A stretch of DNA of 64,000 bases, taken from the NCBI RefSeq assembly GCF_009914755.1, contig NC_060946.1. One strand, given 5' to 3'. The position numbers and the translations under genes were made by a program. Positions 1-64,000 of this stretch are shown in pieces; positions within the stretch are counted from its first letter, which is position 1, and each line of letters opens with the position of its first letter. A model generated the notes under the pieces. That model was not told the DNA's origin. It saw only the letters and a program-made list of their open reading frames with translations, and made no database searches. The DNA is from the human T2T-CHM13v2.0 reference genome, Homo sapiens.

Positions 1-800
1 GAACCAGATGGAGCTCAGATCAGATAGACCTCTGAGCAAGAAGGAGCTCCAAACAAAATGGAACTTGGAGCAGATGTTGCTGGTGTAAGATGGAGCTCAG
101 AGCAGATGGTACTCAGAGCAAGAGGGAGCTCAGAATGATTGGCACTCTGAACATTGCTCTGAGCAATTGGAGCTCTGAGCAAGATGCAGCTCAGAGCAGA
201 CAGAGCTCTGAGCAAAAAAGGAGCTCTAAGCAAGATGGAGTTTGGAGGAGACGTTGCTTGGTTTTAGTTGGAGCTCAGAACAAAACGGAGCCCACAGTGA
301 TTACAGCTCCAAGCAAGGCAGAGCTCAGAGCACATGTAGCTCAGAGTAAGATGAGCTCTGTCCACATGGTGCTCAGAGCAAAATGGAGCTAGAAGTGATT
401 GGAGCTCCCAGCAAGATGGGGCTTGGAGTGATTGGAACTCCTAGCAAGATGGAGCTCAAAGTGGATGGATCTCTGACTAGATGGAGCTCTGAGTAAGATG
501 AATGTCTATGCAGATGTTGCTCACAGCAAGATAGTGCTTGGAGCGATTGGCACTTCGAGCAAGATGGAGCTTGGAGCAGATGGAGCTCTGAGCAAGATGG
601 AGCTTGGAGTAGATAGAGCTTGGAGCAAGAAGGAGCTCCAAGCAAGATGGAGCTTGCAGCAGGTGCTTCTCAGTGTAAGATGGAGCTCAGAGAAGATGAT
701 GCTCAGAGCAAGGTTGAGCTCAGGGTGATTGGCACTCCAAACATTGCTCTGAGCCCATTGGAGCTCTGAGCAAGAAGGTGGGAAGTGAGCAAGAAGGTGA
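1..800. repeat. Degenerate GAGCTC-rich minisatellite (~33-bp unit made of 16/17-bp subunits), running off the window start
   Basis: Unit such as gagcaagatggagcttg+gagcagatggagctct recurs throughout. The overlapping ORFs here show 11-aa periodicity (QAPSCSELHLL). Confidence 0.85.
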
Positions 801-806
801 AGAAGT

Positions 807-3800
807 GATACATTCCCACAGAACATTACAAGTTTAGCGGAAGCTATTATTGAATGTAAAGAGAAGAATGCCCCAGAATTCTATGTGGATTGTCGGGACA
901 ATACTCATTTCTGTAATCAGGCCTACTTTCTTTTAAAAAGTTTATCATATCAAACCTCACAAGGACAACCAGAACTCTGCGATATCCACTCTACAAACCT
1001 CAGACCCCTACAGTGTAGTAAAGGTGGCAGCCAAGATAGAAAGACAGAAACACACTGTTTGATGACCAGTCTTTGGAAGTTGAGACAGCAAATGTGGATT
1101 TACTCAGATTATTTTCCTGTCAGCACCTCCAGGTGTTATTTTGATGGTACTTTGCATTGGGCTGATGACACAATGGGGAAACATAAACTGCTGACGCTGG
1201 ACTTCAGCAGTACAGTAACAGCCATGTGCAAGGCCATTGAAAAAGTAAAGACTGGTGGTTACATTGCCACGTGTTTTTCTGCATGGCATCATCATCTTAA
1301 CTATGGACTTTATGTGCTTTCACAGCAAGATGTTTCTAGTATTTAGAAATGGACCTTATGCATTGTATACTTCCTAAGAGCTTGGAAAGCTCTCACCCAG
1401 GTACTACCAAATGCCAGACATCTCTCTATGTGGGCCATTTTCTGCCACAGCCAGAATTCATTCTGGGTGACATGCTGTTCTTGGCTGCTAAGGAAGTGAT
1501 GTGGGGGAGCCAGGTGTCTCTCGCTGTCTGTGAGTCTATGGGAAAAAGGAGAATACTGAAAGGCACTAAGTTTACTGCCACGTTTAGAGGAGCTTTGTCA
1601 AGGCAACACAAGAGTGTTGTAGTCCTTTGTGGCCAACACCAACCTGAGTTTTTACAGCAGTTGTTGCATAATGATCACAGTCACATTCAAGTTCACTTTC
1701 TAAATCTTAGGTTCTACAAAAACTCTGTCTGATAATGTCCTATAGACCTTTCGGTAGCTAAAATCAATGAGTTTGAAAAATAATTTGAATTTGGCTTGCT
1801 CACCTTTTCAGCAGAATGCACTTGTGAGTCCTGCTCTGTCATTGTATTTTACATGTGTGGCTGTCCCTCTTGCTGTGTTGGAAGTCAGTGTTCCAGAATG
1901 TTAACTTCTACAAATACCTATGTATAGAGCAAAGAGAAAACTCTTCAAGTCAAAAGAGTGTATATTATTTCAGGGCAGCTCTCTAGCCTTGGATTTGAAA
2001 CTATAGTATTTGTTACACAGAGAGAAGATGGTTCTTTTTTGTATTTTATTTTTAATGTTTGTGGGTACATAGTATTTATGGAGTACATGAGATGTTTTGA
2101 CAAGGGCATTCAATGTGAAAAAAAACACATCCTAGAGAATGGGGTATCCCCTCAGTGATTCTTTGAGTTACAAATATTCCAATTACACTCTTTATGTTAT
2201 TTTCAAATATATGATTAAGTTATTATTGACTATAGTCACCTGGGTTTGCTATCAAATAGTAGGTTTTTATTATATATTATTTCTTTTTTGTTTTTTGTAT
2301 CCATTAACAATTCCTGCCTCCCCCTCACTCTCTCACTACCCTTCCCAAGCTCTGGTAATCATCCTTCTACTCTCTATGTCCATGAGTTTAATTGTTTTTA
2401 TTTTTAGATCCCGGAAATAAGCGAGAACACATGATGTTTGTATTTCTGTGCCTGGCTTATTTTTCTTGACATAATCATCTTCAGTTCCATCCATGTTGTT
2501 GCAAATGACAGGCTTTCATTTTTATGGCTGAATAGTACTCCACTGTGTATATGTACCACATTTTCTTCATTCATCTGTTGATGGACACTTAGGTTGCTTT
2601 CAAATATTAGTAATTGTAAACAGTGCTGCAGCAAACCTAGGAGTGCAGAAATCTCTTTGATATACTCATTTCCTTTCTTTTGGGTATATACCAAGCAGTG
2701 GGATTTTTGGATCATATGGTAGTATATCTGTTTTTTTTCAGGAAACTCCAAACTGTTCAAGGAGATAGTTCTGTTGTGATTACTTCATTGAGAAATTTAA
2801 CTTATGAGCAGTTGAAAGGAATGCAAGTTGCTGCAAAATCAGAATGAAGAGTGCAAAACGACCAAGCTACAATGTTTTGTCATTATTCACTCTGATGTGA
2901 AAAAGGCAGTGAATTTAATAGAAAATAACTTCGTAGAGCAAAATCTCAGGTGTGTTTTTTTAGTGCCGCAGTCTTGGATGATGGGTTCCTAGAAGCTCTC
3001 AACATCTCTTCTTAATTGGAGAAAGTGTTAAGCCCCAAAGTAGCTGGAGCAGTACATCTTCAATTTTTGACAAGAAAGCAGGAACTTGATTACTTTGAGT
3101 GCTATTCATTAGTTTCTGCTTTCATTGAGAATGCAACAAAAGCCAACTAGGCTGCTGCTAACTCCTTGCTGGACTTCTTCTGCCACTGTCACAGGAACTG
3201 TAATCTCACTGGACAATTAACTAGGGAGTCTTTCATCTTGAGTGACTGCTGCACAAATGATCTTCAAAGCATTTTAGCCACCAGAGGAATTCTCTTGAAA
3301 TACCCAAAATCCATCAGTATCTTGAATCATGCTGGATTTTGAAGAATTCTTAACAAGCCATGTAAAGGGGGCTCTCTGGCCTTGAAATAGTGATGTTTTT
3401 TATACAGAAAGGAGAATGCAGAATGGTCAGACTACCATGCACTGTTAAATTTGATTTCAAGAAATTACAGGAAAACTTTCCAAAGTTCCATCTCACAGAA
3501 ATTATTTTTACAAAGAATTCCAAGATAAGTTTAGTTTTATGGAAGACTTTTATGTGGTTTTTACTCACTCTTCATCTCAGACATCAACAGATGATTACAT
3601 CACTTATTTAGCTAGTAAATTTATTAATATAAAAACTCAGAGACATTCCAATATCCACATTGCTTACACCATTAGTCATAGATTCAGTGTCAGCTATGAC
3701 AATTGAAAATAAGCTGTTTTGTGATTTAAAGGTTTAAATTTCTCTAACCAAACTGCTTGATCCAGATGCAGGACTGCAAATGTTAATATTTGTTCTGGAA

Positions 3801-3821
3801 GAACAATCAAATAAGACTTAA
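807..3821 (+). pseudogene. Decayed animal type I polyketide synthase, C-terminal half (ER-like, KR, ACP), interrupted by an L1
   Basis: ER-like segment LLTLDFSSTVTAMCKAIEKVKTG (from 1188). Rossmann-like VYIISGQLSSLGFET (1958-2002). KR core SAAVLDDG..LEKVLSPKVAGAVHL..ELDYFECYS..AN*AAANSLLDFF (2962-3180). ACP LVIDSVSAMTIENKL..KLLDP (3672-3764), then stop at 3819-3821. Many frameshifts and stops. Confidence 0.85.
2036..2760 (-). mobile_element. L1 3' end (L1MA/L1PB-type) inserted in the PKS KR domain
   Basis: T-rich tail at the left end, L1 3'UTR/ORF2-end sequence, diverged TSD gaagatggttct (2024-2035) / ggagatagttct (2761-2772). Confidence 0.85.
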
Positions 3822-5734
3822 GAGGAAAAGGAATGGCCACAATCCACCTGAAATTTTTTTTTAAAAAGTGTGCAGCCTACTAAATCAGAATGAAAATAGA
3901 AGTACAAGATTATAAACAAAATGCAATCAAACTTTTCTTAAGCTTACCTAAAGTTATTTCATCTGAAAATTTCAAGCAACTTTGTTCAACATTAAATTGA
4001 CAATCTAAACTAACAAGTCTTTTGAATTTATGCATGGTAGTAAACATTCTCTCTATTAACTTTATTACCTAAGGCTAAACCTAAAATTTTTAAGCAAAAT
4101 TAGAAAAATAGTCTTCACTCATCAAAAAATAAAGTTTGTTACATTTAGTATTTTCCCAATAAAATTGGTCGTTCTTGGTTTTTTATTTGGAGAGTCTGTG
4201 CAAAATGTCACTAAAAATAAATTAGCACTAGAAATTATTTCTAAATACCAAAAAAAAAAAAAATGAAGAATGGTTTCACAAAGAAAAAAAGAAAACTTTC
4301 TTAATTAGCAGAGTATCATCTCTGTGATTTTTGTGATTATTTGATCAGTGTGCTGAGATGGATACAATGGCAAGTAATGACAAAATTAAAATAAGCATGC
4401 AGATTTTTTTAAATTAAGTGCCAAAAAATAATGGGTCGTGCAAAGCCCTTAAAAACACTGTGGCCTAATTCTAAAGTTTTTTGCTACTATGCTACATCAC
4501 ACCCAACATCAGTTAAGTGCTCATTCTGTGACAGGTAGTACATTACACTTTAGCAAACTACACAAGACCCCTATGTGATAATATGCTTCGGGGTTGTAAG
4601 GTTGGGTGCGTTTAGTAGTCTTGAATTTTCTGGGAGTATACAAACCCAATATTAGTCTAGATGCCCAAAGATCTATTTAGACGTCAAAGTAGAATGGAGA
4701 GAAATCTTGACCACAGGAAGCTGTGTTGTGGCATTTATTTTGAAATTATTTTTTCTTGATTTTTTTGCCTTTTAATTCTTTTGTGAGTTTTATAATGCAC
4801 AGAATATTTTTAAATTATTATATATATAAACTGATTAGTCTTCAATTTAAACTTACACCTCTGGGGTCTTACTTGGGTTTCTCCTAACAATATTATACAC
4901 ATATTTGCAATAATTTCTCTCATACTGCTTTTAACTCATTTAATTTTTCAACTTTTTAAGAATAACAAAAGTGATATTAACTGTAAAAATGCTGAAGTGA
5001 CATATGAATTTATGAAGTGCATATGTATTTTTTATTTTACCAATGAGATGGGAGAAATGCTGTCTTATATTTTAACATACATTTTGGCCATTACACAGAT
5101 GAAGCAACTTTTCATTTGTTAATACATAGCATACGTTTTCTTCTGTGTAATTCCTCTTTATATTCTTTGCTCATTTTCCCACTGGGATTTGCAAGTTCTT
5201 TATTATTTGATAATCTCTATACATTCTGAATATCCATTTTTTTGTTATGTATACCATGTAAATATTTTCTTCTAATTTGTTATTTGTCTCAATGGTATTT
5301 ATCAAGTGTTTGCTAAAAATGAGTTTGTTTAGTTAGTAAAATTTGTCTGTCTTTTACTTCATGATATTTATATTTCATGTCATGAGGAAAAGGCATGAAT
5401 ATTTTAAAAACTTCCTTGTAGTATTAATTTTATTTTTTATTTCATTCTTTAAGTTATTTGAAATTTATTGTTTATTTCTTCAAATTCCAAATAATAACCA
5501 ACTTTCTCAAAGTAATACTTCTTTCTACTGATTTCAAATGTTACATTTGTCTTCTCTGAAGTTCTTGTCTATTTGATACCTGATGGTCACACTACTGCTG
5601 TGGATGTGCTTCGTACCACCACAGTACTGCAGGGTTATAAGATTATCTGATAGCCAATAGAAGCAGACCTCTACTCACTGTCATTCTTTTTTCTTTTGGA
5701 GAAGAAAGTTAGCTATTTTTATCTGGGTTCTCAA

Positions 5735-6033
5735 TTTTTTTTTTTTTCTTTTTGAGATGAAGCCTTGCTCTCTCACCCAGGCTAGAGTGCAGTGGCATAA
5801 TCTTGGCTCTCTGCAACCTCTGCCTCCCTGGTTCAATTGATTCTCCTGCCTCAGGCTCCTGAGTAGCCAGGATTACAGGCATCCATCACCACGCCTGGCT
5901 AATTTTTTTATTTTTAGTAGAGACAGGGTTTCACCATCTTGGCCAGGCTGGTCTTGAACTCCTGACCTCGTGTTGCACCCACCTCTGATTCCCAAAGTCC
6001 TGGGATTACAGGCGTGAGCCACCGCACCTAACC
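5735..6033 (-). mobile_element. Alu (S-type)
   Basis: Poly-T followed by antisense Alu consensus; gggttctca on both flanks. Confidence 0.9.
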
Positions 6034-6289
6034 GGGTTCTCAGTTTTGTATAAACTTTAAAGTAGATTATCAAATCACATACCAATTGCCATCTGATTGA
6101 AATTTCAATGTTTTTATATGTAAGTTTCGAGACTAAAGCCATCTCTATTCTTTCAGCACTTCAGATGTTTATCTTTCAATTCAAAATGTATTCTAAGTTT
6201 TATTTTGATGTTTCTTTGTGAATTATTCAGAAGTTTGTTGTTTGATTTCCAAACACTTGTGTGCTTACTAAGTATCTTATTGATATTCA

Positions 6290-8035
6290 TTTTTTTCTTT
6301 TTTAATTTATATTTTAGGTTCAGGGGGTACACGTGCAGCTTTGTTATGTAGGTAAATTGCATGTTGCTGGGGTTTCATGGAAAAAATAATTTAGTCACTG
6401 AGGTAGTGAGCATAGTACCTGATAGGCATAAGTAATTTTTCAATCTTCACCGATTTTTCACCCTCTACCCTCACACAGGCCCTAGTATCTATTGGTCCTT
6501 GTTTTGGACCATGTGGAGCCAATGTTTATCTCTCATTTATAGGTGATAATATATGCTGTCTTTTTCTGTTTTTGTGTTAATCTGCTTAATTTGTGGGATG
6601 TAGCCTCCAGCTACATCCATTTTGTTGCAAAAGCCATAAATTTATTGTTTTTTTGTTGCTACACAGTATTTCATGGTGTATATGTACCAATTTTTTTTCT
6701 TTTTGAGATAGAGTCTCACTCTGACACCCAGGCTGGAGTGCTGTGGCATAATCTGGGCCCACTGCAACCTTCGCCTCCCAGGTTCAAGCTATTCTGCCAC
6801 CTCAGTTTCCCAAGTAGCTGGGTCTACAGGCATGTACCACCATGCCTGGCTAATTTTTGTATTTTTAGTAGAGATGGTGTTTCACCATGTTGGCCAGGCT
6901 TTTCTCAAACTCCTAATATCAAATGATCCGCCCATCTCGGCCACCCAAAGTGCTGGGAATACAGGCGTGAGCAACCACGTCAGGCGGTACACATTTTTTT
7001 TTTCTAGTCCACCACTGATGAGCCTCTAGGTTGGTTCCATGTTTTTGCTACTGTTAATAGTGCTGTGATAATCATACAAGTACATGTGTCATTTGGTAGA
7101 ACAATTCATATTTCTTTGTGTATGTGCCCAGTAATGAGACTGCTGCGCCAAATGGTAGTTCTGTTTAAGTTTTTTGAGAAATCTTCACACTGCTTTATAC
7201 AATGGCTGAATTAATTTACATTCCCAACGGAAGTGTATAAGATTTCCCTTTTCTCTGCAACCTCAGCAACATCTGTTATTTTCTGACTTTTTATTAGTAG
7301 CCATTGTGATTGGTATGAAATGGTATCTCATTGTGGTTTTCATTTGCATTTCTCTAATGATTAGTGATTTTTAAAATGGAGCATTTTTTCATATTCTTGT
7401 TAACAGCATGTATGTCTTTTTTGAGAAGTGTCTGTTCTTGTCCTTTGCCCATTTTTCAATGAGGTTGTTTAGTTTTTGCTTAAAAATTTTTTTAAGTTCC
7501 TTACAGGTTCTGGATATGAGACCTTTGTCAGATCCATAGTTTGCAAATATTTTCTCCCATTTTGTCGGTTGTCTGTTTACTCTGCTGATAGTTTCTTTTG
7601 TTGAACATAATCTCCTTAGTATACTTAGGTCCCACTTGTCTATTTATGTTTTTGTTGCAATAGCTATTGGAAACTTGATCATAAAATCCTTGTTATTGCC
7701 TATGTCCAGAATATTATGTTCTGGGCTTTTGTCTAGGGTTTTTATACTTTTAGGTTTTACATTTAGGTCTTTAATCCATCTTAAGTTGATTTTTTTAATA
7801 TGTTGGAAGGAAGTTGTCCATTTTAAATCTTCTGAATATGGCTAAACAGTTATCCTAGTACCATTCATTGAATAGGGAGTCTGTTCCCATTGCTTCTAAT
7901 TATAGACTTTGTCAAAGATCAGATGGTTGTAGGAGTGCAGCCTACAACCTTCTCTAATCTGTTCCATTGGCTTTTGTGTCATGGTTTTTGTACCAGACCT
8001 ATGATGTTTTGGTTACTATATCCTTGGAGTATAGT
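6290..8035 (-). mobile_element. L1 3' portion, antisense, with nested Alu (~6690-6986)
   Basis: Antisense L1 3'UTR/ORF2 motifs with an Alu consensus inside. Confidence 0.8.
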
Positions 8036-8056
8036 TTGTGAACCCTCAAAATCTGA

Positions 8057-9330
<1,274 letters not shown>

Positions 9331-9364
9331 TGGCTGATCAGGAAAAAAAAATTTAGGAAGTAGA

Positions 9365-11530
<2,166 letters not shown>

Positions 11531-11743
11531 AAGTTTGTCTTCCATCCAGAAAGAACCACTATTGCCATTTTTTGGTATTCCGTTCCAAAATATTCCATGA
11601 ATATACAATTGTTCAATCAAATTTAATGTTAGACTTTCTACTTGAACATTCAAAGCACTTAAGAAATTATAGAAAAGTGTCTGTGTGACTCCCTGTCTGC
11701 AGAGCACAGGCTGCATCTCCACTAATACACATGCCACCGGTAC

Positions 11744-11917
11744 TTTATACAGAGTCCTTGTTTGCCTTTAGTCTGATGCCGTGGGTGAGCCTGAGTTGTC
11801 CTGTGGTCCGCGTTCCTGACCAGGTGTCTTTCTCACCCACTGGTTTCAAAAAAGATGTTACTGGGTTATAGAAGGCTGGGATGGAAACAGGATACCAAGT
11901 TCGCATGAAGACAGTAT
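11744..11917 (-). pseudogene. BMS1P17/BMS1P18/BMS1P22: BMS1 duplicated (unprocessed) exon
   Basis: Minus strand reads TVFMRTWYPVSIPAFYNPVTSFLKPVGEKDTWSGTRTTGQLRLTHGIRLKANKDS, the BMS1 C-terminal domain. Bounded by a ttttcAG acceptor and GT donor. Paralogue not determinable. Confidence 0.9.
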
Positions 11918-12261
11918 CTGAAAAGAGAGGTAATTTACTTTAACATTTTCAAAAGAAGATGCATATCCATATTGTGAAGAAACGAAGAACAAAACCTTCA
12001 CTCCAAAATTCTCTACCTGGTTGCAAAGTATTTGAAGGGAAAGCTCACTAAGGAAGCTACTCCCATAGATCCCAGAACTGTTACTGGGTGTGGCCAGGGG
12101 ACTGCAGACACAAAGCGAATGGGCACACCGCATAAGACTGGGAGATCTAAGGCTGGAGCTGCTCAACTCTCTAGAGACCTGACTCCAGCCTCTCGTCACA
12201 CTGGCTAGAAGTCAAGCATGAATGGTAACATGCTGCCCTGAACACTACTCAAGACACTCAC

Positions 12262-12409
12262 TGCTCATCAGCAGCTTATGCTCAAAGCTGGCCTGGAAGG
12301 CTCCTTCTGGAGCCCGGAGTGCTTTCTTGATCTGCTGCCTTATCTCGCTGACAGTTTGAATCACAGCACCTTCAAATATGGCCACTTCCAAGGCAGAATT
12401 AAACATTCC
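12262..12409 (-). pseudogene. BMS1P17/BMS1P18/BMS1P22: BMS1 duplicated (unprocessed) exon, upstream of the previous one
   Basis: Reads [51 protein letters not shown] acceptor and GTGAGT donor; 344-bp intron to the next exon retained. Confidence 0.92.
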
Positions 12410-12994
12410 CTATGGGTATAGCAAGATAAAAATACACACAAAAAATCATATACTTTATGCTTTACTTCTTACCTCAAACATACATCCTTGGTTAAAGAAC
12501 AAAAACAACTCACTGAAAGGTGATAAAATAATCAAAATGTATTTGCCCCTGGAAGTGGAATTACTACCACAAAAAGAATACAACTCTTTCATTTTTCCCA
12601 AAATAATCATGTGGGTTCGTGGGCATGCTCATCACTGCTGTCTGTGTGGAAAAGAAGATTAAAGAGGGATTTACTGGACTGCACTGGCCTAGGCAGCCTT
12701 TGCTGGCATCTCTCAGCCTAGACTGCAGCCCAGATCCTTTTACTCAGGTGCATGCATTTAGAACATGAAAACAGTAAGATAAACACTGGTGGTATTATTA
12801 CTTTATATTGCAAGAACACTTAATGATCTTACTATGTGTTTTTAATAGAAACATCCCCACTAATGAAATTGTCAATAAATACTGCTCAAACCACCTTCCC
12901 CAAATACTGAAAAACAGTACATCCATTTCTCTACCCTTGCCAAGTTGTCTGCAAATGCTCTGTTTTTCTACTGAATGGTTAGACAAACTTGTGA

Positions 12995-13360
<366 letters not shown>

Positions 13361-13374
13361 ACTTAGCTGTATCT

Positions 13375-14140
13375 AAAAATACATCACCAAACCCAAGGTC
13401 ACCTGGATATTCTTGATCTAGAAGTTTTCTGATTCTGCATTCTACATTTAGATCTTTGATCCATTTTGAGTTTTAATTTTTGAGAAGGGTGTAAAGTCTG
13501 AACTTAGATTCTTTTTTTTTGTACATGGACATCAATTTTTAAGCACCATTTGTTGAAGAGACTGCATTCTTTCATTTAATTGCCTTTGCTTCTTTGTCAA
13601 AGCTCAGCTAACTATATTTGCATAGGTCAATTTCCGGGCTCTCTCTTCTGAACCATTGATCAATCTGCATATTCTTTCACTAATGCCATGCTAACTCAAT
13701 TATTTAGCTGGAGAGTAAGTCTTAAAGTTGGGTAGTGTCAGTCCTCTGAGTTGTTATTCTTCAGCATTTTGACTATGAGTCTTTTGCGTCTTCATATAAG
13801 CTTTAGAATAAATGTGTTTATATCTACAAAATAACCTGCTAGAATTTTAATTGGAGTAGAGTTGAATCTATAGATCAAGAAGGGGAGTATTAACATCTTA
13901 ACAATACTGAGTCTTGCTATCCTTGCACATGAAATATATATCAATTTATTTAGGTTTCCTTTGATTTCTTTCATTAAAGTTTTGAAGTTTTCCTCATATA
14001 GATCCTGTACATATTTTGTTTACTGTATGCCTACATATTTCATTTTTGGGGTACTCATGTAAATAGCATTGTATTTGAAATTTCAAATTCCAGTTTTTTT
14101 CATTGCTAGTATATAGGAAAGCAATTAACTTTTAATACTA
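13375..14140 (-). mobile_element. L1M ORF2 fragment
   Basis: ORF 13792..13974 resembles L1 ORF2 (LSIVKMLILPFLIYRFNSTPIKI). Confidence 0.75.
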
Positions 14141-14142
14141 AC

Positions 14143-14645
14143 CTTATGGTTTGGATTTGTGTCCCCACTCAAATCTCATGTCTAATTGTAATCCCCAGTG
14201 TAGGAGGAGGGGTCTGGGCAGAGGTAATTGGATCATGGGGGAGGATTTCTCCCTTGCCATTCTTGTATAGTGAGTTCTCACCAGATCTGATTGTTTAAAA
14301 GTACGTAGCATCTTCCCTTTTGCTCTCTCTTCCTCCTGCTTCAGCCATGTAAGGCGTGTCACCTCCCTCTTCACCTCCTGCCATGATTGTAAATTTCTTG
14401 AGGCTTCCTCAGCCATGCTTCTTGTTCAGCCTGCAGAATCGTGATCCAATTAAACCACTTTTCTTTATAAAATTACCCAGTCTCAGGTAGTTCTTCATAG
14501 CAGTGCAAGAACAGACTAATACAGAAAATTGGTACTGGGAAGTAGAGCATTGCTATGAAGATACCTGAAAATGTGGAAGCAGCTTTGGAAGTGGGTAATG
14601 GGCAGAGGTTGGAACAGTTTGGAGAGCTTAGAAGAAGACAGGAAG
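14143..14645 (+). mobile_element. MaLR (MST-type) LTR plus start of the internal region
   Basis: tatggtttggatttgtgtccccac...aattacccagtctcaggtag...gactaataca, followed by MaLR-internal aaaattggtac...gatacctgaaaatgtggaagc. Confidence 0.85.
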
Positions 14646-14888
14646 GCCTGGGCCCAGTGGCTCATGCCTGTAATCCCAGCACTTTGGGAGTCTGAGGTGG
14701 GCAGATCTCAAGGTCAGGAGATTGAGACCATGCTGGCTAACACGGTGAAACCCCATCTCTACTAAAAATACAAAAAAAAAAAAAAGAAAGAAAAGAAAAG
14801 AATTAGCCAGGTGTGGTGGCATGCACCTATAGTCCTAGCTACTAGGGAGGCTTGGGCAGGAGAATTGCTTGAACTCAGGAGGCAGAGT
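14646..14888 (+). mobile_element. Alu truncated in the right arm
   Basis: Alu consensus ends at ggaggcagag and fuses directly to L1 sequence. Confidence 0.85.
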
Positions 14889-16790
14889 GGTGAAAATGAG
14901 CATCTCTTGTTCCAGAGCTTAGAGGAGAGGCTTTCAGTTTTTCTGCCATTCAGTAAGATACTATACTTGTGGGAGTGTCTTATATGGCTTTTACTGTGTT
15001 GAGGTATGTTTCTTCTATACCCTGTTTTTTGAAGGGTTTTTACAATAAAATGTTGAATTTTATCAAATGCTTTACCGCATCAATTGACATTATTATATAA
15101 ATTTTGTCCTTCATTCTGTTGATATGATGATCACATTGATTTGCATATTTTGAACCATCCTTCCATTCCTGGCATAAATTCCACTTAGTCATTATGAATA
15201 ATTTTCAATATGTTGTGGATTTGTTTTGTTTGTAAATTTCCTTGAGGATTTTTGCATCAATTTTTCATAGGGATATTGGCCTGTAGTTTTCTCTTTTAAT
15301 TTGTCTTTGGTTTAAGTATCAGGCATTGAAATATTCCTCCCTCCTCTATTCTTTGGGATAGTTTGAGTAGGATTGGTGTTAGTTATTCTGTATGTGTTTG
15401 GTAAAATACAGCAGTGAAGCTATTGCTTCCAGGATTTTCTTTGTTGGTAGTTTTTATTAAGGCTTTGATTTCATTATTTGTTATTGGTCGGTTCAGGTTT
15501 TGAATTTCTTCATGGTTTAATCTTGGTAGGTTAAACTACTACAAGAAGACATTGGGGAAATTCTCCAGGCTATTAGACTATGGAAAGATTTCTTAAGCAA
15601 TACCCCACAAGCACAGACAACCAAAGCAAAAGTGGACAATTGGGATTGCACTAAGTTAAAAAGCTTCTGCATAGCAAAAGAGACAGTCAACAAAGAGAAA
15701 ATCCAAAAAATGGGGAAACGTATTTGCAAACTATCCATTTGACAAGGGATTAATAACCAGAATATATAAAAAGCTCAAACAACTGTATAGAGAAAAATCT
15801 AATAATCTGATTTGAAAATGGGCAAGAGATCTTAATAGATATTTCTCAAAAAAAGAAATACAAAAGACTAACAGACTTAGGAAAAGGTGGCCAACATCAC
15901 TGATTATCAGAGAAATGCAAATCAGAACTATGAAGAGATATCATCTCACCTCAGTTAAAATGGCTGTTTTTTCAAAAGACAGGTGATAACAAATGCTGGT
16001 GAGGATATGGAAAAAAAGCCAACCCTTGCATACTGTTGGTGGGAATGTAAATTAGTGCAACCACTATGGAGAACAATTTGGAGGTTCCTCAAAAAACTAA
16101 AATTAGAGCTATCATATGATCCAGCAATCTCATTGCTAGATATATACACAAAAAAAGAAAATCAATATATCGAAGAGATAACTGCACTCCTATGTTTATT
16201 GCATTACTATTCACAATATCCAAGATGTGGAAGCAACCTCAGTGTCCATCAACAGATGAATGGATAAAGAAAATGTGCCTATATATGATGGAGTACTTTT
16301 CAGCCATAACAAAGAATGAGATTCTGTCATTAGTGACAACATGGAATGGTGCTGTAGGATATTATTTTAAGTAAAATAAGCCAGCCACAGAAAGATAAAC
16401 TTTGTACATTCACATTGATTTGGGGGAGCTGAATATTAAAACAAACTCATGAAGATAGAGTAGAATGGTTGTTACTTGAGGCTGGGAAGTGTAGCCAGTG
16501 GGGGGAAGTGGGGATGGTTAATAGGTACAAAATGTAGTTACAATGAATAAGATCTTTTATTTGATAGCACAACGGGGTAACTATAGTCAGCAATAGTTTT
16601 TTGTACATTTTAAGATAACTGCGTATAACTGAATTGTTCATAATACAAGGAAATGATAAATGTTTGAGATGATGGATAACGCATTTACCCTGATGTGATT
16701 ATTATGCATTATATGTTTGTATCAAAATATCTCATATACCCCATAAATACATATATGCCTACTGTGTACCCATAAAAACTACAAAAGACC
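14889..16790. mobile_element. L1M with inverted 5' part (antisense 14889-15531, sense 15532-16790)
   Basis: Orientation switches at cttggtaggt|taaactactacaag; the sense part carries the ORF2 end and 3'UTR. Confidence 0.75.
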
Positions 16791-16949
16791 CATAGATGGT
16801 GACACCTGGGGATTTCCTGATACAATAGTGGGTTCTGGCTGATCATCCCACAGGGAAGCCACTCAGCAGCCACACAGTTCCCCCTACACACACCCCCCTA
16901 GTAATCAGCTTTGTTAGTATATAAACCTTAAAATATGTGCAGAAAATAT

Positions 16950-17750
16950 CACAAGTCATACGGGAGATGTAAAGCAAGATCACAAAGAGGTACAACTTCA
17001 TACCCATTAAAATGGCGATTATAATGCAAACAAACAAAAGATGGAAAATTAAAAGTGTTGACAAGGACATGGAGAAAATGAAACCCTTGTGCATTACTAA
17101 TAGTAGTGTAAAGTGGTGGACTGCTCTACAGAGCAGCACAGTGGTTCCTCAAAAAGTTGAACATAGAATTACTATATGACCCAGTAATTCCACTTTGAGG
17201 TATATAGCCCCAATAATTAAATGCAGGGACCCAAAAAGATATTTGCATAGCAATGTTTACAGCAGCAGTACTCACAGTAGCCAGAAGGTGGAAGCAACAT
17301 CATGCCCACTGGTGGATGAATGGATAAACAAATGTGATATATGCACGCAATGGAATATTATTGGAATATTATTCCTTTTTAAAGGAAGGAGATTCTGACA
17401 CATTTCACAATGTGGATGAACAATGAAACCTTGAATACATTATGCTAATGGAAATAAGCCAAACACAAAAAGACAAATACTGTATGATTCCACTTATATG
17501 AGGTACCTAAGATAGGCAAAGTCATAGAGGCAGAAAGTAGAGTGGTGGTTAATAGGGACTGGAAGATGACAGGAGTTAGGAATTACTGTTTTACAGGTAC
17601 AGAGCTTCACATGAAAAAGTTCTAGAGAGGAATGGTGGGAATCATTACAAAACATTATGAATATAGTTAAAGCAACTGAACTGTACACTTAAAATAGTTA
17701 ATGTGATACATTTTATGTTACATGTATTTTGCCCACTGAAAAAATAAAAA
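16950..17750 (+). mobile_element. L1MB-type 3' end
   Basis: Degenerate L1 ORF2 end and 3'UTR (gaactgtacacttaaaatagtt). Confidence 0.75.
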
Positions 17751-17819
17751 TATATAAACACACAGCAAATGATGACCAGGCCTTTGAAGAAAGCTTATAA
17801 AACAAAATTAAGAAGCCAA

Positions 17820-18257
<438 letters not shown>

Positions 18258-21200
18258 TTAGATACCAGAAAATTAAACACAAAATACAAAAAATGAGAGA
18301 GGGAGATGACAAAAATTAGAAAATCAACTCAAGAGGTTCAATACCTAACGAGATCCAGAAGAAAAAGGGAAGCTAGAGGGGAAGAAAATTATTGTAGAAA
18401 CAATAGAAAGACATTTCCAAGAATTAACAAGAAAAACAGACATGTACCACTAGGGGTTTATTAAATGCACAAATTAAAAAAAAAATAAGCCTACCCCAAG
18501 ATTCATGATTGGAATGGTATATGCTAAGGATACTCAAGAAATTTTAAATATTCTGAAGGGGGTAAAGCCAGAGTAGGGCAGGATGGGTGAGAGACAGGTC
18601 ACATAAACATGTTATTTTGAAATATAAAAATACATTTTTTAAGTAAAAAATGTTGAAGTTGGCTGTGTCTGGGGAGTAAATAGGAAGTACTGAATGAAGA
18701 GCAGTCTGTTTCTTTGTGAAATCTTATACTACCATTGGACTTCTAAAACCATGTTTCTTTAAATTTTATCCTGGCTCTCTTTCAAAGTAATGCATTCACA
18801 GCTTATATTTACATGTAAAAATATGCAGGTGAAAAATGCTAATATAAAATTATTCCAAAGCCTTTTCTAAAGTGTCAAGAAGTGCTAGGATTTACTTAGC
18901 AGAAATCATCTCAGGATGAATTCCTTGTCAATTCTGGGAAATGACTGCCAGAGAGAGAGGAATAACAGAGTGGTCACAAAACTGTGATCAAAAGACAGCC
19001 TGATCAAAACATACACTAAGAAATTCATGATTGTTAGATAGAAAACACAAATGTGCAGATTCCCTGGGATTTCTCACTAAGTTAATATTTGCAGAAATAA
19101 ACCATGTTTTAACTGTTCAGTTTCCTTTGGGATGCATTTAGTTTTAAATACATTCAATATTAATGAAATAACTAAATCTATTATAAATACTCTTTAAAAA
19201 CATCAGAGAGTCAAGATAATTTGACTAAGTATCTAAAAATAAACTCATTTTCTTGAAAGAATGCAAGTAAAATGTTCAGTAAGTGATTAATACACGTACC
19301 ACAGGTTACTCTGGCAATGTTGTGCTTCTTTTAGTTCATGGTAGTCTATGTAAGAGTCCTAGTCTTGTCAGAAAAGAGGTATTTTACCTAAATCAGAGAA
19401 ACAAAAATATAGTATTCTGTTGTTTTTGACTCCACCTCTAGCTGAATTCAGAAGGCATATTCTGAAATAGCACAGAAAAACATGTAAAGTTTCTCAATCA
19501 CTGTCACTACCACAATGAAGATGCATCTAAAAACAGCATGGGTCTGCTACAGATTATGTCACTTTCCACGATGCAAAGTTTTACAGATTTAATACACAAA
19601 GCTCTCAACTCACAAAGGTGAAAAGATAACTGACTGAGTAGGTCAACAAGCAAACCATCTCAACAAGATTAAATGAATGCAAAACAGATGCACTCCAAAT
19701 GCAAATGTGGTACGCAGATTACGTTACCTGTGGCCATATGTACTAAAGAAGAGGGAGAGAACTCAAGGCCCCAGAACAAGAGAGAAGTCCAGGCCAGGCT
19801 CTGGACACTAACTAGCCATGTGGATTGTGAACAGTCACCTCATCCTTCATGGCCTCAGTTTCCACATCTATGAAATAAGGGGTCTGGTCAGGAGACACAT
19901 AACAGCATTCTACATGTAACTGGAGAAATTGTGTCATGGATAGGGAAGGGAGGGTAATTAACCCAATTGCCTCTAGAGGGCAAATAATTAACAGAATTGC
20001 CTCCAGTTTCTCCATGGCTTTCTAAAGAGGGGTCAAGACTTGCTGGATGCCAGATGTTTTCCAGGGATCCCAGAGAATTGGTCTATGGAGGCAGTGCTTT
20101 ACTGTATTATAGAAGAGGAATTAATCACACTAATTGCTTACTCTGTACTTTTGCTTAATGATACAATATAAACAAATACAATGAGAAATCATTTTAAAGC
20201 AATCAAACGGGCTTCAAGTTATTAAAGCTCCTGAAGAATCAAACATTACCTCCATATATAGAATTATTATACTAGGTGCAATTAATGATTTGATTTATAG
20301 ATGTTTTTACATAGGTTTGATATGCAACAAGTCTAGGGGTATAAAATCAATAAAATCTGCCTTCTAATAAGCAGTGGTTTCTGCCTTTTTCTTTAAAAAT
20401 TATATCAAAATAGTAAAACATGAATATTTTAAAATAAAAAATTATTGACATTTATTTTCATTCTGCCTGCTGAATTTTAACTTTTCCTCAAAAAGAAAAA
20501 CTTCTTTCTCATGCAAACTATCCCCATATCCCTAATTAGGATGAATTATTGAAGCATCCTGGGTGATTTCTGAACACTTTCAATCCTTCAATTATTCAGG
20601 TCTAGTTTAATGGCACCTGAGAACAATTACATACTGAGAACTGTCCTAAACTGACAAAGGCGACCAAAGAGCTTATACAGGAGCATACCTGTACCCTCAC
20701 ATTGGCTCCAAAGTCTCCAGAGGGAAACGGACAGGACATGATGAATCAGCTCTTTTTTTACTGTATTATGCTTGGAAAGATTGTTATGGAAACATAGAAT
20801 AAATAGATAGATAAATCAACCTTGCCTGGAAAACTGGAAAAAGGTTCAAAGAGGAGGCAAATTTAGACCAATATGTACCAAGAACTCATTGATTCTTACG
20901 GGAGTAGGTTATTACCAGACAGACAAGTGAAATTCAGTAGGCAGAATGATAATAAATGTCATTTATTAAATATTAAAAAGACAAATACCTTCCCTATTTT
21001 AGAAATAAGGTAGGCAAAGGAACTGAGGAGTGGAAGTTGAAGGCCAGCTCTGGGTGCTTTGTGAACAGAGCCCAGTTGACAGTGGGAAGATCTGTGCTCT
21101 ATGCTAAGGACATGCTCTGTAATGACAATCCACTCGGTTGCACTAAGAATTTAAGAGCATTTATATGAATATATACAATTTAAGGAAAGATAAAGAGAAA

Positions 21201-21381
21201 AATTTGCTATCAACTCTGTGTAGATTTGGAAAATGGTGTCAAAGGAACAGTTTCACCTGCATTTCTTTGTCTAGAAAGTTTTATTTTATTAAAAAATGTA
21301 GTCTACAAACGAGCCTCAATTTTTGGCAATAAACTCAAAAATGCTACACAAACCATCACAGAATTCGGTTTGTCCTTGCAG

Positions 21382-21472
21382 GAAAGAAAAAAGAAGAAAA
21401 CAAACCTCCATACGAGAATGGGTCTAAAGGAACTTCCCAAACCTCCATGATTTTGCAGGAAACAAGATAAAG
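21382..21472 (+). ncRNA. Candidate 91-nt internal lncRNA exon overlapping an LTR-like fragment
   Basis: Acceptor tttgtccttgcAG and donor AAG|GTAATC. Fits my recollection of spliced DUXAP8-family lncRNAs, but transcription is not visible from sequence. Confidence 0.45.
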
Positions 21473-21707
21473 GTAATCACCTGCAGCACCTGGACCCATC
21501 TAGATTAACTACTCAGCCTCCAGAGGAAGGTCTTCAGGACTCAGACCTTAGTTATAGATTAGAAGTTAATCACTTATGTCTTCAGACAGGCCCTGTTCCA
21601 TGTTTAGAGAGAGATCTTTGAGCACCCATCTTCATACATTTGAGAACAGGGTCACAGAGAGGGAGTCTCTGAGGTCACAGAGTTTATTAGTTCATTTTCA
21701 CACTCCA

Positions 21708-22005
21708 GGAAAGAAGTTTAATTCACAGTTCCACATGGCTGGGGAGGCCTCAGGAAACTTACAATCATGGTGGAAGGGGAAGCAAACACATCCTTCACGT
21801 GGCAGCAGGAGAGAGAAGTGCAGAAGAGGGGAAAGTCCCCTTATAAAACCATCAGATCTCGTGGGAACTCACTCAGTATCACGAGAACAGCATGTGGGAA
21901 CCACTCCCATGATGTAATGCCCTCTCACAAGGCCCCTCCCCCAACACGTGGGGATTACAGTTCAAAATGACATTTGGGTGCAGACACAGAGCCACACCAT
22001 ATTAC
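21708..22005 (-). mobile_element. MaLR (THE1/MST) LTR
   Basis: cacagttccacatggctggggaggcctcaggaaacttacaatcatgg...ccccttataaaaccatcagatctcgtg. Confidence 0.85.
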
Positions 22006-24400
22006 AGAGCCAGAAGAGCTGAGCAGTGGGCGCTAAGTAAATGTTCATTAAACCAAACCCCTGCACAAGGCTGGCTTCATAGAGGTGCCACCTGTGCAGT
22101 GGCAAAAGCCCCACTGTCAGAGGGGACCTGAACTTGGTTTAGTGCTATGTTGTCACTGCCTTCAAATTCTTAACAATTTTTGAACAGACTCCACATTTTC
22201 AGTTAGCACCGGGTCCTGCAAATTATGTACCCAGTCCTGTCCCTGAAACAAAGATAAGGTTTGTTCATGAAGGGACTCACTCGACCCCTCCCTGCCCATC
22301 TCACTCCAAGATGCCCTAAGTAAAGGGGAACACAGAGCTAGGAGAAGGCAGTATTTGAGGATGATCTTGGAGGTCCCACCTGATCATGGCTGGTGATGCA
22401 TGTGTGTGGGTGGGAGAATTTGGCTGCTCTCTTCTGGCACCTTCCATCCCATGTACAAGGCCTGCACTTTGCCTGTCTGTCCCAAGTCCTCCTACCTGAC
22501 TCAGACCAGGAATGTGGATGGGGGTGGGGGGTGGTGGCGGGCACTGGGGCCCAGTACTCCTGGTCCCAGCTGGAGTTCCCTGTTGACTGGGGGAGATTTG
22601 GCCCCTCTGACTACTCCTACCCCATCCCCACTAGGACAGGAGTTGGTGAAGGGGACAGGGTGGGAGGCTTAACTAGTAGCCAGGGGCAGGCGGCAGGCAG
22701 TGGGGCGAAGATCAGGCTGAATTTTCCTGCTACTGATCTGCTCTCTGGAAGAGGCATTCATGAACTGGCTTAGGCTGTGGCTTGGCTATTTTAGGAATAT
22801 TCTTAACCCTTCCTGAGTCACTGCCGCCATCAGACTTCTCTCCCAGAGCACAGAGCACCAGACTATTCCCTCTCCTTGTCCCCTCCTCCCCAGTCCCTGC
22901 TTTCCTCCCTGGCAGCTGAGGTCAGAGTTTTCTCAGGGGCGGGGCAAGTTGACTTCTGCCAAGGAAAACTCCGGGGTCCCTGAGCCCCCTTCTTTGTCCT
23001 GTGACTTCTCCCTCTTCATCACAGCTCTGGACTCAGCAAAGTGGCAGAATGGGCATCACCTCAGCCCTTCTTCTCATCTTATAAAATTGGAACTTCAGCA
23101 TCTCTCATCTGAGGGAAAATAGTTGACCTGCATCCCCAGAGTAAGATGGGAAGCTGCAGTCCTGATTTCCAGCCTCTGGCAGAGCAGGAGCCCCTGCCTG
23201 CCTGGCTTTGATGCCCTGTTAGGGGCACGTTTCCAGCAGGGAGTCACATGCCAGAGCCCCTCATGGGGTTACCTCTGCCTGGTTTTTTCCTCCACTCCAG
23301 GTTCTTCCCAGAGTCTGGCTTTTTGGAAAAACCTAGGCCATGATATAGGCATTACCTCTGTAAGGCTAAGGGGGGTCCCACTGCGGGCCAGGAGGGCTCA
23401 ACATCAATATATCTGAATTTCAAGCCAAGACAGGGGGAAAAGATCTTGGCTCAGTGTCAGGGGTTTCTGTGTCCCTGACAGCTGGGCTTGCCTGAGCTGG
23501 GAGGCCCAGCATATCTGGGCCTTGTGATGCCTTCTGACAGTAGGAGTTGGAGTTTGCCACCAACTGCTATTGGGAAAGCTTGACATGGTGATCCAGGAAT
23601 AAGGCTGATGATGCCACAAAAATGCCCAAGGGCCTGTGGTGTGCCTGACAGTGTCCTGGGAAGTGGATATAGAGGATCAATAATCAATAATCATTATTTC
23701 CCTGAGAAAGGAAGCTCTCTTGGGGTGGTTAACCAGGTGTCTGGCCACAAGCCTAGGCCAGGGTTGATGGGCTGGGGCAAGTGAGTCATCCCAACTCATT
23801 CCCCCTCCTCCAGGTTATCACAACCAGCCCAGCTCCAGAAGTGAAAGAGCTGGCTGCAGCTGGGCATGAGGCCAAATGAAAATGCTTTCACTCCCCTCAA
23901 GGGCTGCAGAGGGGGCCCTTGCAAAGGGAGGGTCACCGAGCTGCAATTTCTTCTGCCTCCAATCCAGAAAGAGCCTGAAGGATTGCTCAAGGTGTCCTGG
24001 GAAAGATTTTGATTTCAAAGAGACAATCTCCCCCAGGAACTCCAGGAGAATTTTGTGTGGTGTTTAAAGGGTAAGAAGCTGCTGGGTGTGGCAGCTCACA
24101 CCTGTAATTGCTGTGCTTTCAGAGCTACAGGCAGGAGGATCACTTGAGGCCAGGAGTTAGAGAACAGTCCGGGCAACACAGTGAGACACCCCCCACTACA
24201 AAAAACAAGAAGACCCCTCTTTTTACCCCTAATTGAGAGGCGTGACTAGAAGGCAGAAAGCTGGCTGTTGAGGTGGGAGTCTCTCTCTTCAGGCAGAGGT
24301 AGGGCTGCTTCCTGGGGCAGAGGCGTGGATGGTGTGTCTGGCTCTGCAGTTCCTGATGAAGACATACTGGGGTGCCCAGGCTAACCTTTGGCAAAACTAG

Positions 24401-25045
24401 GAGCTGAACTCAGGAGTCCCTGATGCCAGCCTTTCTGATGCGGTCCCCCCTCCCCTCCCCCATGTGTCTCGCTCCATAGCTCCAGGCCAGGAGCCCCAAC
24501 TGGCTGGTGGAGGATGTCTTGCTCCTCAGCAGCTGGGATTTGTAAGTATTTGTAGGAACATGGAACAGATCAGTGGCTGACAGGCCCAGGAAGCAGACAG
24601 TCCCCTTCCCATAGGTCACCAGCTTCACTTCCCCTTCCTGCACCCCATCCTGATTTGAGGGAGCCCAGGATGACAAAGAGGGAGTAGTTGAGCAAGGTAT
24701 GGAGTGGCAGCCTCTACAGGAGCTCAAAGGATGCATTTGTCCATCTGCCCTGGGCTCAGCTTCCACACTCAGAGTCACTCACATCCCTCCACCGTCGCCA
24801 CAGCTCACTTGTGTGCCCACACAGACAAGGTCACACTGACCCCAAACGCACACTGTTTCAACTCTCAGCACTTCACTGTCACACTCGCGTGTGTACACAC
24901 ATGCTTTCTAATTTCCACAGCCACATGGATGCTCACACACTCACACCTTTGCACACACACACAAGCTGGCTCACAGACACACTGGGGGCCCAGATCCTGG
25001 TCATTCCCCACAGGTCTTAATAAAGGTTCATGGAAGGAAACCTGT
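24401..25045 (+). ncRNA. Candidate terminal lncRNA exon with poly(A) signal
   Basis: AG at 24399-24400, AATAAA at 25019-25024, GT-rich downstream element at 25060-25135. Confidence 0.4.
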
Positions 25046-25799
25046 TTCCTAAGGTAGGGTGGGAGTGTGTGTGAGTGTGTGGGGGGGAGAGGGTGAGAGT
25101 GAGTGTGTGCGTGTGTTAGTGTGTGTGTGTATGTAAGGAGCAGGAGTGACTGGGTCCTGAGTTTAGGGAGTTGGGAAGAGGAAGGAGAGATGGAGACAAG
25201 CCTGGACCAAGAGCCACTCAGAGCTGCCTGGAAGGGAAGCCAGGCTGAGATAAAGGCAAGGCAAAGAAATAAGACACTGACAAGGATCAAGCCAGGGTTG
25301 GGTAGGGACTGGGAACAGAGTCTGCCTCCATGAGAAGCTGTCACATTGCTGCTCTGGTGCCCTGTGACAGCAGCACCATCTCCAGCTGGAGACTCCCCTC
25401 TCTGGATCTTGTCATTGTGACTTTGCTTTGTTGGACAACCAGGAGTGGTGACAGGCAGGGAATATGGTGCCCAGGGCAGCTAGCCATGCCACGCCAGTCC
25501 AGCTGCCAACCCACCCGTCACTGGCCATCTCATCACCTGCCAGAGGGAGTGGGGTGGTGCAGATGAAACCAGCGATCAGCTTGGCTGCCCTTGCTTCGTA
25601 GTGCCACAGTAGAGGCTAGGGGAGCAACTGGCTTTCCTCCCCAAAAGGCGGGCAGGGTTATCCACACTTTGCCCAGGTCCCTGAAGCCTGCGGCTGAGCT
25701 CGGGGATAACAGGGGCCAAGTCACTGGTCCCAGACACCTAGGAACTATTAGAGACAGGAACCAGCATATGAGACAGGGGCTGTTAAGTAGGAGGTTGGA

Positions 25800-28150
25800 G
25801 AACACACGTTTTTGGTCTAAACCGGGGGCCCCTCTCTTTGCCCACTGAGCCCGCGGCCTGCGTGGTGCTGAGACTGCCTCTGGCCGCGTCCGCTTGGGAC
25901 AAGGCCTGAGCGGTGGCTGATCCCACCTGGATGTCCCGGGCCGGCTCCCACCCGAAGCCCGCCATCCCGGGACGCGGTGGGGAGAAGCTGGCGCTGCTCC
26001 TTGCCATGCTTGGCGGCCGCTGCTGCCCGGCTGGGGGTCCCGAGTCGCACACGCCCCGCAAGCCCTGGCCACCGATCCGGAGGGAACGCCCTGGGCTGCG
26101 GTCCCCGAAGCCAAGAGAAGAAGCAGGTCCCAGGGCCGACTCCAAAGCCGCATCTCCAGCTTTGTTCATGGGTCCGGGAAGCAGAGGCCGCCGCCGGCCA
26201 CCGTCGTGGGCGAGAAGAAGGGCACGAGGCGGCCGGGGCTCCTGCCCGGAACCACATGTGCGCGCCGGGCCCCGCTTCTTCATCGCACTTGCGGCCCCGG
26301 CTGCCCGGGGCCTGCGAGTTTCCAGCCAGGGCCCGGGACTCTGGCGCGGTCCGGCCGCGAGGAAGGAAGGTGTGGCCCGGGTGGGGGTAGCGGCAGGCCT
26401 GCGGCTCCGGCCACGGGGCAGGGGCAGAAAAACGACCCCGGCGCTGTCCGGGCATCCAGCTCGGTTCCCGCTGCAGCCAGGAGACTCCCGGGAGCGCTCT
26501 AGGAACCACAGAGCCCTGGAACTCACCTGGCAGCCTCGCGGCGCTAAAGCCGGCGGAGCCTGAGACAGCGCGCGGCGAGGCGGTCACGCTCCACCCCCGC
26601 GTGGCGGCAGGACTCGGATTTCGCCCCTGGTTTTAAAATTGTGCCGGTGGAGCCCGGGACGCTGGGAAGAGCGTTCTGCGCCCCTCCAGTCGCGGTCTCC
26701 GCCCTAAACCGACTTCCAGAGCCGCCTCTGCTCCCTGGAGTGGCGCAGTGGCGGACACCGGCGTCCCACGAAGTCGCAGGTCCTCAGTCTGAGGGCTGCC
26801 CCGCACGCTCGGAATGCAGGAGGGTCTCCGCCTCGCTGCGCTGCCCCTGGGGGCGGAGGCGTGCGCTGCAGGCGAGAGAGGCGGCCCGGTATCGATGGAG
26901 AAGCACAGAGGGCTTTGAGGTCGCAACGTCCCGGTTGCTGAGCGGAGTCGGGAGTCAGGTTCCAAAGGGACAGCGCTCAGGGTTGTAATCACCACCCGGC
27001 CCACCGCTTCCGCAGCTGCGAGTCTAGGGCGGAGCTGTTGGGTGGACCGAGCAGGCGAGGCGCAGGCAGGCAGCGGCTCCGCCTCGGAATCCGCCTCGAC
27101 CGGGGCCCAGGTGCCCGCCCCACCTGTCCCTCGGTCACCCCAACCCTGTTTCCTCGACCCCCAGCACTCCTCCAGGCTTAGTTCGCTTCAGAGGCGCAAG
27201 ACCCGGAAAACAAGGAAGAAGCGAGCTCAGCCTCAATCCCCGTCCCCACCCCACTTTCGGGACCGCTAAGCTGGAGAATTGAAGGGGGCGGACCCCGGAT
27301 TAAAGCCGCTCCCTTCCCAGCCTCGCCCCGCTTTCCTAATGTCCGTGATGATTTCGTTATTGGCAGGGAAGAGCCAGACTCCCTGCGCTCCCAAGACGGG
27401 GCGATTGGGAGGGGGTTCTGGAGCTCACGCCTGGGGTCGGCCCGGCGGGGGGTGACCCCGGGCCCTCGCCGGTGCAAGGAGAACAGGTGGTTCCCGCCGG
27501 GGCAGGGAAGCGTGGACGGTGTGGGCTCAGGCGCCTGGCAGGCACACGGGGCCTCTAAAGCTTGGTCACTGTCACAGATCGTGTGGTTGTTTCTTCCGTC
27601 CCCGCCACGCCTTCCTCCTGGGATGGGGATTCATTCCCTAGCAGGTGTCGGAGAACTGGCGCCCTTGCAGGGTAGGCGCCCCGGAGCCTGAGGCGGGAAC
27701 TTTAAAATCAGACGCTTGGGGGCCGGCTGGGAAAAACTGGCGGAAAATATTATAACTGAACTCTCAATGCCAGCTGTTGTAGAAGCTCCTGGGACAAGCC
27801 GTGGAAGTCCCCTCAGGAGGCTTCCGCGATGTCCTAGGTGGCTGCTCCGCCCGCCACGGTCATTTCCATTGACTCACACGCGCCGCCTGGAGGAGGAGGC
27901 TGCGCTGGACACGCCGGTGGCGCCTTTGCCTGGGGGAGCGCAGCCTGGAGCTCTGGCGGCAGCGCTGGGAGCGGGGCCTCGGAGGCTGGGCCTGGGGACC
28001 CAAGGTTGGGCGGGGCGCAGGAGGTGGGCTCAGGGTTCTCCAGAGAATCCCCATGAGCTGACCCGCAGGGCGGCCGGGCCAGTAGGCACCGGGCCCCCGC
28101 GGTGACCTGCGGACCCGAAGCTGGAGCAGCCACTGCAAATGCTGCGCTGA
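25800..28150. promoter_or_regulatory. CpG island / probable promoter
   Basis: Very high GC and CpG density, several GGGCGG boxes, and a consensus minus-strand donor CAG|GTGAGT at 26521-26529. Confidence 0.85.
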
Positions 28151-28197
28151 CCCCAAATGCTGTGTCCTTTAAATGTTTTAATTAAGAATAATTAATA

Positions 28198-29149
<952 letters not shown>

Positions 29150-30798
29150 TCAGCATCGTAATTTGTTGAGAAGGAGGCCGTGCTGTGCTGCCAGTTATTA
29201 ATTGGTTTAATCGGTTGATACACAGCCCTACTGGCCTAACCAGTAGCCCAGGGCCCTGGAGGATTTGCAGGTCGTGTCAGAATTTGATTGCAGTTCCTTC
29301 CACTTGGCATAAGGAGACACTATCAGCCTGATTGGGAGGGTGATGGTGGGATGGAACCTGCCGAGGTGGCGGCGCTGAGCTGACCACACCACCGGCCATA
29401 GAGTGGGAGCCTTTCCTGCCCGCTTAACTGCAGCTAATATCAAAAGCACTGGTATGGGCTGTCTATCTGTGCTGGAACCTGAGTTTATCTTTGTCTGCAA
29501 TTACGATTCTTCTGGGTTTATTTTGCCAGCTCATTATCCAGCCCCCTGGAATCAGGCCTCCCAAATTTAGCAGGTGCTGGGGAGGACCCTAGGGAGTGGT
29601 TTATGGGGGCTAGCTGGTGAAACTGCCCTTTCCTTTCTGTTCTATGAGTGTGATGGTGTTTGAGAAAATGTGGGGCTATGGTTCAGGCGCACTTCACATG
29701 TGCAAAGATGGAGAAAGCACTCACCTACACGTTTAGGCTCAGAATATTGATTGAAACATTTTGAATGATCAAAAATAAAATGTTATTTTTAAAGTTTCTC
29801 TCTGAGATTTTGCTTAAGTTTTGGTAGATATTCTTAAGTTTTAGTGACCTCAGTTTGGGAATTAAGTAAGCTAAACATTGTGTCCTTATTATTAGTTATA
29901 TAAAACTATGCTTTAGACTTTGTTAGAAACTTCTGCCCCACCTTGACTGACTCCTTTTCCATTTCTGGTTGTACAAAATGAATTCACACTTTAATGCTAT
30001 GGCCACCTTTAAATAAAGTACAGCGTGACTAAAAAAAAAAAAAAAAAAAAAAGAACCAGTACAAATGTTTGCTTTGGTGTAGAGCTGAAGACATAAATTG
30101 GTAACCAATGGAATTATCTGGCCTCAGACTTTATTTATTTTCATCATTTATTTCACTGATGTGCAAATTTATTCCGTACCAGCAAATGTCAATTTAATTA
30201 TATTCTACAGTACACAGTGAATCATGTATACTTAGTTAAGTTGTAAATACACTAAACCATATAAACTCACAACAGTATATCAGCTCATGATGGGTAAATG
30301 ACTTTTCCCTGAGAAAGAGTATCTGTTTAACCTGCATGATCTCACTCTTTAGTATTTGCTTCTTTAGTCTACGTTTGTTTCCTAGTTTTGAATATAATCA
30401 TGATATGGAGAGACAAGTGAAATCACCACAATTTTGTTTTCCAAAATGTGAGACTATGCAAATGCTGAAATGAGAATTAATACATCCAAAATATCGAACC
30501 ACAATTATGGCTTTGCTTTACTTTTTGCCCGTAAGAGACATGTGGCCTAAAATAGGTGGCAGGTATTCCTACCACAACCTTGCTTAGCATAGTGGTTGAC
30601 TAAATATAAATTTTAGAGATGAAGGTTGTTCTATACCCAGATTTCAATGTGATTGCTATGCCCACTTCACTTTCTCTAAAATACATATTTTTCTTACTTC
30701 TCACTTTCTTTTTCTTCTTGGTTGACATTTTTTGGCTCAGGGATTTTTTTTTTCCTTATGATCTCAATAAATTTTTCTCATATAAAAAGACATAATCG

Positions 30799-31334
<536 letters not shown>

Positions 31335-32433
31335 TCACACTGGGGCTGCTCCTTCCTGGGCAAGTTTCAGAAACTCACTGACAGTTAGAGCTAGCAGCTC
31401 CCGTAGAGATGAATGCCCATGTTTTCCCGAAGGGAGAACTGATGCTTAGAAAGGCTGAATGACTTGTCTAAGACTCTGGGACCAGAACAGGGATCTTATT
31501 CCAGTATTTCTTGCATGAAGCCATTCTACTTCCACGTTTCTAATTTATAACTTTTAAAAGGTCATTTTAAAAACGAAATAGCATGAACATCAAGTCTGGA
31601 GGCTAGTGGTGGGATTATTCACATTTATTTTTCCACTTGACATTTGAGGGCGATAGTGATGCTTAAGTAAAACCAAAATTATCCTGGGAGTATAGAAAAT
31701 AATATATCTGTTTACATTTTGGTGTGGGATGAGTAGAATCTTGTTTTCAAATTCCTTGCTTGAAAGGCTATTAAGAAGAATAAATCCTCACTTAACAGTT
31801 TTCTAAATCCTTGGTAGTGTCCTCTGTCCTTTGGTAACACATGAAAGTAGAGCACACTTTTCTACTTTTGTTCCTTCTGCACCCCTCATAAGGTGAAGCA
31901 TGCATAGAGCACTCCCAGGGTCAGTGTGAGCCCAGCAGCAGCTCAGGCTGCCGATGCTCCAGAGTCGGATTCCACCTTCCACTTAAATGGCAGCCACAGG
32001 TAGACGTGCCCATCACAACCAACTCTGTGCGTTCATAATTTCTGTTTATTCTACAGGTGGTTTCCACAAGAAAAATGGCACAATGTTTCTCAGAAGACAA
32101 TTACATAAGAATCAGCATACTTCAAATTCACAGCAAATAATCAGACAATTGATGAAAATACTTACCCAAACACTAATTGTAGACTGTGCCTTCTGAATAT
32201 GTTTGTCATAAACTTGGAGTAAGGAATCCTCACAGGCACTGGACAATTCAAAAAACGTAAAGTTGTTTGTTAGAATACTGGTGCTTTTGGATAGAAACCC
32301 TCATCCATATCCTGGTAAGGCTTGAAGTTGCACAGGAGTTTTCATTTGTCAAAACCCAGAAAACCATAAGCTTTAGATTTGTGAATTTTATATTGTATTA
32401 TATGTGACCTTTCTTTTTAAAAAATGAGCTGTA

Positions 32434-35400
32434 AGCAGTCTCCCAGACAGTAGCTCAGCCTCCAGAACTCTCTTTCTGCATAGTTGAAGACCCCTCTTCA
32501 CACAAGATGGTAGCAACAAATCATAGGTGCAATTGCACCAAATTCACAGAAGATCAATTGAAAATCCTCATCAATACCTTCACTCAAAAACCTTACCCAG
32601 GTTATGCTACCAAACAAAAACTTGCTTTAGCAATCAATGCAGAAGAGTCCAGAATCCAGATTTGGTTTCAGAATCAAAGAGCTAGGCATGGATTCCAGAA
32701 AACACCAGAACCTGACTTTAGATTTAAGCCACAGCCATGGACAAGATTAACCTGGTGTGGAGTTTCAAAATAGAGAAGCCAGATGGTGTTGTACCACCTA
32801 TAGCACCTTTCAATTACACACAGTCATCCATGCATTTATGAAAAACCCATACCCTGGGATTGATTCCAGAGAACAACTTGCTGAAGAAATTGGTGCTTCA
32901 GAGTCAAGAGTCCAAATTTGGTTCCAAAATCAAAGATCTAGATTTCATCTCCAGAGAAAAAGAGAACCTGTTATGTCCTTAGAATGAGAAGACCAGAGAA
33001 GACCAGGGGCAAGGTTTCTGAGGGACTTCAAGGTACAGAAGATACACAAAGTGGCACCAGCCTCACTAGCACTCTCATTTCTCAAGAGCCAGAACATGGT
33101 GAATACAGTCAAGTTCAGTGTATTTGATAATATCAATTTGGGCCCCAAATCTCTCTCACAGTCTTCCTGGGAGTCTATTCTTCTTCCAAAAGTGCAAGCT
33201 AAGCCTTCTGAAGATGGTAAAGAACTTGGCCGGGTGTGGTGGCTCATGCCTGTAATCCCAGCACTTTAGGAGGCTGAGGCTGGAAGATTGCTTGAGCCTA
33301 GGAGTTTGAAACCAGTCTGAGCAACATAGTAAGACCCTGTCTCTATTCTAAAAAACAAAATAAGTAAAAAGGACTGTAGGAGGCCAAGACAGGTACAGGA
33401 GGCACCACACTACCCTGTTGACACAGCCTGGATCCAGAGTTCAGCAGACCTTGAGACAATGAAAACAAACTTAGTAATAATCATTTTTCAATCATTGCAG
33501 TAATTATTGATTTGGACAAAAATCAATTGATGTCAAAACCTTAAAGTGACGTTTCTCTGCCTATGGAGTGGTCATTCTTTTATTCCTTTAGTTTCATAAT
33601 AAATTTTCTTTTACTTAAAAAAACTTATAGTTTGATGAAGAGTGAGATATATACCTCATCTCAAAGAATCTTCACACACACACTTATTAATTACAAAAGG
33701 AAAATCAGTAATTTTGCAGTGGAGACATATGGCCAACTCCACCTTACCCAAGTGGCTGAAAGTCACTGCACCAGTAATGGCACAAACCAATGTGAGATGA
33801 TTCCTGATATGATACACTAAAAAGGGCACTGTCTCTTCTGCATGTTGCAGACAAAAAGTGGGTAAGCTGACACTGAAACTAATAATTAGGCAATGTCAAG
33901 CAAATACAAATTCAGGTTGACAGTCTGCAAAGTAACATCCATGTACTCTTCAACAATGGATCGACCCTAGCTACTCAGGAGGCTGAGGTGGAATAATTGT
34001 TTGAGGCCAGGAGTTCCAGATCAGCCTGGGCAACATCATGCGACCCCATCTCTAAAAACATCTTTTTAAAAATGAGCCAGGTGTGGTAGCATGCACCCGT
34101 AGTCTCAGCTACTCAGGAGCCTGAGGCAGGAGGATGGTTTCAACATAGGAGATCGAGGCTGCTGTGAGCTATGATCGTGCTACTGAACTCCAGCCTGGGT
34201 GACACAGCAAGTTCCTGTTTCCAAACAACAACAAGAAAACAAAACAAAACAAAACAAAAAATAGATAGAATAGTGACAATAAAAATGGAGAAAAAGTAGG
34301 CTGACTCAGGAAATGCTTAGAAAGTACAGCCATACCTCAAAGATATTGTAGATTTGATTCGAGACCACCACAATAAAGCAGATATTGCTACAAAGTGAGT
34401 CACACAAATTGTTTTGTTTCCTTGTGAATATGAAGTTATATTGGCTGGGTGTGATGGCTCATGCCTATAATCCCAGTACTTTAGGAGACGGAGGCGGGAG
34501 GGTCACTTGAGCCCAGGAATTGTGAGATCAACCTGGGCATATAGGGAGATCCTGTCTCTATTTAAAAAAAGAAGCTATGTTTACACTACACTATAGTCTA
34601 TTTAAAGTGTGAAATGGCGTTATGTCCTTAATTTTAAAACTCTTGATGCTGGCTGGGTTCGGTGGCTCATACCTGTAATCCCATCACTTTGGGAGGCCAA
34701 GACAGGTTGATTACTTGAATTCAGGAGTTCAAGACCAGCCTGGACAACATGGCAAAACACGTCTTTAAAAAAAGAAAAGAAAAAAGAAAAACAGAAAGAA
34801 AAAGAAGAAAAACTACTTGCTGCCCTTACTTGAAGCTCAATTATTTAAAACAAAGAAAAAATATAAAAATCTTTTATTGCTGAAAATGCTAATGATCACC
34901 TGAGCCTTCAGGGAGTCTTAGTCTTTTTGCTGGTGAAGGGTCTTGCCTTGATGTTGTTGGCTGCTGCCTGATAAGGGCGATGGTTGCTGAATATTGAAGT
35001 GGTTGTAACAATTTCTTAAAAGAAAACAATGAAATTTGCCACATTAACTGACTCTTCCTTCCACGAAAGATTTCAGTGTACCATGCGATACTGTTTGATA
35101 AGCATTTTACCCATAGTAGAACTTCTTTCAAAATTGGAGTCAGTCCTCTCACACCCTGCCACTGTTTTACTATGTTTATCAATATTCTAAATCCTTTGTT
35201 GTAGGCTAAACAATATTCACAGCATTTTCACCAGGAGTAAATTTCATCTCACAAAACCACTTTCCAGGCTCTTTCTGGACTGTAGAGTTCTTTCCAGGCT
35301 ACCTTGTGGCAGTTTAAGAGTCTGGCATCATTTTCCGCTGGGACCTAAGGATCGAGGAGGTGCTTGTGACTAGACTGCCAATGGACCCATCACAAAGTTT

Positions 35401-35518
35401 AACCCAACCTTGATCCCCGAGTCTTCACAAATGCTCACTGAAGAAAATTCCTGGAACAATTCAGGGTCCTTTCATAACCTCTACTCTGAGGTGTTAATAA
35501 AAAACCTTAGTAACTTAA
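32434..35518 (+). pseudogene. DUXAP8/DUXAP9/DUXAP10: DUXA retrocopy (CDS remnant 32480-33102, two PRD-class homeoboxes)
   Basis: Intronless HD1 (KPYPGYATKQKLA..IQIWFQN) and HD2 (NPYPGIDSREQLAEEIG..VQIWFQN), ending ARTW*. Start ATG is now ATA (32480), with a linker frameshift and stops. TSD AAAAAATGAGCTGTA at 32419-32433 and 35519-35533; AATAAA at 35496. Confidence 0.95.
34328..35263 (-). mobile_element. Tigger1 fragment interrupted by Alu pieces
   Basis: TIR-like cagccatacctc after TA; ORF 34889..35182 ([25 protein letters not shown]) resembles the Tigger1 transposase C-terminus. Confidence 0.85.
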
Positions 35519-36127
35519 AAAAAATGAGCTGTACACAAATACTGAACAATAATGCTACATATGTTAAGTATGTAAGAAAAATATATACTTTGACATAAAT
35601 AAGAAACGGTGAGTTGATAATTGGATAGAATGGTGGATAGAGTGATAGATATGTAGTAAAGCAAATATAACAAAATGATAATTGTACAATCTAAGTGGTT
35701 GGACTATAAATATGCACTTCCCACAACATTTTTATATGTTTAAACAGTTTTATAATACCATATTAGGGAAACTGTTTGTCTCAAGGAAATAGAGATTGTG
35801 ATATGTTCTAGTACAATGAAGTGTAATCATGTAAAATAAAAGCTTTTACTTCTGGCAATTAAAGTTAATCATGTTAGAACACTGTCTAGGAATGGTTGGA
35901 AAATCATATTTTATTTTCTAATCAATATATTTATGTCATCTGTCAATCAGAATTACACTGACTTTAAAAAGCAATAATATGACTTATATTCATGATGAAA
36001 TATAGCCTAAGAACAAAATAATGCACAAAAATAATCTCAGATTGCTTATTATTTTTCAGAAGGCTGTATTTTTAGTCTTAGGCTATTGGTTTGTCTTATA
36101 TTGCAGGATTTTAAAAAAATGATTAGT

Positions 36128-37105
36128 TCCCAGCACTTTGGGAGGCTGAGATGGGCAGATCACAAGGTGAAGAGATTGAGACCATCCTGGCCAACATGGT
36201 GAAACCCCCTCTCTACTAAAAATACAAACATTAGCTGGGCGTGGTGGCATGTGCCTGTAGTCCCAGCTACTCAGGGGGCTGAGGCAGGAGAATTGCTTAA
36301 ACTCCAGAGGTGGAGGTTGCAGTGAGCCGAGGTGGTGCCATTGCACTCCAGCCTGCTGACAGAGTGAGACTCCGTCTCAAAAAAAAAAAAAAAAAAGAAA
36401 AAGAAAAAAAAAAGAGAGTAGTTATGGGGCTGGGCACGGTGGCTCATGCTTGTAATCCCAGCACTTTGGGAGGCTGAGGTGGGTGGATCACGAGATCAGG
36501 AGTTCAAGACCAGCCTAGCCAAGATGATGAAACCCCCATCTTTACTAAAAATACAAAAAAATCGGTTGGGCACAGTGGCTCACGCTTATAATCCCAGCAC
36601 TTTGGGAGGCTGAGGCGGGTGGATCACGAAGTCAGGAGATCAAGACCTACCTGGCTAACACGGTGAAACCCTGTCTCCACTAAAAATACAAAAAATTAGC
36701 CAGGCATGGTGGCACGTGCCTATAGTCCCAGCTGCTCGGTAGGCTGAGGCAGGAGAATGATTGCACCACTGCACTCCAGCCTGGGCAACAGAGCGAGACT
36801 CCGTCTCAAAAGAAAAAAAAAAAAAAAGCGCCGGGCGCGGTGGCTTATGCCTGTAATCCCAGAACTTTGGGGGACCGAGGTGGGTGGATCACGAGGTCAG
36901 TGGTTCAAGACCAGCCTGGCCAACATGGTGAAACCACGTCTCTACTAAAAATACAAAAATTAGCCAGGTGTGGTGGAGTTTGCCTGTAATCCCAGCTACT
37001 CTGGAGGCTGAGGTAGGGAACTGCTTGAACTCCGGAAGTGGAGGTTGCAGTGAGCCTAGATCACACCACTGCGCTCCAGCCAGGGTGACAGAGCTAGACT
37101 CCATC
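36128..37105 (+). mobile_element. Cluster of tandem/nested Alus
   Basis: About four consecutive Alu bodies or arms. Confidence 0.9.
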
Positions 37106-37576
37106 TCATTATGGGTGTGACATTGAAAACTGGTACTTTTCTAATGAAATAGAAGAAGATACAGATGTAATATCTCTGAGCATAATTAAAATCCTCTAAT
37201 CAAGACTGTTAACCTAAAGGTTTGTTTAAAAGTTATAAATTTTTATTAAAAAATACACTTATCTTTTAGACTTATCCACTGAAAAGTCCTGGAAGCATTA
37301 AATAAAACAGAAGCAGAAAGCACCTTGGTGCCATAACTTTGGATTCTCCATGTCATCATTCACTAAAAGGAACCAAAGCTTCTTGGAGAAATGGCTGCTT
37401 TCTGGCTGCAGGCAGGCAATGTGCAAAATCAATCTAGAGCATCTCGTCATACTGGAATGCAAGGACACTTTTATACCCCCTAGGATCGTGTCCATAGGAT
37501 CCAAGAGGCAACTTGAAGGAAGTCCCACTCTCCAAACATGAACTAATATAAGCATCAATAATATTGATGACCACAA

Positions 37577-37908
37577 GCCAGGCACGGTGGTTCACACCTG
37601 TAAGCCCAACACTTTGGGAAGCCAAGGCAGGTGGATTGCTTTAGCCCAGGTGTTCAAGACAAGCCTGGGCAACATAGTAAAACCTTCTGTCTACCAAAAA
37701 TAGAAAACAAAAAATTAGCCAGGCATGGTAGCTTGTGTCTGTAGTCCCAGCTACTTGAGAGGCTGAGGTGGCAGGGTCACCTAAGCCCAGGAGTCTGAGG
37801 ATGCGGTGAGCTGTGATTATGCCACTGCACTCCAGCATGGGCCATAAAGCAAGATCTGTCTCAAAAACAAACAAACCAAAATAATGATGATGATGATGAT
37901 GATGATGA
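37577..37908 (+). mobile_element. AluJ-like element followed by (GAT)n microsatellite
   Basis: Alu consensus, then a gatgatgat tract. Confidence 0.85.
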
Positions 37909-38027
37909 CTGCAATGAGCAGGTGCACACCTTATATGTTTAAATCATTGAGCTTATAATGATGTTAAAGCATGCAGTCAATAGAATAAATACATTATGCA
38001 GGTATTGGAATTAGCATAAAAAGACTA

Positions 38028-38670
38028 CAGTATTCCCTCTTTATCTGTGGGGCATACTTTGGAAGGCCTCCAGTGGATGTCTTAAACCATGGATAATACC
38101 GAACCCTACATTAGCACTTACTACACACTGTGTCTGTGACTTTTGAAGTTTGAGGTACAAAAGCGAAACTAGCAAGAATTTATTTTTCCTTTTCCACAAT
38201 TGTACCAATAAAGGAATAGTTCTTACCCTAGATGTTAGCAATCTCAGCATATCTTTTTCCTCATTAAGTGCAAAACTTTCTGCTTTTCAGTTACTGAAAG
38301 CACTTTCAGGTTTCTCTTTTGCATATCTGAATTGCCAGCATCAACACTATTGCATATTGAGACCATTATTAAGTAAAATAAGGGTTACTTGAACACAAAC
38401 ACTGCGATACTGAGATAGGTCCATCTGATAACTTAGACAGCTGCAAATGTCTAATGAGCAGGAAGCAGGAATTGTGTATCTGCTGAGCAAAGGGGTATGT
38501 CACATCCTGAACTGGATACAGCAGAATGGCGGGAGGTTGCATCACATTCCTCAGAACAAGGTGTGACTTAAAATTTATAAACTGTTTACTTCTGGAGTTT
38601 TATATTTAATATTTTTTGACTGTGGGTGACTGAAAGTGAGGAAAGTAAAGCCACAATAAGGGGATACTAC
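38028..38670. mobile_element. MER44/Tigger7-type non-autonomous DNA transposon
   Basis: Terminal cagtattccctctttatc...ataagggatactact and internal gaattgccagcatc...aagtaaaataagggttacttgaacac. Confidence 0.7.
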
Positions 38671-39474
38671 TATATTATAAACATGCTCAAGGATTGAAAT
38701 AAAAATAAAATTGAGAAAACAGATGTGAAGCCTCAGCAGAGATAAAAACTTTAAAAAAAATTCTAGTACTTAAAAATACAACATCTTACAGAAAAATTTC
38801 ATCAGACTGAGAAGAGTCAGGAGAATAATTCCCAAAATTAATTTTTAAAAAGTCAATCCATTTTTAATTTCTTCAAGTACTTTCTAGGATTTTAGGAAAC
38901 CATATTGCTACTTAGAAAACTGGCAAATAAAAGAGTAACTGATAAATAGAAAATGGTAAATAAAGGGAAAGGATCACGTATTTATTCTACCTTTTCACTA
39001 CAAGCAGTACCTCATGGTAACCAAAGAGACAGCGAAGAAAAACTATCTACAAAAATTTTCTATTTCATCTATGAAAGAAGAATAATAGAATTAAAACAGC
39101 TCCATTTATTGATCTCTAATTTAATCAGTTTTGAAGGTTATCATCCCTTATGCTCTTGGTTTGGTTCAGCCAGGAAAACAGCCAATTAAGTATTATAGAA
39201 ATAAACAGTTTAATATAAGAATTAGCGCTTACATTTATGTGCATGTAAGCAAAAAAAATGAAAGTTTTTTTCTGCCTACAGAAAGTCAGAAACACAATCA
39301 CAAATGACATCAGCTGAAAACACTGATATAGGAGCGAAAGCAGTAGCTCATCAAGGAGTCCAGGAAACTTCTGTATTCACCAGGATTATGAAGTACACGC
39401 TTGTGTGATGTCTATGATGGGCCTATATCTGGATACTAGAATTGCTGAGAAGAACCTTGTTAAAAAAAACTCTG

Positions 39475-39845
<371 letters not shown>

Positions 39846-41881
39846 TTAGAACATTTATAAGCTTAAATTTGAAATTTTGAAAATATTTTCTTTTAACCTG
39901 TATGAGTCTAAATATTTGCCTTTCCTTAATAATTTTGAAATTAGTACTCATCAAAGGGGTTGGCAATCATGGCGAGTGGCTATTAATGACTGATTTAAAA
40001 AATAATACTAATTGCATTCATTAATTCCTTTATACATTTTTAAAAGTCCTCCAACATTTTTTCTTACTCTCGCTTGCTCATATTCTTCAATATCCATATT
40101 CTGTGATCTGTATTTTGATCTTTTAAAATACCTGTTGAGTATCCCTTGTCCAAAATGCAGGGAACCAGAAGTATTTTGGATTTGGGATTTTTTTCAGATA
40201 TTGGAATATTTGCATTATACTTACCAGTAGAGCATACCTATTCTCCTTTGCAACAGAGTGCTAATATTCTCTTCTGTCTTTTTGTTTTGCATGGTAGTCT
40301 ATTTCCATCTTCTTCTGGAAGTTAACATCTATGCCAGCAACATTTCTCTAAATTTGTCCTCATTTTTCATGTTTCTTTCTTCAAAGATCTCTTGAGATTT
40401 TTGGTTTCTATGCCCCACTTAATTTTTCTTTAGAATCTTTAACTAGTTATCCAGTCCCAAGAAACCCATCAAACTTCAGATGTCTTTACTGACAAATGGA
40501 CATTGCATTTCTCATTGATTTTACTGATCTCTGCGGAGGCGTGCTCCCTGAAGGCAGCACTTTTTTTTCCAGTGAAAAAGGCACAGTTAGGCAATATGGG
40601 AAAGGCATTTCTGAATTTCAGGACCAGTCCTAAAATTGAGTTTGGGTCAGTTCTCTCTAGAAAATATTCTATTTTATTTACAAAGCAAAATTATTTTATT
40701 CCTTACAATAATATCAGAGACAGTTTCGCTACTATTTACATTCAGTCTTTTGCCCTAAGTCAAATAATCAACTCTGGGAGGAGGAGATCTTTGAAATAAA
40801 TTTATTCTGTACCTTGTGGACAGACACAAATTCTTTGGAGGCCTTCAGTTATATCTCCCTAAGAACTGTGAGGGAAGCTAATAGGCAACTGACTTCAAAA
40901 AATTTTGTTCTATTTTTTTGAAAACTCGACTCATTTATGCTCTCCAGTGTCATATCTCCATACTGCTCTGTGTTTTACTTCTGAATCAATCTTCCCTCCC
41001 TCCCAAATATTTTCAATGTGACTTCTGGAAACCTCATTGGAGGACATTGACTCCATTTCTTTGCTTTAATTAAAATTCAGCTATCTATATGGGGACAATG
41101 CTTCCCTTGACATGTGCTCCACTGAAGGCTAGTCATTTTCCCAAAGGCTAAGGTGTCATAGAATTTATTTAATAGAAGTGGGTTGGCATAATTTTAGCTC
41201 CATATTTCCTATTCCCAACCACTATTCCTCTATTTTAATACAAAAGCCCCTTCTTTACTGTCTATCCATCTAACTATAATGTCTTCTAACTATAATGTCT
41301 TCTAACAACTGCCACATTTATTCCAGAACTTCCTCTACACCCAAGCAACATCATTTTCTCATTTGGCCTCCCTTTCACACTCATGTGGTTGGCTCATTTA
41401 ACACCTTAACCTCATAGGTTCTTTGTTTCCTCAGCTCTGAGACTTTTTCTTGAATTCAGCCTTCCACTGCCTATGTCTTAGACATTTTTTAATGGCCTCA
41501 ACTGTTCCATGTAAGTAACCATAAGCCTAAATATCCATATTCTCTTACCCTTATTTTGATCTTTTAAAATACTTGTTGAGTATCCCTTATCGAAAATGCG
41601 TGGGACCAGAAGTATTTTGGATTTTGGATATTTTTCAGATTTTGGAATATTTGCATTATACTTACCAGTTGAGTATCCTTAATTTGAAAATCTAAAATCT
41701 GAAATGCTCCAATGAACATTTCCTTTGAGCATCATGTAAGTGCTCAAAACTTTCAGATTTTGAAGCATTTCAGATTCAGTAACAGTGTGCAGTTGTGATA
41801 AACAAATTATATATGGAACTGACGTGATCCTACAACATAAACTCTTTGAGAACTGAGGCTGTGCATTTTTTAGATTAGTAG

Positions 41882-42177
<296 letters not shown>

Positions 42178-43176
42178 CAATCTTCTTTCAACTTAATCAG
42201 CCCTTATACACTCAAAGAGTTACTTGGATGCATGCTTTCTCATTATCTATTTTCATCACTGCATATATCTGAGGAAGGATAATGAGACTCTACTATCAGT
42301 AGAAGGATGCTTGGATTATCACGTGCAACACTTTATAGCCTATCTTGACTTTTCTCCCAAACTTCATAGAAGAAAAGATGGGATTTTCTGACTCTTTTTA
42401 ACTTCCTAGGACTAGAGAGCCAGGAAGACAGAAAAAAGGGGCAAAAGGGGCCTTACTTTTAACTTGGTACAAAGTTTATAATGGGAACATAATAGTTCCA
42501 GAAAGCGGAATAGAAAATCTTATTAAAGAAACCAAGGCAGGGAGCTTCATTAACATTCTGCTCTTGAACTCATGCTTTTATTAGATACTTATGTGTAGGG
42601 CTATTCTGAGGACCTGCTATTCATTTTTTTAAATAATTCATATTTTAATGTATTTAGATAAGTAATTTACATGACATTATTTTTAGAAATCATGACCTAT
42701 TTCAACCTGTCATTGTTATCTATGGCTTAATTTCTGTGAAAAGCAATGAAGTCTGTCTGCAATATAGCTATGATGATCTCTAATTTTGTAGTTCTCTAAT
42801 TTGTTCACACATTTAGAATGACCTTTTATGCCTTTCCAACTATGGCATCTTCTATTGTTATATGATTCGGGTTCAAATGTTCACCAATATATAGTGCTTG
42901 AAATGCGTATTAAAAAAGTATGAACAAGGGAGAATAGAAGTTGATACAGAAGCAGTAATACACAGTGTTCTCAAACAATCCACCTAAGTTGCCATTTCTA
43001 GTTTCATATCTCATAATTCAAAATCCTGGGGAGCTGCCACTGAATCATTTCTTCTCCTAATCATAAATACCTAGACCCAATACACCAGGGAATACGAGGA
43101 TCTTGAAAAAGATGAAAGAATGGAATAAAAAATTAGCCTCAGGAAAGCAGCCTAAATATATTTGAAGATGACAGAT

Positions 43177-43219
43177 TGGTAGGTAAGTAGGTAGGTAGGT
43201 AGATAGATAGATAGATACC

Positions 43220-43271
<52 letters not shown>

Positions 43272-43280
43272 TAGATAGAT
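43177..43280. repeat. Compound tetranucleotide microsatellite (TAGG)n(TAGA)n(CAGA)n(TAGA)n
   Basis: Directly visible. Confidence 0.95.
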
Positions 43281-43989
43281 ATTCCAAGACTATAAAACTA
43301 TGAACCAATTTTTAAAATCATATAATCTTCTAATATTATGCTGAGCTGTGATCATCTGCTTATATAAAATTCAAGACACATTCAAAGAGATCCTTCAGTG
43401 ATAATTTTTTAATCAGAGGGAAAAAGTTTTAGATGCTACTTGAGAAAAGGACAAAGTATAGGTTGAGTTTCTCTTTTTTGCCAGTTGTTATTACTTAATT
43501 ACACTATCTTTCTGGCCATAAAATGAACAAAAGGATTCATTCACTTGTCTCATTAGGTATTAAGCATCAGTTGTCGATTCATTCATTTCACACATTTCAC
43601 TAGTGACACTGAATACTGCAGAGCCAAAGATGAAAGGGGAAGCAATTCCAGGCCGATGAGAAGATGCACGATTGCCATTCAGGTACTGAGGGCTGCAATG
43701 GGGGAAGGGTGGTGAGAGCACTAATGAATTCTTGCTATGTTCTGGTCGTTGTCTCATCCTAATAACAGCTCCCTGGAAAAGGTACTATTAATCCCTAAAG
43801 AAACTAAAATTCGGAGAGATTAAATGACTTTCCCAAAATCACAAAACAAATATGCAATAGAGCCATAAATCCAATTCAGGCCTGTCTCATATCACAATTA
43901 TTTTCTATCTGCTATGCCAAGTGGCATCCTTGAGTTTTGCAAGATGCCCTCAGTGCCAAGGCATGAGCCCTTACCAGGGAAACTTACTT

Positions 43990-44397
<408 letters not shown>

Positions 44398-47300
44398 CAA
44401 AGAAATTTTCATGGAGAGGGGACAGATGGAGTCAATTCTTGTGGGGTGAACATGAGTACCACAGTTAGACTGAGGTTGGGAAAGATTTTCCAGACAATTG
44501 GAAGAGCATGTGAAAGACACAGATTTTGAGAAATGTTAAGTCTAGGGAACTGCAAGGCTTTTGGCACAAGAAAGCCACTGTAGACTATAGAGGCAGGATG
44601 CCTAGATTCAAATCCCAACTGCTACACTTCTAAGCTTTGTAATTTTGGCAAGTTTTTACCCTCTATTTTCTTATCTATAAAATATAGATTTTATATATAT
44701 AGATATAGATATATAGATAGATAATAATTGTGCATGCCTAATAAAGTTGTCAAAGATTAAATGTTATATGTGAAGTATTTTGTACGGTGATAGGAACCCA
44801 GGAAGGGCTCTATGAATATTATGTATTATTATTATTCTAAAGTAGCTGGAATACAATGTTCAAAGGAGATAGTGGCAGGAGATAAGTTTGAATTGAAAGA
44901 TTGAGGCCAGAACATAAAGTGCCTCCTATATTATATTTTACATAATTGGAACATCATTGAAAAATTTAAGTATTATTTATGTGTGTATGTGTGTTTTATA
45001 TAATTAATTCTAGTTCATCATTTTAAAATATCTTTCTGATGTCACTGTGAACAACAGATGAGAAGAAGTGAATCCTGAGTTAAGGAGACCAGCTCTCTGA
45101 TTACTGCCATAATCCAGGGAGGGTACCATAAGGATTTCAACTGGAAGTGAATCCATCATGATGGAGAGGAAGGACAGGGCTGAAAAATACTTAGGAAGTA
45201 GTATCAGTAGGACTGGTTAAGAGAGAGCAGAGGCAGGCTACAGGGGTTGGAGGTGTCAATCACAGAGATAGGGAAAATGGGAGGAGAAGCAGGCTTTGAA
45301 AAAGTGGCTTGTCTTGTAAAATTATGTGCTGTTAAAACAGTACAAGAAATTAATATATTCAATCCCAAAATACAGGGACAATTCTTTTTGAAAGAGTTAC
45401 CCAGATAGTCTTCCTTGAAGTTTTCAGTTAAAGAAATTTCTTGTTAACAAGTAATGTAGTCATAGAAGAAAACACTTAAAACTTTATTGAATAAAGCTAA
45501 TAAATCATTTAATATAATTTATAGGAAATTGTTACATAACACACACATTCAATACTTTTTGCTAAAGTATAAATTAATGGAAGGAGAGCACGCACACAGA
45601 GGTTGAATTATGTTTATGACTTTATTAGTCAAGAATACAAAATTGAGTAGCTACATCAAGCAGAAGCACATGCTTTACAATCCAGCACAGAATCCCTTGA
45701 CATCCAAACTCCCGAAACAGACATGTAAATACAGATGACATTGTCAGAACAAAATAGGGTCTCACCCGACCTATAATGTTCTTTTCTTGATATAAATATG
45801 CACATGAATTGCATACGGTCATATGGTTCCAATTACCATTATTTCCTCTGGGCTTAGCTATCCATCTAAGGGGAATTTACACCAACACTGTACTTCTACT
45901 TGCAAGAATATATGAAAGCATAGTTAACTTCTGGCTTAGGACCCCAACTCAGGATCAACAAAGCAGTGCTCTTGGGGGAAGCCCATTTTGCTACAATTTA
46001 AAGTCATTAGAAGCATTAAATAAAAGCTAAGAACTTGAAATCAAGTGTGTTATAATGTAGTTAGGGAATTAGATTTCAGGTGTTTATTTTTAACACAAAT
46101 CCATTAATTCTGACACCTAAGGCAAATGCTAGTCAACATGAATGGAGAAACTTTTGATTAGTGGTATATGTTTTCAGATTTCTGGAACAGTCATAGACTC
46201 TTCAATGTCTTATGACTGAAATTTTTTAAACCACTGTTTTCTCTAGAAACTAATGAAACTCATCATAAACTCATTTTTCAATATTATAACATAGTCATAA
46301 GTAGAATATTAATCTTATATTAATTAAGATGTTAACATATGTGAAATTTAATACTTCCTTTAAGGTATGAACACTTATCCAATTCATAATTTCAATGAAA
46401 GGAAATGTCTAAAAGAGACTTTTAATTCTTCAACCGCATGGACTACACAGAGCAGTTTCAGCACCAGGGATAGTTTTCTTCCTGGATAACAGCGAATGCT
46501 CTAATACTGATGAGTAAATCCTGTGTGTCTAACTTCAAATTAATTGTTAGGTTTATATGAATGAGTATAACATGATAGTTAGGAGCATAGGCACAAAGGA
46601 AACATTCAAATTTGTTGTTGTTGTCCTTGCTATTATTCTTGTTGTATGTGAGGCTGATATGATAAAAGATACTGATTTAGGTCAAGTACACATATTACTT
46701 GTGGAAAATTAATAACTCTAATTAAATATTTCTTGTTTCATACACATTAATTTTAAATACAGCCCAACAATGGGCCACTATTTCTCAATACAAGAAAATA
46801 ATACATAAGAATCATGAAGTTCTTCAATCAAACTTAAATAATCCTTATTGCAAACATAAAACATAAAGAAAACACATTTTTAAAGAAATATTATCTTTCC
46901 AAACATAGCCATATAATTCCTCTGTATTAGAATTTTTCACAGGAATTCTAACTAGTATATTTTTTGTACATGCTTTAAAGAATAAAAAAATTTGAACTGT
47001 TGACCAAATGTGATATATTATATACTATTGTGTGTATTTTAAAGTGAGGGTAAAAAAAGACACCAAAGCCTCTGGGAAGTTAAACTATAAATTGACTTAC
47101 AGAATTAATTAATTAGGAAGTTAAACTATAATTAACTTACAGAACTTACCAAGAAGTGTTAATGCCTACCCTAGGAATGACTATAAACCTATTAGTTAGA
47201 ATTTCCGTATATCTCAGTTTTTAATATGTAATTGTTTTGAAAAATTTGGCCAATTTGAAAAAAACAATTAATATGTAAATGGATATATCTACATTAATTC

Positions 47301-48596
47301 ATATTCTTTATTAATTCTTTATTAGATACTAATCTGGGTTCTGTACAATTTTGTATCTGGCCATTCATTTGTTTTAGATGCCAGTAACAAATATACAATT
47401 TTTTGAAACCACCAATACCAATATATTTTTAATGGATGGAGCCATCTCTATGCCGATATATCACGGTTACTACACCAATTTATAGTTAAGAGATATCCAA
47501 ATGTGGTGTTGGACCTAGGAAACTAATACTTATAAACCCAGTCACCAGGAATGCATGGTTGAATGGCCAAAATTCAGGAAATGTACAGGTGGATAAACCA
47601 ATGATCCATTAACCTAACAGTATAATGGTTCCCAAGAACCAAGGGGAACAAAATTGGTTGGAGAAGAAATAGAAGATACTTGCAGAAAAAAAACCAACTT
47701 GCTGCTAAGGCCAGGTTCCTTACTGGCATGCCACCCCTCCATCCTGGGGGTAGCCAGTCCTGAGTGAGCCTCCCTGAGGTTCACTGGTAGTCACTACACA
47801 TGTCTAGCTAGTGGCATTCCTTGGTCAGTTTTGAATGTAGAGATAGAAAGCAAACAAACAGTTACCCAAAGACAGTAATTCTCTCCCATCCACAGGAGGG
47901 TTTTGCCTAGCATTCACATGCATGTTGCTACAGTACAATTGATTCATTAATTAACTTTAGCCAATTACTTAGTAAACTCAGGTCAACAAGAAAGGAGGCA
48001 ATGCTTTCATTCATAGCTGAAACCATACATACTGAGGATCTAATAATGAGTGCATACATCGACGATTTAGTTTTTTTACTTTCAAAATATTTTGTGGTAT
48101 CATGAAAACATGGCATAAGTCCCAAGGGAAATTTGTCTAGAGATTTGATGAAGCTTTATCTTGCTGTCCAATTAGAAAATGAATGACTGGAAAGATTCTT
48201 CTAAAAACTGGCTAAGATATTTATTGCCAGAATTTTCTTGAGGAGAAAGTGTTGGTTCGGCTCCACCTACATTCCCTTACCTCAATCATGTAATCCTGAG
48301 CACCTGCTCCTCAAGAGTGAATGCTTTCCTTCAAAGGATCCTTATACATACACTGGAGCTGATGCACAAAACTGCCTTGCTGCATTTTTGAAGATCTCAA
48401 ATTTGGCCTCTCATTTACATTATCCTTCTTTTTGTTCATCACATTTCCAGATTCCTGACTGTTTACCAAACTTTATATTGCCTTCCTATTCTGTTCTTGA
48501 GGATCCATGGTCACTGCAACTGTCTTTTCAGGTTTGACCCGACTGTGGCTTGTATGACTAGATTTGATTCCTTGCCATTTGATTCCTGACCACTAG

Positions 48597-48927
<331 letters not shown>

Positions 48928-49868
48928 CCTGCCTAGCTCCTTTTAATATCCCCCACAACTTGTCACACACTTTATCCAAACCAGTTCCCTGCTCTGAGTC
49001 TATAGCCATGACTCACTACTGCCTGTATTTCCAGATGACTGGAATTACTGCTCCATTCCAGACTGCTGCCAGAATTAATGCTATTGCTTTCTCTGTAATA
49101 CTTTGTACTTTTCAAAGGATCATAATTTATCTCATTTGTGCTTACAACCCCTTTCTATAATGAGAGCTGTTCATTCCTATGCTCTCATTCCTATTTCATT
49201 GGTAAGAAAATCAAGACTCCAAGAGGCCAAATAATTTACTTAACACAACAATGATGGTTTAATACTTTGAATGCTAGTTTTGAGGACCTTATTATTCCCC
49301 CAAAATCATGTTTTAGGGAATTTAACAGTCCTTTAGAGGAATGATTTTATTCTGACTTTAAAACCTTTTGTTTTTCTTCCTTTAATATGTGACATTGCCT
49401 TGTAATGTAAGTAATCTGTATCAAACTACTGAATGTATTGAATTTTTACCTTTAAGTTATTTCCTCCTTTCTTTCCTTAATTGAGACATTTATCAAGTAT
49501 TTACCATGTATCAATCAATGAGCATAGCTTATTGCTGCAGAGTTTATTTATAAGCTATAGTCCCTGCCTTCAAGTAGTGCTAAGGTAGTCAGGAAAAAAT
49601 TGTATAACAAATTACTACAAGACTATATTTTTTTCATAAAAATAAATACCATAAAAAAGTATCATTTTCTGAAATCATATTATTTATATACATTTTACTA
49701 GTTTATTGTCTGTGACCTGTATTAGAACATAAGCTATATGAGGACAGGGACTTTGTTTCATTTACCGCTACATTTCCTGTACCTTGAAACTACACATGGC
49801 TTGCAAAATACATTCAATAGATAGGTGTAGTAAGGAATAAAATGTTAGTTCTCCTTTAGGCTTTTAAG

Positions 49869-50015
49869 GGCGCCTGTAGTCCCAGCTACTCGGGAGGCTG
49901 AGGCAGGAGAATGGCGTGAACCCCGGGGAGCGGAGCCTGCAGCGAGCCGAGATCGCGCCACTGCACTCCAGCCTGGGTGACAGAGCGAGACTCCGTCTCA
50001 AAAAAAAAAAAAAAA
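49869..50015 (+). mobile_element. AluY right arm only
   Basis: AluY-type gagaatggcgtgaaccc, CpG-rich, A-tail. Confidence 0.88.
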
Positions 50016-51554
50016 ATCTCTTATGTTTCTAGTGAATGAAGACTGTTTATTAGATACCACATGAGTGGCACTCATTGCATAATCGGTTAGTAGATTTACT
50101 TTTACATCTATCTTTTGAGTGGTCCCAGCAATAATTAGTGAAACATAGTGTAAGAACCAACCATTACCCTTGTTTTATAAATGACGAAACATACTCCAAG
50201 ATTATGTGAATGGAAAAGGAAACATGGGAAAATCATATTTCTGAACATGATTTGTCCAATTATAGGTTTTGCTTTAGGAAGACTCACTATTAAATGTGTG
50301 TGAATGTGTGTGTGCATGTGTGTGTATGTTTTTATTATAATAGTATATGTGCTCATTGCAAATCATTTAAAAATACATGTGAAGAAGAAATGGAAAGTCG
50401 CCAGTAATCTCATTGCTCCATGGTCACTATTGTAAACATTTGACATTTGTTAAATCTATTATTTATGTCCTGTATTCAAAGTAGTGTGGAGGTAGGCAAG
50501 ATCACTGGACTAGTCAGGAAATTTGAATATTCTACCTGTCTGTTACCTTAGTTTTTGACCTTGGTGTAGGGATTCCATGATTACCAACATTTAATTTTTA
50601 AAATTATTTCTTACCTTACCTTCTTCTCCAGTTTCTACTGTTATTTCTATTAAATAAATATGACTTTGTTTTCCAGTGAGATATGATACGTGATACTTTT
50701 TGAAATATTAAAAGTCACTTAAACAGTATCCATTTGTCTCTATAAAAGCCTAGCTAGGCTCTCCATGAAGGGAGCAATTCAAATAGATGGTTTGTAACAT
50801 CTTTTTCAGTTTTAAAATGTGGATACTCTGATTCCATTGCACATTGATATATGAACTCATTCTTCCTTACGATTATTCCCCAAGTGGTAATTATTTTGCT
50901 TCTAGACCAGCAAGCTAATATCTCAAAAACTCTTACATGTAAATGTAGTTGTTTAAAAATATTTATGCTGTGTAATGTCAGTAATTTATGAGTTACAGAC
51001 ATGATATCCATTATATTTTTGCCTAATAATTCATTTTTAGGAAAAACTAAGAATAAAGTTATTCTTTGTATTTTTACTAATCTTTTCCCAACCAAGTGTT
51101 ACTGAAACTGTCATCCCAAAGTCTTTTTACCTTTTAAGGTTCTCACTTTTGAGGCTGAGAACTATGAAGCTAGTATTCAAATTTGCATTCATTGTTGTAA
51201 TTTCTGGCAGTATGTCCAATTTAATTCTACTGTTAGGTGCTTGTTTGTTGTACTTATGAAGAACTAAGGATTTTCTAGTAGCCCAGAGTTATGTTATTTT
51301 TTGCTTAGTGACAATTTTTACAAGAGACCTTATTATAATGAAACCAATGAAATGCATCACAGTACCTTTTTCAGAGTGCCAGTGGCTTATGAGATATTTT
51401 TTGATGTAAACTTGTTAAAGCCATGTAACTAACCAAGCTTATATCCTTACTGTAGAACTAGAGACATATTATAAATATTTATAACGAACAAAATTGGGGT
51501 AAGAATCCCTCATTTGTTCTATTTTTTGGTCAGTCAATAAATATATTTTTAAAA

Positions 51555-54500
51555 ATTTGTGTCTGTGACTGGTTTTGGTAACAGGGTAATACTGGCCTCA
51601 TAGAATGAGTTTGGAAGTATTCCTTCCTCCTCTATTTGGAAGGATGCCCTTCTCTTCTATTTTTCAGAATAGTTTGAGTGGGATTAATATTAGTTCTTTA
51701 AATGTTTGGTTAGAATTCAACAGTGAAGCTATCATTTCCCAGACTTTTCTTTACTGGGAGACTTTTATTACAACTTCAGTCTTGTAACTTGTTATTAGTC
51801 TGTTCAGGTTTTGGATTTCTTCCTGGTTCAATCTTGGTAGTTTTATGTGTGTAGCAATTCATAAATTTCTTCTAGATTTCCCAACTAATTTGCATGTAGT
51901 TGCCCACAGTAGCTGATAATGATCCTTTGAACTTTTGCAGTATCAGATGTAATGTCTCCTTTTTTATTTCTGATTTTCTTTATTTGGATCTTCTCTCTTA
52001 GTCTGGCTAAAGATTTGTCAATTTTCGTTAGCTTTCCAAAAAATAAACTTTTCATTTCTTTGATCTTTTGTATTTTTTTATTTCAATTTTATGTATTTCT
52101 GCTCTGATCTTTATTATTTCTTTTCTTCTGTTAATTTTGGATTTGGTGTGCTCTTGATACTTCAGTCCTTTAAGATGCAGCATTTGATTGTCTATTTGAT
52201 ATTTTTCCTCTTTTTTGATATTGGCACTTATAAACATCCCTCTTAGTACAACTTTTCTTGTATCCCTTAGATTTTGGTATGTTGTGTTCCTATTATTATT
52301 TGTTTCAAGAAATTTTTCAATTTCCTTCTTAATTTCTTCATTGACCCACTTGTCATTCAGGAGCGTATTGTTTGATTTCCATGTATCTGTATAGTTTCTG
52401 AAACTTCTCTTGGTAGTTCTAGTTTTATTCCATTGTTGTCAGAGAAGATGCTTTATATTATTTCATTTTTTTGGAATATTTCAAGATTTGTTTTGTGACC
52501 TAACATATGGTCTGTCTTTTCAACTGATCCATGTGCTAAGGAAAATAATGTGTATTCTGCAGCTTCTGGATGAAATGTTCTGTAAATATCTATTAGCTCA
52601 ATTTGGTCTGTAGTGAAGATTAATTCTGATGTTTCTTTGTTTTCTTTCTGGAAGATGTGTCCAATGCTGAAAGTGAGGTTTTGAAGTCTGCAGATATTAT
52701 GGAGCCTATAGCTGTCTTTAGCTGTAGTAATATTTCCTTTATATATCTGGGTGCTCCAGTGATGGGTGAATATATATTGAAATTATTATATCATCTTGCT
52801 TAACTGACCCCCTTATCTTTATATAGTGACCTTCTTTGTCTCTTTTTATAGTTAGTTTTTGTCTTGAAATTTCTTTTGTCTGATATAAGTGTAGTGACTT
52901 TTGCTCTTTTTTTGTTTTTCTTTGGCATGGGATATCTTTTTCCATCTGTTTGTTTTCAGTCTTTGTGTGTCTCTATAGGTGAAGTGTGTTTCTTTTAGGC
53001 AACAGATCAATTGGTCTTGTCTTTTCATCCTTTTAGTCTGTGTCTTTTGAGTGGAGAGTTTAGTGTATTTACATTCACTGTTATTATTAAGTAAGGATCT
53101 ACTCTTGCCATTTTGTTTTTGGTTTTCTGGTTGTTTTGTGGTCTTCTTTCTTGCATTCTTGTCTTCCTCTAGTGAAGATGATTTTCTCTGGTGATTTAGT
53201 TTCTTGATTTTTATTTTTTTGTGTGTCCATTGTATGTTTTTTGGTTTGAGGTTACCATGAGCCTTGCAAATGCTATCTTATCACTCATTATTTTAACCTG
53301 ATAACATGACACTATTTGCATAAGCAAACAAACAAGCAAAAAGAAAACTAGTAGAAACTTGCCTTAACTTCATTTCCTTGCTTTTTAACTTTTTGTCGTT
53401 TCTGTTTATATCTTCTACTGCCTATGTCTTGAAAAGTTGTTGTAGTTATTATTGTTGTTTAATTCATCATTTAGTCTTTCTACCTAGGATAAGAGTAGTT
53501 TGCAAACCACAGTAACAGTGTTTATAATATTCTGTACTTTTCTGTGTACTTATATTACCAGTAAGTTTTGTATTTTCAGGTGATCATTTATTGCTCATTA
53601 ATGCCCTTTTCTTTCTGATTGGAGTACCCCCTTTAGCATTTCTTGTAGGACAGGTCTGCTGTTGTTGAAATCCCTTAGCTTTTATTTGTTTGGGAAAGTC
53701 TTTATTTCCTCTTCATGGTCAAATAATATTTTCACTGGATATGTTATTCTAGGGTAAAAGTTTTTTTCCCTCAGCAATGTAAATATGTCATGCCACTGTC
53801 TCCTGGCATATAAGGTTTTCACTGAAAAGTCTGCTGCCAGATGTATTGGGGCTCCTTTGTATGTTATTGTTTCTTTTCTCTTGCAGCTTTTAGGATTCTT
53901 ATTTTATTCTTGACCTTTGGGCGTTTGATTATTAAATGTCTTGAGGTAGACTTCTTTGGGTTAAATCTGCTTGGTATTCTATAACTTTCTTGTATTTGGA
54001 TATTTTCTCTAGATTTGGGTAGTTCTCTGTTATTTGAAGGTTTACTCAAAATAAACTTTCTCACCCTGTTCTCTACCTCTTTTTCAAGGCCAATACCTCT
54101 TAGATTTGCCCTTTTGAGGCTATTCCCTAGATCATGTAAGCATGTGTCATTGGTTTTTATTCTTTTTTCTCCTCTGTGTGTTTTCAAATAGCCTTTCTTC
54201 AGAAGCTCATTAATTCTTTCCTCTGCTTGATCCAATTTGCTCTTGAAGGACTTGATGAATTCTTAAGTATGCCAATTGCATTTTTGAGCTCCAGCATTTC
54301 TGCTCGATTTTTTAAAATTATTTCAATATCTTTGTTAAATTTATCTGATAGAATTCTGAATCCCTTCTCTGTGTTATCTTGAATTTCTTTGAGTTTCCTC
54401 AACGCAGCTATTTTGAATTCTCCATGTGAAAGGTCACATATCTTTGTTTCTCGAGGATTGATTCTTGGTGCCTTATTTAGTTCGTTTGGTGAGGTCATGT

Positions 54501-56520
54501 TTTTCTGGATGGTGTTAATGCTAGTAGATGTTCCTCGGGGCCTGAGCATTGAAGAGTTAGGTATTTATTGTACTCTTCATTGCCTGAGCTTATTTGTAGC
54601 CATCCTTCTTGGGAAGGCTTTCCAGTGACACTGGTTCTTGCAGACTTGTAGAGGTACTGCCTTGATGGCCTTGGATAAGATCTGGGGTGATTCTCTGGAT
54701 TACCAGGCAGAGTCTCTTTTTCTCTTCCCTTACTTTCTCCCAAGAACACAGAGTCTCTCTCTCTCTCTGTTCTGAGACACCTAAAGCTGGGGCTGGTATG
54801 ATGTATGATACAAGCACCCCTATGACCACCACCACCACCACTTCAGGTACTGGGTCACACCTGAAGCAAGCACAGTGCTGGGTCTTGCCCAAGGCCTGCC
54901 TTAATCACTCCTTGGCTATAGCCTATATTCACTCAAGGCCCTGGGGCTCTACAATTGGCAGGTAGAAAAGTCGGCTGGGCCTGTGTCCTTCTCTTCAGGG
55001 TGGCAAAGTCCCCATGGCCACCAGTGGGTCCACAGATGCCATAGAGGAGTCAGGGACTAGAGTCAAAAAACTTAGAAATCTACTTGGCATTCTGTTGTAC
55101 TGTGGCTGAGCTGGCACTCAAACCACAAGACACAATCCTTCCCACTCTTTCCACTTTTTCCCCTTTCCAAAAGCTGAGGAGCCTTACCCCGTAGCCACCG
55201 CCACACCTGGCCATGAGGAGTACTGCCAAAGTACCACCGATGTTCCCTTAAGGACCAAAGGCTCTTATATCAGCTTGTGGTGAATGCTGCCTGGCCTGGG
55301 ACTCACCCGTCAGGGCAGTGGGCTCCCCTTTGGCCAAGGGCAGGTCTAGAAATGCTGTCCAAGAGTCAAGTCCTAGAATTGGGAACCCAAAAGCCCACTT
55401 GGTGCTCTACCCCACAGTGGTGGTGTTGGTACCTAAGATGCAAAACAAAGTCCCCTTTACTCTTCCTTCTGTTTTTATCAAGTGGAAGGAGTTTTGCCCC
55501 ATAGCCACCACAGCTGGTAATGTGCATAGTCTCACCTGAAGCCAACAAGTCTCAGAAGCTCACCAAGGTCCTCAACGTAGTACCCGGGTATCACTGCTGG
55601 TTATTCAGGACCCAAGGGCTCTTCAGTTAGCAGATGATGAATGCTGCCAGGACTGGGTCCTTTCCTTCAAGGCAGTGGGTTTCCTTCTGGCTCAGGGTGT
55701 ATCTAGAAATGTCATCCCAGAGCTAGAGCCTGGAACAAGGGCCTCATGACCTCAAGGTGCCCTGTCCTTCTGTGGCAGAGCTGATAAGCAAGATGCAAGA
55801 CAAACTCCTCCCAACTCTTCCCTCTCCTCTTCTCAAGTGGAAGGAAGGGGTTTCTTTTGGATCCACAAGCTGTGCAGTCTCAGGTTAGGGGAGAGGTGAT
55901 GCCAACATTCCCTTAGCTGCCCCAGCTGGTATCTCAGTATGTCCCATGCCACTTCAGTCCATTGTCTTTGGGCCTAGTTCAGCACTAGGACTCACCTATG
56001 AGGTGCAGTCCTTATGGCCTAGACTACCTTTCCAATTTACTTAGACAACAAGAGCACTGTGGCCTTTGGTACTGAGGTTTGCGGGCAGTCAGGTTTGGAC
56101 TGCTGGTATCAGTGATTGCCCTCTGGCTAAGGCTGGTTGACATGCCTTCTTTTGGGTGGACTTCAGCTTAGTTTGGTCAGGTTTTCCTTTTTGCTGCAAC
56201 AAAATGGCACTGAGTTCAGTGCCTCACAATTGCTCTGTTCTCCCTTCACCAGCACCCAGAGGTGCTCTTGGCACCAAGCCACACTGCTGGGGTCAGGGAG
56301 GGGTGGCATCGGAGACTCGGAACTGTTTTTCTGTCTTTTCAGTGTCTCTTTCAGTGATACGAGGTTAGAACCAGGTACTGTGAGTGCTCACCTGATTTTT
56401 AGCTCTTAGGAAGATGCTTTTTCCTGTGTAGTTGTTTGTTAACTTAGTATCCTTGTGGTAGGGGTAGGAGGATGATCTGTGGAGTTTTCTGTTCTGCCGT
56501 CTTGTCTCACCTCCCTCCTA
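51555..56520 (-). mobile_element. Large old L1 (5'UTR, ORF1, inter-ORF, ORF2 EN region; L1PB/L1MA age)
   Basis: ORF1-like peptides (EFKIAALRKLKEIQDNTEK, NSLKRANLRGIGL, RHLIIKRPKVKNKIRILKAAREK) and EN-like IKRDKEGHYIKIRGSV. Confidence 0.9.
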
Positions 56521-57819
56521 AAAAAATATTCTTAAATGAGATTGTAATGTTTATATGAACTTGCACGAAGACAGACGTCTTGTGCTTGGATCCTGGGTCT
56601 CTTACCGGTTTTGTAACATTCTTCAACATACTTATAACTCTGTGCCTATGATGCCTTCTCTGTAAAATGAAGATAAGAATAGTGTCATAATGGATGTAAA
56701 ACCTTTAAAACAGGACTAAACGCCATGTAAGGTTAGGTGGTGGTATTGTTACTATTTATCTTATTTATATCATATTCTGTGGTGACCTGTCCGTATTTGC
56801 GAATACCTTTCAGTGATAGGAAATTAATTCTACTTCTTGATCCTAATTCTACTCCCTGTCTGTTCCTAATCTTGTTTTCCTTTGCTTCCTCTTTTCTCAT
56901 CTACTCATATTTTATGCCTTCCTTCATGCTTTACATAACTTGTAGCCACCTTCAGTGTTTTTTTGGAATAAAGTAGTGTATGCATACATACATATAAATC
57001 TTTGTTCCTAGAATTTAGCACTGTTAGTGCATGGTCTTTATCTTGGATGTTCATATATTCTAGTTCCCAGAACAGTAACTTCTAGACCTTAATAAATTAT
57101 TTATTGAATGAACAAAGGAATTAATTACTTTGAATTTGTGAGGTGTTGTATATGATTATTATTTTATTCCTAAATCTTATCATTCTTTAGACCAAAAGGA
57201 TATCCAGTTTGACAGTGTTCTTTTTTAAGAATGATGCTTATAACCGAATATAATAGTTCTTATGGGATTCGATCAACAGAGAGTAACAGAGTATTATTAT
57301 GTTATTTTATTCTGTGTGTATTTGTCTATTACTGTACTTAAAATACCAAACGGGAGGGGCAGTATGACTTTGGACTCATTTGCCATAATATTGAAGTCAA
57401 ATGTGTTGCTGTTAAATCAGCTTTCTTTACCCAATTCACATTTGTGCTTAAAAAAAAAAGCATTACAAGACCTTGCATATTTCTGTTCAACTTATTTTTA
57501 ACATTCATTTCATTATTGCAACATTTATTGTAAGTTGTATCAGTTTCATGTTTCTTCATCTTCTATATATGGAGATTATGCCCCAGTTACATCTCTTTAT
57601 CTGTAAGACTAGTAATATCAAAAAGGAAAATGAATTTCATGTCTTAAAATTTATCCTTAGTAAATTCTATATTTTCTGTTGATTATCACTTTTAAAGGCC
57701 AAACCCTCTTTTTAGGAATTTTTCCTGAATCCCATCCAGGAATCACATGCTGTAGTTTGCTCTGATTTACTAGATTTGAAATCACCCTTTCCCATTTATG
57801 TGAAAATTAGATTTCTGTT

Positions 57820-58830
57820 TGTAGGGAAAAGAAAGAGAGCTCAGACTGTTACTGTGTCTATGTAGAAAGAGAAGACATAAGAAATTCCATTTTGACCTGT
57901 ACCTTGAACAATTGCTTCACTGAGATGCTGTTAATTTGTAACTTTGCCCCAGCCACTTTGCCCCAACATTGAGCTCACAAAAACATGTGTTGTATGGAAT
58001 CAAGGTTTAAGAGATCTAGGGCTGTGCAGGACGTGCCTTGTTAACAAAATGTTTATAAGCAGTATGCTTGGTAAAAGTCATCGCCATTCTCTAGTCTCGA
58101 TAAACCAGGGGCACAGTGCACTGTGTGGAAAGCCACAGGGACCTCTGCCCTGGAAAGCCAGGTATTGTCCAAGGTTTCTCCCCATGTGATAGTCTGAAAT
58201 ATGGCCTCATGGGATGAGAAAGACTTGACCGTCCCCCAGCCTGACACCCGTGTAGGGTCTGTGCTGAGTTGGATTAGTAAAAGAGGAAAGCCTCTTGCAG
58301 TTGAGATAGAGGAAGGCCACTGTCTCCTGCCTGTCCCTGGGAACTGAATGTCTCGGTATAAAACCCGATTGTACATTTGTTCAGTTCTGAGAAAGGAGAA
58401 AAACTGCCCTATGGCGGGAGGCGAGACATGTTGGCAGCAATGCTGCCTTGTTATTCTTTACTGCACTGAGATATTTGGGCAGAGAGAAACATAAATCTGG
58501 CCTACGTGCACATCCAGGCATAGTACCTCCCCTTGAACTTAATTATGACATAGATTCTTCTGCTCACATGTTTTTTTGCTGACCTTCTCCTTATTATCAC
58601 CCTGCTCTCTTACCGCATTCCTCTTGCTGAGATAATGAAAATAATAATCAATAAAAACTGAGGGAACTCAGAGACTGGTGCCGGTGCAGATCCTTGGTAT
58701 GCTGAGTGCTGGTCTCCTGGGCCCACTGTTGTTTCTCTATGCTTTGTCTCTGTGTCTTATTTCTTTTCTCAGTCTCTCATCCCACCCGATGAGATATCCC
58801 ACAGGTGTGGAGCGGCAGGCCACGCCTTCA
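57820..58830 (+). mobile_element. HERV-K(HML-2) solo LTR (LTR5A/5B-type)
   Basis: TGtagggaaaagaaagagag...ggccacgccttCA, ~1.0 kb, TATA-like tataaaa ~58357, AATAAA ~58650, near-TSD ctgtt/gtgtt. Confidence 0.92.
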
Positions 58831-59024
58831 GTGTTCGCTAGTTTCAATGCTTACAATGCCTGTCATTTATCTGTAGCTCTTATACTTTTTATAAAAAGTA
58901 ATTTTACACCAAAAGCCTTGAAACTTTTTTAGAGTAGTAGATTTGAACTCTTGTTATTATTTTATTCTACTGTTATCAGTAACCTCCCATGTTAACACTA
59001 TTGTTTCTTTCTGTTTACTTTCAG

Positions 59025-59256
59025 CTGGTTGGTGGAGAATTTGAACTGGAGATGAACTCTATTATCCAGGATGCTGAGAGTATAATACGCATGACAGAGC
59101 TTTTAGAGCACTGTGATGTAACATGTCAAGCAGAAATAGGGAGCATGTTTACAGCCATTCTATGAAAAAGTGTTTGGAATGTACAGACTAGCACAGAAGT
59201 TGGGCTAATTAAACAAGTATTGCTGAAAATGAGTGCTGTAGATGACATGAGAGCAG
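59025..59256 (+). pseudogene. NBEAP: Neurobeachin (NBEA) duplicated exon, with flanking intron sequence
   Basis: LVGGEFELEMNSIIQDAESIIRMTELLEHCDVTCQAEIGSMFTAIL*KSVWNVQTSTEVGLIKQVLLKMSAVDDMRA. Acceptor tttcAG, donor G|GTATGG, premature TGA at 59163. Confidence 0.93.
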
Positions 59257-59717
59257 GTATGGGGTTGATTGTTAGGGAAGTATAACTTAAAAGTTTATAA
59301 AGTTTCACATACTTCTCTTTATATTCTATAGGTAATGTAGATTTGTTGACACTACTTTGATTTAAAATAAATGGAAATGTATGGAAATTTTACTTTTTAT
59401 ATTAATGGAAAACCTGAAGAGTGAAAGAAGAAAAATATACTTACTATAGTAGACAAATATAATTACTAATGTTGTTTTCTAAATTTTAGAAAATCTCAGT
59501 ACCACGGAGTGCTATGAAATCTATCAGAAAAATAAACAGTATCTTTTTATGTAGTATTTCATTAAGCTTTTACATAATTAAAATGCCACAATAGGTATTA
59601 CAGTTCTGTATAATGAGCATTTTATCAAATTCCCCTAGTTCTGTGCCCCTCAATCTGGCATATATGCAACTATGACAGGAGGTACTAAAAGCCTTAGATA
59701 AGCATGGTGTATCTTTT

Positions 59718-61379
59718 TTTTTTCCCACGTATATTTTTTGTTGTTTTTTTTTTTTTTTCTGTTATATGTCCTGGTTCTTCCATAACTTATAAACTTGATT
59801 TATACCGAGGAGGTGGGAAAGTGGGCGGGGCAGGGTGGACTGACCCGGGATGGGGAAGCTCCTCTCGCTGCCCCCTCGGGGCGGGCCTAGGCCCTTTGGA
59901 GGATGGGGACGCCAGGACACTCCTCCCTGAGGTTGTCTGGCCGCCTCTGCCCCTAGTGCTCAGAATCCTGCGTGCCCCTCAATTCCGGAATCCCTCCTGG
60001 GACCCCATGCCCACTGGGCACACTGCCCCTGGTACTCAGAATCCCGAAGCACCATTCGGTTCCAGAATCCCCTCCTCAGCTGCTGGGGTGGCGGGGTCCC
60101 TCCTTTCCGATGTCCCCCCCAACCCCTGAGGGGGGAGGGAAGGGAGGGGGGTCAGGTCTCCCCTCTGTGGCAGGGGGAGGTGGAGGCAGAGGTGGAATCG
60201 GAAGGGCGTGGAAGGCGGGGGCCAGGAGGGCTCAGCCGATGGTGAGTCCAAAGCCACACTGGAACTTGTTCTTGCGGTGATTCAGGAAGGCCCCAAGGGC
60301 CAGCGTCAGGGGCAGGAGCTGGAGCTTCTTCTCCAGCGTGGCACCCACGATCCAGTTGCTATCCACAGAGCCTTTGAAGAGGAGGTTGGCCTTGGGCAGG
60401 TCCAGCTGGTACCCGAAGGAGACGCTGGTATCCTGCATCCTTGTGCTGGCCTGAAAATCCACACCCACCTGCAACTGGTCACTGGCTTTGTGGTAGTATG
60501 TTGCGTGCATGCCCGCCTGGCTCAACGTTAACGTTGCCAACCAGTTGTTCAATGTGTATTTCCCAGCTAGAGACATGACAGTGCCCTCGTCCCCAGGCCG
60601 CCGGTTGTAGACCAGCTCTCTGCCCAGGGCCAGGCAAGGCCTGATGCTCTGGAGGTAGTGGGCTTCGAGAATTCTTGAACCCACGAGGACGTCTGGGTTC
60701 CCCAGGGTGACGGCTGCTGTGAGTCAGAGCCCCGATACTCCCCGTCCACCTGCCAGTTCACAAACTTCGACTGCTGGGTCTGGATGGCCATCTTGGACCT
60801 GAGACCGGGGCCCAGCTGGTGAATGACCTGAGCGTGGAGACTGCCGCTGTTGTCCATGTCACCTACCAGTACAGGGAACGCCTCTGTGGGACTCAGCTGC
60901 TTTGTCCCCACATACGTGACCCCGAAGTGGTAGTTGGACTCCCCGATTGCGCTGAGGGCTACTGTGTGGTTCACCTGGAAACGGTTACTCAACCCTTTGT
61001 TGACTGTGAGCTTGACACCCTCCATCTGAATGGGAAACAGCTCCTTACACCTCCGGTGGCACTCCTGGAATGTGCCCGGGTTGGGCAGGCAGCCGCAGGC
61101 CCCATCCTCGGCGGCCCCTGAGGCGCTGGCGGTTGCAGCCCCGGGGGTCCGTTCCGAACCTCGACTCCTAGGGGTGCCGGCGCCCAGGCCGCCTCTCAGC
61201 GGCGGCAGCGTGAAGCCCGGCGGCGAGGGCGGAGGTGGCGGCCCTGCGGGCGGCGAGCTGGCGGCCAACATGTTCCCCATGGTCGCTGGCGGTGGCGCCT
61301 GCTCCCGGCCTGGTCTCCGCTCCCACCCGGTGCGCCACGCGCAACCGAACTCGCTGCCGCCGCCGCCACCCCCGTCGCC
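59718..61379 (-). pseudogene. TOMM40P1/TOMM40P2: TOMM40 processed pseudogene (CDS remnant 61280-60232)
   Basis: Intronless [17 protein letters not shown]...[11 protein letters not shown], one frameshift near 60722, UTRs present, poly-T at the left end, TSD agcatggtgtatctttt at 59701-59717 and 61380-61396. Confidence 0.97.
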
Positions 61380-64000
61380 AGCATGGTGTATCTTTTGGAC
61401 ATGTCCATTTTGGAAGAAACTTTTGTGTTAAAATAAACTAATATATTATGGGCTAGAACATAAAATTCACCAAGAATTTCAAGATAAAAATACTAATGTT
61501 TTGCTTGTTTGGGTTATTTCAAACAATAACTTTGAAATCTATAATTTTTTCACCACCGACCCTCTACCTCCTTGCATGCTCATTCTCCTGTGTGGCTAGA
61601 TGCATTTCGGAAAAGTGTTTTGAATATTATTTCAGAGCAAGTATCATTCCAGAAAATAAGTTTAAAGTTTGAAATGTTTATTTTTTGTAACCCATGAATC
61701 TTCAGCTTAAGTATCTTCTGACATAAAAGCATTTTCATAATTATAAAAGTGCTGATATTACTCTCCACAGTATTATATCTGATCCTGCAAAGTAGTTCAG
61801 ATACCAGAGAATACTCTTAAACATTTTGACTCACGCATTTAATTATGTTTAAAATTTATGTAACAAGACATTAAATGAGAAAGAATGGAATGAAAAATGG
61901 GTTAAAAGAATGCAAAATCGCAAAAAGAATGCTTTGAATTTAAATATTTCCCAAAATTTGATTTTCTGAGAAAATATATTAAAAATCATACGTAATTACC
62001 TTCAGGGTGGCAAGTATCTTTTTTTATAATGACTTAGCACCCCTGTATTGGGGACCGATGGCTAACTTGGTGAAAAATGAGATTCACACATCTGTTTCTT
62101 AAAATATCTTTTTAATACAGATATATTAATAGTAGCATTTCTATAAATTCTAGAGTTACTTAATAGGAATTTATTAATATAGACTTATGTGTACACATGT
62201 TTTATAGAACATCATATGATCCTTCAATTCTTATATCTGAGTTTAAGCTCTTAATTTTTTTTTTTTTTTGGAAATTGCCTGCTACTCTATGGAGTGCAGT
62301 TTAGAGAATGAGCCAAAATTACATGCATAGTAGTTTACTAGTACATAATTCATCAACACTGAAATGTAAAAGTGACAGTGAGGGTGATCGTACCATAGAA
62401 GTTCATATTTTGACATTGCCATTATATAAAGCTTCTTCATTCTCCTATCTTTTTCTCAGTAATAATATTAATAACACAAAATTTTTCACTTTTTGTAATT
62501 TCTAGTATTTCCTTTCAAAAGAGCTTGATGATGGAAGGATATGAGAAAAGAGAATAAATGTCAGAAAAATACCTCTGTCTTGCTTTTTAACAGAGAAATT
62601 AAACTTTAAATATTATACTAAGGAAGAACCAGTAGCCACCAAAACACTTCTAACTGTTCACATCTGAATGTATTGTAGTATGTTAAGTTCAATGGGGTAC
62701 TTTTTGTTTAATAATGTAGTAAAAGTGTCACTAGAAGGTGGCTAAATTAAACATTTATAGCAAATTGATAAGAAAAGCTATCTTGTTTGATAATAAAATG
62801 CTAGTTATATTGTATGATAATAAAACTGCCTGAAATAGTTGCTTACACACTAAAATCTGAAAGGTTAGTATAGGGTTTAACTCATTTGAAATAATGTGTA
62901 TGTGTGCATGCATGTGTATGTGTGTGTATGTGTACTTTTTTTCATGGCAAGCACTTAGAATTCTTTGACTACTTTGAAATTATTTATTGGCCACCTACAG
63001 AGTATTTTCTATATCTTCAGCCATTATGTTTGGAGTAGATTACATTCCTTATTCTTGAAGAACTCTGATGGCTAGACATGCAAATACAGCTTGTTTTATA
63101 ACTGATACTGTAGATTTAGGTACTCAAAACTATGGGGACACAATTGAAAAGAGAAACCAAGCTAAGTTGAAGTCCAGAAAAGCTTCGCAGATGAGGAACA
63201 TATTAGTCTGCTATTAAAGAATAATCGAGATTTTGTCGGAAGGAAGAATGATTTGGATAGAAGCAACGTGATGTATAGGAAGAGGAACTGTAAAAGAACA
63301 AGTGCAACAGCTGGTATATTTAGATGTACTTTGGAATGTGGGGTTGGGTACTAGAGGAGGATAAAATCGAAAGGGTTTGTTGGAGCCATAGCATGTGGGA
63401 AGTCTTGTATAACCTGAAGAAATTACAATTTTATTCTGAATGCAGAAGATTTTTGACATGGAAGGTCCATGTTGTATTTGAGAAAGGCCATTATCAGCAA
63501 CGTGAAGGATCTTTTTGGGGAACAGATTAATTTTAAAGTCATAATGGGTAATTATCTTTTATGTAGAATTTGAATAAAGTCTAGGAAAATAAATAAATCC
63601 ATTCGGATGTTTCTTGAAGTCAGGTGAAATAATCAGCTACTTTCTCATTTATTCCTTAGAATGGCTACATTTTATTTGATTGCTATTTTCAAAGGAGTCC
63701 TACATTATTCCTTTTCTGCTTATGAATGGACCTAAATCCTTTTTGGTTATAAATATCAGTGGTTATGTTTCTGAGTAATAAATGTCATGCTTTGCCTTTC
63801 TTGGTTTCAATGTTGTTAACATTATGAACATTATCTCTTAATGCTTGCATTTCTTCAATATTGATTCCATTAACATTCTCTAGCTCAGTCATTTTTGGCT
63901 TTAAGGATTCAATCTCCTTTAACCTAATGGATTGCTACTGAAAACCACTAGAATGAGTTGATCAACTTAACAATGTGTTGATCTGTAAGGATTGAAACCT

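What the first reader, a model, noticed from the sequence alone, without database searches (positions are those of the whole stretch)
807..3821. Fossil vertebrate-type polyketide synthase (ER-like, KR, ACP) hidden in a human pericentromeric lncRNA region
Seen: on one strand and in canonical order, fragments read as an ER/GroES-like segment (SDYFPVS 1104-1124; LLTLDFSSTVTAMCKAIEKVKTG from 1188), a KR nucleotide-binding strand-helix (VYIISGQLSSLGFET, 1958), the KR core (AAVLDDG, SPKVAGAVHL, ELDYFECYS, AN*AAANSLLD, IN*G) and an ACP (LVIDS, Ser codon 3684). Known: these are standard type I PKS/FAS motifs. YAAANS-type KR and a terminal ACP with no TE fit the animal PKS clade (budgerigar MuPKS, fish pks1); FASN has YGFANS, a TE domain and high GC. 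Inference: this is a relic of the vertebrate PKS thought to be missing from humans. The ORF track misses the KR core and ACP, so it is probably unannotated.
Basis: partly seen in the sequence, partly recalled or inferred. Interest (0 to 1): 0.95.

Follow-up and report, generated by a model that had tools for sequence, protein, structure and literature searches.

The report
Dead polyketide synthase gene fragment
This stretch of human chromosome 22 holds the decayed tail end of a polyketide synthase gene that fish, birds, reptiles and marsupials still use but placental mammals were thought to have lost without trace.

Summary
The core of the finding is real. Window 2953-3207 matches the Pfam KR model at 55.4 bits (E 1.2e-11, whole-genome search), better than any single FASN exon. 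Older copies on chr16 and chr13 keep the catalytic motif (NYAAANS / TYTAANS), an LGIDS-type carrier-protein motif and a shared stop about 45 codons after the serine, so the order is KR, ACP, end, with no thioesterase. The 'ER-like' part is not supported: no ADH_N, ADH_zinc_N_2, PDB or Atlas match, and published vertebrate PKSs lack ER. The relic is the 3' part of the giant last exon of a vertebrate type I PKS. It travels with ANKRD26-derived duplications to chr13, chr16, chr2, chr14 and chr22. The copies evolve neutrally. I could not place the window's own KR and ACP on a tree, because no vertebrate KR-ACP sequence was retrievable. Nothing on it was found in the papers searched; the KS part exists only as an automatic database name (LINC00614).

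The parts
805..2035 (+). 5' segment of the exon-6 relic. By spacing it is the DH-to-KR interdomain region (about medaka residues 1324-1730).
   Evidence: DNA homology to chr16:52263886-52263428 (window 805-1257, 82%) and chr16:39166261-39165523 (window 1316-2035, 81%). No domain model hit. Spacing.
2036..2772 (.). Interspersed-repeat insertion that splits the KR domain. I take it for an L1 3' end from recall; no tool confirmed the class.
   Evidence: 9159 first-look candidates genome-wide, 40 scored at 78-82% identity; the chr16 copy has it at the same site, 39164785-39165523. One 2165-bp alignment block chr16 to chr22 runs across it. Masked 2158-2311 and 2476-2634. Pfam on its 118-aa ORF gave 0 families.
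2773..3339 (+). Rest of the KR domain. The frame shifts between 2776-2844, 2816-2989 and 2929-3339; the HMM match is 2953-3207.
   Evidence: PF08659 55.4 bits, E 1.2e-11, model positions 85-168. Piece 3016-3147 scores 30.9 bits. PDB best matches are PKS ketoreductases.
3013..3015 (+). In-frame stop TAA inside KR, at the same codon as a TGA in the chr16 copy; probably older than the chr16/chr22 split.
   Evidence: Alignment; translation.
3148..3150 (+). TAG at the catalytic tyrosine codon of KR. The codon is TAT in chr16 and chr13 and GAG in chr2.
   Evidence: Alignment; chr16 and chr13 translations.
3211..3216 (+). Site of a 4-bp deletion (frameshift) that destroys the SINW motif. It is present in chr22 and chr2 and absent in chr16 and chr13.
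   Evidence: Alignment.
3340..3632 (+). KR-to-ACP linker, decayed.
   Evidence: Collinear DNA homology with the chr16, chr13 and chr2 copies.
3633..3818 (+). ACP relic. The phosphopantetheine serine codon is 3684-3686 and there is an internal stop at 3735-3737.
   Evidence: Translation. chr16 LGIDSM and chr13 GIDSM versions score PP-binding E 0.041 and 0.044. The profile hits only carrier proteins, 6 of 6.
3819..3821 (+). TAA that is probably the original stop codon of the gene, 45 codons after the serine (medaka: 41).
   Evidence: The same frame end appears in the chr16, chr13 and chr22 copies. Medaka numbers.
3822..4300 (+). 3' flank shared by all copies; used as the neutral yardstick.
   Evidence: K2P distances.

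Best explanation
Window 805-3821 is a non-functional remnant of the last, giant exon of a vertebrate type I polyketide synthase (domain order KS-AT-DH-KR-ACP, six exons). It covers the interdomain region, KR, ACP and the original stop codon. A repeat insertion, stops and frameshifts break it.

The parent gene lay at 10p12 next to ANKRD26 and YME1L1, where its five small KS exons still lie. A 5'-truncated piece of exon 6 (from mid-AT to the stop), joined to the tail of an ANKRD26 copy, was carried by old segmental duplications to chr13 (beside ANKRD26P3) and chr16 (beside ANKRD26P1). It also went into the POTE-linked duplicon that later spread to chr2, chr14 (twice) and chr22.

Shown: domain identity of KR; PKS rather than FASN type; copy map; adjacency to ANKRD26 paralogues; neutral drift; KS exons at 10p12 and their phylogeny.

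Inferred: that the exon-6 pieces and the chr10 KS exons come from one and the same gene; the order of deletion and duplication; the ages. The element does nothing today and lies in an intron of the lncRNA DUXAP8.
For: KR:
- 55.4 bits in the window, 59.8 bits on chr16.
- a 77-aa unbroken chr16 piece scores 55.7 bits.
- best solved relatives are PKS ketoreductases at 34.1 bits, against FASN at 24.5.

ACP and end of gene.

Gene structure:
- Parrot PKS has six exons, with residues 428-1957 all in exon 6 and residues 112 and 243 in exons 3 and 5. Medaka has six exons and 2051 aa.
- The human KS pieces fall into five exons with matching boundaries, and KR-ACP is intron-free.
- Spacing from AT to the KR Tyr is 1050 codons against 1066 in medaka.

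Copies: chr14 twice at about 100%, chr2 96%, chr16 80-83%, chr13 75-76%.

Adjacency:
- On chr13 the relic begins about 0.5 kb past the end of homology to the ANKRD26 3' end. On chr16 it lies 1.3 kb past ANKRD26P1.
- The chr22, chr14 and chr2 copies lie 66-73 kb downstream of POTEH, POTEM, POTEG and POTEKP.

Synteny:
- Pks and Ptchd3 lie between Rab18 and Acbd5 in wall lizard.
- YME1L1, MASTL, ACBD5, ABI1, PDSS1, MKX and PTCHD3 are named as flanks of animal PKS homologues (figure legend).
- The human order is PDSS1, ABI1, KS exons, ANKRD26, YME1L1, MASTL, ACBD5, PTCHD3, RAB18, MKX.

KS exons:
- 56-80% identical to vertebrate PKS fragments, where FASN exons give 32-65%.
- Tree: with orangutan 100/99, with shrew 99/94, with echidna 98/94, vertebrate PKS clade 100/100.

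Neutrality:
- Coding and flank K2P are alike (0.168 vs 0.201; 0.320 vs 0.354).
- Substitutions are even over codon positions (26/24/18, 26/26/20, 22/24/18; p 0.46-0.64).

Dead before the chr16/chr22 split: shared repeat insertion and a stop at the same codon.
Against: - No vertebrate KR or ACP sequence could be retrieved. The window's own domains are therefore tied to vertebrate PKS only by architecture, spacing, gene structure and linkage, not by a tree (blank; length window 42-135 aa).
- chr10 holds no exon-6 DNA in 110 kb: 0 nhmmer hits for 6 of 6 relic queries and only repeat matches by blastn.
- No KS exon lies within 20-30 kb upstream of the chr13 or chr16 relics. No locus therefore shows both halves together.
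- The KS C-terminal half and the first part of AT were found nowhere.
- Lizards have several Pks copies at this locus, so the two halves could come from different paralogues.
- The N-terminal half of KR, DH and the interdomain region gave no model hit.
- AT on chr13 passes its cut-off only in the read-through genome search (42.7 bits), not as a single stop-free piece (19.7 bits against a cut-off of 32.7).
- A few regions of the reference are closed, so copies may be missing from the map.
Confidence: 0.85

Rival explanations
1. The exon-6 relics (window, chr16, chr13) and the chr10 KS exons are remnants of two different PKS paralogues that once sat side by side at the ancestral locus, not two halves of one gene.
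For: No locus has both halves. Lizards carry five full-length Pks copies at the syntenic locus. The chr10 exons are far less decayed (one frameshift, no stop in 253 aligned codons) than the window's KR-ACP (stops at 3013, 3148 and 3735, frameshifts and a repeat insert).
Against: Two complementary deletions of neutral DNA explain the same data. The ANKRD26-linked unit starts inside exon 6, as expected if a deletion joined the ANKRD26 tail to it. Either way the window holds a vertebrate PKS relic.
Confidence: 0.15
2. The segment is a pseudogene copy of human fatty acid synthase (FASN), genomic or processed.
For: FASN is the only annotated human gene with KS, AT, KR and ACP domains, and it shares the KR fold.
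Against: The motif is NYAAANS where FASN reads NYGFANS. PDB scores for FASN are about 10 bits lower than for PKS. The frame ends 45 codons after the ACP serine, where FASN would continue into a thioesterase. There is no ER. The linked KS exons are 35% identical to FASN against 64% to turtle PKS, and FASN is the outgroup in the tree.
Confidence: 0.02
3. The KR-ACP piece entered a primate or early mammalian genome by horizontal transfer from a bacterium or other microbe and has nothing to do with the vertebrate PKS.
For: The closest solved structures are bacterial PKS modules, and no vertebrate KR was available for comparison.
Against: The PDB search listed no vertebrate PKS, so that ranking cannot discriminate. 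The end-of-gene layout and the AT-KR spacing match medaka. The piece always lies beside ANKRD26 paralogues, whose parent lies about 29 kb from vertically inherited KS exons. GC-poor, repeat-invaded, neutral DNA with K2P up to 0.35 between copies is old resident sequence.
Confidence: 0.03
4. The motifs are chance matches in AT-rich non-coding DNA.
Against: KR has E 1.2e-11 genome-wide. Independent old copies keep better versions of the same motifs in the same order.
Confidence: 0.005
5. The segment has a present function, for example the 153-aa ORF at 885-1346 encodes a protein, or the region acts within the DUXAP8 RNA.
For: An unusually long open frame (181 codons without a stop, 801-1343). 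The Atlas holds an ORF prediction from it.
Against: It lies in a DUXAP8 intron, not an exon. There is no family, structure or Atlas relative. The KR-ACP part drifts neutrally. Constraint on 801-1343 itself was not measured.
Confidence: 0.03

Closest known systems
Vertebrate type I polyketide synthase (medaka olpks / zebrafish pks1; budgerigar and parrot PKS, MuPKS)
   Same: KR followed by a C-terminal ACP and a stop about 41-45 residues after the serine, with no TE and no ER. One giant last exon preceded by small KS exons. AT-to-KR spacing 1050 against 1066 residues. Genomic neighbourhood of ABI1, YME1L1, ACBD5, PTCHD3 and RAB18. The linked KS exons fall inside the vertebrate PKS clade.
   Different: Dead and in pieces. 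The window has only the last third or so of the gene. It is interrupted by a repeat, has a stop at the catalytic Tyr codon, and has been copied to five or more pericentromeric sites away from the parent locus. The KS C-terminal half and the start of AT are missing everywhere examined.
Human fatty acid synthase (FASN)
   Same: Same megasynthase superfamily and the same KR and ACP folds.
   Different: FASN has NYGFANS, ER and TE, and many small exons across KR. The relic has NYAAANS, no ER, no TE and no introns from KR to ACP.
'Putative uncharacterized protein encoded by LINC00614' (an automatic name carried by vertebrate KS fragments, including orangutan P0061)
   Same: It is the same thing as the chr10 KS exons: orangutan P0061 pairs with the human chr10 relic at 100/99 support.
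   Different: It covers only the KS exons at 10p12, not the KR-ACP relic of this window. I did not see the human entry itself. No paper in the library uses the name, and it is not in the RefSeq table of this assembly.
Unitary and duplicated pseudogenes of pericentromeric segmental duplications (the NBEAP, BMS1P, TOMM40P and DUXAP neighbours in this window)
   Same: A gene fragment moved with duplicons into pericentromeric DNA and drifting neutrally.
   Different: Its parent gene no longer exists in the species. The splits between the chr13, chr16 and chr22 lineages (K2P 0.17-0.35) are much deeper than the chr22, chr14 and chr2 spread (0.03).

Membership tests
Vertebrate type I PKS (KS-AT-DH-KR-ACP) | KR domain of the PKS/FAS short-chain reductase type with a catalytic Tyr | tested here: met
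   PF08659 at 55.4 bits in the window and 55.7 bits for an unbroken chr16 piece that keeps the Tyr. In the window itself the Tyr codon is TAG.
Vertebrate type I PKS (KS-AT-DH-KR-ACP) | C-terminal ACP with the DS serine motif, and no thioesterase after it | tested here: inconclusive
   LGIDS / GIDS / VIDS in three lineages and a shared stop about 45 codons later. PP-binding is the only family hit but below cut-off, E 0.04. 6 of 6 PDB profile hits are carrier proteins, best E 0.22. The absence of a TE is shown by the shared stop.
Vertebrate type I PKS (KS-AT-DH-KR-ACP) | No ER domain between DH and KR | tested here: met
   No ADH_N or ADH_zinc_N_2 match at any relic locus. No PDB hit for 801-1343. 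Spacing equals that of ER-less medaka PKS.
Vertebrate type I PKS (KS-AT-DH-KR-ACP) | Six-exon gene: small exons for the N-terminal half of KS, one giant last exon for the rest | tested here: met
   Five KS exons on chr10 with boundaries that fit parrot residues 112 (exon 3) and 243 (exon 5). AT to ACP is contiguous on chr13, and KR to ACP is contiguous in the window.
Vertebrate type I PKS (KS-AT-DH-KR-ACP) | Synteny with the ABI1, YME1L1, ACBD5, PTCHD3, RAB18 neighbourhood | tested here: met
   Met directly for the chr10 KS exons. For the window it holds only through linkage of its older copies to ANKRD26 paralogues.
Vertebrate type I PKS (KS-AT-DH-KR-ACP) | Phylogenetic placement of the domain sequences inside the vertebrate PKS clade | tested here: inconclusive
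   Met for the KS exons (100/100 vertebrate clade, mammalian subclade 98/94). Not done for the window's KR and ACP, because no vertebrate KR-ACP sequences were retrievable.
Vertebrate type I PKS (KS-AT-DH-KR-ACP) | DH domain with the HxxxGxxxxP motif | tested here: not met
   PS-DH PF14765 gave 3 matches genome-wide, none at a relic locus. The chr13 candidate piece gave 0 families. DH is not within the window copy. Decay or deletion is the likely reason.
Animal fatty acid synthase (FASN-derived pseudogene) | NYGFANS-type KR motif, ER domain, C-terminal thioesterase, KR split over several exons | tested here: not met
   respectively. KS identity to FASN is 35%.
   No masked stretch of 100 bp or more there. 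Genome-wide DNA search finds only 6-7 places, all relic copies apart from one 63-bp match on chr18. The insert 2036-2772, by contrast, has 9159 candidates. No repeat-family library was available.

The most novel reading that the evidence does not exclude
Placental mammals did not lose the PKS gene in one clean event at their origin. The parent gene at 10p12 may have stayed alive well into eutherian evolution, and may still be alive, or survive as a truncated KS-only product, in some lineages.

The grounds are these. A shrew gene model reads exons 1-5 without a break. It is as close to turtle PKS (67%) as echidna is (65%), and its branch is short (0.10) despite the fast shrew clock. The human KS exons carry only one frameshift. 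The ANKRD26-linked exon-6 copies, in contrast, were dead on arrival and are far more decayed.

If so, the relics give a dated, stepwise record of how a whole biosynthetic capacity left our lineage.
Probability: 0.2. Interest if true: 0.7.

Novelty: new member of a known kind. Interest (0 to 1): 0.55.

Why it matters
Two papers on animal polyketide synthases report no PKS in human or in any placental mammal and infer a loss; one of them asks for a more intense search (passages). The relic is the physical trace of that loss.

It shows that the human lineage inherited the gene vertically. It fixes the ancestral position at 10p12. It also gives material to date the death of the gene against the ANKRD26/POTE duplication burst.

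It is a caution for annotation as well. About 3 kb of recognisable enzyme-coding sequence sits unlabelled in introns of the much-studied lncRNAs DUXAP8, DUXAP9 and DUXAP10. Its chr16 copy is a marker that brackets the arrival of the 13-Mb chr16 satellite block.

It has no expected bearing on human physiology. All human copies examined are broken and drift neutrally.

Tried and rejected
ER reading. Tested with Pfam on the pieces, ADH_zinc_N_2 and ADH_N over the genome, the PDB and the Atlas. Nothing was found, so it is rejected.

KR first strand-helix at 1958. Pfam and the PDB gave nothing. It is kept only as a spacing-compatible candidate.

Retrieving vertebrate KR-ACP sequences. The word search with the 77-aa chr16 KR piece was blank. 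The tool's length window (42-135 aa) makes that uninformative. The other two word searches went to KS.

Looking for exon 6 on chr10. blastn, nhmmer, tblastn with fragments that reach into exon 6 and the genome-wide AT, KR and KS-C models all found none.

Looking for KS exons near the chr13, chr16 and chr22 relics. None were found.

DH. No model hit.

Class of the insert 2036-2772. Pfam on its ORF gave nothing; only its copy number was shown.

Literature:
- 'polyketide synthase' with 'ANKRD26': 0 papers.
- 'polyketide synthase' with 'DUXAP': 0 papers.
- 'LINC00614': 0 papers.
- One search was a badly built query ('pote' matches 'potential') and says nothing.
- Cooke 2017 (Cell) is not held, so what it says about mammals is unseen.
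- Supplements are closed. Hojo's Additional files 5 and 7 and Lin's supplementary lists could hold a mention of mammalian remnants that I could not see.

Papers seen as passages only: PMC10764717, PMC4604110, PMC11739604, PMC10990284, PMC9894158 (one figure legend and text passages) and PMC6531356.

From recall, not from a call:
- that POTE genes derive from ANKRD26;
- the name HSat2 for the chr16 satellite;
- the L1 identity of the insert;
- neutral rates used for ages;
- FASN domain coordinates.

Tree rows. 47 of the 86 hits were used; 39 were left out as short, redundant, or further bacterial and fungal fragments. The human relic and human FASN were added.


Full report
WHAT IS THERE

The decisive one is the ketoreductase core. 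In a six-frame search of the whole reference with Pfam KR (PF08659), window 2953-3207 scores 55.4 bits (E 1.2e-11, model positions 85-168), read through a TAA at 3013 and a TAG at 3148. The best single FASN exons reach 39.6-39.8 bits (22 matches of 27 candidates scored). The stop-free piece 3016-3147 alone passes the Pfam cut-off (30.9 bits against 22.6). The other nine pieces I submitted gave no meaningful family. Those nine include the 'ER-like' 801-1343, the piece 1340-1729, the 'nucleotide-binding' 1928-2035 and the ACP piece 3633-3734.

OLDER COPIES SETTLE KR AND ACP

The DNA of 760-2035 and 2773-3900 recurs at the following identities:

- chr14, two copies, about 100%
- chr2, 96%
- chr16:39.16 Mb, 80-83%
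- chr16:52.26 Mb, 82% (only window 805-1257)
- chr13:18.453 Mb, 75-76%

The chr16 copy has an unbroken 77-residue KR piece with the catalytic motif NYAAANS and SINW (Pfam KR 55.7 bits). The chr13 copy reads TYTAANS...SINWG (23.2 bits).

Both then show a carrier-protein motif, LGIDSM on chr16 and GIDSM on chr13; the window has VIDSV. In all three lineages the frame ends at the same stop about 45 codons after the serine.

PP-binding is the only Pfam family these ACP pieces hit, but below the cut-off (E 0.041 and 0.044). A profile of the three pieces finds only acyl carrier proteins in the PDB (6 of 6 hits at E<=1, best 0.22). I take ACP as real and C-terminal, with no thioesterase. The formal score remains sub-threshold.

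NOT FASN, AND NO ER

- Human FASN reads NYGFANS at the same position.
- Solved FASN ketoreductases score about 10 bits below modular PKS ones: 24.5 against 34.1 bits for the chr16 piece, and 13.6 against 20 for the window piece.
- The FASN KR matches are split over several exons, while the relic is continuous.
- The ER idea fails every test: no ADH_zinc_N_2 or ADH_N match at any relic locus (13 and 24 matches, all elsewhere), 0 PDB hits at E<=10, and an Atlas best score of 0.78, which is chance level.
- Hojo et al. 2015 (passages) describe medaka PKS as KS-AT-DH-KR-ACP and say that most vertebrate PKSs have these five domains.

Chaining the overlapping copies (chr13 AT part, chr16b, chr16a, window) gives 1050 codons from the end of the AT match to the KR tyrosine. 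The medaka residue numbers give 1066. Window 805-1950 therefore corresponds to about medaka residues 1324-1708, the unannotated stretch between DH and KR.

The candidate first strand-helix of KR at 1958 sits 151 codons before the Tyr codon once the insert is removed. That is the right distance, but it has no statistical support of its own.

THE INSERT

Window 2036-2772 is a high-copy dispersed repeat: 9159 first-look candidates, with the 40 scored copies 78-82% identical. The masked stretches 2158-2311 and 2476-2634 lie inside it.

The chr16 copy has it at the same site, and one alignment block runs across it. The gene piece was therefore already broken before the chr16 and chr22 lineages parted. 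A stop at the same codon (TAA in chr22, TGA in chr16) says the same.

Lesions private to the chr22, chr14 and chr2 lineage are the loss of the Tyr codon (TAG in chr22, GAG in chr2; TAT in chr16 and chr13) and a 4-bp deletion in SINW.

WHERE IT CAME FROM

The KS N-terminal model finds four exon-like matches at chr10:26,994,437-27,002,043 on the minus strand (56.8, 52.9, 52.5 and 19.7 bits). The only other KS-N matches are FASN, OXSM, a HADHB pseudogene on chrX and one weak match on chr6.

With vertebrate fragments as guides, five exons appear:

- exon 1 with a start codon, 27,006,140-27,006,081;
- exons 2 and 3;
- exon 4, with the active-site DSACSSS and one frameshift;
- exon 5.

Their boundaries fit the parrot gene, in which residue 112 is in exon 3, residue 243 in exon 5, and residues 428-1957 are all in exon 6 (passages).

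The gene order on chr10 is PDSS1, ABI1, FAM238C, the KS exons, ANKRD26, YME1L1, MASTL, ACBD5, PTCHD3, RAB18, MKX. In wall lizards the Pks and Ptchd3 copies lie between Rab18 and Acbd5 (passages). A figure legend on animal PKS homologues names YME1L1, MASTL, ACBD5, ABI1, PDSS1, MKX and PTCHD3 as flanking genes.

KS EXONS: VERTICAL DESCENT

- Exon 4 is 80% identical to a sturgeon PKS fragment and 75% to a lizard one (2 of 2 candidates scored, 32 left out as sample-only).
- A second search from the lizard fragment gave 86 proteins of 103 candidates, with 447 left out. These include orangutan, shrew (a eutherian), echidna, turtle, birds, lizards, a frog, lungfish, sharks, many fish, molluscs, bacteria and fungi.
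- In a tree of 49 rows (47 of those 86, plus the human relic and human FASN), human pairs with orangutan (100/99). Shrew joins next (99/94), then echidna (98/94). This clade sits inside a vertebrate PKS clade (100/100) that is sister to mollusc PKSs (100/99), with FASN outside.
- Over exons 1-5 the human relic is 64% identical to turtle PKS and 35% to human FASN.
- Human and orangutan differ at 7 of 105 residues in exons 2-3. By my estimate that is about the neutral expectation.

HOW THE WINDOW'S PIECE GOT TO CHR22

- On chr13 the relic (AT 42.7 bits at 18,455,176-568, then KR and ACP down to 18,453,052) lies on the same strand as ANKRD26P3 and just downstream of it. Homology to the ANKRD26 3' end stops at chr13:18,456,391, which matches chr10:27,033,557.
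- On chr16 the upstream half lies 1.3 kb from ANKRD26P1, and homology stops at the point matching chr10:27,040,320. This is the chr13 layout with a further deletion over the junction.
- The chr22, chr14 and chr2 copies lie 66-73 kb downstream of POTEH, POTEM, POTEG and POTEKP on the same strand. POTE genes descend from ANKRD26 by my recall.

The simplest account is that a copy of the ANKRD26-PKS interval lost everything between the ANKRD26 tail and mid-AT, and was then duplicated again and again.

A second chr13 copy of the AT-DH part (85% identical) sits at 20.479 Mb.

chr10 itself has no exon-6 DNA in the 110 kb examined, and no KS exon lies near the other relics. The link between the two halves is therefore an inference, and a two-paralogue origin remains possible.

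NEUTRAL DRIFT AND AGE

K2P distances in the KR-ACP part and in the 3' flank are alike:

- chr22-chr2: 0.032 and 0.028
- chr22-chr16: 0.168 and 0.201
- chr22-chr13: 0.320 and 0.354
- chr16-chr13: 0.275 and 0.349

Differences are spread evenly over codon positions (26/24/18, 26/26/20, 22/24/18; p 0.46-0.64).

With neutral rates of about 1.1-2.2e-9 per site per year (recall), the chr22-chr2 split is of the order of 7-15 Myr. The chr16 split is about 40-90 Myr and the chr13 split about 70-160 Myr. These are rough figures, and pericentromeric DNA may not keep the average clock.

IS IT KNOWN?

- Hojo 2015 lists human as lacking a type I PKS after TBLASTN, and calls for a more intense search.
- Lin 2024 saw PKSs in marsupials but in no placental mammal.
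- No paper in the library pairs 'polyketide synthase' with ANKRD26 or DUXAP, or mentions LINC00614.
- Many vertebrate KS fragments, including the orangutan one, carry the automatic name 'putative uncharacterized protein encoded by LINC00614'. This implies a human database entry for the chr10 KS part. I did not see that entry, and the name is absent from the RefSeq table of this assembly.
- RefSeq annotates the window's relic only as the intron of DUXAP8 between exons ending at chr22:16,365,058 and starting at 16,389,382.
- Supplements and the Cooke 2017 paper were not available.

VERDICT

This is a real, recognisable and apparently unreported remnant of the vertebrate PKS gene: KR, ACP and the gene's end, without ER. 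It is non-functional. It was brought to chr22 by ANKRD26/POTE-linked duplications from an ancestral locus at 10p12, where the KS exons remain.

It is a new member of a known kind, a pseudogene of a known family whose loss was already inferred. Its interest lies in animal natural-product evolution and in pericentromere history, not in a new mechanism.

Noticed in passing
G000 chr16:52,264,870-52,263,428 and chr16:39,166,261-39,163,651 (loci L020, L019): The chr16 copy of the exon-6 relic is cut in two, with the halves 13.1 Mb apart. Both inner edges, and samples taken at 42, 46 and 50 Mb, are GGAAT-type satellite. The chr22 lineage is continuous across that point (window 1257-1316), so the satellite block entered or expanded there after the chr16/chr22 split.
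   Followed up: partly
G000 chr10:26,994,428-27,006,140 (loci L015, L016, L029): Five KS exons of the PKS survive at 10p12 with a start codon, the active-site cysteine motif, one frameshift and no in-frame stop. The RefSeq ANKRD26 span (to 26,977,274) encloses them, although homology with ANKRD26P3 puts the usual ANKRD26 3' end near 27.034-27.036 Mb.
   Followed up: yes
Protein P0006 (Sorex araneus, 266 aa): A placental mammal has a gene model that reads PKS exons 1-5 without a break and ends in the intron. It is 67% identical to turtle PKS, as close as echidna is. Published surveys report no PKS in placentals.
   Followed up: partly
Protein P0054 (Eleutherodactylus coqui, 186 aa): A frog has a PKS-type KS fragment, although Hojo 2015 lists frogs among the groups lacking pks. 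In the tree it falls among sauropsid fragments, on a 0.66 branch.
   Followed up: no
G000 chr13:20,479,103-20,480,490 (locus L018): A second copy of the chr13 AT-DH part of the relic, 85% identical, inside the lncRNAs LOC105370105 and LOC101928764 ('CCDC144B'-named). The AT model scores 29.6 bits.
   Followed up: partly
window 6-723: A minisatellite with a 16-17-bp unit (about 44 copies, 61% matches) abuts the 5' end of the relic. The relic homology begins at about 805.
   Followed up: no
G000 chr16:39,164,004-39,164,112 (locus L019): The chr16 copy carries an internal duplication of about 110 bp of the KR region, matching window 2773-2882 a second time.
   Followed up: no
G000 chr10:27,015,983-27,017,338 and 26,995,164-26,996,519; chr13:18,450,238-18,451,578 and 18,477,320-996; chr16:52,284,286-52,285,623: A 1.36-kb element occurs twice near the chr10 KS exons, once between exons 4 and 5, and again beside the chr13 and chr16 relics (70-89% identity). 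It was not identified.
   Followed up: no
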